From Monocercomonoides exilis PA203 (Eukaryota > Protista > Preaxostyla): 64,000 nucleotides of DNA. Positions 1 through 64,000 of the stretch are shown here, piece after piece. Where the stretch lies: the NCBI GenBank assembly GCA_001643675.2, contig LSRY02000007.1, positions 1,054,001 through 1,118,000 of the forward strand, given 5' to 3'. Numbering within the stretch: the first letter of the stretch is position 1; every line of letters starts with the position of its first letter. The notes under the pieces were generated by a model, which saw only the letters and a program-made list of their open reading frames with translations, ran no database searches and had not been told where the DNA came from. The translations under genes were made by a program, and so were the position numbers.

Positions 1-2354
1 AAGAGGAAGATGTCAAAGAGGAAGTAGTAGTAGTAGTAGAAGAAGAAGAAGAAGATTCCGAACAAACAGTTTCTGATTGAAACATCTTGTCTTCTTCAAA
101 CAAGTCGAATTCATCGTCCATTGCTGATTTATCAAGAGAATTCATAGGAATTTTGGAAATTCTCATTTCTTCTTCCTTTTTTCCACTTTTTTCTTTATAA
201 ATGCTTGAAAATTCATCATTTTTAGCTGAATTTTTATTCATTTCATTGAAAGCCATCTTCATAGCAGACGATTTTATTGCCATTTCTAGTTCTTTTTTCA
301 GAAGTTTTCTTTTTGCCTTTATTTCACTCAGCTTTTCATTGTCAATTTCTTCTTCTTCTTCTTCTTCTTCTTCGGTTTCTTCTTCAGACTCTTCCTCTTC
401 TTCGCTCTTTTCTCTTTCTCCTTCTCCTTCTCTTTCTTCTTTATTACCATTTCTTAATTCATTTATCGATTTTCCTTTGATATTGTTATCTTCTTCATCG
501 TCCTTTCCTTCTTCTATCTTGTTATTTTCTTTCATTTCACTTCTCATTTTCTCATCGTTGTTTATCTTTTCTAATGTCTTCAATTGCTCCACTTTCTTCT
601 GCTTTAAGAATTCTGTATTGATTGGCAAAGACTTCTTGTTTTCATCATGATTCATAAAAGAGAGTAAAAGAGAAGCAGAAGCAGAAGAAGAAGAAGAAAA
701 AGAAGAAGAAGAAGAAGAAGAAGAAGAAGAAGAAGAAGAAGAAGATGATGATGATGATGATGATGATGAAGGCGAAGAAGAAGAAGAAGGCTGACAAGAA
801 GAAGAAGAAGAAATTGCAGAAGCAACTGCAGAAGAAGAATAAGAAGAATAAGAATAATTAGAAGAATTCGAATCAGAAGAAGCAGATGTCACTCCCATTG
901 ACAAATCACTTGGCGATGCGAAAGAAGAAGGCGAAGAGAGTAAAGTCGCTGAATGAGCTGATAATTCTGCTTGTCCATTTGGGGAAGAGAGTAAAATCGA
1001 TTGCGAAGTGCAGGTGTTTGGAGAAAGAGAAGGGGCTTGTTGAGAAGAAGAAGAAGAAGATGGCGAAGATGAAGAAGAAGAAGATAACAATGAAGATGTG
1101 TTGTGTGTTGGTGATAAGTTGGGGAAAGGAGAGGAAAGAAGAGACGGGGTTTGGGGAGAGAACAAGGAGCAGTCAAGAGACGGAGACAAAGTCTGTGAAA
1201 TGCAAGTTTCATTCTCTTTTTGATTACTTCCTTCGATAATTTTGGATGTGGATGATAATTTGTTTTCTGATGATAATTGTGGCAGGAGTTTGCTCTCGTG
1301 TGGAATTTGTGGGTTTGAAATGGAATGTTGCGTTGTTGTTGTTGTTGTGATTGTTGATGATAAAGATGATGGTTGTTGACTGAATGGATGAGATGAGTCA
1401 GAAATCTGATGTGATATTGAATTTTTCATTGGCTCTAAAAAGGATAATAAAGAAGGGGTGATATGCTCAGGTGAGACAGAATGAGAAGAAGATGGCTTTG
1501 ATATTAAAGAAGAAGACAGGTCTTTTAAAGATGGGAGCATTCGAAGTGAAATTAATGGCTTTTGCTGCGTTTCGCTTGTGGATAAAGCTGGATATGGCTG
1601 TTGCTTGGCTGAAGATATTAATGTTTTATTCCATTCTGATGATAATGATGAAGATACATTTAAATGAGGAACCGTCAATTCATCGATGCTTTGAAGCGAG
1701 CGACCATATTGCGTTTTACTCGCAGGAATTGCAATTCCTCTCTTGGAATCAATCAAACGCTTAAGCTGCTCAACAAGTAACGTTTTTCTTCCAGATTTAT
1801 TCATTTGCCTGCACCCATTTGCTTCAAGCATAGCAATAACTTCGTCCTTTGTAAGCTTACGTTCCAATTCTTCAATGCTTAATTTGTAAATATCCTTTCC
1901 AAGCAAGCTGAAAATTCGTTCATATTCCGCATCTGCAATAACAGATTGAACCAGATTTTTTCCTATCTGTGAAGGCTGCAGATTTATTCCATCTTTGCTA
2001 TTGTACATCCCACTTTTGCATTGTTTTGAAGGAGAAGAGAATAGAATTCTTTTTCCAAATAAGCGGGAATCTTGTGTAAGTTGATATTTTTGTGTTTGAC
2101 TATTTTCAATTGGCGTAGCAAATGACTGCTTTGGAATTTGAGATATTCCATCGAGAATAGTATCAAAATCAAGATGGTCAACCGCACGCGCTTGAGATTG
2201 CCCAAACTTCCGCTGCTTTGAAAGAAGTTTTTCTCTTGGAAAAAAGAATTGAGACATAACCCTAAAAAATATGCATAACAAATTTATCAACACAAAATGT
2301 AATTTACTGGAGCAAGAATAGAAAATAAACCTTCTTTAAAATCGGAAAATCCAT
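1..2354 (-). CDS. Large low-complexity (Ser-rich, then Glu/Lys-rich) protein with a SAP-like motif; runs off the window edge; probable intron ~2262-2330
   Basis: Manual minus-strand translation gives exon 1 MDFPILKK (2354-2331), a GT..AG intron, then an open frame from 2261 towards position 1. It contains LTKDEVIAMLEANGCRQMNKSGRKTLLVEQLKRLI (SAP-like). It is missing from the ORF track, consistent with having no stop inside the window. Confidence 0.65.
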
Positions 2355-2930
2355 GATAAAGGTCTCCGGAATCAATATTAATTTGTTAAGGGTTATCAAA
2401 GAAAAAGTGGGGTAAAATTCTTGCATTTATGAAAAAAACAACGATTTGTTCCATTCTTTTTCCACAACCTTATCATGATAAGTCTTTCATTCCCGTGTTG
2501 AAAAAAGAAGAAAATTTTGAAAAATGATAAAAATATTTGAAAGTGAAGAATGGAACAAAATTCATAAAACAAAAAAGTTCGTCCCAAGTATCAAATTAGA
2601 ATTTAGAGTCATTCGCTTGAAAAGATGATACATAAAATTATAATGACTTTCTATCTATTTTGCAAGAGAGTGCGGAATAAAAAAAAGACGTTGTGAAATG
2701 ATTTTTTGTAAAAACAAAAGAGAGTTTTCAAAAATGAAAAAAACAAATAATGAAGTGATATATTTAATAAATATGTTAATAAAAGATTTGCCTCATCTTT
2801 ATTGCCAATAATTAACAATGATTTTTTGATTTTGCTTTTTATTACAAAAAATTTGCTGTAATAAAGTGAAATTGTTCTATTCATGCTCAATGCCATACAT
2901 GAAAAAATTGTAAAAAGTCAAAAACATTTT

Positions 2931-5900
2931 CTACTTCAGGCTTAGCACACGAGACTTATCTTCTTTTGACAGGTTTGTATGTTCATAGCAATTATCATTT
3001 GCATTATCTTTGTCTTTATCATTCTCTTTATTACCATCCTTGAAGAAATCAACTCCATCATCCAGAAGTTTTTGAGGCAAAAAAGTTTGTGTAGCATTCT
3101 CCTCTGCCGTTGCCTTTGGCGTGTAAATATATCCCTTTCCATACCCTTCTTTCTTCATCAGCGTCGTCGGTGCATTTCTTATATGCATCGGCACGGGCTC
3201 TGCCCTGTGTGTCTCGCAATACTCCTTCGCCCTGTTGAATGCATCAATCGCTTCTCTGCTTTTTGGAGCTCTTGCCAAGTAAACAGCAGTCTCTGCCAGC
3301 GCCGCATCACACTCAGGCATCCCCAGCCTCTCTGCCGCATCAAAACAGGCAACAGCCAGCGTCAGTGCAAAAGGGTCTGCTAATCCAACCTCTTCTGCTG
3401 CCAAGAAAACAAGCAGACGAGCAATAGAACGAGGAGTTTCTCCAACCACAAGCAGACGAGCAAGAAAGTAAATAGTTGCATTTGAATCACCCTTTTTAAT
3501 GGCATTGCTCAGTTCTGTCATGAAATCGAACTGATAGTCTGGGTTATTGTCACTGAAGGAGAGAAGAGGGAGCTTCAGCCATTTGGCTGCTGCAGACATT
3601 GTGATGCGGATGACTGGATGATAAGGGCATATGCAATGTTTGATAGGCAATGAAGAAGAAGATACTGAGGATGGATCAGGTGATGAAAGGGGATTGATTT
3701 GTGTTTGCTCGATTGAACAAATATTTGTGTCATTTGGAGAAGAATCCAATGAATGTGGTGTTTGTAATGTGGATGGTTGCGAAATGGAAGAAGTTGAATT
3801 CTCATTCTGGTTGATTTTATTTGGATGAAATGAAGAAGAAGAAGAAGAAGAAGAAGAAACTGAAGCCGTTTCATAATTAGAGGCTGATGATGAAATGGAT
3901 GTGGTGAATATAGAAGAAGCAGAAGCAGAAGAAGAAGAAGAAGTTGATGATGATGATGAAGCTTGTTTTCCTTCGTTTGATTCATTTGTTGGCATCTTAA
4001 CAGAAATTGAAGGTGATAATGTTGAAACCATTGGCTTCTGAATGCTTGAAGAAGAATAAGAAGTTTCAGATGGCTCATTTTCAATGATCTTTATAGGTGA
4101 AATAAGAGGCTCGCTAAATGAATCAGGAAAATCTTCAGATATTTCCATTAAATTTCGCCTCATTTTCTCCGTCTCTGAATCTTCGTTGTCGTTATTCATA
4201 TCATCATCATCAATATCGATAATATCATGTTCTTCTTCTTCTTCCATTTCTTTGTTTGATTTCTTGACTTCCTTCTGATTTTCAAAGTCTTCAGCTTTTC
4301 CAATTTGTTCATCAGAAAACATTTTAAAGGTATCTTCTTTGAGGTCTGCAGAAATATTAATATTCGTTTTATTATCTTTTTCAAGATTTTGTTCTGATAT
4401 GTGATTATTTATTTTTTTCTCCTCCTTCTCAAGCAACATTCCATTTTCATTTTTCATTTCACCAAATTTCATTTCTTTCTCTTTCTCTTCCATATCACTT
4501 TTTCTCTCATTTGCTATTTGCTCTCCATTATTTACCTCCTTCCCCACTCTTTTCTCCACTTCCTCCTTCTCTTCCTTCTCTTCCTTCTCTTCCTTCTCTT
4601 CCTCCTTCTCCTCCTCTTCTTCTGTCTTGAATGGTGCCACTGTCTCTTCAAGCAGTGCATCCAGTGCTTCTCTGAATGGCAGCACAGACAGCATTCTCCG
4701 AGCATCGCTCTCTGCAAATCCCAGTTCAACAAGCTGCTGCACCTCCCGCGGGCGATACGGCCGGACAGAGGAAGAGAAAGCAGAGCGGAATTTTGTGGGA
4801 GAAGAGAGGCTGCGAGAGGAAACGGGGCTTTTTGAGGAGGGGAGGAAAGAGGCGGGAGAGGAAAGAGGAGGAGAAGTTGGATGTGCAGATGTTGGAAGAG
4901 GTGGAGAGGAGAAAGAGGAAGGAGTTGTTGAGTTGCGCGATGGTTCATTTGAAAGCAGAGAATTGGATGACTTTGCAATTGAATCGTGCTTTGCAGATGT
5001 AAATGTGGATTCAGCATTTTTCCCTCCTGAAATCTCATTTTCCTTTAAACTTTCCCACATTTTCCTTCTTTTCGATTCGACTTCTTTCTCTTTCCTTAAC
5101 TGTTCATTTATGAGCATCTCTTCTTTTTCCCTCAAGAGCCTCTCTTTCTCTTTCTCGGCCTCGTTCCTTCTGACCTCTTCCAATCTTTTCTCTTCAATCA
5201 TTGCCAGTGCGTCCAGATGCGCTTCTCTCCACAGCCAATGCGTCCTTTCCCTCAAGTCTGACATCGACTGCTTGAACAGAACATCCAAATAACCTAAGGC
5301 TGTTCGGCAGTCACCGTTGCTTTTCTCTGAAATTGCATTGAGAACTTCTTCCTCACACTCAATTGTAATCATGCGGCATGAAGGGCACGCGTTAAATAGA
5401 GGAGGAATCGTAGCATCCAGAATGCTTCCTTCGCTGATGCTGTCACTTTTCTTCTGTTCATCAGCTTCCGGAGACTTTGGAACTTGTTTCTCATTAACTC
5501 CAGAATGCATTAATTTTTTATTTTGCAAAATAAGCTCTTTCTTATTCGGAAGCTGTTCGAATGCTTGACAAATAAATTCTGGAGAAATCTTTCTCGAAAA
5601 AGGATAAAGCTCGGTTTCGTTTGTAGCAATTGGGGTATGAGAAAGAACTTTAACCCCTCGTTGAAGCACTGTCAGCATGTCATTTTTATCTATTTCTTTC
5701 AAATGAAAAACTTGACATCTCGAAAGAAGAGCATTATTAATGCTGAATGAAGGATTTTCAGTTGTCGCACCAATTAGCGTCAACGTGCCAGCTTCAACGC
5801 ATGGGAGGAAAATATCTTGTTGTAGTTTGTTAAAACGATGTATTTCATCAAGGAATAAAACTGTAGCTTTCCCAGTAGTCTTTAGTCTCTCTTCCGCTTT

Positions 5901-6289
5901 CAATATCATGTTCCTTATTTCAGGAAGTGTTGAAGTCACTGCAGATGTATGAATAAAATGTTTTCGTGTTCGTTTTGCAATTATGTGTGCCAAAGTCGTT
6001 TTTCCACTTCCAGGAGGTCCCCAAAAGATGATTGAAAACGTAGAATCACTCAGAATTAATCTGCGAAGAACTGTTCCTTCACCAACGATATCTCGTTGCC
6101 CAACGAATGAATCCAAATTATCTGGTCTTAATAGAGCAGCCTTCAATATAAATTTTGTGAAAAAAAATCAAAAAATAAACAAATTAAAATGTCAATCTTT
6201 AAATTACAGATTCTCTTAAAAATTCATACAAGAGGAGTTTTAAGAATGTCTATACGATTTACATCTTTTTTTGGATTAAATTTCTCCAT
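2931..6289 (-). CDS. WRNIP1: WRNIP1/Mgs1/RarA family AAA+ ATPase with large low-complexity insertions and a UBA-like motif
   Basis: PLAALLRP..L..FVGQ, Walker A GPPGSGKTT, Walker B LFLDEIHRFNK, GATTENPSF, ALLSRC, C-terminal EEVGLADP, GMPEC and VPMHIRNAPT..MK..GYG.GY. Exon 1 6289-6230, GT-AG intron 6229-6141. Confidence 0.93.
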
Positions 6290-6680
6290 GTTTGTTATAA
6301 TAAATACAACTATATTCACTTAAAAGAACAAAATGATAAATATCACAAAATTTATTAAAAATATGGGTAGTTCCTTTCCAATTTCAAAAAATGAATATTT
6401 TTGAGAAATATTATGTTTCAAAATATGAATATGAGCTCATGTTCTCAGTTCAATCAAATTCAACTAAAAAAATTAAAACTTCTATTGATTTTTATTGTTT
6501 TAAATAAAGATTGTTTTTTTTTTTTTTCCCACAAATGTCATAAAAAGTTGATTTTTTTCTTTTTTTGTTGAATATAAAACAACCTCATCATTGTCTCATG
6601 TTTTTTAAAGAAGTTAACACATGTCTTTTCAATCATTCAATCGATCAAAATAAAGCATTATTTTATTAATAAACAGAAAA

Positions 6681-8842
6681 ATGGCAGATACCTCTTTAAA
6701 GGATGGAAGTGAAGAAAAAATAAATATTAAAAAAGAATTGCTTCCTATCCAAGATTTTTTGATGTCAAGAACAGCCTTTGAACTTGTTCCAGATAGCGGA
6801 AAAGTTATTGTGATAGATTTCAACTTAACAATAAATCGAGCTTTTCTTGTACTCCATGAAAATGGTTTGAAATCGACTAATTTATAAATTCCATTTTTTG
6901 ATATTATTCTTTACAGGAGTGACATCCGCTCCACTGTGGGATGTTGAAAAGGGGAATTTTGTCGGAATGGTCACTGTGTCAGATTTTATTGATATGTTTG
7001 TTTACTATTACGATAAGGACGCACAAAATTTTGAGCAACTTTTGAGAACAGTTACAATAAGGCAATGGAGGCAACTCAGAAAAAGGGAAAGAAAAATTAT
7101 GGAGTCTTCAAAGTCAGAAGGAAAACCTCCAGATGTTCCTGTGAATCTTCAAATTGGTTTGATAATAGATGTTTTTCATTTTGATTCTATATTTTGTTAT
7201 GCTATTTTATGAATTCTCTATTGATTCAATAAGCTCGTCCTTCTTTTGTGACCTGTCATTATGATGCATCATTATTCAACACCATTGAACTTCTTCTTCA
7301 GTATCGTGTTCATCGTTGCCCTATTTTTGACTCTAAAACGTATACTGTTTTGCATATTGTAACTCATGCGAGACTTTTAAGATATTTTGTTTCGAAGGTG
7401 TACAATTATTTAAGTTTATAATTTCATCAATTAGCATTTTTCACTTCCACTCTCTCTCTCTCTCTTTATTCCTTCCCCTCAATCTCTATCTCTATCTCTC
7501 AATCCGTTATATTCATTTATTATGTATTCTTCAACGTTTATTTTGAAATTTCTAAACAATTCTCGTTCGCAAACAGTGGCAAAAAGAAACTCCGATTTTG
7601 AATAGGACTTTGAGAGAGTTGAAAATTGGTACATATGAAAATGTTGTATCAATGTCACCGCAAAGCACTCTATATGACATGTTTAAGCTACTCTCTTATA
7701 CGTCAATTTCTGCGATTCCACTTGTTGATCAAGAAAGTTTGCATTTTTTCTTTTCTTTTCTTTTCTTTTCTTTTCTCTTCTTTTCTCTTCTTTTCTCTTC
7801 TTTTCTTTTCTTTCTTTCTTTCCTTCCTTCCTTTTTTTTTTTTTTTTTTTTTTTTTTTTGTGATTAATTTTTTGCCAATAATAATTTTTAATTAATCATT
7901 GTCAATCTCTTTTTTATTCTTTTTTTTTATAATTTCTAACTATTTCATCTTAAATTTTTATGAACAATGCATATTTACATTTCTTCAGATGTTGTTGTTG
8001 GCCTTTATTCCATGAGCGATGTGAGAAATCTCACAATTTCTGAACTTGTACATTCGTTTCATCAGTCAGTTGGCAGCGTTCTCAGAAGAAAGATGAGAAA
8101 ATCTGCTTTGTTCACAAATGCCGAAAGAGAAAATGAATTCATGAAACATCAGCACATCAATGCTCAACCTTCGTCTCATATGAAAGAAAGTAATGAAAGC
8201 TCTCTGTCTTCTACTTCAACTTCTTCTTCTCCTCCTACTTCTTCTTCTTCAACTGATACGACTGCTTCTTCTTCTACTTCTCCCACAACAGCCACTATTA
8301 CTACCACTTCATCACAAACTCCGCTTTCATCATCGTCAACAGCAACACAAACTGCATCGGAATCTCCGTCATCATCTTCTCCTCCTTCTAATTCTTCTTC
8401 TTCTTGTAATTCATCGTCCTCTTCTTCTTCAAATAAAATAACCGAAGTTTCAGAAACTGAGTCCACAGAAGCAAGTTCAGCAGAAGCTCCATCATCCAAT
8501 TTGCAATCTGCTTCTTTCACTCCATCTTCAGTAGCATCATCATCATCAACAACGACACAAACACAAACACAAACACAAACACCAACCACAACAAGCCATT
8601 CACTTCTTAATCCTTCTTTGACATATTCCTCTTTGTCTTCTCCAACCCCATCAAATTCCACTTCCCCCGCACGTGATGTGTCTTCCATGGTTATCACATG
8701 CACTGCTGATGACACACTGAAAGTGGTGCTGGCCAAACTGGCGAGGCATAACATTCATCGGCTGGTTGTGGTGGATAAGCAGATGCATCTCGAAGGAATC
8801 TTGTCTGTAAATGATATTCTTCGCTTTTTTGTTATGCAGTGA
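6681..8842 (+). CDS. SNF4: AMP-activated protein kinase gamma subunit (CBS domains), spliced, with a ~200-aa Ser/Thr-rich insert
   Basis: FELVPDSGKVIVID, SAPLWD..KGNFVGMVTVSDFI, RVHRCPI, LHIVTHARLL, LKIGTYENV, SAIPLVD, ITCTADDTL..V...LARHNIHRLVVVD..HLEGILSVNDILRF across about 5 exons separated by GT-AG introns. Confidence 0.9.
7744..7860. repeat. Intronic pyrimidine microsatellite (TTTTC)n/(TTTC)n/poly-T
   Basis: Directly visible in the sequence. Confidence 0.85.
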
Positions 8843-9594
8843 TTGAGAATTGAGAGAGACTTTTTAATATGGCTGAATATGTACAAATTTGGTATTTATA
8901 CGGAAATTGTCCATTGCAATCAGAAGGAAATGCTATTTGAGCATTTTTTTATGCAATTCATGTTTAAATGATAATCATAAATTTTCATTTTTAATATTTT
9001 ATGTAATGCATTGTTCTATTCAGTTGATTTTTATCTTCCAAAAGAATTGTTTGATTTTATTGCTTTTTCAAGTTGTTGTTATGATAAATTAACGACATTT
9101 TTTGTTGCATCCTTTTATTTTTCTCGCTTATGAGAAAATTTTATTTCTAGAGAGAATTTTAAAAGGAGAACGCCAACATCTTTAAGAACTGTCAGGAAAC
9201 GTTCGATTTTCAATTAGTCATTAGAAATTTTATCTTTTAAAAAAAGATTTGAAATTATTTTGAATTTGTACTTTTGTAGATAGGACAAAATACTTTCATT
9301 CATGAAAAAAACAATGATTTGTTCCAAATTTTTTCTGCATTCTTTTCAAAATTATTCTAGCATTTTCATGGAAATGGATAAATATACAAAAGTTGAGAAA
9401 AATCTTTGAAAGCATTGAACTGAATAAAATTCATAAAGCAAAAAATTTCTTCCCAAATAATTGATTATCAACATTTTGAAATAATTATGGTTATAAGAAT
9501 TATTTCCTCTTGCACTATTCAACGATACAGACTATAGTGGATTATAACGCACTTAAAAATTAAATAAATTTTTCATTTTTAATCTTTTTGAAAA

Positions 9595-12404
9595 ATGAAT
9601 AGCCTTTCTACTTCTTCTTCGTCACGGGGCTCAATGGTTTTTTAATTGTTATCTTATAATATGAATTAATTTATAAGACGCTTTCTATTTCTTTTCGTTT
9701 ATATAAAATCTTATTTTTATTTGATTTAATTTTCCTCTTTGCAAATTTGCAAACTGATCTCTAGATTTTTGATTCTTCAGCTTATCCTTCAGATTCTTTA
9801 TCTAAATCAAGTTTTCAGCCATTTTTTCGTGTTCATTCCATGGATACATCATCTTTAATATCAAAAAGTGATAAGCATTCCTTTTATCAGAAGAGTTATG
9901 AACCAGAAAATCAACAGTTTAGCATTAAATATGTGAAAGATGGTTTCTTTCCTTTATCTTCATCTGGGTGTGCTGATGCATCAGGAACAAGTGAAAGCAA
10001 TAACATTACTTTTACTAATTCACAACTGCAAGAAAAGCTATTATCAAACGCGGACAAGCCTTTCTCAAATTATGCTGAAAAATCAAATAGAACAATTAAA
10101 CCTTCGCTGGACTTTTTATCCGAATCTATTTCTTCAACGCAAACACCTACAAATTACAAGCCATGTGAAAGAAATCGTATTGAGGAAAAATTGTTGTCCT
10201 CCAGTAATCATTTGCATTTGCTTTGTTGCTTAAATAATAAAAAAGATTTCAATAGTTTATCAAAAGAAGATGGAAAATTGAGCGCAAAACAAACAATTTC
10301 CTTGCCCGTGGAGAATGAAGAAAGCAAAGGCAAGACAGAAAAAGAAATTATGACATATAAAATGTTTGCAGAGTTTGGAAAAGCTTTAAAGGAAACACAC
10401 AGTCATATCAAAGAAGAAAAAGAAAGAAGTATTTCAAATAGAATGTCAATAACAAATAACGACCAAGAATGTTTGAAAGAGGATTCACCCATTCATCAAA
10501 AGCCTTTTCAGCTATCAAGTGATATTTTAGATGAAGAAGACATTGGTTATGAACAGGAAGAGGATTTATCAACCAAATCGTATTCTTCTTTATCTTCAGC
10601 ATGTTCATTTTCCTCGACTTCAACTTCACATTTTGCGCTTGATCCACATTTAGAACAAAACCTTACAAAATATGAGCCGTGCAGGAACAGATTGGGCGAA
10701 TTCTGCCAAGATTTTGACATTAAAGTTGATGGAAGTTCATTCTCACGAATTTTAACTGCAAGACAGTCTGACATGACAAGCAAGTGGAGGAAAGAAGACG
10801 CCGAACTTACAAAAGAGATTAATTTCAACTCGGAGCTGTTGAGATCAAAATTGAAATGTACGGACGCAGAAAATGAAGCGAAAGGAGACGATGGCTCTGT
10901 GAAAGGAAGCGATTATGATGATAGTGAAGCATTACCAAATGTTTTAAATGAAAGTCGCATTTTATCAGTAGAACGTATCAAAACCAAGAATACATGTAAC
11001 TTTTCTTCTTTCAATGTTGAGTGGGAAAAAAAGCGGTCTACGATTGTGAAAAGGCAAATCAAGGAGGCGGTTCGATTTTTGAAAGTATTTGGTGTGTGGG
11101 TTAGAAAAGAATGGATAAGAGATGAGAAAGAATCTCAAATGTGGAATCATGCAGAAGAAAAATATTTGAATAAATTGAATAATGTAAAGAGAAAAGATGA
11201 GCTTAGAAATGACTCTGCTGTACGAAACAATTTAATTGGGCATGAAAGCTCGAATAACTCAAGAATGCAGGAAAAAAGATTTGAGCAACTGGACACTGAT
11301 GAAACTCTTGAAGAGCTGAAAACAAAATTGAAAGTTGGAGATTTTTCAAGTTCGGCCCCAGGCGAAAAAGAGAGATTGTTAATGTTGATTAAGAGAAAAG
11401 AAAAAAAATTATTGAAAAGAGAAAAAGAAAGTTGCATGAGTAATGTCGAAAAATTGGATGCAGCAATCCAGAAGCAAATAGAAACTCACCAAAATAAGGG
11501 ATCGTTGTTTGGCTTGTTTACTTTTTGCAGAAAGAGTGATGATAAACAAAGTTGTTTCCGCTCAGATATGAAAAACGAATTGAAGGGAACAGAAAAACGT
11601 GTAAATCAACATAGTTTGCAAGACAAAGAATATCTGAACGAACAATCATTACTTCTTTCTCGGATGAATCAGCTTATATCATTGGAAGCAAGTAGTGCAA
11701 AATCAAGTTGTTCAAATATTACAACTCATGCTTCTTCAGCAGAAAGATTGTTAAAAGCGGCCGAATTATTTCAAAATAAAATTTTAAGAGAAAATTTGGA
11801 TTTGGAAACATCCGCTCCGACGGCACATCATGTTATTAATCCATCAAGTGTTCGTTGTAGTGAATCTGAAATTGTCAAAGATTCAGTGCTTGATCCGGAA
11901 GAATATTTACGGAGATTTGCTGATCCGATTTTAAGTATAACAAGAAGAAAAAGGCTGCGCAAAAGGGGAATTTTGGGAGATTTGATGACTGATCAACGAA
12001 ATCTGCAAATGTTTTTTGTAAGAAAGAACTTATGCATAATTGTTCCATTTTCTTCCTTTTTTGGAGATTTCACTTGCACGCATGAATCAAATGATTGGAG
12101 TGGAATTAGTTTATTGAATACAAATAATTATTCAAAAAGGAAAAAACGATCATTGAAAGATTCTTTTAAGGCGATTAAGGAAGATTTGATTTCTTCACTT
12201 TTTTTAATCCAAACGAAAAATGTTGAAGAATACCCAACTATCCAAACAAATATAATGGAGAAAAAAATGAAAAGGATGCAATTAAAAAAAGAAGCTCATG
12301 AATTTCGTTTGACAAACCGCAGTGACCCTGTTATCTTTACAATTAAAGATTCAAAACTTCAGCAGCTTAACCCTTCAATTACTTTAAATATTTTAAATAA
12401 TTGA
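9595..12404 (+). CDS. Hypothetical protein (~890 aa); probable short first exon 9595-9636 and intron to 9764
   Basis: 854-aa ORF 9840-12404 whose frame stays open upstream to an AG at 9763-9764, with an in-phase ATG exon at 9595. No recognisable domain. Confidence 0.6.
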
Positions 12405-12659
12405 GTTTTAATAAAAGTTTTTGATTTGTTTTCCTCTTTTCAATGTTGAACTTTTTCTCTTTCAAATGAAAATTTTCAGAATTGGTTGTATTGCCTTTAT
12501 CTTTAAATATTTGTTTGATGTTAAAAGAAATAACAAAAAAAGAATTTATTTTTTTGAAAAGTCACTTTTGTTCAGTATTTGAGTGAAGAAAAAATGACTT
12601 TTCATTCCAATTTTCACTAATCAGCAATTTTAATAAAATGTACCTCTTGCAAATATTTC

Positions 12660-12875
12660 AAAAAAAAGAAAGAAAGAAAGAAAGAAAAACGAAAAAGAAA
12701 AAAAGAAGAAAGAAGAAAGAAGAAAGAAGAAAGAAGAAAGAAGAAAGAAGAAAGAAGAAAGAAAGAAAAGAAAAGAAAAGAAAAGAAAAGAAAAGATAAA
12801 GATAAAGATAAAGATAAAGATAAAGATAAAGATAAAGATAAAGATAAAGATAAAGAAAGGAAAGAGAAGCGAAGA
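12660..12875. repeat. Compound purine microsatellite (AAAG)n-(AAGAAAG)n-(AAAAG)n-(AAAGAT)n
   Basis: Directly visible tandem units. Confidence 0.9.
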
Positions 12876-13205
12876 AGGAAAATATAAAAAAGAATTTCAT
12901 ATGAGTATAGCTTTTTTAAAAATCGAAACAGTTCAATTTTCAGTTTCATTGAAATCTAGTATAATTTCAACAGATCTTGTTACAAATTTATCAAAATATT
13001 CCAAAGTGCATATCTTTGCCTGTTGGAAATTTTTCATTATCATTATTTGTTACAGTGTGATATATGGATGCTTTTTTTAAAAATCATAACTTTTTTTGTT
13101 GTGTTGACCATTAAAAGACATTATTTGTCAGGATAGTGTTTATTCAATTTTAAAAAGTATTCAAGTGAACTTTAAAAAGGGACAACGTTTCAGATAATAT
13201 TCAAG

Positions 13206-14303
13206 AGAGATATGGTATATCAGCTATGGATCCATCTCGATTAGGTCAATCAATAAAATCGATTTATGAATATCTAGTGGTTGTTATCATCTTGTATAAT
13301 AAGTTGAATAGGCAATGATAATAAGATAGAGATCATGAGGAGATTGCTGATAATCTTAGGGGTTTCTCATGATTAGATATTCAGTGATGTTCTATTAAGA
13401 TGGAGTTATTGATAGGTGTAATCGAGATATATCCATAGCGGGTATACCATATCTCCAAGGAGGAGAATTAGCTAAAACATTAACTGGAAGATTAACTAAA
13501 TTTATGTTCAAGTTGGTAAATTAGTGGTGAAATTGTGTGAAAATTGGTGTTTTCGTTGATGAAATACATGAGTCAAACATGAGTCAAACATGAGTTGAAC
13601 ATGTGTCGAACGTTGATAAAATCGTTGATGTGATCATTGGTGAAATCGTAAATAAAAATAATTGATTTTGTTTTTTTGTTTTATCGTAAATGGGTCGGAA
13701 GAAGATATACGCAACTGTTGAAGAAGCGAAAGAGGCTCAACAGAAACAGATTAAACAGTTTCAGGAAAAACGAAAAGAAGAAACAAAGTATTACAACGAA
13801 CATGTAACTGAGAAACAGAAGAAGTTGATTAAGATATTGAGGAGAAAGGTTATCGAAAGTGATGAGTTGTTAGATGAGTTGATGGAAAAAGTTAGTGGTT
13901 ATTGCCTGCACAGGCTTGATAGGGCAAAATGTGTTAATTGATGAAATATAACAAGTGGTTCACGTTTGTTGTACAGTTAATTATTTCAAACAGTGTCCGC
14001 GATGACGTTATAGTTGATTGCCAACAACAATATTTTTGATTGGAAAAGTGTAAACCGGTAAACTGGACACCGGATTGTGGCAATGTCTGAGGCTCAGCGG
14101 AAGGGAAATATTGAGTTAAATCTCCGTGCTGGAAGCGTGTCCACGTGTCCAGGTGTCCAGGATAGTTTAATTTCATCTGAAAAGAGCTGCCAACATGCCA
14201 TTTCTGCCAACATGAGCAATTTACCCCTAATTTACCATGATTTTGAGGGTTATTATTTATTTTCGATTGTGTTATCATTTTGCCACATTGCCACATGACA
14301 TCG
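13206..14303 (+). repeat. Left terminal inverted repeat (~1.1 kb)
   Basis: Reverse complement of 17091-18068 (near-identical), plus a diverged outer ~120 bp matching 18135-18200 and 18628-18692. Confidence 0.92.
13690..13941 (+). CDS. Small basic 83-aa protein (MGRKKIY.T.EEAK, coiled-coil), putative DNA-binding; copy 1, inside the left TIR
   Basis: ATG-initiated ORF after an A/T-rich leader, K/E-rich helical composition, identical copy in the right TIR. Confidence 0.7.
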   Translation: MGRKKIYATVEEAKEAQQKQIKQFQEKRKEETKYYNEHVTEKQKKLIKILRRKVIESDELLDELMEKVSGYCLHRLDRAKCVN

Positions 14304-14414
14304 CTTGTGGTATATAACAGGTGGCACACATCAGTTGTATCGTCAGTTGATAAGAACAGATGTTTTGGCTGGACCAGGTTGATGGGCCAGGTCATGTGGG
14401 TGATGATGTGGTGT

Positions 14415-14527
14415 GGAAATATTGAGTTAAATCTCCGTGCTTTTTACCTGGACTGGGTGGACCGGGTGGACCGGGTCAATTATATTCTACAAAATATGTG
14501 GGCAAACGGGCAAACAGGGCAATTGGG
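14415..14527 (+). promoter_or_regulatory. Putative origin/promoter region: 27-bp direct repeat, TGGAC repeats and a G4-type motif
   Basis: GGAAATATTGAGTTAAATCTCCGTGCT at 14104-14130 and 14415-14441; GGGTGGACCGGGTGGACCGGG; GGGCAAACGGGCAAACAGGGCAATTGGG at 14500-14527. Function is inferred. Confidence 0.4.
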
Positions 14528-14662
14528 CAAAATACATTTAATGTGAAAATTCACTGTTCCCCGTCAAAGTTCGACATTAACCTCAACATCATCTTCCCCG
14601 AAATATTCGTTTCAAAAATAATTCTGTTTCAAAAAAAAATTTGTTTTTTTTTATTTTATGAA

Positions 14663-17077
14663 ATGACAAACTCCCCAACAGACACTGACAACGTAATCCA
14701 ACAACCAATTGATTCAATGGAAACAGAACAGATAACGGTGGGAGAACGAATGAAAGATCACATTATTGACTTGTTCGACTACAAGAAATACTCTGACAAG
14801 AAGCAGGGTCAACGACACACTGGAACAGCTGTCGATATCAGCAAATGCGAGGATCTCTGTGTCGTTGATGTTGATATTAACAAATCCCTTCAACCTGAAC
14901 AAACGAAAACCATCAGGAATTCCATTCTCGACAAACTCCCCCGAAACATCGGACTTGTACAAACAGCTCATGGTGGTCTTCACATTTATTGTGAGCTGTG
15001 TGGTTATCCCCTCAAATGTTCATCACAAACCAAAGTGTTCACGAGTCCAGAGAACGATATCGACATTTTTGCAGGTTTTGGGGATGGAAAACAGAGGCTT
15101 GTTGTTCAAGCTGACTCTTCATACAGAGAGATGAAAGATGGCAAGAGAATCATCACCAAATACATTTCCCTCAACAATCACAGAGAGCTCACAGATCTTT
15201 CATCACTCGAAAGTGTTCTTGACGTATTCGGTATTGACCTCAAAACAGAGAATACATCAGCGACAATTGCAGCTGAACCATACAATCTTCTCACACAAGA
15301 TGGCGTCGTTGATATGTCTCCAACTGTCGCTCTTGCTCTTATCGATGGACTCAAAGATGTTGAAATACATAACGATACAGGTTCTCTGTCACTTGATTCT
15401 GAGTTAACTCTTTTACCGTTATTTGCAGCTCTCAACTCTCTCGTCAACATTAACGGTTTCGACAACCAATTGATAGATTTTCTTTACAATCAGATCAAAG
15501 AAACAGCTGCTCTTACAGCAAATGCTATCACTCACTTTGAAGAAAAACGAAACAGGTACAGAGACAATAAGTCACATCCATTTGTTCTTCAAAAGATTGT
15601 CAAGAGATGGAATCCAACATATTACAACGATGTGATCATTCCACTCCTCAGAAAAGAGAATGAGCAAAAGGAAGAACCTCCACGAGAGATTACTGTTCAT
15701 GAAATTGATCTCAACTCATCGTTCTCATTCTCTGAAATCAGGGATAAAGCTTGTCGAAAACAATACTCCACACTGTCGGAAGTTGCCGAAGATCTCACAA
15801 AAGTTCTGAGGTTTGTTGAAACAAAGATGGAATTCATTGTGAAAGAGTTTGACATTCACACCTCTTGTTATTCAATTACATTCAAGACAAAATCAGCAAT
15901 GTACGAACTGTTCAAAACAATAAAACTCTGGCATGATGACAAAAAGACTCTCACAGTTGAGACAGCTTTCGAACAATACTCACATGTTCTATCGATCGAT
16001 GGGGTGAAGTTCTTCTCAGATAACCCTCGAATATTCTCTTTGTTCCATGGGTTCAAATACCAAATGGCAAACGAACAAAATGACGAAATCATCAAACCAT
16101 TCCTCGATTTCACACGAGAAGTTATTGCCAACAACAACGATGAACTCTTTCAATACATCCTCTGTTGGATTTCGTCAATTGTTCAAAATCCTGGTAAAAA
16201 AGCAGAAACATCACTTGTTCTCAAAGGTTTGCAAGGTATTGGAAAGAATGTCTGGACAAATGTTCTTGCTGAACTGTTGGCAGGATATTCACGTCCAAAT
16301 GTCACAGAGATTGCAGAACTGACAGGACAGTTCAACTCCATCGTCGAAGGGAAAATGCTCATCGTTCTTAACGAATTGAAGAATGTTGGAGATGATCGAA
16401 CAGCTAACGTTGACGCATTGAAGAGTATTATCACAGATTCAACAATCAGAATCAATGAGAAGAATCAGCCAAGAAGAACAGCTGAGAACGTAGCTAATTT
16501 CATATTTGTGACAAATCACACATACCCAGAAAAAATTGAGATTGGTGACAGAAGATATGTTGTTTGTGATTGTAACTCAAAATATAAGAACAATCTCACA
16601 TTCTTCAAGGATTTCACCAACTCTTTCGACAATGAATTCTATGAACAACTTTTCTGTTATTTTCTCAGCAAAGATCTCACCAATTTCAACACAAGGGCTA
16701 TTCCAACAACTGAGACAAAGGAAGATATCATTGCAGCATCACTCTCTGTCATCGATGTGTTCTGTCAGGAGCATTACAATAAACTCAAAAAAGGGTGGAG
16801 ATGTTCCGAAGCATTATGTTTCAGACCAGTTGAATACAGGAACGATCATTCATTCCAACCAGCAATTAAAGACAGATGTAAGCGCAAGAGAATGGGTGGA
16901 AGAGACGGACGAGTGTGGTGTTATAAACTTAAACCAGAGTATGAACAGCTCCTCAAACGACGAGAATATGTAGATTACATGGACTGTTCTGTGGAAATCA
17001 ACAAAACATATTCGTTTTTTTGGAAATCATTAATACACAAACTATGCAAAAAGTGTGTGCCACCAACGAATAAATAA
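14663..17077 (+). CDS. Primase-polymerase (AEP/PrimPol-type N-terminus) fused to a D5/NrS-1-like superfamily 3 helicase, 804 aa, intronless
   Basis: AEP motifs VVDVD, QTAHGGLHIY and DIDIF. SF3 motifs Walker A GLQGIGKN, Walker B LIVLNE, motif C FIFVTN and DRRY arginine finger. First in-frame ATG at 14663 within ORF 14498-17077. Confidence 0.9.
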   Translation: MTNSPTDTDNVIQQPIDSMETEQITVGERMKDHIIDLFDYKKYSDKKQGQRHTGTAVDISKCEDLCVVDVDINKSLQPEQTKTIRNSILDKLPRNIGLVQTAHGGLHIYCELCGYPLKCSSQTKVFTSPENDIDIFAGFGDGKQRLVVQADSSYREMKDGKRIITKYISLNNHRELTDLSSLESVLDVFGIDLKTENTSATIAAEPYNLLTQDGVVDMSPTVALALIDGLKDVEIHNDTGSLSLDSELTLLPLFAALNSLVNINGFDNQLIDFLYNQIKETAALTANAITHFEEKRNRYRDNKSHPFVLQKIVKRWNPTYYNDVIIPLLRKENEQKEEPPREITVHEIDLNSSFSFSEIRDKACRKQYSTLSEVAEDLTKVLRFVETKMEFIVKEFDIHTSCYSITFKTKSAMYELFKTIKLWHDDKKTLTVETAFEQYSHVLSIDGVKFFSDNPRIFSLFHGFKYQMANEQNDEIIKPFLDFTREVIANNNDELFQYILCWISSIVQNPGKKAETSLVLKGLQGIGKNVWTNVLAELLAGYSRPNVTEIAELTGQFNSIVEGKMLIVLNELKNVGDDRTANVDALKSIITDSTIRINEKNQPRRTAENVANFIFVTNHTYPEKIEIGDRRYVVCDCNSKYKNNLTFFKDFTNSFDNEFYEQLFCYFLSKDLTNFNTRAIPTTETKEDIIAASLSVIDVFCQEHYNKLKKGWRCSEALCFRPVEYRNDHSFQPAIKDRCKRKRMGGRDGRVWCYKLKPEYEQLLKRREYVDYMDCSVEINKTYSFFWKSLIHKLCKKCVPPTNK

Positions 17078-17452
17078 TGTGTACCACCGACGATATCATG
17101 TGGCAATGTGGCAAAATGATAACACAATCGAAAATAAATAATAACCCTCAAAATCATGGTAAATTAGGGGTAAATTGCTCATGTTGGCAGAAATGGCATG
17201 TTGGCAGCTCTTTTCAGATGAAATTAAACTATCCTGGACACCTGGACACGTGGACACGCTTCCAGCACGGAGATTTAACTCAATATTTCCCTTCCGCTGA
17301 GCCTCAGACATTGCCACAATCCGGTGTCCAGTTTACCGGTTTACACTTTTCCAATCAAAAATATTGTTGTTGGCAATCAACTATAACGTCATCGCGGACA
17401 CTGTTTGAAATAATTAACTGTACAACAAACGTGAACCACTTGTTATATTTCA

Positions 17453-17704
17453 TCAATTAACACATTTTGCCCTATCAAGCCTGTGCAGGCAATAACCACT
17501 AACTTTTTCCATCAACTCATCTAACAACTCATCACTTTCGATAACCTTTCTCCTCAATATCTTAATCAACTTCTTCTGTTTCTCAGTTACATGTTCGTTG
17601 TAATACTTTGTTTCTTCTTTTCGTTTTTCCTGAAACTGTTTAATCTGTTTCTGTTGAGCCTCTTTCGCTTCTTCAACAGTTGCGTATATCTTCTTCCGAC
17701 CCAT
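17453..17704 (-). CDS. Small basic 83-aa protein; copy 2, inside the right TIR
   Basis: Translation identical to 13690-13941. Confidence 0.7.
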   Translation of the reverse strand: MGRKKIYATVEEAKEAQQKQIKQFQEKRKEETKYYNEHVTEKQKKLIKILRRKVIESDELLDELMEKVSGYCLHRLDRAKCVN

Positions 17705-18200
17705 TTACGATAAAACAAAAAAACAAAATCAATTATTTTTATTTACGATTTCACCAATGATCACATCAACGATTTTATCAACGTTCGACACATGTTCAAC
17801 TCATGTTTGACTCATGTTTGACTCATGTATTTCATCAACGAAAACACCAATTTTCACACAATTTCACCACTAATTTACCAACTTGAACATAAATTTAGTT
17901 AATCTTCCAGTTAATGTTTTAGCTAATTCTCCTCCTTGGAGATATGGTATACCCGCTATGGATATATCTCGATTACACCTATCAATAACTCCATCTTAAT
18001 AGAACATCACTGAATATCTAATCATGAGAAACCCCTAAGATTATCAGCTATCTCCTCATGATCTCTATATTATTACCATCACCTATTCCAGCTTATTACA
18101 CTAAATGACTACTACCATCAGATATTCATAAAACGATCTCTATCATATAACAATTGCCTATTCAACTTATTATACAAGATGATAACAATTATTAGATATA

Positions 18201-18627
18201 CAATGAAGTTCGGTTGTAATCACATTCGATTTTGCACGATTTTTTGTGATTATTACCGAACTTGATTATAACCGAACCATCTTTTTCATTGAAAATTTTA
18301 ACTGAAATAATTTTTTATGATGAAGAAAAGTATTTTTTCAATATTTATTGAAATCCACACATTTGTTTCAATTTTTCAATTTTCAATGATTCAATGTTCT
18401 TTATTGTTAATAATAAAGCAGAAAATAACAACTTTCATTTTTTCAAAAATTTCAAAATAGACAGAAAAATACCCATTATTTTTTAAAAATTGTGATTATT
18501 CGCGATTTTGGTGTGATTATAACCGATGAAATTTCACTGAAAAAATGCTTAATTTTTTGATGCGAGAAAAAATGTGATTATTCGCGGTCTTGATTACAAC
18601 CGAGGTGATTATGACCGAGCTTCACTG
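18201..18627. mobile_element. Tc1/mariner-pogo-type MITE (427 bp) with a TA target-site duplication
   Basis: TA|CAATGAAGTTCGGTTGTAATCAC ... GTGATTATGACCGAGCTTCACTG|TA (23-bp imperfect TIR, ~19/23), internal GTGATTAT..CCGA subterminal repeats. Removing it restores alignment to the left TIR. Confidence 0.85.
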
Positions 18628-18829
18628 TACATAAATAGATAATATTGATAGACCTCATCGAGGTGGATCCATAGCGGGTTTACCATATCTCTAAAGGCAA
18701 AATGCGAAGTTGTTAAAATTTTGTATTTCTTCGAAACCCAGGCAAAGATTACCAATTGAGAAATTCATTGGTTTGCAAACATATTTGAATTCGAATTAAA
18801 TTCATATACTTGTGTTTGAAGAAATGTTT

Positions 18830-19514
18830 TTTTTTACTTTGAACATTGCAGTTAGAAGGGCAGAAATAGAAATTTGAACGAACGAATGAGCCCATGGATG
18901 AGATGAACAAAGAAGAATTCAAATTCGTTTTCATGACCGAATTGTTTGATGAAATTCAATCGAGGATTGAAAAAAGAAAATAGATTTTTATTATGCAATT
19001 TTGCTGCTAAAGCGTATTGATGTTGCATTAAACTATATAAATATAATTTTGATGACTTTGATGAATCATCATTGGGCATAATGGTTCAAAACATGATTGC
19101 TGAAGAAGAAAAGAGAAAAGAAGGAAAGAATGAAACACATTTAACTGATCTTTGTGAATGCAATATTTCTCTTACTCACGATTTCTTTCCTGAATTATCT
19201 TCGATTTGTGTGCCTTGTTTCCAAAAGTTGCGTTGAATCAAGATGATAACAAGGAGACTGAGAAAGAAGCGGAAATACCATTATCAGGTTTGACAACTTT
19301 TGAACTGAGAGAATGAAAACTCTTTTTCTTTTTGATGTTTTGGAATTTAATCTTTGTTTTTTTTTAAGTCCATTCAACAAAAACTTTATCTGAATGAAAT
19401 CAAAGAAATCATCAAATATCATCAAGATAATTTCAGTCTGACACAACTCGCCTATCAGTGTGCTTGGGACTTCTCAATCCATCGATTTTACGATGAAAAT
19501 TTGGATGATAATAT
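18830..19514 (+). pseudogene. 5' half of a degenerate helical-repeat multigene-family member, interrupted by an insertion
   Basis: Broken reading MDEMNKEEFKFVFMTELFDEI...EEEKRKEGKNETHLTDLCECNISL...ELSSICVPC...LTQLAYQCAW..FYDENLDDN with stops and frameshifts. It resumes at 23700 as IVNELHVGRE. Confidence 0.6.
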
Positions 19515-20049
19515 GTGTGGTTTTTTTTGATATCATAAAAATAGATCAAAAAATGAAATAATAAATTTAATTGTGGAACTTAAGATCATCCGAAAAATTA
19601 CGGTTTTTGATAAGAAAATGGCTTATACAATCACAACATTGTTTGCTTTATTCATAAAAATATAAAAAACATACCTTTTTACGTTTTCAGTGAAAAATGC
19701 AATTTTTGATCTTGAAAAAAATGGGAAAAAAAAAACAAAAAACTGTTAAATATTAATATCAAGTTTATCAACTTGCTAAACTATCCTTATAAATAAAAAA
19801 TACTTTAAAAGACTTAATTAAAACAGTTTGTTAAAAAGATTGTTTCAAAATAGATTTAATAACTTTTAAATTATGAAAGAAATTGGTTTTCTTCACTTAA
19901 TTTTTTTCTTCAACTGAAATATCATAACAAAACATTAGCCCTTTCTTTTCGATTCAGTTGCTTCATCAAACGTTGAATGAAATACAAGGAAATCAATAAT
20001 CGATGGATAAAACTGATTCAGTCTCGTCTTTTCTCTCTTTATTCTCTCA

Positions 20050-21990
20050 TCACTTGTCCTTTCTGCTTCCTTTTCCATCCTCTCCTAATCTTCGTTCCAT
20101 TTCTACTCCGCTACTAAAAAATCCTCCTTGTGAAAATGTCTCTGAAGTTGTTTGATTTCTCTCCATCACTTTCTGTGTCATTCTTCTCGTTGTGTTCCTC
20201 GATAACTCCAATTGCTTGTTAATCTCCTCTTGAAACAAATTTGCCTTCACACTCAGCTCATTAGCCGCTGTGTGAGCGATCAGGTGAGAAAAGGAGGAGG
20301 AGGAGGAGGAAGTGGAAGAGGAGGAAGAGGAAGAGGACGATGAAGGAGAAGCAGTAGTTGTTGAAGAAGAAGAAGAAGAAGAACGAAAATCCTTCGAAAC
20401 AAATTTATTCAAATCTTCCATGGCCATTTTCGATTCCAATTCCAAAGGCAATGCATATGACTTTTCATCTGAAGACATCAGCTTCCTCTCCACATTCGCA
20501 CTTGTCTTTCTGGCACTGGCTATTCTGTTTGAAGCAGCCACTATCGACATCTGGTCGAGTGGTTCAAGCGGATCGAGCGGGCAAAGAAGAGGAAGCGCCT
20601 ACGACAGGAATGATTGGCCAGAAACAGACGCAGCGATGGATGTGGCAGCAGGGGAGAGGGCTTCAAGAAGTGTGGAGCTGGTGGAGAAGGAAGGAGAACC
20701 AGTTGGGGAGCTGTCTGGAATCAATTTGCGGGGGCTGAGTGAAGGCGAGAAGGAGAGGAAATGCTGAAGCTGAGGTTCTCCTAAGGAATGGTTGTTCTGA
20801 TTTTCTGGAGGCATACTCAATGTGTCTGAAGGGAATAGAGGAAGTTCCCCATCGAAGTCGGATTTGAGGTGTGTGGAGTCAGAAAGCTGACCGGCGGTGA
20901 GGTAAGATGGCATAAACAGCGTGGGGAAAACTAATCAAGATAAGTAGCTGAGCACATCAGAAACCGCATCGTCGTCACGCAGCCTCACCGATTGTTCGCG
21001 GATGACTGAGTTGTAAAAGGTATCATATGCAAATCTTGTGTTGTCTGCTTCACTCCTGCTTTTGGTGTGTTCGAGTGGGAAACCAGCCAGATGGCTCTCA
21101 AATTCTGCAGTGGTGATGGCGGCTGAACGGCTGCGCTAGAGATAGCTGTGGCTGATGACGTCTGCGGGAGTGGGGCGGTGTGCGGAGGGCATGAAGGTGG
21201 TGAGGTGTATTGAAGAAGAAAAAGAGGAGGAAGAGGAAGAAGAGGAGGAGGAAGTAGAAGAAGAAGAAGATGATGATGATGAAACAACATGAGAAGCATC
21301 TTGTGTTGCAACGTTTGAATCATTCAATGCAGAAGCAGCATCAAACGAAGTCAACGTCTTTTCCAGCGAAATCGGCGCGAGTTGGGGCAGCCCAAACACT
21401 TCCACAGTGCACAGAAGATCTGGCACCCTCTCTCTGTTTGTGTGTCTGTGGTGACACAATGACAACATGGAGCTGGAAACAGCTGCAGGGATCAGAGAAA
21501 GCGTGAGTTCCTCGTAGATCGGAGGGAGAGGAGCAGAAATCAATGCAATGGCTGCGGCGGTGGGCATTTCGAGCTCGGATTCAGAGGCAGATGCAGACGC
21601 AGATCCCTGAGAAGGAGAGAGAGAAGGGAAAGAAGAACGAAAAGAAGGAGATGAAGAAGGGGAAGAGAAAGAAGAAGAAGAAGAAGAAGAAGAAGAAAAA
21701 GAAGAAGAACTTTTGGAGATGGAGGAAGGAGAAGAAGAAGAAGAAGGATGAGGAGAAAAAAAAAACAAGAAAAAGATTCGATTGAAAAAGAAGAAGAAGA
21801 AGAAGAAGCAATATTTGACTGAAGAAAATTTTGCGTATTTTTGGCCATGCGATTCATAACAGGCGTGCTTGTTGCTGAATAAACAGGTGAATTGTGAGAA
21901 GGCGAATTTTGTGTTTGCAAACCGAAAAATGAGGAAGATGGTTGATTGAATGGAGGAGGATTATCTGTAGAAGAAGAAGAAGACAAAGAA
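20050..21990 (-). pseudogene. Decayed Ser-rich host-type coding fragment inside the Pack-like element
   Basis: ORFs 21136-21768, 20599-20913 and 20050-20550 share one frame separated by in-frame TAG/TGA stops, with a frameshift at the poly-A run near 21760. Relatively GC-rich, coding-like composition. Confidence 0.6.
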
Positions 21991-22959
21991 GAAGATGCAG
22001 TTGAGAAATGCGAAAACAGTTGAACAACATTTATGATGTTGAGAATTATTTATGTTAAGTCGTTGGTAGACCAAAACGTCTCGCTTGCTGTATAAACTTC
22101 ACATTTGTTTGAAAAAATTCAATCACAAAATGTGTTACGAACAGATTGTGGAGATCAATCTTGCTGTATTTCTCCAAAGTCAAGTGACTTTCCTTTTGCG
22201 ATTTCCTCTCATTTCCCCTCAATAATAGAAAATGTTAATATCACTCAATTTCTTTTCCTTTCCTTTCCCTTCTTCCATTTAGCTCACAAAATCATCAAAA
22301 AATATCAATTCCCTTCCTTTTCTTCTCTTTCGCAGTCTCTTCCATAAAACATTCTCCTCTCATAAAAAATACCCCTCTTCCAATCGAACATTTCTCATTT
22401 TCCCTCTTCTCATCGGCTTTCACCCTCTTTTCCTTTTTTTCAAATTCCACTTCTCCAATTTGTCTCAAATATCTTCCTCACTATCCTCAGCCACTTCACT
22501 ATATATTTTCTGCATTATCTTCCTCAAATCTCCATCTGCTCCTTCCCCATCCCTTTGTCTCCAAATTTCTTTCATTCAAAAATCTCTCTTGAAAGATTAA
22601 CATTCAAAAAAACACTCAACTCCCACCCCCTGCCACAAATAATCCTCTTTCATCTCTTCTCTGCCCCATATCCCTCATGTGCCTGGTGTTGATGAGATAA
22701 ACATCAAATACTTCTTTTGGTAGTTGAGAATATTATAAAAGGAGATGATCATGACAAAAACAGAAAAAACACCTCTGGACATCCACCACAATGTGTACGG
22801 CCTGAGAAGACCCTCCAGTGAGATACACGATGTATTTCGTGGAGATGTATTTCTTGTTGCATTCAACCATTCTGAGACTGAAATGAAGAGATTGATTTAT
22901 TTTGAATGATGATGGCTGTGGAAATGAAGCTGTTTGACAAAATACAGTCGAAGGGCAGT

Positions 22960-23240
22960 TTGGTTTTTATTTATTTTTCTATATATGAATATTTATCTGT
23001 TGACTGTTTTTGAGTTGTTTTCAGGGCAGGAAGTGGAAAAGAATGAAAATGAGAAAAAGCGGGATATCTCGTTGTGCAGGGTGGATATGGAGTTGGGAGA
23101 GAGAATCCATACGAAAAGTGCCCAGGGTGAAGGGATTGGAAGGAAATTGTAGATGATATTTTTGTAAAAAATAGTTTTTGGATATTGAGTGTGGAATTGA
23201 AAAAAAGCAAAAATCTTACATATTTCAGAATAGCAAGCAA
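22960..23240 (-). repeat. Dispersed diverged repeat, copy A (arrestin-N-like coding remnant)
   Basis: Similar to 27320-27600 (shared AAAGTGCCCAGG.TGAA.GGATT core). Minus-strand SLHPGHFSYGFSLPTPYPP versus SFHPGHFPYEF. Confidence 0.5.
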
Positions 23241-23699
23241 TTAGTGAACTCAAAGGAAGGTAATGATTATTGGAAAGGCTGCTTTGCGAAATGCTTTGCT
23301 AAAGCTGTCGAAAATTATTGTTTTCAACAAATGCTTTTATATCTTTAGCATCAATTTCTTAATTTCTTTGCAACAACATCTTAAAACAAATTTTTATATA
23401 AAAATTTAATTGATTATGTATTGTTATTATTGTTTTCACGTTTAAAAAACCAGTAAACTTTTGTTTTGTTCTGTTTATTTAAGTTTCGATTTTTTTGAAA
23501 AAATTTTAATATTTTTTTTAAAATATGTTACAAAAACAATTGGAAACAAATATAAATCAACAAATAAATAATAATAACAATATATTAAACAATATTTTCG
23601 CATAATTAAACAAAAATATTTTCGATTCAACCCCACCCTTAATGAAAATTTTTTATGATCAAACGTCGGAATTTTTTATGATATCAAAAAAAACCACCC

Positions 23700-24284
23700 A
23701 TATTGTGAATGAGCTGCATGTCGGAAGAGAATCAACAAGAGAATTGAAAGAGCTGGAAAATTCTATGGGTTTAAAAAGAGAGAAAAGCAAAAAGGAGGGA
23801 GAGAAAAAGAAAGAGAAGAAGTAATCGCGTTGAAAAGATGGCTGAGAACATTGGTATCTTTTTTCGACTTATGCACGTTGTTGTATGAATAGTTTGCTGG
23901 ACTTATTGGGTGTGCTGAAGACGTATTTCAAGCAGCAAAGGAATATAATGAAGAAATATGTTCTTTGTGAATTAATTCCTATCAAGATGCAGCAAAAAGC
24001 ACATCAGTGAAAGATAAAAACTTGCTGAAGAGCTGTTGAAGCTGTTTTGGAGGGGATTCAGCCACCAGCATTGGATAATGAAATAGTATATGAAAGCTTG
24101 GTTTTTTTTAAATATAATTACAAGGAAATTGAAATGGAATAAGAAAGATGGAACAGATGAAGCGAAAAGAAAAGAGTTGAAAACGAAAATGTTCAAAAAG
24201 TTGGAGGAAGAAGGTTTCGAAGATATAATTGATTGTTTTCATGGAATATGTGATAAAATTTACGAAGAAAATGACGACGAATGA
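23700..24284 (+). pseudogene. 3' half of the multigene-family pseudogene split by the 19515-23699 insertion
   Basis: IVNELHVGRESTRELKELE...KKDGTDEAKRKELKTKMFKKLEEEGFEDIIDCFH, with internal stops. Confidence 0.6.
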
Positions 24285-24865
24285 TGAATTATCATTCGAC
24301 ATTTCCAATTATCTTGAGAATGCTTAAATAACGAAAACTCATTTGTTTTTTTCACTTCAATTTTCATTTTTTTCATTTTTTCATCATTTCGTTAAAATAA
24401 AAATCAGAGAATGAAAGATATATTGATACATTTGTTTCATATCTTTTAAATAGGGAAAAAAAATTCAAAAAGATAATTTAATAATTCAAAAAGAAGAGTT
24501 ATAGGAAGATTCATGTTTATTTTGATTCAGGAGGTGCTTTTCTGTTACGATAGCCTCTTCAATTTCGCCTGTAAGTGAATGATAATAAATTGTTCTAGGG
24601 CATTCCAAAATACTCCCATCAAAAGTATTGCACTCATCTTTGTTCATTCGCATAATTCCTCTGCTTTCAGTGAAAGTGAATATTTTGAAATGAAGAAATG
24701 ATTCTTTATAAGCAAGATTGATTTTGAGCTCCATCCTCAAATTATCTTTTTATCTTTTGTTTTGATCATTATTCCAGTAAAAATCACAACAGCTCCAAGT
24801 GCCACTGACTTGCATGATCCGAGAAGGAAGATTTTGTTCGCTTATAGAAGTGAAAAAATGAAAGG

Positions 24866-25861
24866 GTCAACTTTTTAATGGGACTTTTTCCTTAATTGGC
24901 ACTTTTTTTGTTTTTGCTTGCAAAATATCGAGAAATGAGAAGTAGTTTTCAGCATTTTAAAAATCCTTTTTAACAAGTTTAATTCCATTTATTTACTGTT
25001 TTCATTTTTATTTTCGTTTTTTACACATCGAGAAATTTCGTTTTTTTGTTAAATTTAATAGTACTTTTTCTAGCCAACTGGGAATCGCTCAAGAAATTGG
25101 GGAAATGTTTTGTATTGCATTTGCTTCGAACTATTAATCTTAAAAAAATTTTTTTTCACAAACACTTTTTTCTTGATTTTTTCGCATTTCAAATTTTCAT
25201 CAACATGATAACATAAAACTGTTTATTTCTTTATCAATATGGGTTTTTTTTTTTTTTGACAAGTCACAAATGTTTAATTTTTAAATACTTCAAAAATTAC
25301 AAATTTTGCTAAACATTTTGTTTGCAAATATCAAACTTCACTTAAATGGAATCTATGAGTTGATAATGCTATTTCAAACATTCATAAAAAGATTTGTGAG
25401 CTGAAACAGAAATTTGAGCCAAATATGAAAATTTTTACATATTTAAAAATTAAACATTTGTGACTTGTCAAAAAAAAAAAAAACCCATATTGATAAAGAA
25501 ATAAACAGTTTTATGTTATCATGTTGATGAAAATTTGAAATGCGAAAAAATCAAGAAAAAAGTGTTTGTGAAAAAAAATTTTTTTAAGATTAATAGTTCG
25601 AAGCAAATGCAATACAAAACATTTCCCCAATTTCTTGAGCGATTCCCAGTTGGCTAGAAAAAGTACTATTAAATTTAACAAAAAAACGAAATTTCTCGAT
25701 GTGTAAAAAACGAAAATAAAAATGAAAACAGTAAATAAATGGAATTAAACTTGTTAAAAAGGATTTTTAAAATGCTGAAAACTACTTCTCATTTCTCGAT
25801 ATTTTGCAAGCAAAAACAAAAAAAGTGCCAATTAAGGAAAAAGTCCCATTAAAAAGTTGAC
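24866..25861. repeat. Long inverted repeat/foldback element: 422-bp arms (24866-25287, 25440-25861) and a 152-bp spacer
   Basis: The arms are reverse complements with a constant coordinate sum of 50727, and no mismatch was seen by eye. Non-coding, no TSD found. Confidence 0.92.
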
Positions 25862-26574
25862 ACTATGTCGATGATGAATCCTCTGCCTGAGAAATAGGTA
25901 ATTTTCATAATGCAGCGAAAGGATTCTTAAATACATTAACTCCGTATTTAATTATTCATATTAATCAATGGATTGTTCTCTCAGCTCATTTTTCAGTACA
26001 ATTTCAAATACTATAAGTCTGTAAATCGATTCATATTTCATCGTCAAAATATTGAACTTTATTTTCTTTGGAATTTAACGTTTTGAAATCTTTATTGAAC
26101 AGCTGCCTGTAATTAGTACGCCTTCGAGGATAATTCTCTTTCCTCATTGAAGTTAATTCAATTTTCTCACAATTATTGTGCAATGGCATTTTTTCAAAGT
26201 TGTTTGAATCTAAAAGACTTATCAACTGCTTCTATGTGTAAATATTTAAATAGACATTTTTATTCATTGTTTAAAAAATTAATTATCCTGTTAGGAACGA
26301 AAATAAACGAGATAATTCAAACAATAGTTGATTGCAATTCTGTAAAACCCAATTCAACATTCCTTCAATATGTTGGTACATTTGAATGAAACAAAATTTT
26401 GTAATGTCATGTCGTTTTTTCTATTCATATTTGTTCTTTTTTGAAGAAAAAAAGAATGATATTGTGAAAATAAGAAGTGTTATGGTTGAAATAAATAAGA
26501 AATGAAAATCTCGGAAATTAGGAAACAAAAATGTGCACATTTTCATTTTGGTTCTTTTTTCAACTGAATAACCT

Positions 26575-26745
26575 CTCTGACTTCGTGTGACGTCAGTGAC
26601 TTTGTTACGTCAGTGACATATCAAAATTCCGATTTTGATGATCACGTCATTGAAATTTACATTTTGGAAATACTTATGAAAACCTGAGTGACGTGAAGAA
26701 GATTTTCCCTTCACGTCCGTCACTGGAGTGTCTTCGCGTCAGTAT
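26575..26745. repeat. TGACGT/ACGTCA motif array (transposon subterminal-like), related to 34130-34606
   Basis: Multiple TGACGT/CGTCA units, a GACGTGAAG..CTTCACGTC hairpin, and AAACCTGAGTGACGTG (26680-26695), the exact reverse complement of 34399-34414. Confidence 0.7.
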
Positions 26746-27319
26746 TTAAAAATTTCAAATAAGTTTGTTTTTTGATGTCCAATGCTAAAAATTTTTATAA
26801 AAACATTCATTCACAAATATTATTTATAATATTTTTATTCATTTTCTATTTTTTGATTTTTTTATTTGTTCCATAATTATTTTTGCAAATTTTTCAAAAA
26901 TCTAAGATCAGCAATTGGGCGTTGCTATTGTTTGGGGAAAATTTGATTTGTTTGGTATTTTTTTTTATTGCTAAGTCGCTTTACACAAATATTCAGAATA
27001 AATTGCACTTCAACATGAGATAGAAATGGATATTGACGTGTTTGCCAAATTTTCCATTTTTGTTGTAAACGAAAAAGAAATATTAACATTTATTTCAGTC
27101 GTGAAACGCAATTTTTCTATTTAAGATTGAGAAAGAAACTGAAAGAATTGGTATGATTTCATTTTCTTCTTTTTGTTCTATATTTTCAACTATTTAAGAA
27201 ATAGAGCAACGTATTTTTAACAAACAGTATTCCTTTGGATAAACAAAATTTTGTGGACTCATAAGGCGCTAAAGAATGATTTTCTGTTTAAAATAGAGAA
27301 GAAGGTTTGTAATTTATTT

Positions 27320-27600
27320 GTTTTACAAAATATGAATGTTTATTTATTGACAGCTTTTGCACTGATTTCAGAGCAGCAGATAGAAATGATCGAAAATGAA
27401 TAAAAGCACAATTTCTTGTTATACAGTCTGACTATCAAGTTCGGACAGCGAATTCATAAGGAAAGTGCCCAGGATGAAAGGATTTGGATGGGAATTGGAG
27501 ATGAAATTTTCTAACGAAAAACAATCTTTTTTTCACTAAGAAAGATGGAATTTGAGCCGAATATATAAATATTTCATTTTTCAGAAGAGCAAGAAATCGA
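27320..27600 (-). repeat. Dispersed diverged repeat, copy B
   Basis: Similar to 22960-23240. Confidence 0.5.
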
Positions 27601-28049
27601 TGTATTTGATGGAGAAACAACTGATGGAAAGGATTATTTGCGAATCAGATGATAAAACATTCGAAAACGGAAGGAATAATGAAATTGATAAAGAAAACAG
27701 ATACCAACTGAATAAAATATAGACATTGGCTTAAAAATATGTTTGGAAGGTTTGCTGTTGTTATTTTTTTTTTCAGGTGATTATTATTTTGTTTTAAGAA
27801 TGCTGAAAGAGCGAAGGATAAGATGGCTTTGAAGAAAAAAAGTGGGGAAGGAAAAATACAGACAGACAGATGAAATTTAGGATATTTCGAAGATGCCTGG
27901 CTTTGAGCTTTGACAAAGAATTATTTTTGAGGAAAGAAGATTTTTTGTGAAAGAGGGGAAGCGAAAGAAGAAGAGATGGAATGAAAAAGGGATCGCTCAA
28001 TATTTCCTATTTTTCGTTGGAGAGAGAGAGAAAGAGATTGAGCTGAAAG

Positions 28050-30552
28050 TGAAAAGGATTCAGATGTTTCTCCTCTGCAAAAGAAGACAAAATCCTGAAG
28101 AAGAGAGTTTCATTGAATTTCTCCGTTGATGTAAATTGGATCTCATCATCTCAATTTTCAACAATTAATCGTCTAATTCAATCCATTCACCATTACCTTC
28201 ATCAACTTCTTCTGCAAACACATCAACAACATTTCGCACAGCATCTCCTTCTTCTTCTTCTTCTTCTTCATTCACTTTCTCTGATTGAATTTCTTCACAT
28301 TCTGCGTTGAAATCAGAGATAATGTGTGAAATGAGAAGGAAACAAGGAAATGAATTGATGAAGGAAATTTACATAAATTAAAATGAGAAAAAGACGAATA
28401 AAAAATGGATAATAAGAAAGAATATTGAATGAAGTGAAAGAAAACAAAGTTCTTGATCTAATAAAATGTTTTGAAAGGAAATGTTGTTAAAAGAATTGAA
28501 GAAATTTTTGTGATGATATATATTTAGTGAAAAAGGAGAAAAGAAGTACGAGAAGAGAATAACAAACCAGAAATGCATGCAACAGCGGAGCAAGATGAGG
28601 ATAAAGAAGTGATAACTGAAGATGACAACGAAGTAGAAACAGAAGAAATAGCTCCATTACTGTTTGCACTGAGCGATGTCTGAAACAGAAACACTTTTAG
28701 AAGAAAAGAAGCTTTATGCAGTTCCGAAAACAGGATAACGGAGCTGCTTTTGAAAGGCACTCTCAAAAATATCTTCTGGTCTGGCTCTCTGAAACTGTCA
28801 TCCCATTCTCTGTCTTTCTCTCCCTCACCAAGCATCCCCCTCATCCCTCCATCCAAATCATCTCCATCGAAATCCTGCAGCCCATCCAACCCACCAAACT
28901 TCTCCTTCTTCGACGACATCTGCCCTTCATGTCCTCTTCCCCTTCATTTGACTCTTGCATCCCCAAAGGATCCGTACGAAATACACTTTCTTGCTTATTC
29001 ATTACTCCAGTTTGAATAAACCCTTAAATTCCCTGAATCTCCTGTGATTGCATAAACCACTGTCGCACTATTCCCTGTTGAGAAGACAATGGAACTGAAA
29101 CTGAACAAGAACCAGAAGAAGAGCCAGAAGACGGATTCAACAAGGGAGGAAGAGACACATTCACTCCGCTCACTTCTTCTGCAAAAGTCATTCTCCTTCC
29201 TCCAACACTGCTGCTTTGCGACTCTCTCAACGGACCCAAGTTCCTTTTGTCCTCTCTTGGAGTTCCTTTCATGGCGGACGTAGTTGGAGTGAGGTTGTAC
29301 TTCCCAAACGCTTTTCTCTCCTTCTCCTTCTGTAAATCCTTATCTTCTGCTCCACTTTTGCCTGTGCTGCTATTTCAAGCGCCTTCTTAGTGGTCTCATT
29401 GAGCTGAATGCAACTGGTCAATGTTCGCAACTGCAGTGTTGACGCAGCAGCTGCTGAAAGCGGATCAACAGGCTGCCTCGCCAGCGCCAACAGAAACAGG
29501 TTCTCTTCGTTTCTCGCTTTTTCCAGGACAGGGCAGAACTGCTCAAGTCGTGTGGCTATCCGAATGCCCCGAGATTTCGTCATGCGCTCAATAATGCTCA
29601 CTTTCAATGGCCGCTTGCGGATGCTTGGCTGATGAGGGGCTATTTCCAGTGAGGAGGAAGAGGAAGACTGAGATGGCACAGGATAAGAAGAAGGAGGAGG
29701 AAGCCTTCTGATTTTTCCCTGTTGTGAGGGAAATCTTTGTCTTTTTCTCATATGCAAGCGGCTCTGCACCTTCTTTCGCGATGAAGTCTTCACCGGCCAG
29801 AAGCGCTTGCGGCACAGTCTCCATATGAGTGAAACCTTCTGTCAATCACTTCCTTCTCTTAACTGCTCCTCCTCCAACATTCTCGTTCATCACACTCATT
29901 GAACCGTTTCTGCTTTCCAGCTTGATTGGAATCCTCACAAAATAACCTATTTTCATCAGCTGATAGAAGCTCCGGTATATTGTCCACTTTCCATACTCCG
30001 GCACAATCCCCCTTGTGTCATGGCACTCAAGCAGAGGGAAATCAGATGCCGATGCATTCAGCCGCTCCACGTCAGTCAGGTCGAGTATGTAGTCGATGCT
30101 CGTCCCACCTTCGTTCCGCAGAACAATCGACTGCATTGGTGCATCCAACTCGCCGATGGGCACCTATTCCAGAAAGCGTATTTCCGTAGCTTCTTCTCCT
30201 CGCCCGATCTCAAACACAGCATGCTCCTCGGAGAAACTCAACGTTTGCAACGAGATCTTCAAAACGTACTGCTTCCCAGCGGAGCAGCACCCATATTGAA
30301 AATCAAATGGAACAGACTCTGCAGAAAGTGCATATCAGCCTCTGTGAAAAGTTTTTCTTCGTGGAGGTTGAATGTCTTCGCTGTTAGTGTGAGCTCGTAT
30401 GCAAAAATATGGTTTTGACAGTTAAATGTCAGCTTTTCCTTGAGAATCGTCTTTTCAGTGATCCAGCAGTGCTCATCCACACAGCTGCAGATGGAAGGAT
30501 TATTTGAATTTCTCCTATCCATGAAACTGTAAGTGCATTTGGCAAGATGCAA
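28050..30552 (-). pseudogene. Decayed fragment of a CFAP65/CCDC108-like ciliary protein gene
   Basis: FNMGAAPLGS and VPIGELDAPMQSIVLRNEGGTSIDYILDL...FPLLECHDTRGIVP...YFVRIPIKL resemble CFAP65 Ig-like/ASH repeats (recalled similarity, not searched). Many stops and frameshifts. Confidence 0.55.
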
Positions 30553-31224
30553 AGGGCTAAAAAATATTTTGATCGTATGGAGCTCTCTTCACAAAATGGA
30601 ATAGCTGTGTTGTTTTTTTGGATGGACCGGACAAAATTGCAAATGTCAAAATAGTTAAAGAAGGAATGATTAGTAAATCGAATGGCTTTTGGAAGAAGAA
30701 GAGAAGAATAAAGGAATGAATCATTCAATAAAAAACTTCTTGAATGAAGGAAAGTGAAGAAATCTTCATTCCACAAGCTGTATCAGTCGCCAGAAATGAT
30801 TAAATGCAAACACTCAAACACATCAATGTTCATTTAATAATAAAAGTTTGTATTGATGATGCTGCGAAAGAGTATTCAGATTTTTTATTTTGTTTTAATT
30901 TTGCATTGTTCATCTGTTACTGTCTTTCATGAAATTTCAATTTCAGAGACTTTCATTGCTGGAACATAAAACCACAAATTTCCGATGTTAGACGAAGCGG
31001 ATGTCCGTCGTTCATAAAGATAAAAACATATGTCTGCATGATTTTTCATTTTTTAAAAACATATAAAGAGAAATCATTCGCAACTTAAAGATCATTTAAT
31101 CACGTTGAAAGCGTTTTATTTTTGAATATGATTTATATGCTTTGTTTGTTCAATAAGAATAACTTGAAAAATAGAATGAAATGAAATAAATTTTTATAAG
31201 ACAAATACAAAACAGTGTTAAAAG

Positions 31225-34123
31225 TCAAATATGAAGTAATGCTTCCAAAGTTTGTAAGCTAATCGAGTTTCTTTTATCTCCAATTATGTTTTTGATTTTT
31301 GAAATAATTCTCTCGCAGCTTGCTTCGCTGCATTGAGATAGGATTAGTGATAAACATAAGCCTGAATACAACGATTGGAGATTACCAAACTCAGCAATAA
31401 CATTGTAAAAGATTTCTGTATCTTTTTCGATTATTTCTTCTGGCTTCGATTTCATTTGATTTTCAAAGAACAACTTACAAGCAGTTATAGAATTGTTTCC
31501 ATAATCTTTAAGCACACTCCGAGCATAATTAGTAAATGATCTGTCAAGTCGAGGAAACCAGTTTGTGTATAGCAAATTTTGTATTTCTTGCAAAATAGTT
31601 TTTTCTTTCTCTTCGTTGAATTCAGTACATAAATCTATTTTCTTTGTTGAAAATAATTCCTGTACGTCTTCTTCGTCTTCATCTTGAAACGTCTCTTCTC
31701 CAGCTATGCTGCATGCACAATGAAATGAGTCATTTCTCAATTCAGTATCGATATCTGAAAAATGTTCTGAAGAAGAAGAAGAAGATCTCAAAGTCGGCGA
31801 GATGGAAGAAGAAGGAGATGTTGATGATGACGCAAAATCTTCCCGTATAAATGAAGAATCTTCTGTTTCCAATTCCTTACGTAATAAACAATCATATACA
31901 TCATTAATTGCATCGTTTTCTGCTTGTGCTAGTCCAAATTCGTCGCTTTCTTCGCTTTCACTTTCTTCCAAACCCTCCAATTCACCAATTTTCGTTAAAT
32001 CATCTTTTTCTTTTTCTTCAATTTCTTTTATTAGTTTTTCGATCTCAATAAATTCCTCATTTTTATTTTCCAAACCTAAAAATTATAAAAAAAAAATTAA
32101 AAAGATAAAGAAATATTGATTGCAAACTGTTGCTTTTAATTGATGAATTTTGTTTGTCGAAGCAAACTTGTTTTCTTTTAAGCATTGAAAGATCATTAGT
32201 ATCATGAGCATCTTCATTCATGAAGGAAGTTGATGAATAGAAAGAAAACATATTTTTTGACACAAAATATGTTTTTTCCGAAATATCTAATGGAAAAGGA
32301 CAAGGATGAAAAATTGAAACAGGGAAAGATTGAGGTTGATTTAACAATGTTGTTTCACTTTCATCGGATTGTTGAATTGAACACCCCAATGGAAAAGAGG
32401 AAGAAAGTCGAATTCTCGGAAATGTTTGCTTTCTTAATAGTTGTATTCCTTCTCGTGTTAAAGAATAAAAAAGGAACACGTACTCCCCCCGAATTCCTGT
32501 TAAAAAATAATTATGTAACAAAAGAATAACGTTAGCGATTGCGTTGTGCCATTTTGCATCTTGAAACAAATGATGCTTGGAAATATAAAATAGATAATCA
32601 AATGAATCGAGGAAATAAGGAAACACTTGACAAAGCTATGTTCTGTCTTTTTCAAACTTTAAATGAAGATTCTGTAGAGGGAAAAGCAACAACTCAGTTT
32701 TGATGATATCAAACTCACTTGAATAATCGATAAATTTTTCATTCACAACTATATCGAATTTTTTCCTTATAAATGAAGAAATATTGTAAAAACTCATCCA
32801 TCTTGTTGTTACGAATGAAGGAATGCGCTTTTTCAAGAGTGTTCTGACTGATTTAGAATGGGACCGCTGTGCAAAATCTGGCAACTTTTGTTTGATCGAA
32901 ATCAAGAATGGTATTTTTGTAAAAGCATTTGTGATGACCAAATTTGTTAGATGGTTGCAGCAATGAATATGAATCGGATTAAATGAATGTTTGTTGATTT
33001 CGATACTTCCTGAGCAAGTTTTTTCGAACTCAGAGAATTGAATAATTGCCTTTTTCTGTGAAGAAAAACCATCAGTGCAAAAACTTCTGATTACTGCATT
33101 AAACAAACGAAACTCTGAAATTAATTGTTGAATGAATATAAAAAACTCTAACGTTGTTCCACACGATTCATAAAGACCCCAAAAAAACGGAGAAGAATTC
33201 AAAGATAAAATAGAAACATTCACCACCATGAACTTTTTATTAGCGGCAGTTGCTCCATCAAACATTACGCTTATTCCCTTGTTTGAAACTTTTTGCCTTT
33301 TTTCCTTCTCTTTGTCAGTTTTAGCATTGATGATCAAATGAGAAATTTTCCTTCGTGTTAAATATGGGAAAATCGAAAAAGGTGAAATAGAAGGATTTGC
33401 TTGACCTGCTCGAATTAAAGAAAATATGAATGTTTTAACTTCCTTTGAGGATGAAGACAAAAAGGAAGCATTGCACCTCCCAACCATCGAAATAAACTGT
33501 TTTTCCAATTCTTTGGGTGAACAATCTCGTTCAAATGATATAGAGAGCTCTTGAGAACTTTTGGTTATGGGTAAATCTATCTGTTTTTTGAAATTCAAAA
33601 ATTCTCGAAAACTCAGCAAATCGCATTTGTGATGTTTAACAATAGAATAATTCTTCCTTCCTGATATGCCACAAGCATATCCATCCTTGGATACAGGGCA
33701 AAGGAAATACTTGTGACAATCTTTCCCTGTATATCCATTTTCGTCCGTAATTACATAAGTTATCCAAAAATTATCTTCCAACAGTTCAAATTTGAGCTTT
33801 GATATATATTCATTTATCTTTTTAGGATGAACGAACACTTGGAAAAATTAACAAAAAATGAATCTTGAATATTCTTTTCAAATATAACGTTAACCTGTTC
33901 CATATTTTGAGTTAATGCGTTTTTGAAGTTGAACAAAAGTGCACTTCGCTTTTTCCATTTTCTTTTTCATTGTTTCATACGCTTCTTCCTGCAACAAAAC
34001 AAATACAAAATAATATATTTTATCAAATGCATTTTTGAAAAAGCAAACAATTAGAGGGTTATTGAGGCTCGAAACCAACTCATCAGGCAATTCACTTTGA
34101 AAACCTTTCGACAGTATTTCCAT
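31225..34123 (-). pseudogene. hAT-superfamily transposase with ~3 introns and one in-frame TAG (32636-32638)
   Basis: N-terminal Cys/His finger (CPVS..YAC...KHHKC), SVMFDGAT, FCTDG, HIHCCNHLTNL (CxxH), VTTRWMS, LFPLQNLHLKFEKD, C-terminal SEASCERIISKIK..IGDKRNSI dimerisation motif. ORFs 32636-33838 and 32063-32626 share a frame. Confidence 0.85.
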
Positions 34124-34129
34124 TTGCGT

Positions 34130-34606
34130 ATTGACTGAAGCTGACGTCAGTGACCGTCAATGACAATTAAAATTCCTCAAATGACTAATGCGTCAGTGAA
34201 ATACAAGTTATTTGTGTGATCAAAAATTAAAACTAAATACTAAGATATTATTTATTTATTATTGAAAAGGATAAATTATTAGAAAAAAAATAATATTAAC
34301 ATTTTCAAAAGACAATGAGAGAATTATTGAAAAATTTTCGGTGACGTGATGGAATTTCCAAGTCCGTCAGAATTCGAAAATTTCACGTCAAAAGTCAGCA
34401 CGTCACTCAGGTTTATACTTGTGAAAGAAAAAAAATTTTTTGGTTATCAAGAAAAGAATCGAAAAAATATTAATTAAAATAAAAATATATTACAAATATG
34501 AAACAATAACTATCATTTTTTGGAATAATTATCACCTACGCAAAATTTTTTTTCACGTCCGTCAAAAGTCAAAAACATCACGTCAAAAGTCAGTAAGTCA
34601 CACAGA
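34130..34606. repeat. TGACGT/CGTCA-rich subterminal array upstream of the hAT transposase
   Basis: Repeated TGACGTCAGTGAC, CACGTCAAAAGTCAG (x2) and TTCACGTCCGTCA. Confidence 0.7.
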
Positions 34607-34872
34607 TTTAATAAGAAATAATTGAGTGGAACAAAATTCAAAAGGCAAAATATTTCGTATTAAATCTCTTTTTCGAAAAATGAGCATAAAAGAGGACAAT
34701 GTTTGTATTTTTTTTAAAAAACACCATATTCAACAAAAAATAACGCTTTGATTTTGTACACTTTTGCATATCATATATTGTCTAATAATATCGATAAATT
34801 CCGATCAAAATATTTGAAAAAAAGTTTTTATTGCACATGTATGATCAGTTTTGTTGATCTTTTTTTTGTTTT

Positions 34873-36008
34873 ATGAATTATGAAAGTGTGTATTTAATTG
34901 CTATCTATTATTAATTGAATGATTATGATTGCTAAGAATTATTAATTCCAATTAGATTGCTTATTGAAACAAAACAAAAGAAAATATCAGAAGTGTTCAC
35001 AGTTAACGTTTTTGACAAGTTCACTTCACATAAAATAATAGCAGAACAAATAGCAATGGATTGGTCATTATCACCAAATATTGTTTTATCAATTTTTGAA
35101 GCAATTACAGCAACAACAGCATATTATCTTCTAAAGTATCGTTCAAGCGAAATATCTCGAAAACTTGAAGGGATTCATGTTTTAGATGTTTGCAACAAAT
35201 CTTTACGCTTGTTTTATTTGCTTCATTGAATTTATTTTTAAGATTCAAATTCCTTTGGGAGATAAGATTTTTTCTGATTCATTAAGATGGGACTTTTCGA
35301 GAAATGATCAAAGCATTGAAGAATACGTTGAGTAATATTTCGCTATTCTATATATCTGTTTTATATTTATATTCATTCCAAATTTAGAGCGACTTCAGAA
35401 GATTTTGGGTTGGACGGAGAAAAACGAGTTTCATTATTTGCATCTGTTCTTGACGAGGTTCGTGCATCCTTTCTTGAAATGCAAAATTTCAATTTAATAT
35501 GCTTTAAAATTTGGATCAGTTTTTTAAAGTTTTCATTGAAGGCCCTGCGCCTTCTGGCACTCAAGATGAGAGTGAAGAGTCAATAAATGAATCTTATTCT
35601 CCAAAACCATTCATTTCACAAGCTTCACCAGAGCAATTTCAGATGTGGGCGGAAATGACTCTTTCAACGAAATTGTTTTGATAGTTCTTATTAAATATTT
35701 ATCGAATTGCATTTATCACTGTACTTGTTTATATTGCTCGATTTTTTTTATTTGAATTCAGATCTCTAATTGAAGAGGCGCGTTCACACCCCAGCGAAAA
35801 AGAGCGTTTGTTTCGTCCACCAGAAGACTTTGGGGAATATGCGTTTATTTGGGAAGACGAGAATGCATCCTTAAAAGAACCAACATTTAGGTTTTTAGGA
35901 TATGTTCCTTCATCTGCATCAATTTACAGCCAATCTCTAAATTTTCATGAAGAAAGCTCAAAAAATGAAAATTCAATCGAGAACGAAGCCAAAAAAGATT
36001 CAAGTTGA
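34873..36008 (+). CDS. SNF5: SNF5/SMARCB1-like SWI/SNF subunit, spliced and divergent
   Basis: LLIPIRLLIE..KKISEVFTVN..F...IIAEQIAMDWSL (repeat 1) and IQIPLGDKIFSDSLRWDFS...SIEEYV..ATSEDFGL (repeat 2) match the two SNF5 core repeats. GT-AG introns; the 3' exon structure is uncertain. Confidence 0.65.
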
Positions 36009-37086
36009 TTGAATCATGGAAATGTTGTTTGAAAGAACCAAAATGTTAAAAAAGCTGGCACCAACGTCTTCTATCTGAAGATGCAACCAAACCCAAACGT
36101 TATGTATGTTAAGCCATGATTCAAGTCAGAAAAGCTGTTTCTTTTTTCCTCCCCAAAAAATGTAACTTACATTTTGAAAGACAAGCACTGTCAAGAAAAC
36201 TTTTAATTAAAATTATTTATCCTCCCCATATCAGATGTTTATATTTCCGAAAAAATTTTTTCCAAAAGAAAAATAGCCAGCAAGTCTCTCAAATAATTAT
36301 TCCAATTGAAATGGAAAACCTCAACAAACAACGTTTGGCATTCGAATTGAAAATTTCCACCTCAAACAACACGAGAACAGAAGCAGGAAAGCTTCCGCTG
36401 AAAAAACATAAAATCAAACAAAAAACGCTAAAAGAATTGGAATAAACTTGCTTGATTGAAGCAAAGCCGCTTCACAATTCATAACGAAAACAAAACACTC
36501 GAAATAATCTTGATATAAAAGTAAAGGTTCCTCTTTGATTGGAACTCCGAAAAACACACGAAAAAAGAAAAGAAAAACTCAAAAAATGTTTAAAACTCAA
36601 ACAATCCGTCAAACAATCCAACAAACAATCCAACAAACAAATACAAACAAAAAATCATCTTGAAAAATGAAATAAAAAATAAAAACGAAAAAGTTAATTT
36701 AAACATAAATAAAAAAAGGAAAATAAAAAAATTATTTAATAACAACACTAACCACAAATTCTATCCAAACCATTCTATAAAACAGAAAAATACACAACAA
36801 ACTTATACAGAAAAACTTAACTATCCTCTAAAAAAAGCCTATGCGCATTATTAAAATGAAAGAAAAATGCAATATTATAAAATAAAACATATACATACTG
36901 TACTATCTCAATCTATCTTTCCCTCTAAAAAATTTTCTCATTTTAATATTCTAATTGGAAGTTTTCAGTAATTCTTCCACTATTCACAAACAATCTGAAA
37001 GGCTTTGAACTCTATTACTGAAGCTACATACAGAAATCTCTCCCAAGCCTCTCGTGGCTCATTCACACAAGAAGATGATACAACAA

Positions 37087-38718
37087 TCAAAATTTCCGAT
37101 AATAATAAGGCACCATTGATGTTTGTTGCGGCAAAGAAGAAGGTTGCAGGAAAGGAGGTTGAATGGCAGTATTAGCACTCATAGCACCAGAAAAAGATGT
37201 GGCAGAAGAAAGAGAAGGAGAGGGAGAAGACGAAGGAGAAGAAGAAGGAGAAGAAGAAACATTGGAGTAAGTAGATGGAGGTGACGACAAAGTAAAAGAA
37301 GTATTGCTCGTATAAGGTGTTGAGGCAGCGTAATAAGGATTAAAGGGGCTATAAACAGAGGGACTGAAATTCAACATCTGTACTTGGCGTGGCATTTCTT
37401 GAGGTTGCAGTACTCCATAAGTACTTGCTTGACTCGCTAAGACAGGAACAGTCTGCGAAAAAACAGGTCGATATGGAACAGGAGAATACACAGGAGCAAA
37501 AGAAGATGTCATCAGGCTTGTAGCCGAAGATGGCTGCAGAATAGTAGGCGGAGGCGGCGGTGGAGGAGGAGGAGGTATATACTTTTGGGGTTGAGTTGGA
37601 TCATAATATTGAAAGCTTTGTGGATAAACTGCTTCATAAATCTGAGGCACTTGCAGTTGAGGCTGGACATATGGAGGTAGTTGCTGTTGCATATGAAGTT
37701 GAGGCTGAAAGGAAACCAGACTCGAAGGAGCTGGAATCAATTCAGTTTTCTCACTTTTGTCGGTTTTTTGCTTGTGCGGCTTTTGAGGGCAATTCCGTTC
37801 AATATGTCCAGTCATATGACAATAGAAGCATATACGTCGATCTTCATTGGGACAATTCTTGCTGCAATGACCTTTCTCTCCGCAACGAAAGCAACTGTCA
37901 CGACAAATCTTTGTTTTATGTTTGGTATTTTTCGATGTTTCTGTAGAAGCTTCGCTTGAATCCGATTTAATTTGTAAAGTAATTTCAGCTGGTGTTAATT
38001 TCTTATGATGATAGGGACATTTATCAAATGAATGACCAAATTGCCCGCAATGAAAACATCTTATTTTAAACATATTTCCTCGAGCGCTGCCTGATTCCGG
38101 ATTCGATGATAGCGATCCAGATGACGACAAAGATGCAACAGAAGGCGATGCGTCTCCAGGAGTGAAAGTTGAAGTTGATGACGGACAATCTGGCGGGGAA
38201 CTATCACTAAGGCTGGAACCAAAAAACGGTTGCTTGCGCTTTCTTTCTTTTTTCAGCCTTTCACAATCACGGCATGAACAATTACACTGTAAATCTAATG
38301 AACTTGACTTCATAAAATGACCATGAATCGGGCAATCGCAATGAGCAACAAAAAACTTAACTTTTGGATACGGATTCTTCGGAGTTTCAAAAATTGGTTC
38401 AGTCGTTTGATTTGTCAGCAACGAAATTCTTTCCATCAATGGGGGAGATAAAACCGACTGTGATCGGGAGATGTCCTCACATAAAAAATTAGTTTCTATT
38501 GCTTGGGCATCCATCATTGAAAAATCATCTCTAAATGGAGAAAAGCCATCACAGTAATAATTTAATAACGTTGGAGAAATCGGAGATAAAATTGGGGATA
38601 AAATTGGTGTAATTTGAGAATGCTTCATTAATTGCAACGTTGATGCAGAATCCACGCTGTCCTCAACAAGTTTTAAGTCTTCGGTCAACTGAAGAGAAAG
38701 ACGTTCTTTCTTTGCCAT
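37087..38718 (-). CDS. CCHC zinc-knuckle protein (3 knuckles) with a Pro/Gln/Ser-rich C-terminus
   Basis: CFHCGQFGHSFDKC, CFRCGEKGHCSKNC, CFYCHMTGHIERNC. Confidence 0.85.
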   Translation of the reverse strand: MAKKERLSLQLTEDLKLVEDSVDSASTLQLMKHSQITPILSPILSPISPTLLNYYCDGFSPFRDDFSMMDAQAIETNFLCEDISRSQSVLSPPLMERISLLTNQTTEPIFETPKNPYPKVKFFVAHCDCPIHGHFMKSSSLDLQCNCSCRDCERLKKERKRKQPFFGSSLSDSSPPDCPSSTSTFTPGDASPSVASLSSSGSLSSNPESGSARGNMFKIRCFHCGQFGHSFDKCPYHHKKLTPAEITLQIKSDSSEASTETSKNTKHKTKICRDSCFRCGEKGHCSKNCPNEDRRICFYCHMTGHIERNCPQKPHKQKTDKSEKTELIPAPSSLVSFQPQLHMQQQLPPYVQPQLQVPQIYEAVYPQSFQYYDPTQPQKYIPPPPPPPPPPTILQPSSATSLMTSSFAPVYSPVPYRPVFSQTVPVLASQASTYGVLQPQEMPRQVQMLNFSPSVYSPFNPYYAASTPYTSNTSFTLSSPPSTYSNVSSSPSSSPSSSPSPSLSSATSFSGAMSANTAIQPPFLQPSSLPQQTSMVPYYYRKF

Positions 38719-38960
38719 TCAACTAATTTTATGATGGGATGTGTGCCCATTTTAAAGACTATTTGAAGAGTGAATTATATCTGATTTGTTTTTGTAAATT
38801 CTATTCCGGAATTTCGCAGCAATAGAACATTGAATCAAATAAAAGATGGTTTGAGCTTTGTCAAAATTATTGTGAAAATGTCAAACATTTATAATATTAA
38901 TAAGATCAAAATAATTTTGATATTTTTAATTATTGACCAATTGTACACTTTTCACAAAAG

Positions 38961-41900
38961 ATGAGTGCAATTGCAATATTGATATGTTTATGCTCGCATG
39001 CATTTAGTTTGACAAACAATCAATCGTATCGACCAAATAGATTTTTGTGTTTGTGATGAAAAGTTATTTTTAATAATAATGAAATATTCGAAATGTTTTA
39101 TTTTTAAAAAAATAAGCTAATCAAGAAAATAGTTTGCAAAAATAATTTTTTCATAAAAAAACATTTTCTAAAATTTTTACTTTATTTATTTATTTTAGGA
39201 CAATGCAAACAAGAAGAATTAGAATGGTATTTTGGGCCATGCGTCCATGGAGAACGCAGCATTGCATTTATTCCCAAAAGTACTTTGGATTCAAATTGCA
39301 CAGCACCTCCTCCTCTTCGAAATGTTGATTGCTTTCTAAAGTGTAATCGCGGACAGTATTATGTGCTTGAAAAGGATATATGCCAAACATGCGATGAAGG
39401 CTCATTTGCAGAAGGTTATGAAACGCAATATTCTTCTCTGAAAACGATTCCAAAAGAGTTCACATTTGAATATGAAAAAGAAGGAAAACCTTGGATTTTG
39501 AATGGTGGAATGTTTACAACGGGAGAGCAATATCAAGATTCTGTTACACGTTTGCTTTTGACCGTTGATATTTTAGCCGAAAGGGGTTGGGTGCGTTTTT
39601 CTTTTGAGCATTTTTCTAATGAAGTTATCGAAGGATTTGAAACTGAAAGTGAAGCATCTTCGGAATTGTGGTTCAGCATAGATGGTATCAGAATGGATAG
39701 CAAGTCACTAACATCGCAAACGTGGATTGAAAAAAGATATGAAATGAGTTTTGGACGTCATGTTTTGGCGTGGGAGTTCGTTACACTTTCGGACTATCGG
39801 TTCACTATGGATGGAGCTCGTATACGGCAGATTGCAATTGGCGGAACGAACATTCTTGTGGGGCATTGCTCAAAATGCCCCGCGGGATGGACGTCGACCA
39901 ACGGCGAGTGCCAGCGCTGCAAGAGAAACACCTTCTCTGCTGTGCCAGGCTCTGCTCGGTGTGAAGACTGCAAAGAGACTGAATATGCGGATGAAGGGAG
40001 CGCAACATGCATCGAGCGAAAGCCTTGCACAGAAAAGGACATGACATACCGATTGGGGGAATGCGAACTGCACAACGGAGCGCCGCGGAAGAAGAAGACG
40101 TATTGGTGGATTGAACCGCGCATTTGTATCACGAAGAGCGAGAAGGAACAGTATTTGGCAAAGACTCAAAGCAATTTGAAAGGTAATGAAGAACCAACGC
40201 CAAAGGACGGTGAAGTGGAAGGAATGGATTTGAAAGAGGAAGAGTGGGTTGAGTGCGGTTCGTGTGGTGCAGGCCAAAAACGTGCAGCTGATGGAGTTGG
40301 GTGTGTGGCGTGTGAGCAAGGCACATATAGAGACGGGACAGAAGAAGATGACTCAAAGTGCCGTGTGTGTGAGGCAGGGCACGCTGCCTCGCTGACACTG
40401 GAACTGGAGCATGTGGATGTGGTGGAGGATGTGTTTGACACGTGGTGCATTGACGGGGACGATGACGATGGCGGTGCAAGAGACGGGTTTTGCGCGACGA
40501 AAGGATGGATTGCACAGGATGACCACCTGAACTCGGGGCATTTCCACAGAGGAAATGTGCAGTCGTGGCTTCTCTTGGACATTGAAAGTCTGCTGATGCA
40601 GCTGGAAGAAGAGCCAAATGCGGCTGCAAATGCAGATCGAGAAGGGAGTGGAAGCCAAGGAAGTTCAGTTGATCGTAACGATGATAATGCAGCTAAGAAG
40701 AAGAACTATGCGCAGAAATATCCGACAATAACATTTCACTACATCACCCATCTGGGGAAAGGATCGAAGATGCGCTGGTTCTCTTCGACGATGGGAGCAC
40801 CAGAGGTTGCCAGCAGCTCCAACAACAACATCACAATGCAGTGGACGCGCAAACTGCAACCAGGGGACAAGAAGTTTTGGTGGGTGTATGAGAAGAATGA
40901 AGGGGAATTCGGAATGACAAGCGAGGATGAAGAAATTGAGGATGATTTTGTTGAATTGACGCTGATTGTGCTGTCTGGAATTGAGAAGCAAACAGAGCAG
41001 AGTAACTTTGAGCTTAGCGAATTGATACGACGAGGAGTCATTATGAATGGCAGACAAGCCAAACGCAAGGCCAATGGCTCTTCCAACGACATTATCAAGA
41101 AAAGACTGAAGTCTATTGGAGGTGCCATTGAATGCAGTGCATGCAGCTCTGGCACATTTGCCAAGGAAGCGTCAACAGAATGTGCAGCGTGCCCAGCCGG
41201 CACATTCTCCAACGAAGAGGCGTCTGAATGCACGCCTTGCGATGCATCTTCTTTTTCCAGCCATTCTGGAAGCAGCAAGTGCAATGCGTGCGGGGAACAC
41301 ACAAGAGCGTCAGCTGATCGAGTCACTTGTGTGCCAGATGTCATCAGCGAGGAGACAGAGAAGCTGCTCACACAGAACCCAAGCCAAGTCCCAGACTGGG
41401 TGGTCAGTGCTGCGTGTGGCTTTGCTCAGGCAGAAGGAGAGAGATACAATCTGTCGGGGCTTATTGGAGAGAACGGGAAGATGATGGGCCCTCTGAAAGC
41501 AGACAACGACAAGACTGAGTTCTATTTGAGCATCTGCAGCAGGAAGTCTTCGCAGTTGTACTGCAAATCAAGAAAGGGGAATGCAGATTCGTCTGAAACA
41601 GAGCAGAAGAGGATGAAGAAAGCCAACGAAGCAACAACAATTGAAGGAGCTCTTGGCTGTTTTGTGAACAACAACGGAGTTCCTTTCAGCTTTGGGGACA
41701 AAATGAGCTTTCGTGTGTTTGATGGCAAAGCTGATAAAGAATTGCTTGACTTGTCAAGCAGAGGGCGTCGCAGCCTTGAGAGCATCAGAAACAGAAGAAC
41801 TTTGCTGAAACGAACTGCAGAGGCAGAAAAAACAAAGCATTCCTCATTTGACCTTATTAACACAAACATTTCATTCACGTCAAATCAAGCATCGGCAAAC

Positions 41901-42863
41901 AACGACGAAGATAAAAGCGGAGTTGAGGTGCGGATATATGATGGCTCGCCATGCTTCAAGTCACTTTCCACGATGGAAGTTGTGCCTCGCTCTGCTGTCA
42001 TCCGTGTTGTGTGCAACCCGACTGCTGGTGTTGGCCATCCTCAGCTGATATCGCCTCCGGGGGGATCAAAGGAGAATCCGTGCGAACACGTTTTTGAGTG
42101 GGAAAGCGCGTTTGGATGCAGATTGTGCGAAGAAACAGACTTTGTGGAGAGAATCGGAGTATGTGTCCCAAAGAAAGCGAACGCAAAAGCAAGTGATGCT
42201 AAAAATGCTTCTTCTTCAAACACAGAAGGAGATAGCAAAACTCAACAAAAGAAGAGCACCTCGAAGACAGAAGAGAAAGAGCGGGAACGTCTGTGGGGCT
42301 TGCGAGAAGGGGTGAAGTGCCACGGCGGGTTTGTTCCACCAGAAAGTGTTTGGGAGAACTGCCCTGCAGAAAATGCGGTTGTGCAGCTGTCGGCGCTGCA
42401 GGTTGTTCTCATCTGTGTCGGTGCTGTGGCTGTGCTGGGGATTGATGTTGTTGCGATTGTGTGCCTGTGGAAGAAGAACCGGAAGCTGAAGTATCGAATG
42501 CTGCAGAAGGAAAACGAGAAGCTTGGAAGCGGCACGACGTCGATCATGGAGAACGACACAGGAGCGACAGGGTCATCGTTGAAGAAGCCGAAGACTGTGG
42601 ATCTGACTGAGTTTTCTCTGATTGAAGGCAAAGAGGAAGGGAAAGCGAGGAGGAAGAATTCTGTGCTGACGAATGCGCAGACGGTGCATCTTGTGGAGGA
42701 GTACGGGCAGCCTGAAGAGAGTGTGAAGAATTCTGTGTTTGAGATCGACAGCTCATTTGGAATGAATGAGCCTGCGGAGGATGATGATGAGGACAAAGAT
42801 GACGAGGAGGTGCTGTCGAAAGACTTGGAAAGAATGAGGGATTCGCAAAAGGCGCTGCAATAA
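38961..42863 (+). CDS. ELAPOR/KIAA1324 (EIG121)-like type I membrane protein: signal peptide, Cys-rich repeats, MRH-like domain, TM helix
   Basis: Upstream exon MSAIAILICLCSHAFS; C..C.AGTF repeats; YNLS.L, FYLSIC and VIRVVCNP...CEHVFEWESAFGCRLC (MRH-like); TM VVLICVGAVAVLGIDVVAIVCLW followed by KKNRKLKYRML. Confidence 0.8.
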
Positions 42864-43339
42864 TTTGAATATTGTGGTGAGGTTTTGTATAATTTGAGTT
42901 TATCTTAAAAAAAAATACAAGTAATTTTAATCTGAACAATTTTAAAACTTTTTTTTATCACTTTCATTTTTTTGAGCTTTTGTCTAATAATCTTCTATTG
43001 AAATATTCATGAACACGTATGAATCGATTTGTGTAATATATAACAATTTTCATGCTGAATATCATTTTGCAATGCTTTTCTTGAGTTTTTTTGAAAGTAT
43101 TTATGTGTTATTTCTATTGTTTACATGACAACTCTTCGTATTGAAAACACTTACAAAGAAAGAGGAACAGTATATTATCTTTTTTCATTTGATAAAAGAA
43201 AAATAAAGAAAGAAGAGAATAAGAAAGAATATTATTTGTTGGTGAAAGAAGAAAACATAACATGAAAAACAATGACGTGGAGGTGAATTGTGAAAAATTT
43301 CCAATCATTTGAATCTGTCAAAGACGAATGAAAGGAAGT

Positions 43340-47798
<4,459 letters not shown>

Positions 47799-48024
47799 AA
47801 ATTATTATAATCCTATTTGAATTTGCTAAACTTAGTATGGATTGGATCATAAACGATCAAAATGCAACTTCATGCTCGTTTGTAATTTATCATTGTGAAA
47901 AATAATTTTAATCTTTATTAAAATATTTAATAATTTTATTCGAATATTCTGCAATTTTTCAGTCGTGAAGAAGCAGTCAGAAACTTTAAAACAATGCCCT
48001 GTTGGTTCTGCTGATTGGTCAACA

Positions 48025-49287
48025 ATGGCAAAAAATATGAAACGCCTTTCTGTCATTGCATTAATGGAAAATTCTGTTCCACTTAAAAAGGCACTTTTTT
48101 CAACTATATTTATCATATTTTTTAAATTGCAAAATTTTATTTTTCAAAAGGGAGAAAATCTTTGGGCATCAAGCCGTTACTCTGTTCGTGCTCTAATCGA
48201 GACAGGCAGACATCTTCAATGCATTCCAATTTTAAATAGTTTTTACAAATGGAGGGTCGAGACTTTGGCTAATCCATCGAAAATTGAGGTTTTTTTGAAA
48301 ATTTTTCTTAAACAAAAATTCACAATTGAATACTTTCTTTTGACATCATAAACTACATGCTATACATCCTTTCATTTTTGTAGGAAGCAGCTCGAGAAGG
48401 GGCAGTACCTCTTTCAGAGATGACGAGGAGAATTGAACAATTTGAAGCAACTCTTGGACTTGTCACGTTCTGCCTTCTTAACACATATGACGCTTTGCAG
48501 ACGATGTCAGCTCCATCGCTTGTTGAGCACTGTTCATACGTTATTTCTTCTGCTGTTGCACATCCAGAGTTATATTTATCTCATCCTTTAAAAGATAAAA
48601 CTCAACCTATCCTTTGTTTGCTGTATATCTATGAGATTCTGAGACTTGGAGAAGATGTGCCAAATGATAAATCGTTTTATCAAGCAGTTTGCTATGAATT
48701 ATTTAAGTATTTTTTGATAATTTTACAAAATAATCATTATTGTTTGAAAATCAATGAATAAAGATTGTTGATGGAAAACTTTTCTCTCTTTCACTTCGCT
48801 TTTTGAATGCTCATCACGATACCATTCCACAAGCTCAATTAAGCGTTTGCCTAGAAGCTCTTGCTCTGATAGCAGGACATGAGCTATTTGATTTAAACGA
48901 GCACATCAAAATTTCTACTAAAACTGATGCATACGCTGGAGCTTCTTCCTCTTCAACGCCATCTGATCAGCCAACTTCATCATCATCTACACCATCTTCT
49001 CAACCATTGCCTGATGATGGCTCTGCAGGCGTTTCCCTTTGCCAAACGTTCAAAGGTTTATTATTGTTATTATTTATTTATTTTTTTATAAAATTTTTTT
49101 GTAAATAATACTTAAAAATTTTGTGCTTCTCGTTTGACAAATGTTGCTATCTTTCAATATTTAATTTTTTATGTAATTTTTTGACTAACTTTTTCAAGCT
49201 TCTGTTTTGGATCCTTTCATAACGAAAAATCCCGGACGCCGTCCAGGACTTCAGCCATTGACGCGGGCGATTAACAAAGCGAAATGA
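48025..49287 (+). CDS. Hypothetical protein, spliced
   Basis: Consecutive coding-like ORFs (47965-48351, 48420-48761, 48803-49108, final exon to 49287) separated by AT-rich intron-like segments. Confidence 0.55.
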
Positions 49288-49505
49288 AATAGATGATCAT
49301 CGACAATTTATATTTTCATTCACAAGCTATCAACCTCATTCACCCATCTCAAATTTGTAAATTTTTTTAAATTTATTGTTGTTTTCTGTTATTTGCAGAT
49401 TTTAGAATGTAAAGATATTCTAAATTCAAATGAAAAGATTGCAATTAAAAAATTTAAGAAATAATTTGTGTAGGGAAGATCAAATAATTCTTTGACACGA
49501 GATAA

Positions 49506-51957
49506 ATGACAACTCTCTCATTTGACTTACCAGACGAAAATCAGCCTCAGCAAACACAGCAATCATTTATTTCATTTGATACTCTTTTTGCTTATTTTGT
49601 TGATAAAAAAGTTCTGAATGCATCGTTTGTAACTCAATCAAAAAATCTAACAACACAGATAAAAAGCGGATTTCAGGCATTGCCTGACGAAATCAGGGAA
49701 AATTTTGATGATAAAAAAGATCGTATGAACACAGCCATCGTTTTATATTATAATTTATTTCATGTTTGAAATTATTCAGTTCTTCATTTTTGGAATTGTG
49801 AAGCAATATTTAATGAACTAATGAAAAGACCAAATTCATCCAAGAAAGATTTTTTCGGAAGATATGTTGACCCTGAAATTAAGAAATGGAATAATATTAT
49901 GACACAGGTTTTGAAGCTTTTTATTCTGTTTCGTCAAATTATTTTTTTCAAAGTTTCAAAAAAACAATTTACACATTGGCCACGCTGCTCAAATTTTGGC
50001 GAGAACAATTCAATTGGATTTGTGTGTTCTTCACATTATCTTTTTTTTGAAACATCTTTTTCTTTAATCAGGCCTGGGATTCGAAAAGGAATTACAAGAT
50101 ATTCATCAGAAATTGATACTCTTGTTAAAAAACGAACCGAGCAATTGAAATCTGCAGCTGCTTTTCAAAAAGAATTTGATCATGAATGTGCTTTAATTCA
50201 CGCAAAAGGTAGTTCAGATCTATCTACTGCCATTAAAGCACAATCCGAACAAATACCTTCAATTATTGCAAAATATATATATACTTATATAACAACATCA
50301 TGTTTGCTTCAATTTGTTATGAAATTTGTTTTGTAAAGTTATAATTTCGCATTTTACATTTCTGATAATTTTTGGTATATTTTTAATTTTTTTAAAAAAA
50401 AATTAATTTTGAATTTGTGCTTCAGCAAGCTTTATCGCAGCATTAAAATTATACGAGAAATTTAGCAAGCAAAAAGCACCAAAGGTATGAAATTTTCTTT
50501 TATTTGTTCTTTGATAATATTTTGGTTATTTACACCAATATCTTATCAACTTTATTCAATTATGAAAAATAAATATTAAAACATGCATTTTTCATAAAGT
50601 CAACAAAATGGACAGAAAGAAAAATGACAAAAGAAGGCTTTCCAGCTCCATTATCTACACTCTACTGCGTAATGGCTTTATCTGAGTCTGCAACCTTTTT
50701 CAATTTGAAAATTGAGTTTTCATTGCGAATAATTATGATTTTAACTATACTTTTTTTTCTCCAGATCATTTTTGAGTACAATCATGAATGAACCTTGGAA
50801 ACCTTCTTTTTCTTCAACAAAAGAGGAAAGAGCTTCACCTACTCCTCTTCAAAAATCTGCATCTCAAGCATCAACTTTGTCTTCTTCAGCTTCTGCATCC
50901 TCTTCTTCTTCTTCTGCTTCTGCTTCATCTCCATCTCCATCTTCTGCCCCATCTCCATCTCCATCTCCATCATCATCATCTTCTTCATCTTCTTCCGGTG
51001 ATGATGACATTGACTGGGGCGACTTCGACGATGATTTAGCGTTCAGCTACGATGTTGAGGAAGTTGACGATGGAGCATCTTCAACAGGCGCCTCTGCGGA
51101 CTCTGCAGCAGATGCCATTTGTGTTGTCGAGGAAGGAACTGAAGAAGTCATTTCACCGAAGACAGAAGAAGAGGAGAACCGGCTGTTTCTGGCAGCGCTG
51201 GGCGAATCGTCTGACCGCAATGCCCTGCACCGCGACATTCTGGAGATCAAATCGTTCATCGAGCAGCGAATTGTCGAGGCTTCGTCGAGTGACCACAGCA
51301 CCACCACGTCGATTGCTGCAGCATATTCTTCAGTCAGCAAGGGAGAGAAAGGCGGTTCAGGTGGCTCGAGCGGTCTGGATGCAGCAGACGTGTCTGTGCC
51401 GATGTCCACACTGAAGCAGATGCAAACCGCATTGCAGAAGGCGATTGAAGGGGCAAAAGAGAAGAAACTCGAACATTTGATCCTCCTCAAGAACAGTCCA
51501 AGGTGTGTTCTGCTAATTAGTTGTGTGGTCAATTAAGTTCACGTTTAATTGAATCCAACGATTAATTTGTTCATATGAATAATTTTCTTTCTTGTGCCTA
51601 TCTCAATCCTACAGTTATGTGCTGCGTTTGGTAAGTTCTATTCAGACAAAGAAAGATTCTGCAAACAGAATGACTCAACAGGCAAAGCGCACAAGCGTTA
51701 TGATTGAAGAAGCCCAACGCCAAGTTGATAGGCAGAATAAGATACTTGCTGATTATCTCACAAAGATTAGGTATCAAATTGTGTTTTGCTTAAATTGCTT
51801 TTATTAATGTATTTTTTTATCTTGAAAATTGTATTTCCATTTTTCATTTTTATTTCGTAAATCATCTAGAAACCTTGCGACTTGCATTGAGCAGAGCTAT
51901 AATAAGCTGTCAGTTGCAGAGAAAAAATTGAATATTATCGGAATACCCACAAAATAA
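49506..51957 (+). CDS. CDK5RAP3: CDK5RAP3/C53 homolog (UFMylation / ER-phagy adaptor)
   Basis: LHFWNCEAIFNEL..SKKDFFGRY..EIKKWNNI, LHIGHAAQILARTI..D.PGIRKGI, the DIDWGDF motif, RNALHRDILEIKSFIEQR, LILLKNSP.YV.RL, terminal LNIIG. Confidence 0.85.
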
Positions 51958-52098
51958 CATTTCACTTTTTATTCTTTAAATAATATGTTCTTGCAAACTG
52001 TTTTAAGTTTCTAAATACTTTGAGATATTTTTTTCTTCAAAGATTGAACAAAAAATTACTGAAAAGAATGAATAACACAAATTGCTTTCCCAATTAAA

Positions 52099-52772
52099 TC
52101 ACTCTCTCCAATTGAGCTTACACTTAACACATTTATAGAAATGAGTTGCTGGCTCATCAGCAGAACGTGTTTGCATTTCGAAATGATATGCCTCGTTATG
52201 TCCACATCTTGGGCATTGTGCTTCAAATTGGAAGATAAAGGTAATTAAATTTTTAAAATATATTACAAAAAAGAGAGGTTGCATTAAATGATATATTTTT
52301 ACAAAGCACACCGAGATTAGTTGTTGCTGCCTGGGCCATTGCTTCATCACCTCCAAGTACATCATCAACTTTCTTTTTAACGAGAGGAACCTCCTCAACA
52401 ATTTTTTCTAGAGAGATAATTAAAGTGCAAAAAATTAGTTAACAGTCGTTTATTATTTGTAAATGTTTGATAAAATGGCATTATTGGAAATATTTATTAA
52501 TCATGATATCATACCAGTTACAACATGTACAAACGTGCAAGTAGGGCATATGAATCTTAGCCCACTTGTTTGGTCGGGATCGACTGTCATTAAGTTCGAA
52601 CAATTCAAACTGAGGTCAAATTAGTCAAAAAATTTAAACAATCAATTTCACTTTTACATTAATCACAAAAATTAAAATAAATTTAAAATTGAAAATAAAA
52701 AACAACGAATCAGCAAATATTCTCCTTTAAAAAGATTTTTTTCAACTCTCTTCCACCAAACCAGAATAACAT
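52099..52772 (-). CDS. POLR3K: RNA polymerase III subunit C11 (RPC11/POLR3K), spliced
   Basis: MLFC.NCSNL, FICPTC, KEVDDVLGG..AW, CPRCGHNEAYHFEMQTRSADEPATHFYKCVKC..WRE. Confidence 0.9.
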
Positions 52773-52850
52773 TTTGATCAATTATTATTATACCCTTAAA
52801 TAAATAATTCAATAAGGAAAATTTTTCTCCAATTTTTCTTTAAAGCCAAA

Positions 52851-55800
52851 ATGTCATTGGACAGACTTAGGGAGTTAGATAAAAGTATTTTCTTCGTTTT
52901 ATGTCAGATATTTAACTGGAATTATATTTTCTTTGATTAACTTAAAAATTTTTGTAATTTATTTATTTAAGAACACAATCCAATTATCATTGGAGAATAT
53001 GAAAAACATACAAAAGGATTTGGATCTAAGATGCTTGCAAAGATGGGATTTAAAGGGAGATTGGGAAAATTCGAACAAGGAATTGAAAAACCAATAGAAG
53101 CTGTTGTTTTGCCCCCTAGAATGGGAATTCAATCCAAAGCTGACCTCCATAAAAAGAGAAACAAGTATAATGAAAGAGATGATGATGAAAACTTCGATGA
53201 GGAAAAAAGCGAGACAGCGATTGAGAAGATTATTAGAGAGGAAAAAGAGGAAAAAAAAAAGAGAAGAGCAAGATGGAAAAAAAAAGATGACCAAGAAGAT
53301 TCTCAAAGCAGCGATGAAGAGTCATCCGAAATGCCCTATTTTGAATTTGGAAAAGATGTCCAGGAAAGAGAAAAAGCACTCAAAGAAAAACGTCGCCTGA
53401 AACCAATTTATAAAACCCAAGAACAGTTCACTTCAGAAAATTTTGGAATTTCAAACCCGCAATCATATGCCTCTGTCACGTTTGTTGATATGACAGGACC
53501 CGAACAACAAGTTTATTCGTCATATGCAGATTATGTTTCATCCAAAGCGCAAACTGCTTCAATACAAGCAGCCGGTAATACTTGTGATCTGTCACAGAGA
53601 ATGCAACAAAGAATAAACTTTTTACGTATGTAGAAGCATCTTTATTTTGTTTTCAAAGTTTATTTTAACTGTGATACCTTTCAATCATATTTATTTTCAA
53701 AAATATTTTTTTTTCGATTTTATTTTTATCAATTTCTCAGACAGCGAAATATCATCAGAACAAGGAAAAAGTCGTGAATGCAGCAACGCACTCAAAATCA
53801 CAGAAATAGAAGTAGCTGAGAAAAAGAAGGTTGTCAAACAGAAAGAAGATCAACAAAGAGAAGTGGAAGAGTTACGCAAGCTCACTTCTTCATTCTTGGA
53901 GAAGGCAAATCAAGTTAAAAAACAGATGGAAGAGATTTTGAAGAAGATCCAGAACAGAAACCGTAGAATTGGAGAAGACTCTCCCACATTGGGTCAAAAG
54001 GAGAATGAGAAGGAGAGGGAGTGGAATGCAATGGATATTGAAGAAGAGGCAGAGCATAGCGATAGCGACGAATCTGATGTGGTTATCGTTCATCAGCCAG
54101 GAGCATCACTTCAAGGCAGACAAAGAAAAGATGATTTTTTGCTAAGCAATGAAGAAAATATGTCATCTCAGTCACAATCTCATTCAGAGCTTCCCAATCA
54201 AATAACTTCATCTTCTGCTTCCGATTCTCTTTCTCCTGCTGAGCAAAAAAAGCTTGCCTTTGCGATTTTGTCACTGGGCGCTGCTTTTTCAGACATTGAA
54301 TCGAAGTTTCCGTCGTCATTTTCCGCATTTCACATGATTCGCCTCGTCACATCAACAATCATTCCAATTCTCCGATTGTTTTTCACGTCACGTGCACAGA
54401 ACTCTTCATCCACTTCATCTGCATTCAATTCAACCTTTGCTTCTTCTTCTTCTTCTTCTTCTTCTTCTTCTTCTTCTTCTTCTTTTGCTTCAAGTTCACT
54501 TCCAACTACCTCTTATACCCCAATCATTTCCACCCCCCAATCCACATATGTTTTCTGGGAAGGCATTCCTCGCGACTCTTCATTGCTGCTGTCTGTCATT
54601 GTACAGTGGAAGCGAATCATATTTTCTCCGCCGTCTTCCTTCAGAAATTCTGCTTCTGTGAATGCTGCAGACACCTCGCTCCTGTCGCATCTCTCGCTGG
54701 CTGCTCAAAGAGAAGAGGAGAAAGCAGAAATTGTTGAAGCTGCGGTGATCTACAAAAAGCTGATGGAGGATGTGGTTGGGCCGGTTGTGGAGTGTTTGAT
54801 AGAGGAATGCTGGATGAAGGACACGTGGGACAAGGAAGAAAAGGACGAAAGGAGCCAAATGGGAAAAGAAAAGTCAAAAATGGAAAAAAACAAGGGAATA
54901 GGCAAAAATAAAAAGTCGAAAGTTAAAAAAGAAGCGAAGCCAGTTTCAATATGGGATGAAAATGAAGAAGAGGAAGGTGAAGAGGAAGAAGAAGATGATG
55001 ATAGAGAAAAGCCAATTGAAGTTGGAAGCGAACAAAGCGATTCGAACAACAGCGACGATGTGGTTGTTGTTCCGTCACCTTCTCCATCAAAATCTCCTTC
55101 TCACTCGCAAATACCATCTTCAATAAACTCTTTTCTTCGAAAGCTGCGGAAGCTTTTGGTTGTTCCTAAGCCTTTCACTTCTCCATTCCCCACTTCATTC
55201 TCTTATGCTGTTGCTGCTCCCCAGAATTCTCCTGTTTGGGCTGCTTTTATTCTTCTTGGAGAAGAGCGATGGAATCAGCTGATAAAAAAATCAGTCATTC
55301 CACAACTTTGCACGTCTTTTGATGCGCATTGGATGAAGAAAAAGAAAGCAAGTTCAAAAAAAACAGCTGCTTCCTCAAACAACTCTTCATCTGATGAGCG
55401 TAGAGAGAGTGATAATCAAGTGTCGATTATTCCTCTTGTCAGGCAGAGCATCAAATGGACTTCGTTTCTTTCTCCGTCTGTGAGGCATGCTTTCTACCAT
55501 TCGCACTTTTTCGCTGGGTGGAAGAGCGAAGCAGCAGAAAAGATGGACACGTTGTATCGTTGTGTGCAAATAGCAGAGGCGCGAAGGATAGCTTGCCTTC
55601 AGAAAGACTCTGAGAAGATGGATGACAGTGCAGGAGAAGACGGAGGGAAAGAAGAAGATGAAGAAGATGAAGAAAAAGAAGAAAAAGAAGAGACGAAGGA
55701 GATGCTGCGTGCATTGAGCATTGAATGTCAAAATATGGTGAAGTGGTTTGTTGGGTGGAAGCAGGAGTTTTCCACCATTTGGAGCAAGAAAATATGCCAT

Positions 55801-55893
55801 CACTTTGAAGTTGCCTTGAAGGACATTTCACAAAAGACACAGCAAATGCAGCAAATAATGCAATTACACACTCAGAAAAATGAATCAACTTAA
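52851..55893 (+). CDS. TFIP11: G-patch protein, TFIP11/Ntr1-like spliceosome disassembly factor (divergent)
   Basis: GEYEKHTKGFGSKMLAKMGFKGRLGKFEQGIEKPIE (G-patch), FVDMTGPEQQVYSSY, C-terminal WFVGWKQEF. Confidence 0.7.
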
Positions 55894-56135
55894 AAATATT
55901 TTCCACTTCAAAAAAAAAAAATTACTTTTTGTTTTGAAATTTTTTAATCAAAAAAATAACACTTCAAAATAAATGATTATTTGCAACATATAAAACGTAA
56001 TTTTATCAGACAATTAAAAAGAAATATATTAATTTCGAAGCGCTTTTTTGATTCATTATTTTCATCAAGACAAATTTAAAAATGTTTTGTGAATAAAAAA
56101 ACTATTATTTTTTAGAATGTAATGAAATTTGGCTA

Positions 56136-57071
56136 TTAATCACTCCATTCTTTGGTTTTTCCTTTCCATTTTGTTACATTCAGCTCCAACTGAATATCTG
56201 TTCCAGTTCTAACTTGTGGATGTTGAATTACGAGTGGATTTCCTTTCAACATGTAACACTTCAGCATCCCATTTAAATAGGGAAGCCAGATTAAATCAGC
56301 AACCTGTGGATATATTGTATTGCTTATTCCAATCAATTTTTCTGCTGCTTTTGCTCCATTAACAATATAGGCATGAGCCCCTGCTGTCCATTTCATTCGA
56401 CAAAGTTGAGGTGAGATGCTTGAAGAGCATTGCCCCCACAATGTCCCAAGGAATAAAACATCCCATTCTTCTGGAAGCTCTTTCATAACGTTTAAAAGCT
56501 TTTGAACAAATCTTTTTGTCAGTTTTGCATCGTCCTCTAAAATAAGAACAGGCTTATCAATCTTCATTTCGATTGACTTTTCAACAATTTCAAAGTACAC
56601 TTGTAAATGGCTTTGCCAACATCCTATCGCACCATAATGTTGATAGTTCGATCCTGCTGTTTCCTTCAAACGAGTAAAGTTAAACCTAGTTCTCGGATGA
56701 ATTCTTCTCATCATTCTACGAAAATCTTGTGATTCGAATGTTTCATTTAATCTTTTTCCATCAACCGCAGGAAATACAGTAAAGCGTAAAAAGTTGTTTT
56801 CAAGTTGCTGTGCAATATATTCCCTTCTATCTTTTCTGCGCTCAAGGTTTATGACATAAACATCTGAAAGTCCGATTGAATTGAGATATTGATCATTCGG
56901 CATTTTCTGGAAGTTATCGCGAATAGCTTCAGCAATACTTAAATCTGATTTTAGCTTTGAGGAAGTCCTTACGTAAATTCCAAACAATATGCAAAATGTT
57001 GCCAAACACAAAACAATAAGAAAATTCAATCCAGAATCAATAAAGCGCAATTTCTTTTGAAATACCATCAT
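56136..57071 (-). CDS. Glycosyltransferase family 25, type II membrane protein
   Basis: N-terminal TM; YVINLERRKDRR, FPAVDG, GAIGCWQSHL, LILEDDA, WDVLFLG, AHAYIV. Confidence 0.9.
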   Translation of the reverse strand: MMVFQKKLRFIDSGLNFLIVLCLATFCILFGIYVRTSSKLKSDLSIAEAIRDNFQKMPNDQYLNSIGLSDVYVINLERRKDRREYIAQQLENNFLRFTVFPAVDGKRLNETFESQDFRRMMRRIHPRTRFNFTRLKETAGSNYQHYGAIGCWQSHLQVYFEIVEKSIEMKIDKPVLILEDDAKLTKRFVQKLLNVMKELPEEWDVLFLGTLWGQCSSSISPQLCRMKWTAGAHAYIVNGAKAAEKLIGISNTIYPQVADLIWLPYLNGMLKCYMLKGNPLVIQHPQVRTGTDIQLELNVTKWKGKTKEWSD

Positions 57072-57873
57072 TCATCAAAATCTCTATATTTTTAATATCA
57101 AAAGTCAATGAGCTTCACAAAAAATTTTTTTCTTTCACAACAAAAAGTCAATTTTTAATAACAAAATACAAAAAAATAAATTTATGGTCAATCTTTCGAT
57201 CTTATTGAAAAAAGCGCAAATTTTCAATGAAAAAGAAAAAATGATTTTAAAGAATAATATTTTCATTTTATGTGTTCTACAAGTTGCACTGTTAATTCTG
57301 AGTTGTTATGCTTTTTAAACATTTTTTATTGAAACTGTTCAGAAAAGAGTGAAATTGTTTGCTGTAAGAAAAGCAATACATGCAAATTCATTAACATTAA
57401 AAGCTTATTCATCATAAATGCCAACTAAACAGGAGGAAAAGTGTAAAATGATTCCCAAAAAGAGAAAGCTTTTTTTAAGCATTTTCAAGTTTTCAACAAT
57501 GAACTGTTGATGATTTAACAATAACACTCACATAGCTCATCCAGCGTATTTTTCACATTGACTCAATAATATCAAAATTTTGAATGTTTCAAACAAATGC
57601 GCTGCATCAACGTATTTGAAGTTAATGAAAGCGATACCAGATGAAGTTTAATATAAATGAGAAAATATTTAACTTCAAGATTCTTACAAGCCATTTTAAT
57701 ATTTCTAAAATATATTTCTCCATTTTAATTAAAATCTAATTTTTATATCACCGCAGAATTCACAGACAAAATTGCATTGTAGAGCAAATATGCTAGTTTA
57801 TAAAATGCAATTTTCAAATCACCGAGGCTCAATTGTCGCAAAAAAGGGTGTTCTTTCAGTAAATAGCTTTCGT

Positions 57874-59622
57874 TCATTTCCATCTTTGGTACAAATTGAT
57901 AACAGTGTTTTTTCTGCCCACATGCCCATACAGTATGGAATGGTAAACAAAAGCAAAAAGAATGTCATCCATTCCTTCTTCCTCTCCATATTCCAGAAAC
58001 ATCCTCTTCGCCTGATTCCGTTTTTCCTCTTTTTGTTTTGCGACAGAATCTGAATTCTCATCTGGCTTTGATGAATCCAAAAAATATTCGGATGTGAAGT
58101 CAATAATGTCCCATGCTGTCATTGTCGTGTCGATGATGCGATGATCCTGAACAAAAAGATTAAGAATGCCTGACATGCAGTTGCTCGAATTCATCATCTG
58201 CAAAAGATAAGCAGCAATATCCTCCTCTCCAGAACTGATATATTTATTGCTTTTCAATAGTACTTTTTGTTCTCTTGATTCCGATATATTCCCAGTTGCT
58301 CTTCTCGTTTGCATTTGATCATCATTTTCGGTCTTTTGTTCATTTCTTAGTGGACGAGATATTTCTGACTTATCCACATCGACGGCTGCCTTTAATATTG
58401 ATTGCAATGTATTAACAGCACATTCGCGCCATGCACTTGAACATGATTTCAAAGAAGATGCGAATAAATGGAGAAGGCACTCATCTTCCAAAAAGGCACA
58501 CACGCACGCTGCACAACCTGTACAGATGGACCAAATTAACTCGCAGCAATGCAACATCAGATCAACAATAGCAGCGCTTCTATTCCATATCGGCTCGAAA
58601 AGCTTGTTGTGAAATGTCCTTGGAAATGTCTCATCTTTCAAGTCGCAGCAGGATGAATCGCCAACGCATGTCTGAATCATCGTCACTACGAACTTCACAA
58701 GGCGCTTATCATCCGCCACTTCCCTGCAAAGTGCCTCATCTTCAAATAGAAGATTCTCAATCAGTGAGATTGCCTCGGATGCAACGCAAAGCTGATCTTT
58801 GGACAGTTGGACTTTGATGCAAGAAATATGATGGCAGAAATGGATGCCAAGAAGATGGATGTTCTTTTTCTTTGCAATAAGCTTATTCTCTGAAAACAGA
58901 AAATGAACAATTAATTCGTTTTTCAATTCACATTAATATGCGAAACTCAATCTTCTAGAAAAATTACTTCATGGATAAAAATAGTTCTAACCTTTGTCAG
59001 AGACAACGCAAATAAGTGCACCAAGCAACTCGGCAGTAAATTCGTAATTATGAGAAAGCTTGATAGATTTTGGAGGAGCCATCAGAAGTTGCATAATTGA
59101 GTCTATGCATTCATTTAACAAGTTCATCTCCATGCTTTTCTCTTTGTTGAGGTAGCAAATCGATAGCATTGCTCTCAAAGCAATCTCGTCCATCTCAACG
59201 CTCCCCAGAAACGTGCCCTCCAGAAGTGAACCAACTCCAAAAAATAATTTCATCTTCATCTCAGAAAAATATTGATCTGTTTCGTTGAGCGCCAAGTTTT
59301 TCGAAATCTCGTATATGATGCTAAAGAAAATTGAAGCCGATTTTGCGTCGAGATTCTTTCCAATTCTTTGGAATTCCTCTCCAAAGTTTGAAGGAAGTTT
59401 GCTCCGACATTGCTCAATGGAAAGCTGTCCCAAAAGACATTTTATTCTCTTTAAATATATTTCTTGATTTCCATCGCATCCGCATTGCAGAAGCAAATCT
59501 GTAACATATTTTTCATGAAAGAAAAAAAAATAAGCAAAAGCACAACCTGGCATATCATCCACATTGTCAGTCAATAAAAAAACAGTCCCAGAGACTTTTC
59601 TATGAGATGGAGTTCCGCCCAT
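57874..59622 (-). CDS. Hypothetical helical/ARM-like protein, spliced
   Basis: ORFs 58987-59622 and 57874-58926 joined by an intron-like segment; helical-repeat composition. Confidence 0.55.
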
Positions 59623-60040
59623 CTTTAATAAGCATTATATAAACTCCTTAACTTCGAAAAACACGAAAAGCTCTAATATTCTTTTTATATTGGGAAGTTC
59701 TCATTTTTCAATAAATGAGATTCCAGATATTTGCAACATGAAATCTTATCATTATCAAATAAAAAGAGAATTAACAACTGCTTTCATTCCGCTGTTTTTC
59801 TTTTATTTTAAATTTTCATTTTTGCATCATCTTAATAACTTAACAATTGACAAAAATCCTTATCTTTTTACTGAATGAAGTTTGTTTAACATAGAAATTC
59901 ATTCAATAAATTATTGAAATCAACGAATATTTCAATTATTTTCGATCGAATTAACCAAAACAATAACAAAGAAATATAAAACTATTTGTTTCTCTGGTTG
60001 CAGAAGCCATCGATAGGAAAGAATAATCCTTCAAATTGGA

Positions 60041-61677
60041 ATGTCTATTTCTCTGCCGAATAAGCTTGTTCAAAAGCTGGCTGGGCAGAAAGGTCCCGTT
60101 CACATTGTTCGACTTAATGAAAATGGAAATTACTGCTTCAGTGGTGGAAGAGATCGAGCCATTCATTTATGGAATCCTTTAAAAGGAAAACATGTCTATT
60201 CCTTTGAAGGAGGCCATGGCTTTGATGTTACAAGTCTTGCGATGTTTGCTTTACAAATATTTTATATCCCTTCTCATCAATTATCTTAAATTTTTTTAAA
60301 AACTGGATATATTCGTTTTGCGATTGCAATGATATTAAATTTTCAAAAGTGACACTTCGAATTCAATGTTTGCATCAGGAGGGATGGACAAGCTTGTTCT
60401 TGTTTGGGATATTGCCCATACAAGGATCAAAACTCGTCTTCGAGGTCATTCTCAGGTTTGATAATAGTATTCTCAAAATCAAATATTTTTCATTTTTATT
60501 TTTATATGTACCTTCAAATGATAACAGAAAATAAATTGTTTGGCATTCGACAAAAGCACGAACATTTTGGCTTCAGGTTCATCTGACAAAACCGTGAGAC
60601 TTTGGGACATGCGGTTTGTATTCTGTGTTAGTTTGTTCGTATATGTTTAATTTTGAAATCGATTTGACAACCAGATCTCGCTCATTTACGCCCATTCAGA
60701 CACTCACAGAAGCAAAAGACGGAATAACTTCGATTGAAATTCTTTCTTCAAGCATCGTCACAAGGTTCGAACATTTTCTTCTTCTTCTTTATGTTTCGCG
60801 ATTTTTTTGCTTTTTAGCTCAATAGACGGATCTTTGAGAACATATGATCTTCGGACAGGGAAAGTGACAGTTGATTCAATTGGAGGTCTGAATCTCTTTC
60901 CAAAGTTATTTTCTTATTCAGCTATTTTTTTTATCTTCTTTTTTTCTTTAATGCACATGTTTCTTTTGCATAATGTTAATAAATTCTAACATTTGTGTTG
61001 TTCATCTGCGTGTCAATTGCGTGTGTGATGGTTTAGTTCCGATAACATCGATGGCTGTGTCACATGACAGAAACTGCTTTATTGCTTCCTGTCTAAGTGG
61101 TGCTGTGCACCTGGTCGATCGAATCTCAGGCGATGAGCTGAATCAGTTTGACACTTGCTCTTTCGTTTTCTTCGTGATTTATTGACTTTCTTCGTTGTAC
61201 AGATTCAAAGGGCACAAACACGAGAAGTTTCAGGTGGAGTGCTGCTTCAGTGAAGACGATAGTGTTGTCATATGTGGTTCTGAAGATGGAAAGGTGTTTT
61301 TTTGGGATCTTGTTGAAGTGTGTTGCATTCGTTTTATTTTTTATTTAAACAATTGTTTCATTGTCTTCTTTATCTATTTCTTTCTTTCTTTCTTTCTTTC
61401 TTTCTGTTTTCCTGTGTCATTAATTTTTTTTTTTCTCTCTCAGGGTACTGTCGTCTGTTCACCACAGGCGCACACTTCTGTTTGTTCATCGTTGTGTTAT
61501 GGGATGTGCTCGTCGCTGGGCGGACTGCCTCTTCTCGTGACAGCTTCAGCCGATGGAAGCATTTGTGTGTGGTCAGATGAAACTTTTGTAGACAAAGTTG
61601 CTGAGACAAGCAGAAAGGAGACTGTTGGAACACCGTTCATGGAGACTCGCACAAGGCTGCCCCTGCTTTTCACTTGA
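60041..61677 (+). CDS. WDR83: WD40 protein WDR83/MORG1, multi-exon
   Basis: GPVHIVRLNENGNYCFSGGRDRAIHLWNP, FASGGMDK, LASGSSDKTVRLWDMR, SRSFTPIQTLTEAKDGITS, SIDGSLRTYDLR.G, FKGHK, ICGSEDGKVFFWDLV. Confidence 0.88.
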
Positions 61678-62346
61678 GTTTATCTTTCAAAATTAATTTC
61701 TTTGGATCAAGTAAAAACATCTCAAATAAAGTGTTTCTAATGGTCGGTAAAATGGAATCACTGTTTATTGAAAGAAATATCGGTATTGTGAAAGGACAGT
61801 TTCCATATTACAAAGGAATAATTAGGTATAAATGTTTGAATGTTTTTGCTTTTACAAGCATTTTTCTGTAATTTAATGTACCTCTGTTTCTACCATGCTT
61901 TGTTTTTTATACTTCAAGATAACACAAGCAATGCTACTAAATTGCTGATTTGTTTCAGATTTTATTGTTATTAACAGCACATTTATTCAGACTATGCATT
62001 CAATGCCTGAAAGAGCACTTTGCAAATGAAAAAGTTGCGAAACGGTTGAATCCAGCTATATTCCACAAATTTGAATTTATTTTATAATTAGAAGAGAGTT
62101 TTATTATTATTTTTTTCAACTTTGATGGAAATTAAAGCAAAGTGGAAGAAATTTTTTAAATTTTTTGCTTTTTCGGAGAAAATGAATATTTATTTATTCA
62201 TGAAATATCATCATTCAATGAGAATTTAGAACAAAAACCTAGGCTTTAACGCATAAAAAGAAATATTTCAAAGACTCTGAAAAATATTCGTTCAATTCTC
62301 AGTTTTCTTTTCCCATACTTATTCTTAAGTCAAGATTTGGGTGAAA

Positions 62347-64000
62347 ATGATTACAATTATTTTATTTTGCTTTGAAGCTTTGTTTGCGGTGCAGAGTAAT
62401 GCCAATATAAATGTTACTATTATACACACAACTGACAGTTTTGAATTTTTAATTTGTTGCGAATTAGAAGGGTTTTTTCTCTGAAATAAAAAATGACTTT
62501 TCTTTAAATAAATAATGTTTAGTTCACGGATGGATAAACTCCCACGTTCACGATTCAAGATATGATGCTGGAGTATGGGACTTGTATAACTTTGTAGATT
62601 ATTATAAAAGAACGGCTGGCCCAAATGATCTTGTTCTATTATTAGATACTGGAGATTTAACACAAGTTTGATTTATCGTTTTTAATCCTAATTTTATAAG
62701 GAAATTATTTTTTTTGGAATAACGTATAGGGAACTGGACTTAGCGATGCAACTCCAATTCAAGGACAGTTTATTTTTGATGTTATGAAGCTTTTGCCTTT
62801 TGATGGGCTTGCAATTGGGAATCATGAATTGGGTAATGAAGATTGCATTAACAATATTGCAGATAATTTTGCGCCATTTTGGAATGGAAGGTACAAATTT
62901 AGACGAATTATTTTTTTGAATACATTTTCATTATTTTATTAATTGAGGTACTTGGGATGGAACGTTGAGCATACAAATCCAAATAAAAAGCTTACAGGAG
63001 ACTATTTTACGATTAAATTACCAAACAATCAGGGAAACATTCTTGTGATGGGATTTCTTTATAATATGCATGGTGCAGCGTCAAATGTAAAGATAACGCC
63101 AATTAATCAGCTTTTGACAGAAAATAGATTCCGTAAAGCGTTTTCTGAACCAAACGTTAAGATGATTATTAATTTATGTCATATTGCGACAAATGCTTCG
63201 GAAATCAAGCAACTTCATAATTTTATCTCGCAACATAAACCAGATACACCTCAATTGTATTTAACAGGCCATTCTCATCTTATCCGTACAAAAGATTTAG
63301 ATACTTTAAGCACACTTGATGCAGCTACAACGTCATCACATGCATTTGCAATGGAAAGCGGTGCATTTGCAAGGCAGCTTGGATTCATTCGTTTTACACT
63401 CTCTCCAAACGGTATCCAGATGAATGAGGAAGATGGACACATGTCAAATGCAGTTTTTATCGGAGAAAACGGAATTGAAATGTTGGACGGAGGCGATCTG
63501 TCGTCCGTGTCATCAGATTCTTTGTCTTCTTCTCTTCTGTCAAAGTTGTCGTTCCAGCACTATTTTGTGAATTACAACCATAAAACCATGTTGTCGTGGA
63601 CAAAGACAAACGACTCAACATTTAACACTCCAGCCGGCAACTCTATCCATCGAATGGTGAGCAGAAAGTACTATGATTTAAACCTGGGGCGAGTGATTGG
63701 CTACTCGAAGTATCACTATTACAAGAATCAACGAGTGGAGGAAGGACAGCATTCTCTCAGCCGTCTTGTTCTGGATGAAATGCTCCCAGCATGGAGATGG
63801 AATATCAACAATGCTTTCTTTATTGTAGGAACTTCTTCATTAAGAGGTGTGTGAATGCACTGCAAATTTATATTTTTATAAAAAAAATTATTGTTGAATG
63901 CATTTTTAAAGCAACTGATTTTTAAATTTTTCTCAATTTTTAACTTTTCCTTACACATTATTTTGATGCTTTTGATAATTATTTATGAAAAACCATTTGA
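62347..64000 (+). CDS. Secreted calcineurin-like metallophosphoesterase, 5'-nucleotidase family; spliced, probably continues beyond the window
   Basis: Signal peptide; IIHTTD-VHGW, DTGD..GTGLSD, IGNHEL, LCHI, TGHSH, ESG motifs. Confidence 0.85.

Follow-up and report, generated by a model that had tools for sequence, protein, structure and literature searches.

The described systems closest to the locus reported here are the Mavericks/Polintons together with the Polinton-like viruses (PLVs) of the metamonad MMN group, and the transpovirons of mimiviruses. According to the accessible portions of the relevant papers, Mavericks and PLVs are 12-40 kb long and have long TIRs, AG...CT ends and intronless genes (PMC8097293, PMC10120064, PMC6431247). 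The terminal motif of Mavericks, (AG)3//(CT)3 or (AGT)2//(ACT)2, was defined on vertebrate elements, and the TIRs of vertebrate Mavericks range from 46 to 1447 bp (PMC8097293, in the part available). Transpovirons, as described in the available text of PMC5499653, are free linear DNAs of about 7 kb in giant-virus particles; they are small, capsid-less and TIR-bounded and carry one large replicase-helicase gene, whose product is an SF1 (Tlr1-like) helicase fused to an inactivated pPolB. They are thought to derive from PLVs through gene loss. A PLV that integrated without a detectable integrase of its own is reported in the accessible part of PMC11296320. The concept of mobile AEP-SF3 elements has already been hypothesised in a bioRxiv preprint of October 2026 (10.64898/2026.10.13.758929), which, in its available portion, describes one repeat-bracketed AEP-only element and proposes that AEP-SF3 genes are mobile.

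In the assembly of the oxymonad Monocercomonoides exilis, 35% is listed as unclassified repeat (PMC8767320, in the part available); 196 transposon- or virus-derived genes are given in the accessible text of PMC6759080, and Bellas et al. list six MCP hits for M. exilis against 820 for Streblomastix strix (PMC10120064, Tables S1/S4 as available).

We analysed a window of 64,000 nucleotides from M. exilis PA203 (contig LSRY02000007.1, positions 1,054,001 to 1,118,000, forward strand). The window carries an element with the terminal sequences AGAGATATGG...CCATATCTCT, whose features are given below in window coordinates.

13206..18692, no strand: whole element, 5487 bp; about 5.0 kb once nested MITE and duplication are subtracted
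13206..14345, + strand: left arm (TIR), with a gapless match up to 14312 and a degenerate match up to about 14345
13206..13456, no strand: left terminal hairpin unit, 251 bp; 50-bp stem with 42 of 50 positions paired, joining the terminus to its internal inverted copy
13346..14298, no strand: 953-bp tract identical to its mirror at 17096-18048, a putative conversion tract
13690..13941, + strand: 83-aa basic, predicted helical ORF, copy 1, in the left arm
13993..14158, no strand: GGACAC, five copies in the two orientations; candidate iterons
14449..14531, + strand: two arrays of direct repeats, 8-9 bp each, lying upstream of the 804-aa ORF
14663..17077, + strand: 804-aa ORF with an AEP prim-pol domain (aa ~25-197), a helical linker, an SF3/NrS-1-type helicase (aa ~480-690) and a predicted winged helix (aa ~694-768); the last ~29 aa are read-through
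17049..18692, - strand: right arm (TIR), mirror of the left arm
17236..17401, no strand: mirror of the GGACAC cluster, in the right arm
17453..17704, - strand: 83-aa ORF, copy 2, identical to copy 1, in the right arm
17938..18692, no strand: right terminal hairpin unit, 41 of 50 positions paired, split by two additions, the MITE and a ~70-bp duplication
18199..18629, no strand: nested MITE of 431 bp, TA-bounded, with 25-bp TIRs (21/25), an unrelated later insertion

The preliminary description of this DNA had proposed inverted repeats of about 1 kb around a single gene, and this layout is borne out. The arms match over 1007 nt with 99% complementarity (13306-14312 against 17082-18088). If the two additions to the right arm, the nested MITE and the ~70-bp duplication, are discounted, the match carries on at 85-88% as far as 13206 and 18692, with about 15% difference between the arms over roughly their outer 140 bp. 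The resulting TIR of about 1.1 kb, with one ORF in each arm, is a long TIR of the kind seen in Mavericks/Polintons, and the ends read (AG)2//(CT)2 against the vertebrate-defined Maverick motif. Between the arms is a single-copy core of about 2.7 kb, which is occupied by the intronless 2.4-kb ORF. The ORF content is one 804-aa ORF and two identical 83-aa ORFs that point inward, as had been noted before.

Also as stated earlier, no integrase, transposase, recombinase, pPolB, packaging ATPase or capsid gene was matched in the element's ORFs (Pfam with two ORFs, PHROGs with two ORFs and NCBIfam with five frames), and the element has no ORF of the size or family of an MCP or an A32 packaging ATPase. 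The ORF list and the family scans agree that there is no pPolB gene, for which the core is too small beside the 804-aa ORF. An Rfam search gave no match. At the 13206-18692 copy, to which the TSD test was applied with lengths up to 11, offsets of +/-3 and one mismatch allowed, there is no perfect TSD of 4-11 bp (best symmetric match 3/4), in agreement with the absence of a clear TSD in the preliminary description; neither the 6-bp TSD of Mavericks/Polintons nor the 9-bp TSD of Mutator-like or Pack-type elements is present at this copy.

Domain analysis of the 804-aa protein indicates that it combines a pRN1-type prim-pol domain with an NrS-1-type SF3 helicase, as judged from motifs, profiles and an alignment-based structural model. 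Residues 520-631 match PF19263/DUF5906 above the Pfam cut-off (E 2.3e-21), and a profile search relates the helicase part to the phage NrS-1 helicase in PDB (E 1e-24). Walker A, Walker B, motif C and the arginine finger are all present, and G527, K528, N570, E571, N618, R630 and R631 are invariant in 30/30 aligned relatives. Pfam has no match for the N-terminal prim-pol domain; its AEP Prim-Pol motifs I (DxD), II (H) and III (D) are present, with H107 conserved in 30/30 and D134 in 29/30 aligned relatives. In the model, this domain superimposes on the pRN1 ORF904 prim-pol (1RO0) with Z 10.0 and rmsd 3.4 over 151 residues, and the C-terminus aligns to winged helices with Z ~6, so that a winged helix is predicted there. 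Mean pLDDT of the model is 62, with mostly 70-90 in the N-terminal domain. Prediction is poor across the helicase core (aa 510-646), and the SF3 assignment therefore rests on sequence. Single-sequence folding of the N-terminal domain gave a pLDDT of 33.5, and Foldseek against PDB returned nothing at E <= 0.001. The ESM Atlas independently ranked Prim-Pol clusters at 0.95; the closest atlas structure cluster is 94% eukaryotic and consists for the most part of Parabasalia. With the pRN1 ORF904 and NrS-1 enzymes (PDB 1RO0/1RNI, 6K9C/6K9E) the protein shares the prim-pol fold, the DxD/H/D motifs, a DUF5906-type SF3 domain and a C-terminal winged helix, but these are enzymes of an archaeal plasmid and a phage with ~20% identity in the prim-pol domain, and the likeness does not imply shared ends or lifestyle. 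The AEP and SF3 assignments of the preliminary description are thereby confirmed for both halves of the protein. The end that it gave to the ORF has to be revised: the last ~29 residues run past the end point seen in two other copies. Residue 623 is acidic in this protein, against a hydrophobic residue in 29/30 sequences.

The 83-aa protein has no family above cut-off in Pfam, PHROGs or NCBIfam, and its best atlas match (0.89) is to be taken as a lead, no more. A single homolog was found, in M. exilis (83 aa, 81% identical), on a contig equal in size to that of one helicase copy. The protein possibly binds DNA, to judge from its GRKK start. A resemblance to a Streblomastix N-terminal extension was dropped (E 0.59). 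Next to these ORFs, the GGACAC hexamer occurs five times per arm, compared with six times in the remaining 58.5 kb of the window. In the relative L002 it occurs four times in the first 200 bp past the stop, and it is absent from the relatives L001, L003 and L030; the view of these clusters as candidate iterons thus draws on two sequences.

Each arm opens with a 251-bp unit, missing from the preliminary description, whose first 50 bp recur in inverted orientation at its inner end. The left unit folds at -46.1 kcal/mol (z -9.7 against 60 shuffles). It has AAG on either side. Most copies in the read contigs carry T13440 and A13442 in the inner repeat, which pair with the terminus, while in the 13206-18692 copy G occupies both sites in either arm. 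Two complementary changes are present at the right terminus and none at the left, so the right stem shows two compensatory pairs relative to the majority type (sites 13220/13442 and 13222/13440). The G sites in both arms, together with complementary changes at the right terminus only, suggest that the terminal stem occurs as two co-varying types and that the right arm probably served as template for the inner 953 bp of the left. Such hairpin ends suggest a possible route to end completion for a linear element without a protein-primed polymerase.

We also examined annotated proteins and the reads of four DNA runs of one sample, used as contigs; the sample is possibly the source of the window DNA itself. 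Eight further M. exilis proteins are 86-94% identical to the 804-aa protein and are encoded on at least seven distinct contigs; all eight are shortened (320-669 aa). In run X2 the unique left flank has a summed depth of 71, against 11,736 immediately within the element at 13206, and contigs with loose ends there leave the element at exactly 13206 into dissimilar flanks (12, 8, 6 and 3 contigs in the four runs, agreement ~0.5). The element is dispersed and multi-copy, with one precise terminus at 13206 and many flanks. The depth, which is of similar order over the entire ORF, suggests tens of copies, a summed contig depth not being a copy number. At least five joints, among the best 15 of 51, lead from the end of the ORF (16879-17070) into the inverted arm (14330-14466), and every one of these is present in three or four of the four runs at single-contig depth; two further opposite-strand joints are deletions within an arm and were left out of this count. 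A loose contig end behind 17025 also supports the left arm. Two diverged contigs pass from the ORF into the arm, and the right junction of the 13206-18692 copy is bridged with 0 mismatches in two runs. The joints, the diverged contigs and the bridged junction indicate that the layout is a trait of the family. At 19 listed ORF positions the copy in the window differs from the read majority, 13 of them non-synonymous and 6 synonymous, where random change would give 21% synonymous; this copy is in near-neutral decay. The element family makes up part of the unclassified repeat mentioned above (PMC8767320, in the part available).

In a quick tree the M. exilis copies cluster with one metagenomic protein and with Streblomastix strix proteins (support 100), and the branches among the copies are short and star-like. 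Streblomastix contigs of 15.8 and 56.9 kb carry homologs. DNA context is available for four close relatives. L003 (34% identical; TAA/TAG = Gln) has an rve-like ORF downstream, with E 1.8e-4 to PF00665, below the Pfam cut-off, and E 1.7e-5 to an IS481-type family in NCBIfam; this integrase had no homolog among 1,943 candidates. L030 (40%) lies near an A32-like ATPase whose match to PF04665 (E 2.3e-3) falls below the cut-off; DUF4108 is also nearby, as is an 837-aa ORF with pPolB motifs, judged by eye, for which Pfam, PHROGs, NCBIfam and PDB gave no match. L001 adjoins DUF4108, and L002 has a single neighbour without an assignment. In the quick tree, the oxymonad clade does not have the integrase-linked and pPolB-linked relatives as its sisters. 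In IMG/VR, three full-length alignments and one protein as queries found no relative, a helicase-only scan found 26 distant loci (24-31%), of which the one inspected (L004) is a virophage, and a degenerate terminus pattern had 0 matches. Because relatives 33-40% identical to the 804-aa protein adjoin an rve-like integrase, or an A32-like ATPase and a pPolB-like gene, we regard the primase-helicase gene, on this evidence of gene neighborhood, as metamonad Maverick/PLV stock, and the element is most likely a reduction product of a Maverick or PLV. The preliminary description had named a deletion derivative of a standard Maverick as one outcome that would overturn its proposal, and our results come close to it. 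Its minimal mobile replicon stands in that the element is real, multi-copy and TIR-bounded and has an AEP-SF3 replicase as its only large gene and no integrase, but the gene family is Maverick/PLV stock.

Among the literature matches listed, we found no published description of the element family, and it is not described in the accessible portions of PMC8767320, PMC6759080, PMC6431247, 10.64898/2026.06.19.733378 and 10.1101/2024.03.23.586382. The element resembles Mavericks and PLVs in its long TIRs, its AG...CT ends and its intronless gene, and its primase-helicase family adjoins integrase-, ATPase- and pPolB-like genes in relatives. However, it has 5 kb against their 12-40 kb and carries no pPolB, integrase, ATPase, protease or capsid gene. 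It lacks the defining genes of Mavericks, PLVs and transpovirons alike and falls outside all three; in its way of working it comes closest to a transpoviron, one equipped with an AEP-SF3 enzyme. It shares with transpovirons its small size, the lack of a capsid gene, the bounding TIRs and the single large replicase-helicase gene. In contrast to the transpovirons of PMC5499653 (text available in part), it is dispersed in the nuclear genome, where it is known from contigs, it has an intact-motif AEP joined to SF3/DUF5906, and 1.1-kb arms with an ORF and hairpin ends are its own. The cases of the preprint 10.64898/2026.10.13.758929, in its available portion, share an AEP-SF3 gene without an integration gene and proposed mobility, but they are single examples inside PLV arrays or repeat-less Bodo saltans virus genes, whereas the element belongs to a chromosomal family of many copies that has long TIRs and a defined terminus.

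The account that we favor, and which we think could equally well prove right or wrong, is that the element is a reduced transpoviron-like replicon from a metamonad Maverick or Polinton-like virus, which kept the ends and the primase-helicase, replicates itself and is integrated in trans by a helper integrase. Starting from the observed anatomy, copy number, precise ends and transfer of sequence between arms, we infer the following enzymatic steps. A helper rve-type integrase would recognise the AG...CT ends, excise the element and insert it. In its free linear state, the element would be bound by the winged helix of the protein's C-terminus at the GGACAC clusters of both arms; unwinding would be the task of the SF3 ring, and priming and extension that of the prim-pol domain, with one origin per arm. 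The ends would be completed through fold-back of the 251-bp units and pairing between arms, without a protein-primed polymerase, and the same pairing would homogenise the arms and shift their inner boundary. The family would have been amplified in a past burst and would now be decaying, which fits the substitution ratio, residue 623, the ORF read-through and the star-like branches. The capsid-bearing elements of M. exilis are possible helpers. Mobilisation by a helper, raised in the preliminary description, is in our judgment probable, although no integrase-bearing helper with the same ends was found in our searches. The missing TSD is the chief result against a helper integrase, since one is expected after rve integration; it may have been lost through decay or through recombination between copies. 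A need for the primase-helicase in the spread of the family is called into question by the shortening of all eight other annotated copies and by the 13 non-synonymous to 6 synonymous changes.

Four other explanations were weighed against this replicon model. It is unlikely, though worth serious attention, that the element is a composite or Pack-type cut-and-paste element, in which the 251-bp units are MITE-like modules bound by a host DDE transposase and the viral primase-helicase is captured cargo. The 50-bp inverted ends of each unit, the AAG flanks of the left one and the presence of other MITEs and fold-backs in the genome would all suit such an origin, as would the element start GAGATA, which resembles the maize Mu TIR. 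Against it, depth persists beyond the unit (X2, 9,827 at 13462-13479 against 13,695 at 13444-13461) and no loose end falls at 13456 among the best 24 of 162, a profile that speaks against many solo units; the TIR of ~1.1 kb with its ORF is more than a 251-bp unit alone, and the 9-bp TSD is missing from the copy in the window. The lack of both integrase and TSD would instead be expected of an autonomous, helper-free element whose prim-pol copies it into chromosomal breaks from hairpin ends, and the compensatory pairs in those ends and the variable inner arm boundaries, which suggest template switching, are in line with it. The preprint 10.64898/2026.10.13.758929, in the part available, puts forward such a mechanism for AEP-only elements bracketed by repeats and for the AEP-SF3 genes of Bodo saltans virus. 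We nevertheless consider it improbable: base-exact ends across many flanks fit an end-specific recombinase better than break repair, M. exilis does have capsid-bearing elements, and one TSD-less locus proves little when the copy is decayed and converted. The broader claim of a eukaryotic DNA transposon class without integrase, transposase, HUH nuclease or capsid, which relies on one AEP-SF3 enzyme and hairpin-ended long TIRs to copy itself into new chromosomal sites, is likewise improbable; if it were true, the numerous relatives from gut metagenomes that lie on gene-sized contigs would belong to the class as well.

Near-neutral substitutions, shortened copies, short star-like branches and relatives within pPolB/ATPase elements are also what would be seen if the element were a plain non-autonomous Maverick deletion derivative, with a helper's pPolB and integrase doing everything and the primase-helicase as a passenger. 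This we hold to be quite improbable, since summed depth is similar in order throughout the ORF, the observed joints all retain the gene nearly to its end, and a 2.4-kb passenger would presumably have been lost more often. We consider it very improbable that the structure stems from misassembly or from a single local inversion that happened to enclose a stray primase gene. Such an origin could be suspected from the 953 bp at 100% identity, from the imperfect polishing of multi-copy regions in the M. exilis assembly (PMC8767320, in the part available), and from the contig set of the four runs, in which none of the contigs listed covers the element from end to end and the left-junction contig enters it by only 29 bases. 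These outcomes, which the preliminary description had named as fatal to its proposal, are largely refuted by the ORF-arm joints, the diverged read-through contigs of other copies and the sharp terminus; in addition, the right junction is bridged without mismatch, and the arms share private variants yet differ in their outer 140 bp.

If the replicon model is correct, the element would be a nuclear, primase-based counterpart to transpovirons. It offers a concrete, multi-copy and precisely bounded case for the hypothesis of travelling PLV replication modules. Among 27 full-length relative clusters, 22 occur only on contigs of at most 5.2 kb (one cluster being judged by the 15 of its 35 members that were listed); gene-sized contigs were dropped as evidence, metagenome contigs being short anyway. 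The nested MITE, whose ends we take to be Tc1/mariner-like, is skipped by a contig joint between 18185 and 18630, and loose contig ends lie behind 18629.

The summed read depth over the gene for the small basic protein of 83 amino acids carried in each arm (window 13690-13941) is 2-3 times that of the helicase gene in the read contigs, and joints in these contigs delete the inner arm (13903-14394, for example). Therefore, further derivatives bearing the arms of the element may be present.

Three loci elsewhere carry relatives of the primase-helicase:

L030, 1-9384: A32-like ATPase, divergent pPolB-like ORF, DUF4108, primase-helicase
L003, 15-4082: primase-helicase, 188-aa ORF and rve-like integrase, in this order
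L004, 2605-13395: virophage with a Sputnik-type MCP

The L030 contig is assigned to a bacterial MAG; it looks like a fragment of a protist Maverick/PLV, and its placement in that MAG is probably due to mis-binning. In the L003 contig TAA and TAG are read as Gln. The third catalytic position of its rve-like integrase seems atypical, and a search of 1,943 candidates returned no homolog of this protein. In L004, a serine recombinase gene immediately follows the primase-helicase gene.

The window itself contains other repeats and mobile DNA, as well as ordinary host genes:

2931-6167: MgsA/WRNIP1-type ATPase, host
13052-13110: short repeated fragment close to a TACAGTG motif
24863-25864: non-coding fold-back element, 1 kb (461-nt arms, 97% complementary; 80-nt spacer)
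32636-33847, minus strand: 403-aa open frame with hAT-transposase-like motifs by eye
44681-45655: MCM subunit, host
52971-53633: G-patch protein, host
56136-57071: GT25 glycosyltransferase, host

Sequence comparison found the fold-back element to be unrelated to the primase-helicase element (13206-18692), and a search for its target site duplication of 7-11 bp found none. The 403-aa frame, which had no Pfam match at E 0.01, contains CxxH and TRW motifs that, by eye, resemble those of a hAT transposase. The multi-copy fragment is probably the terminus of a further MITE; 9-12 read contigs have loose ends within it, at position 13062.
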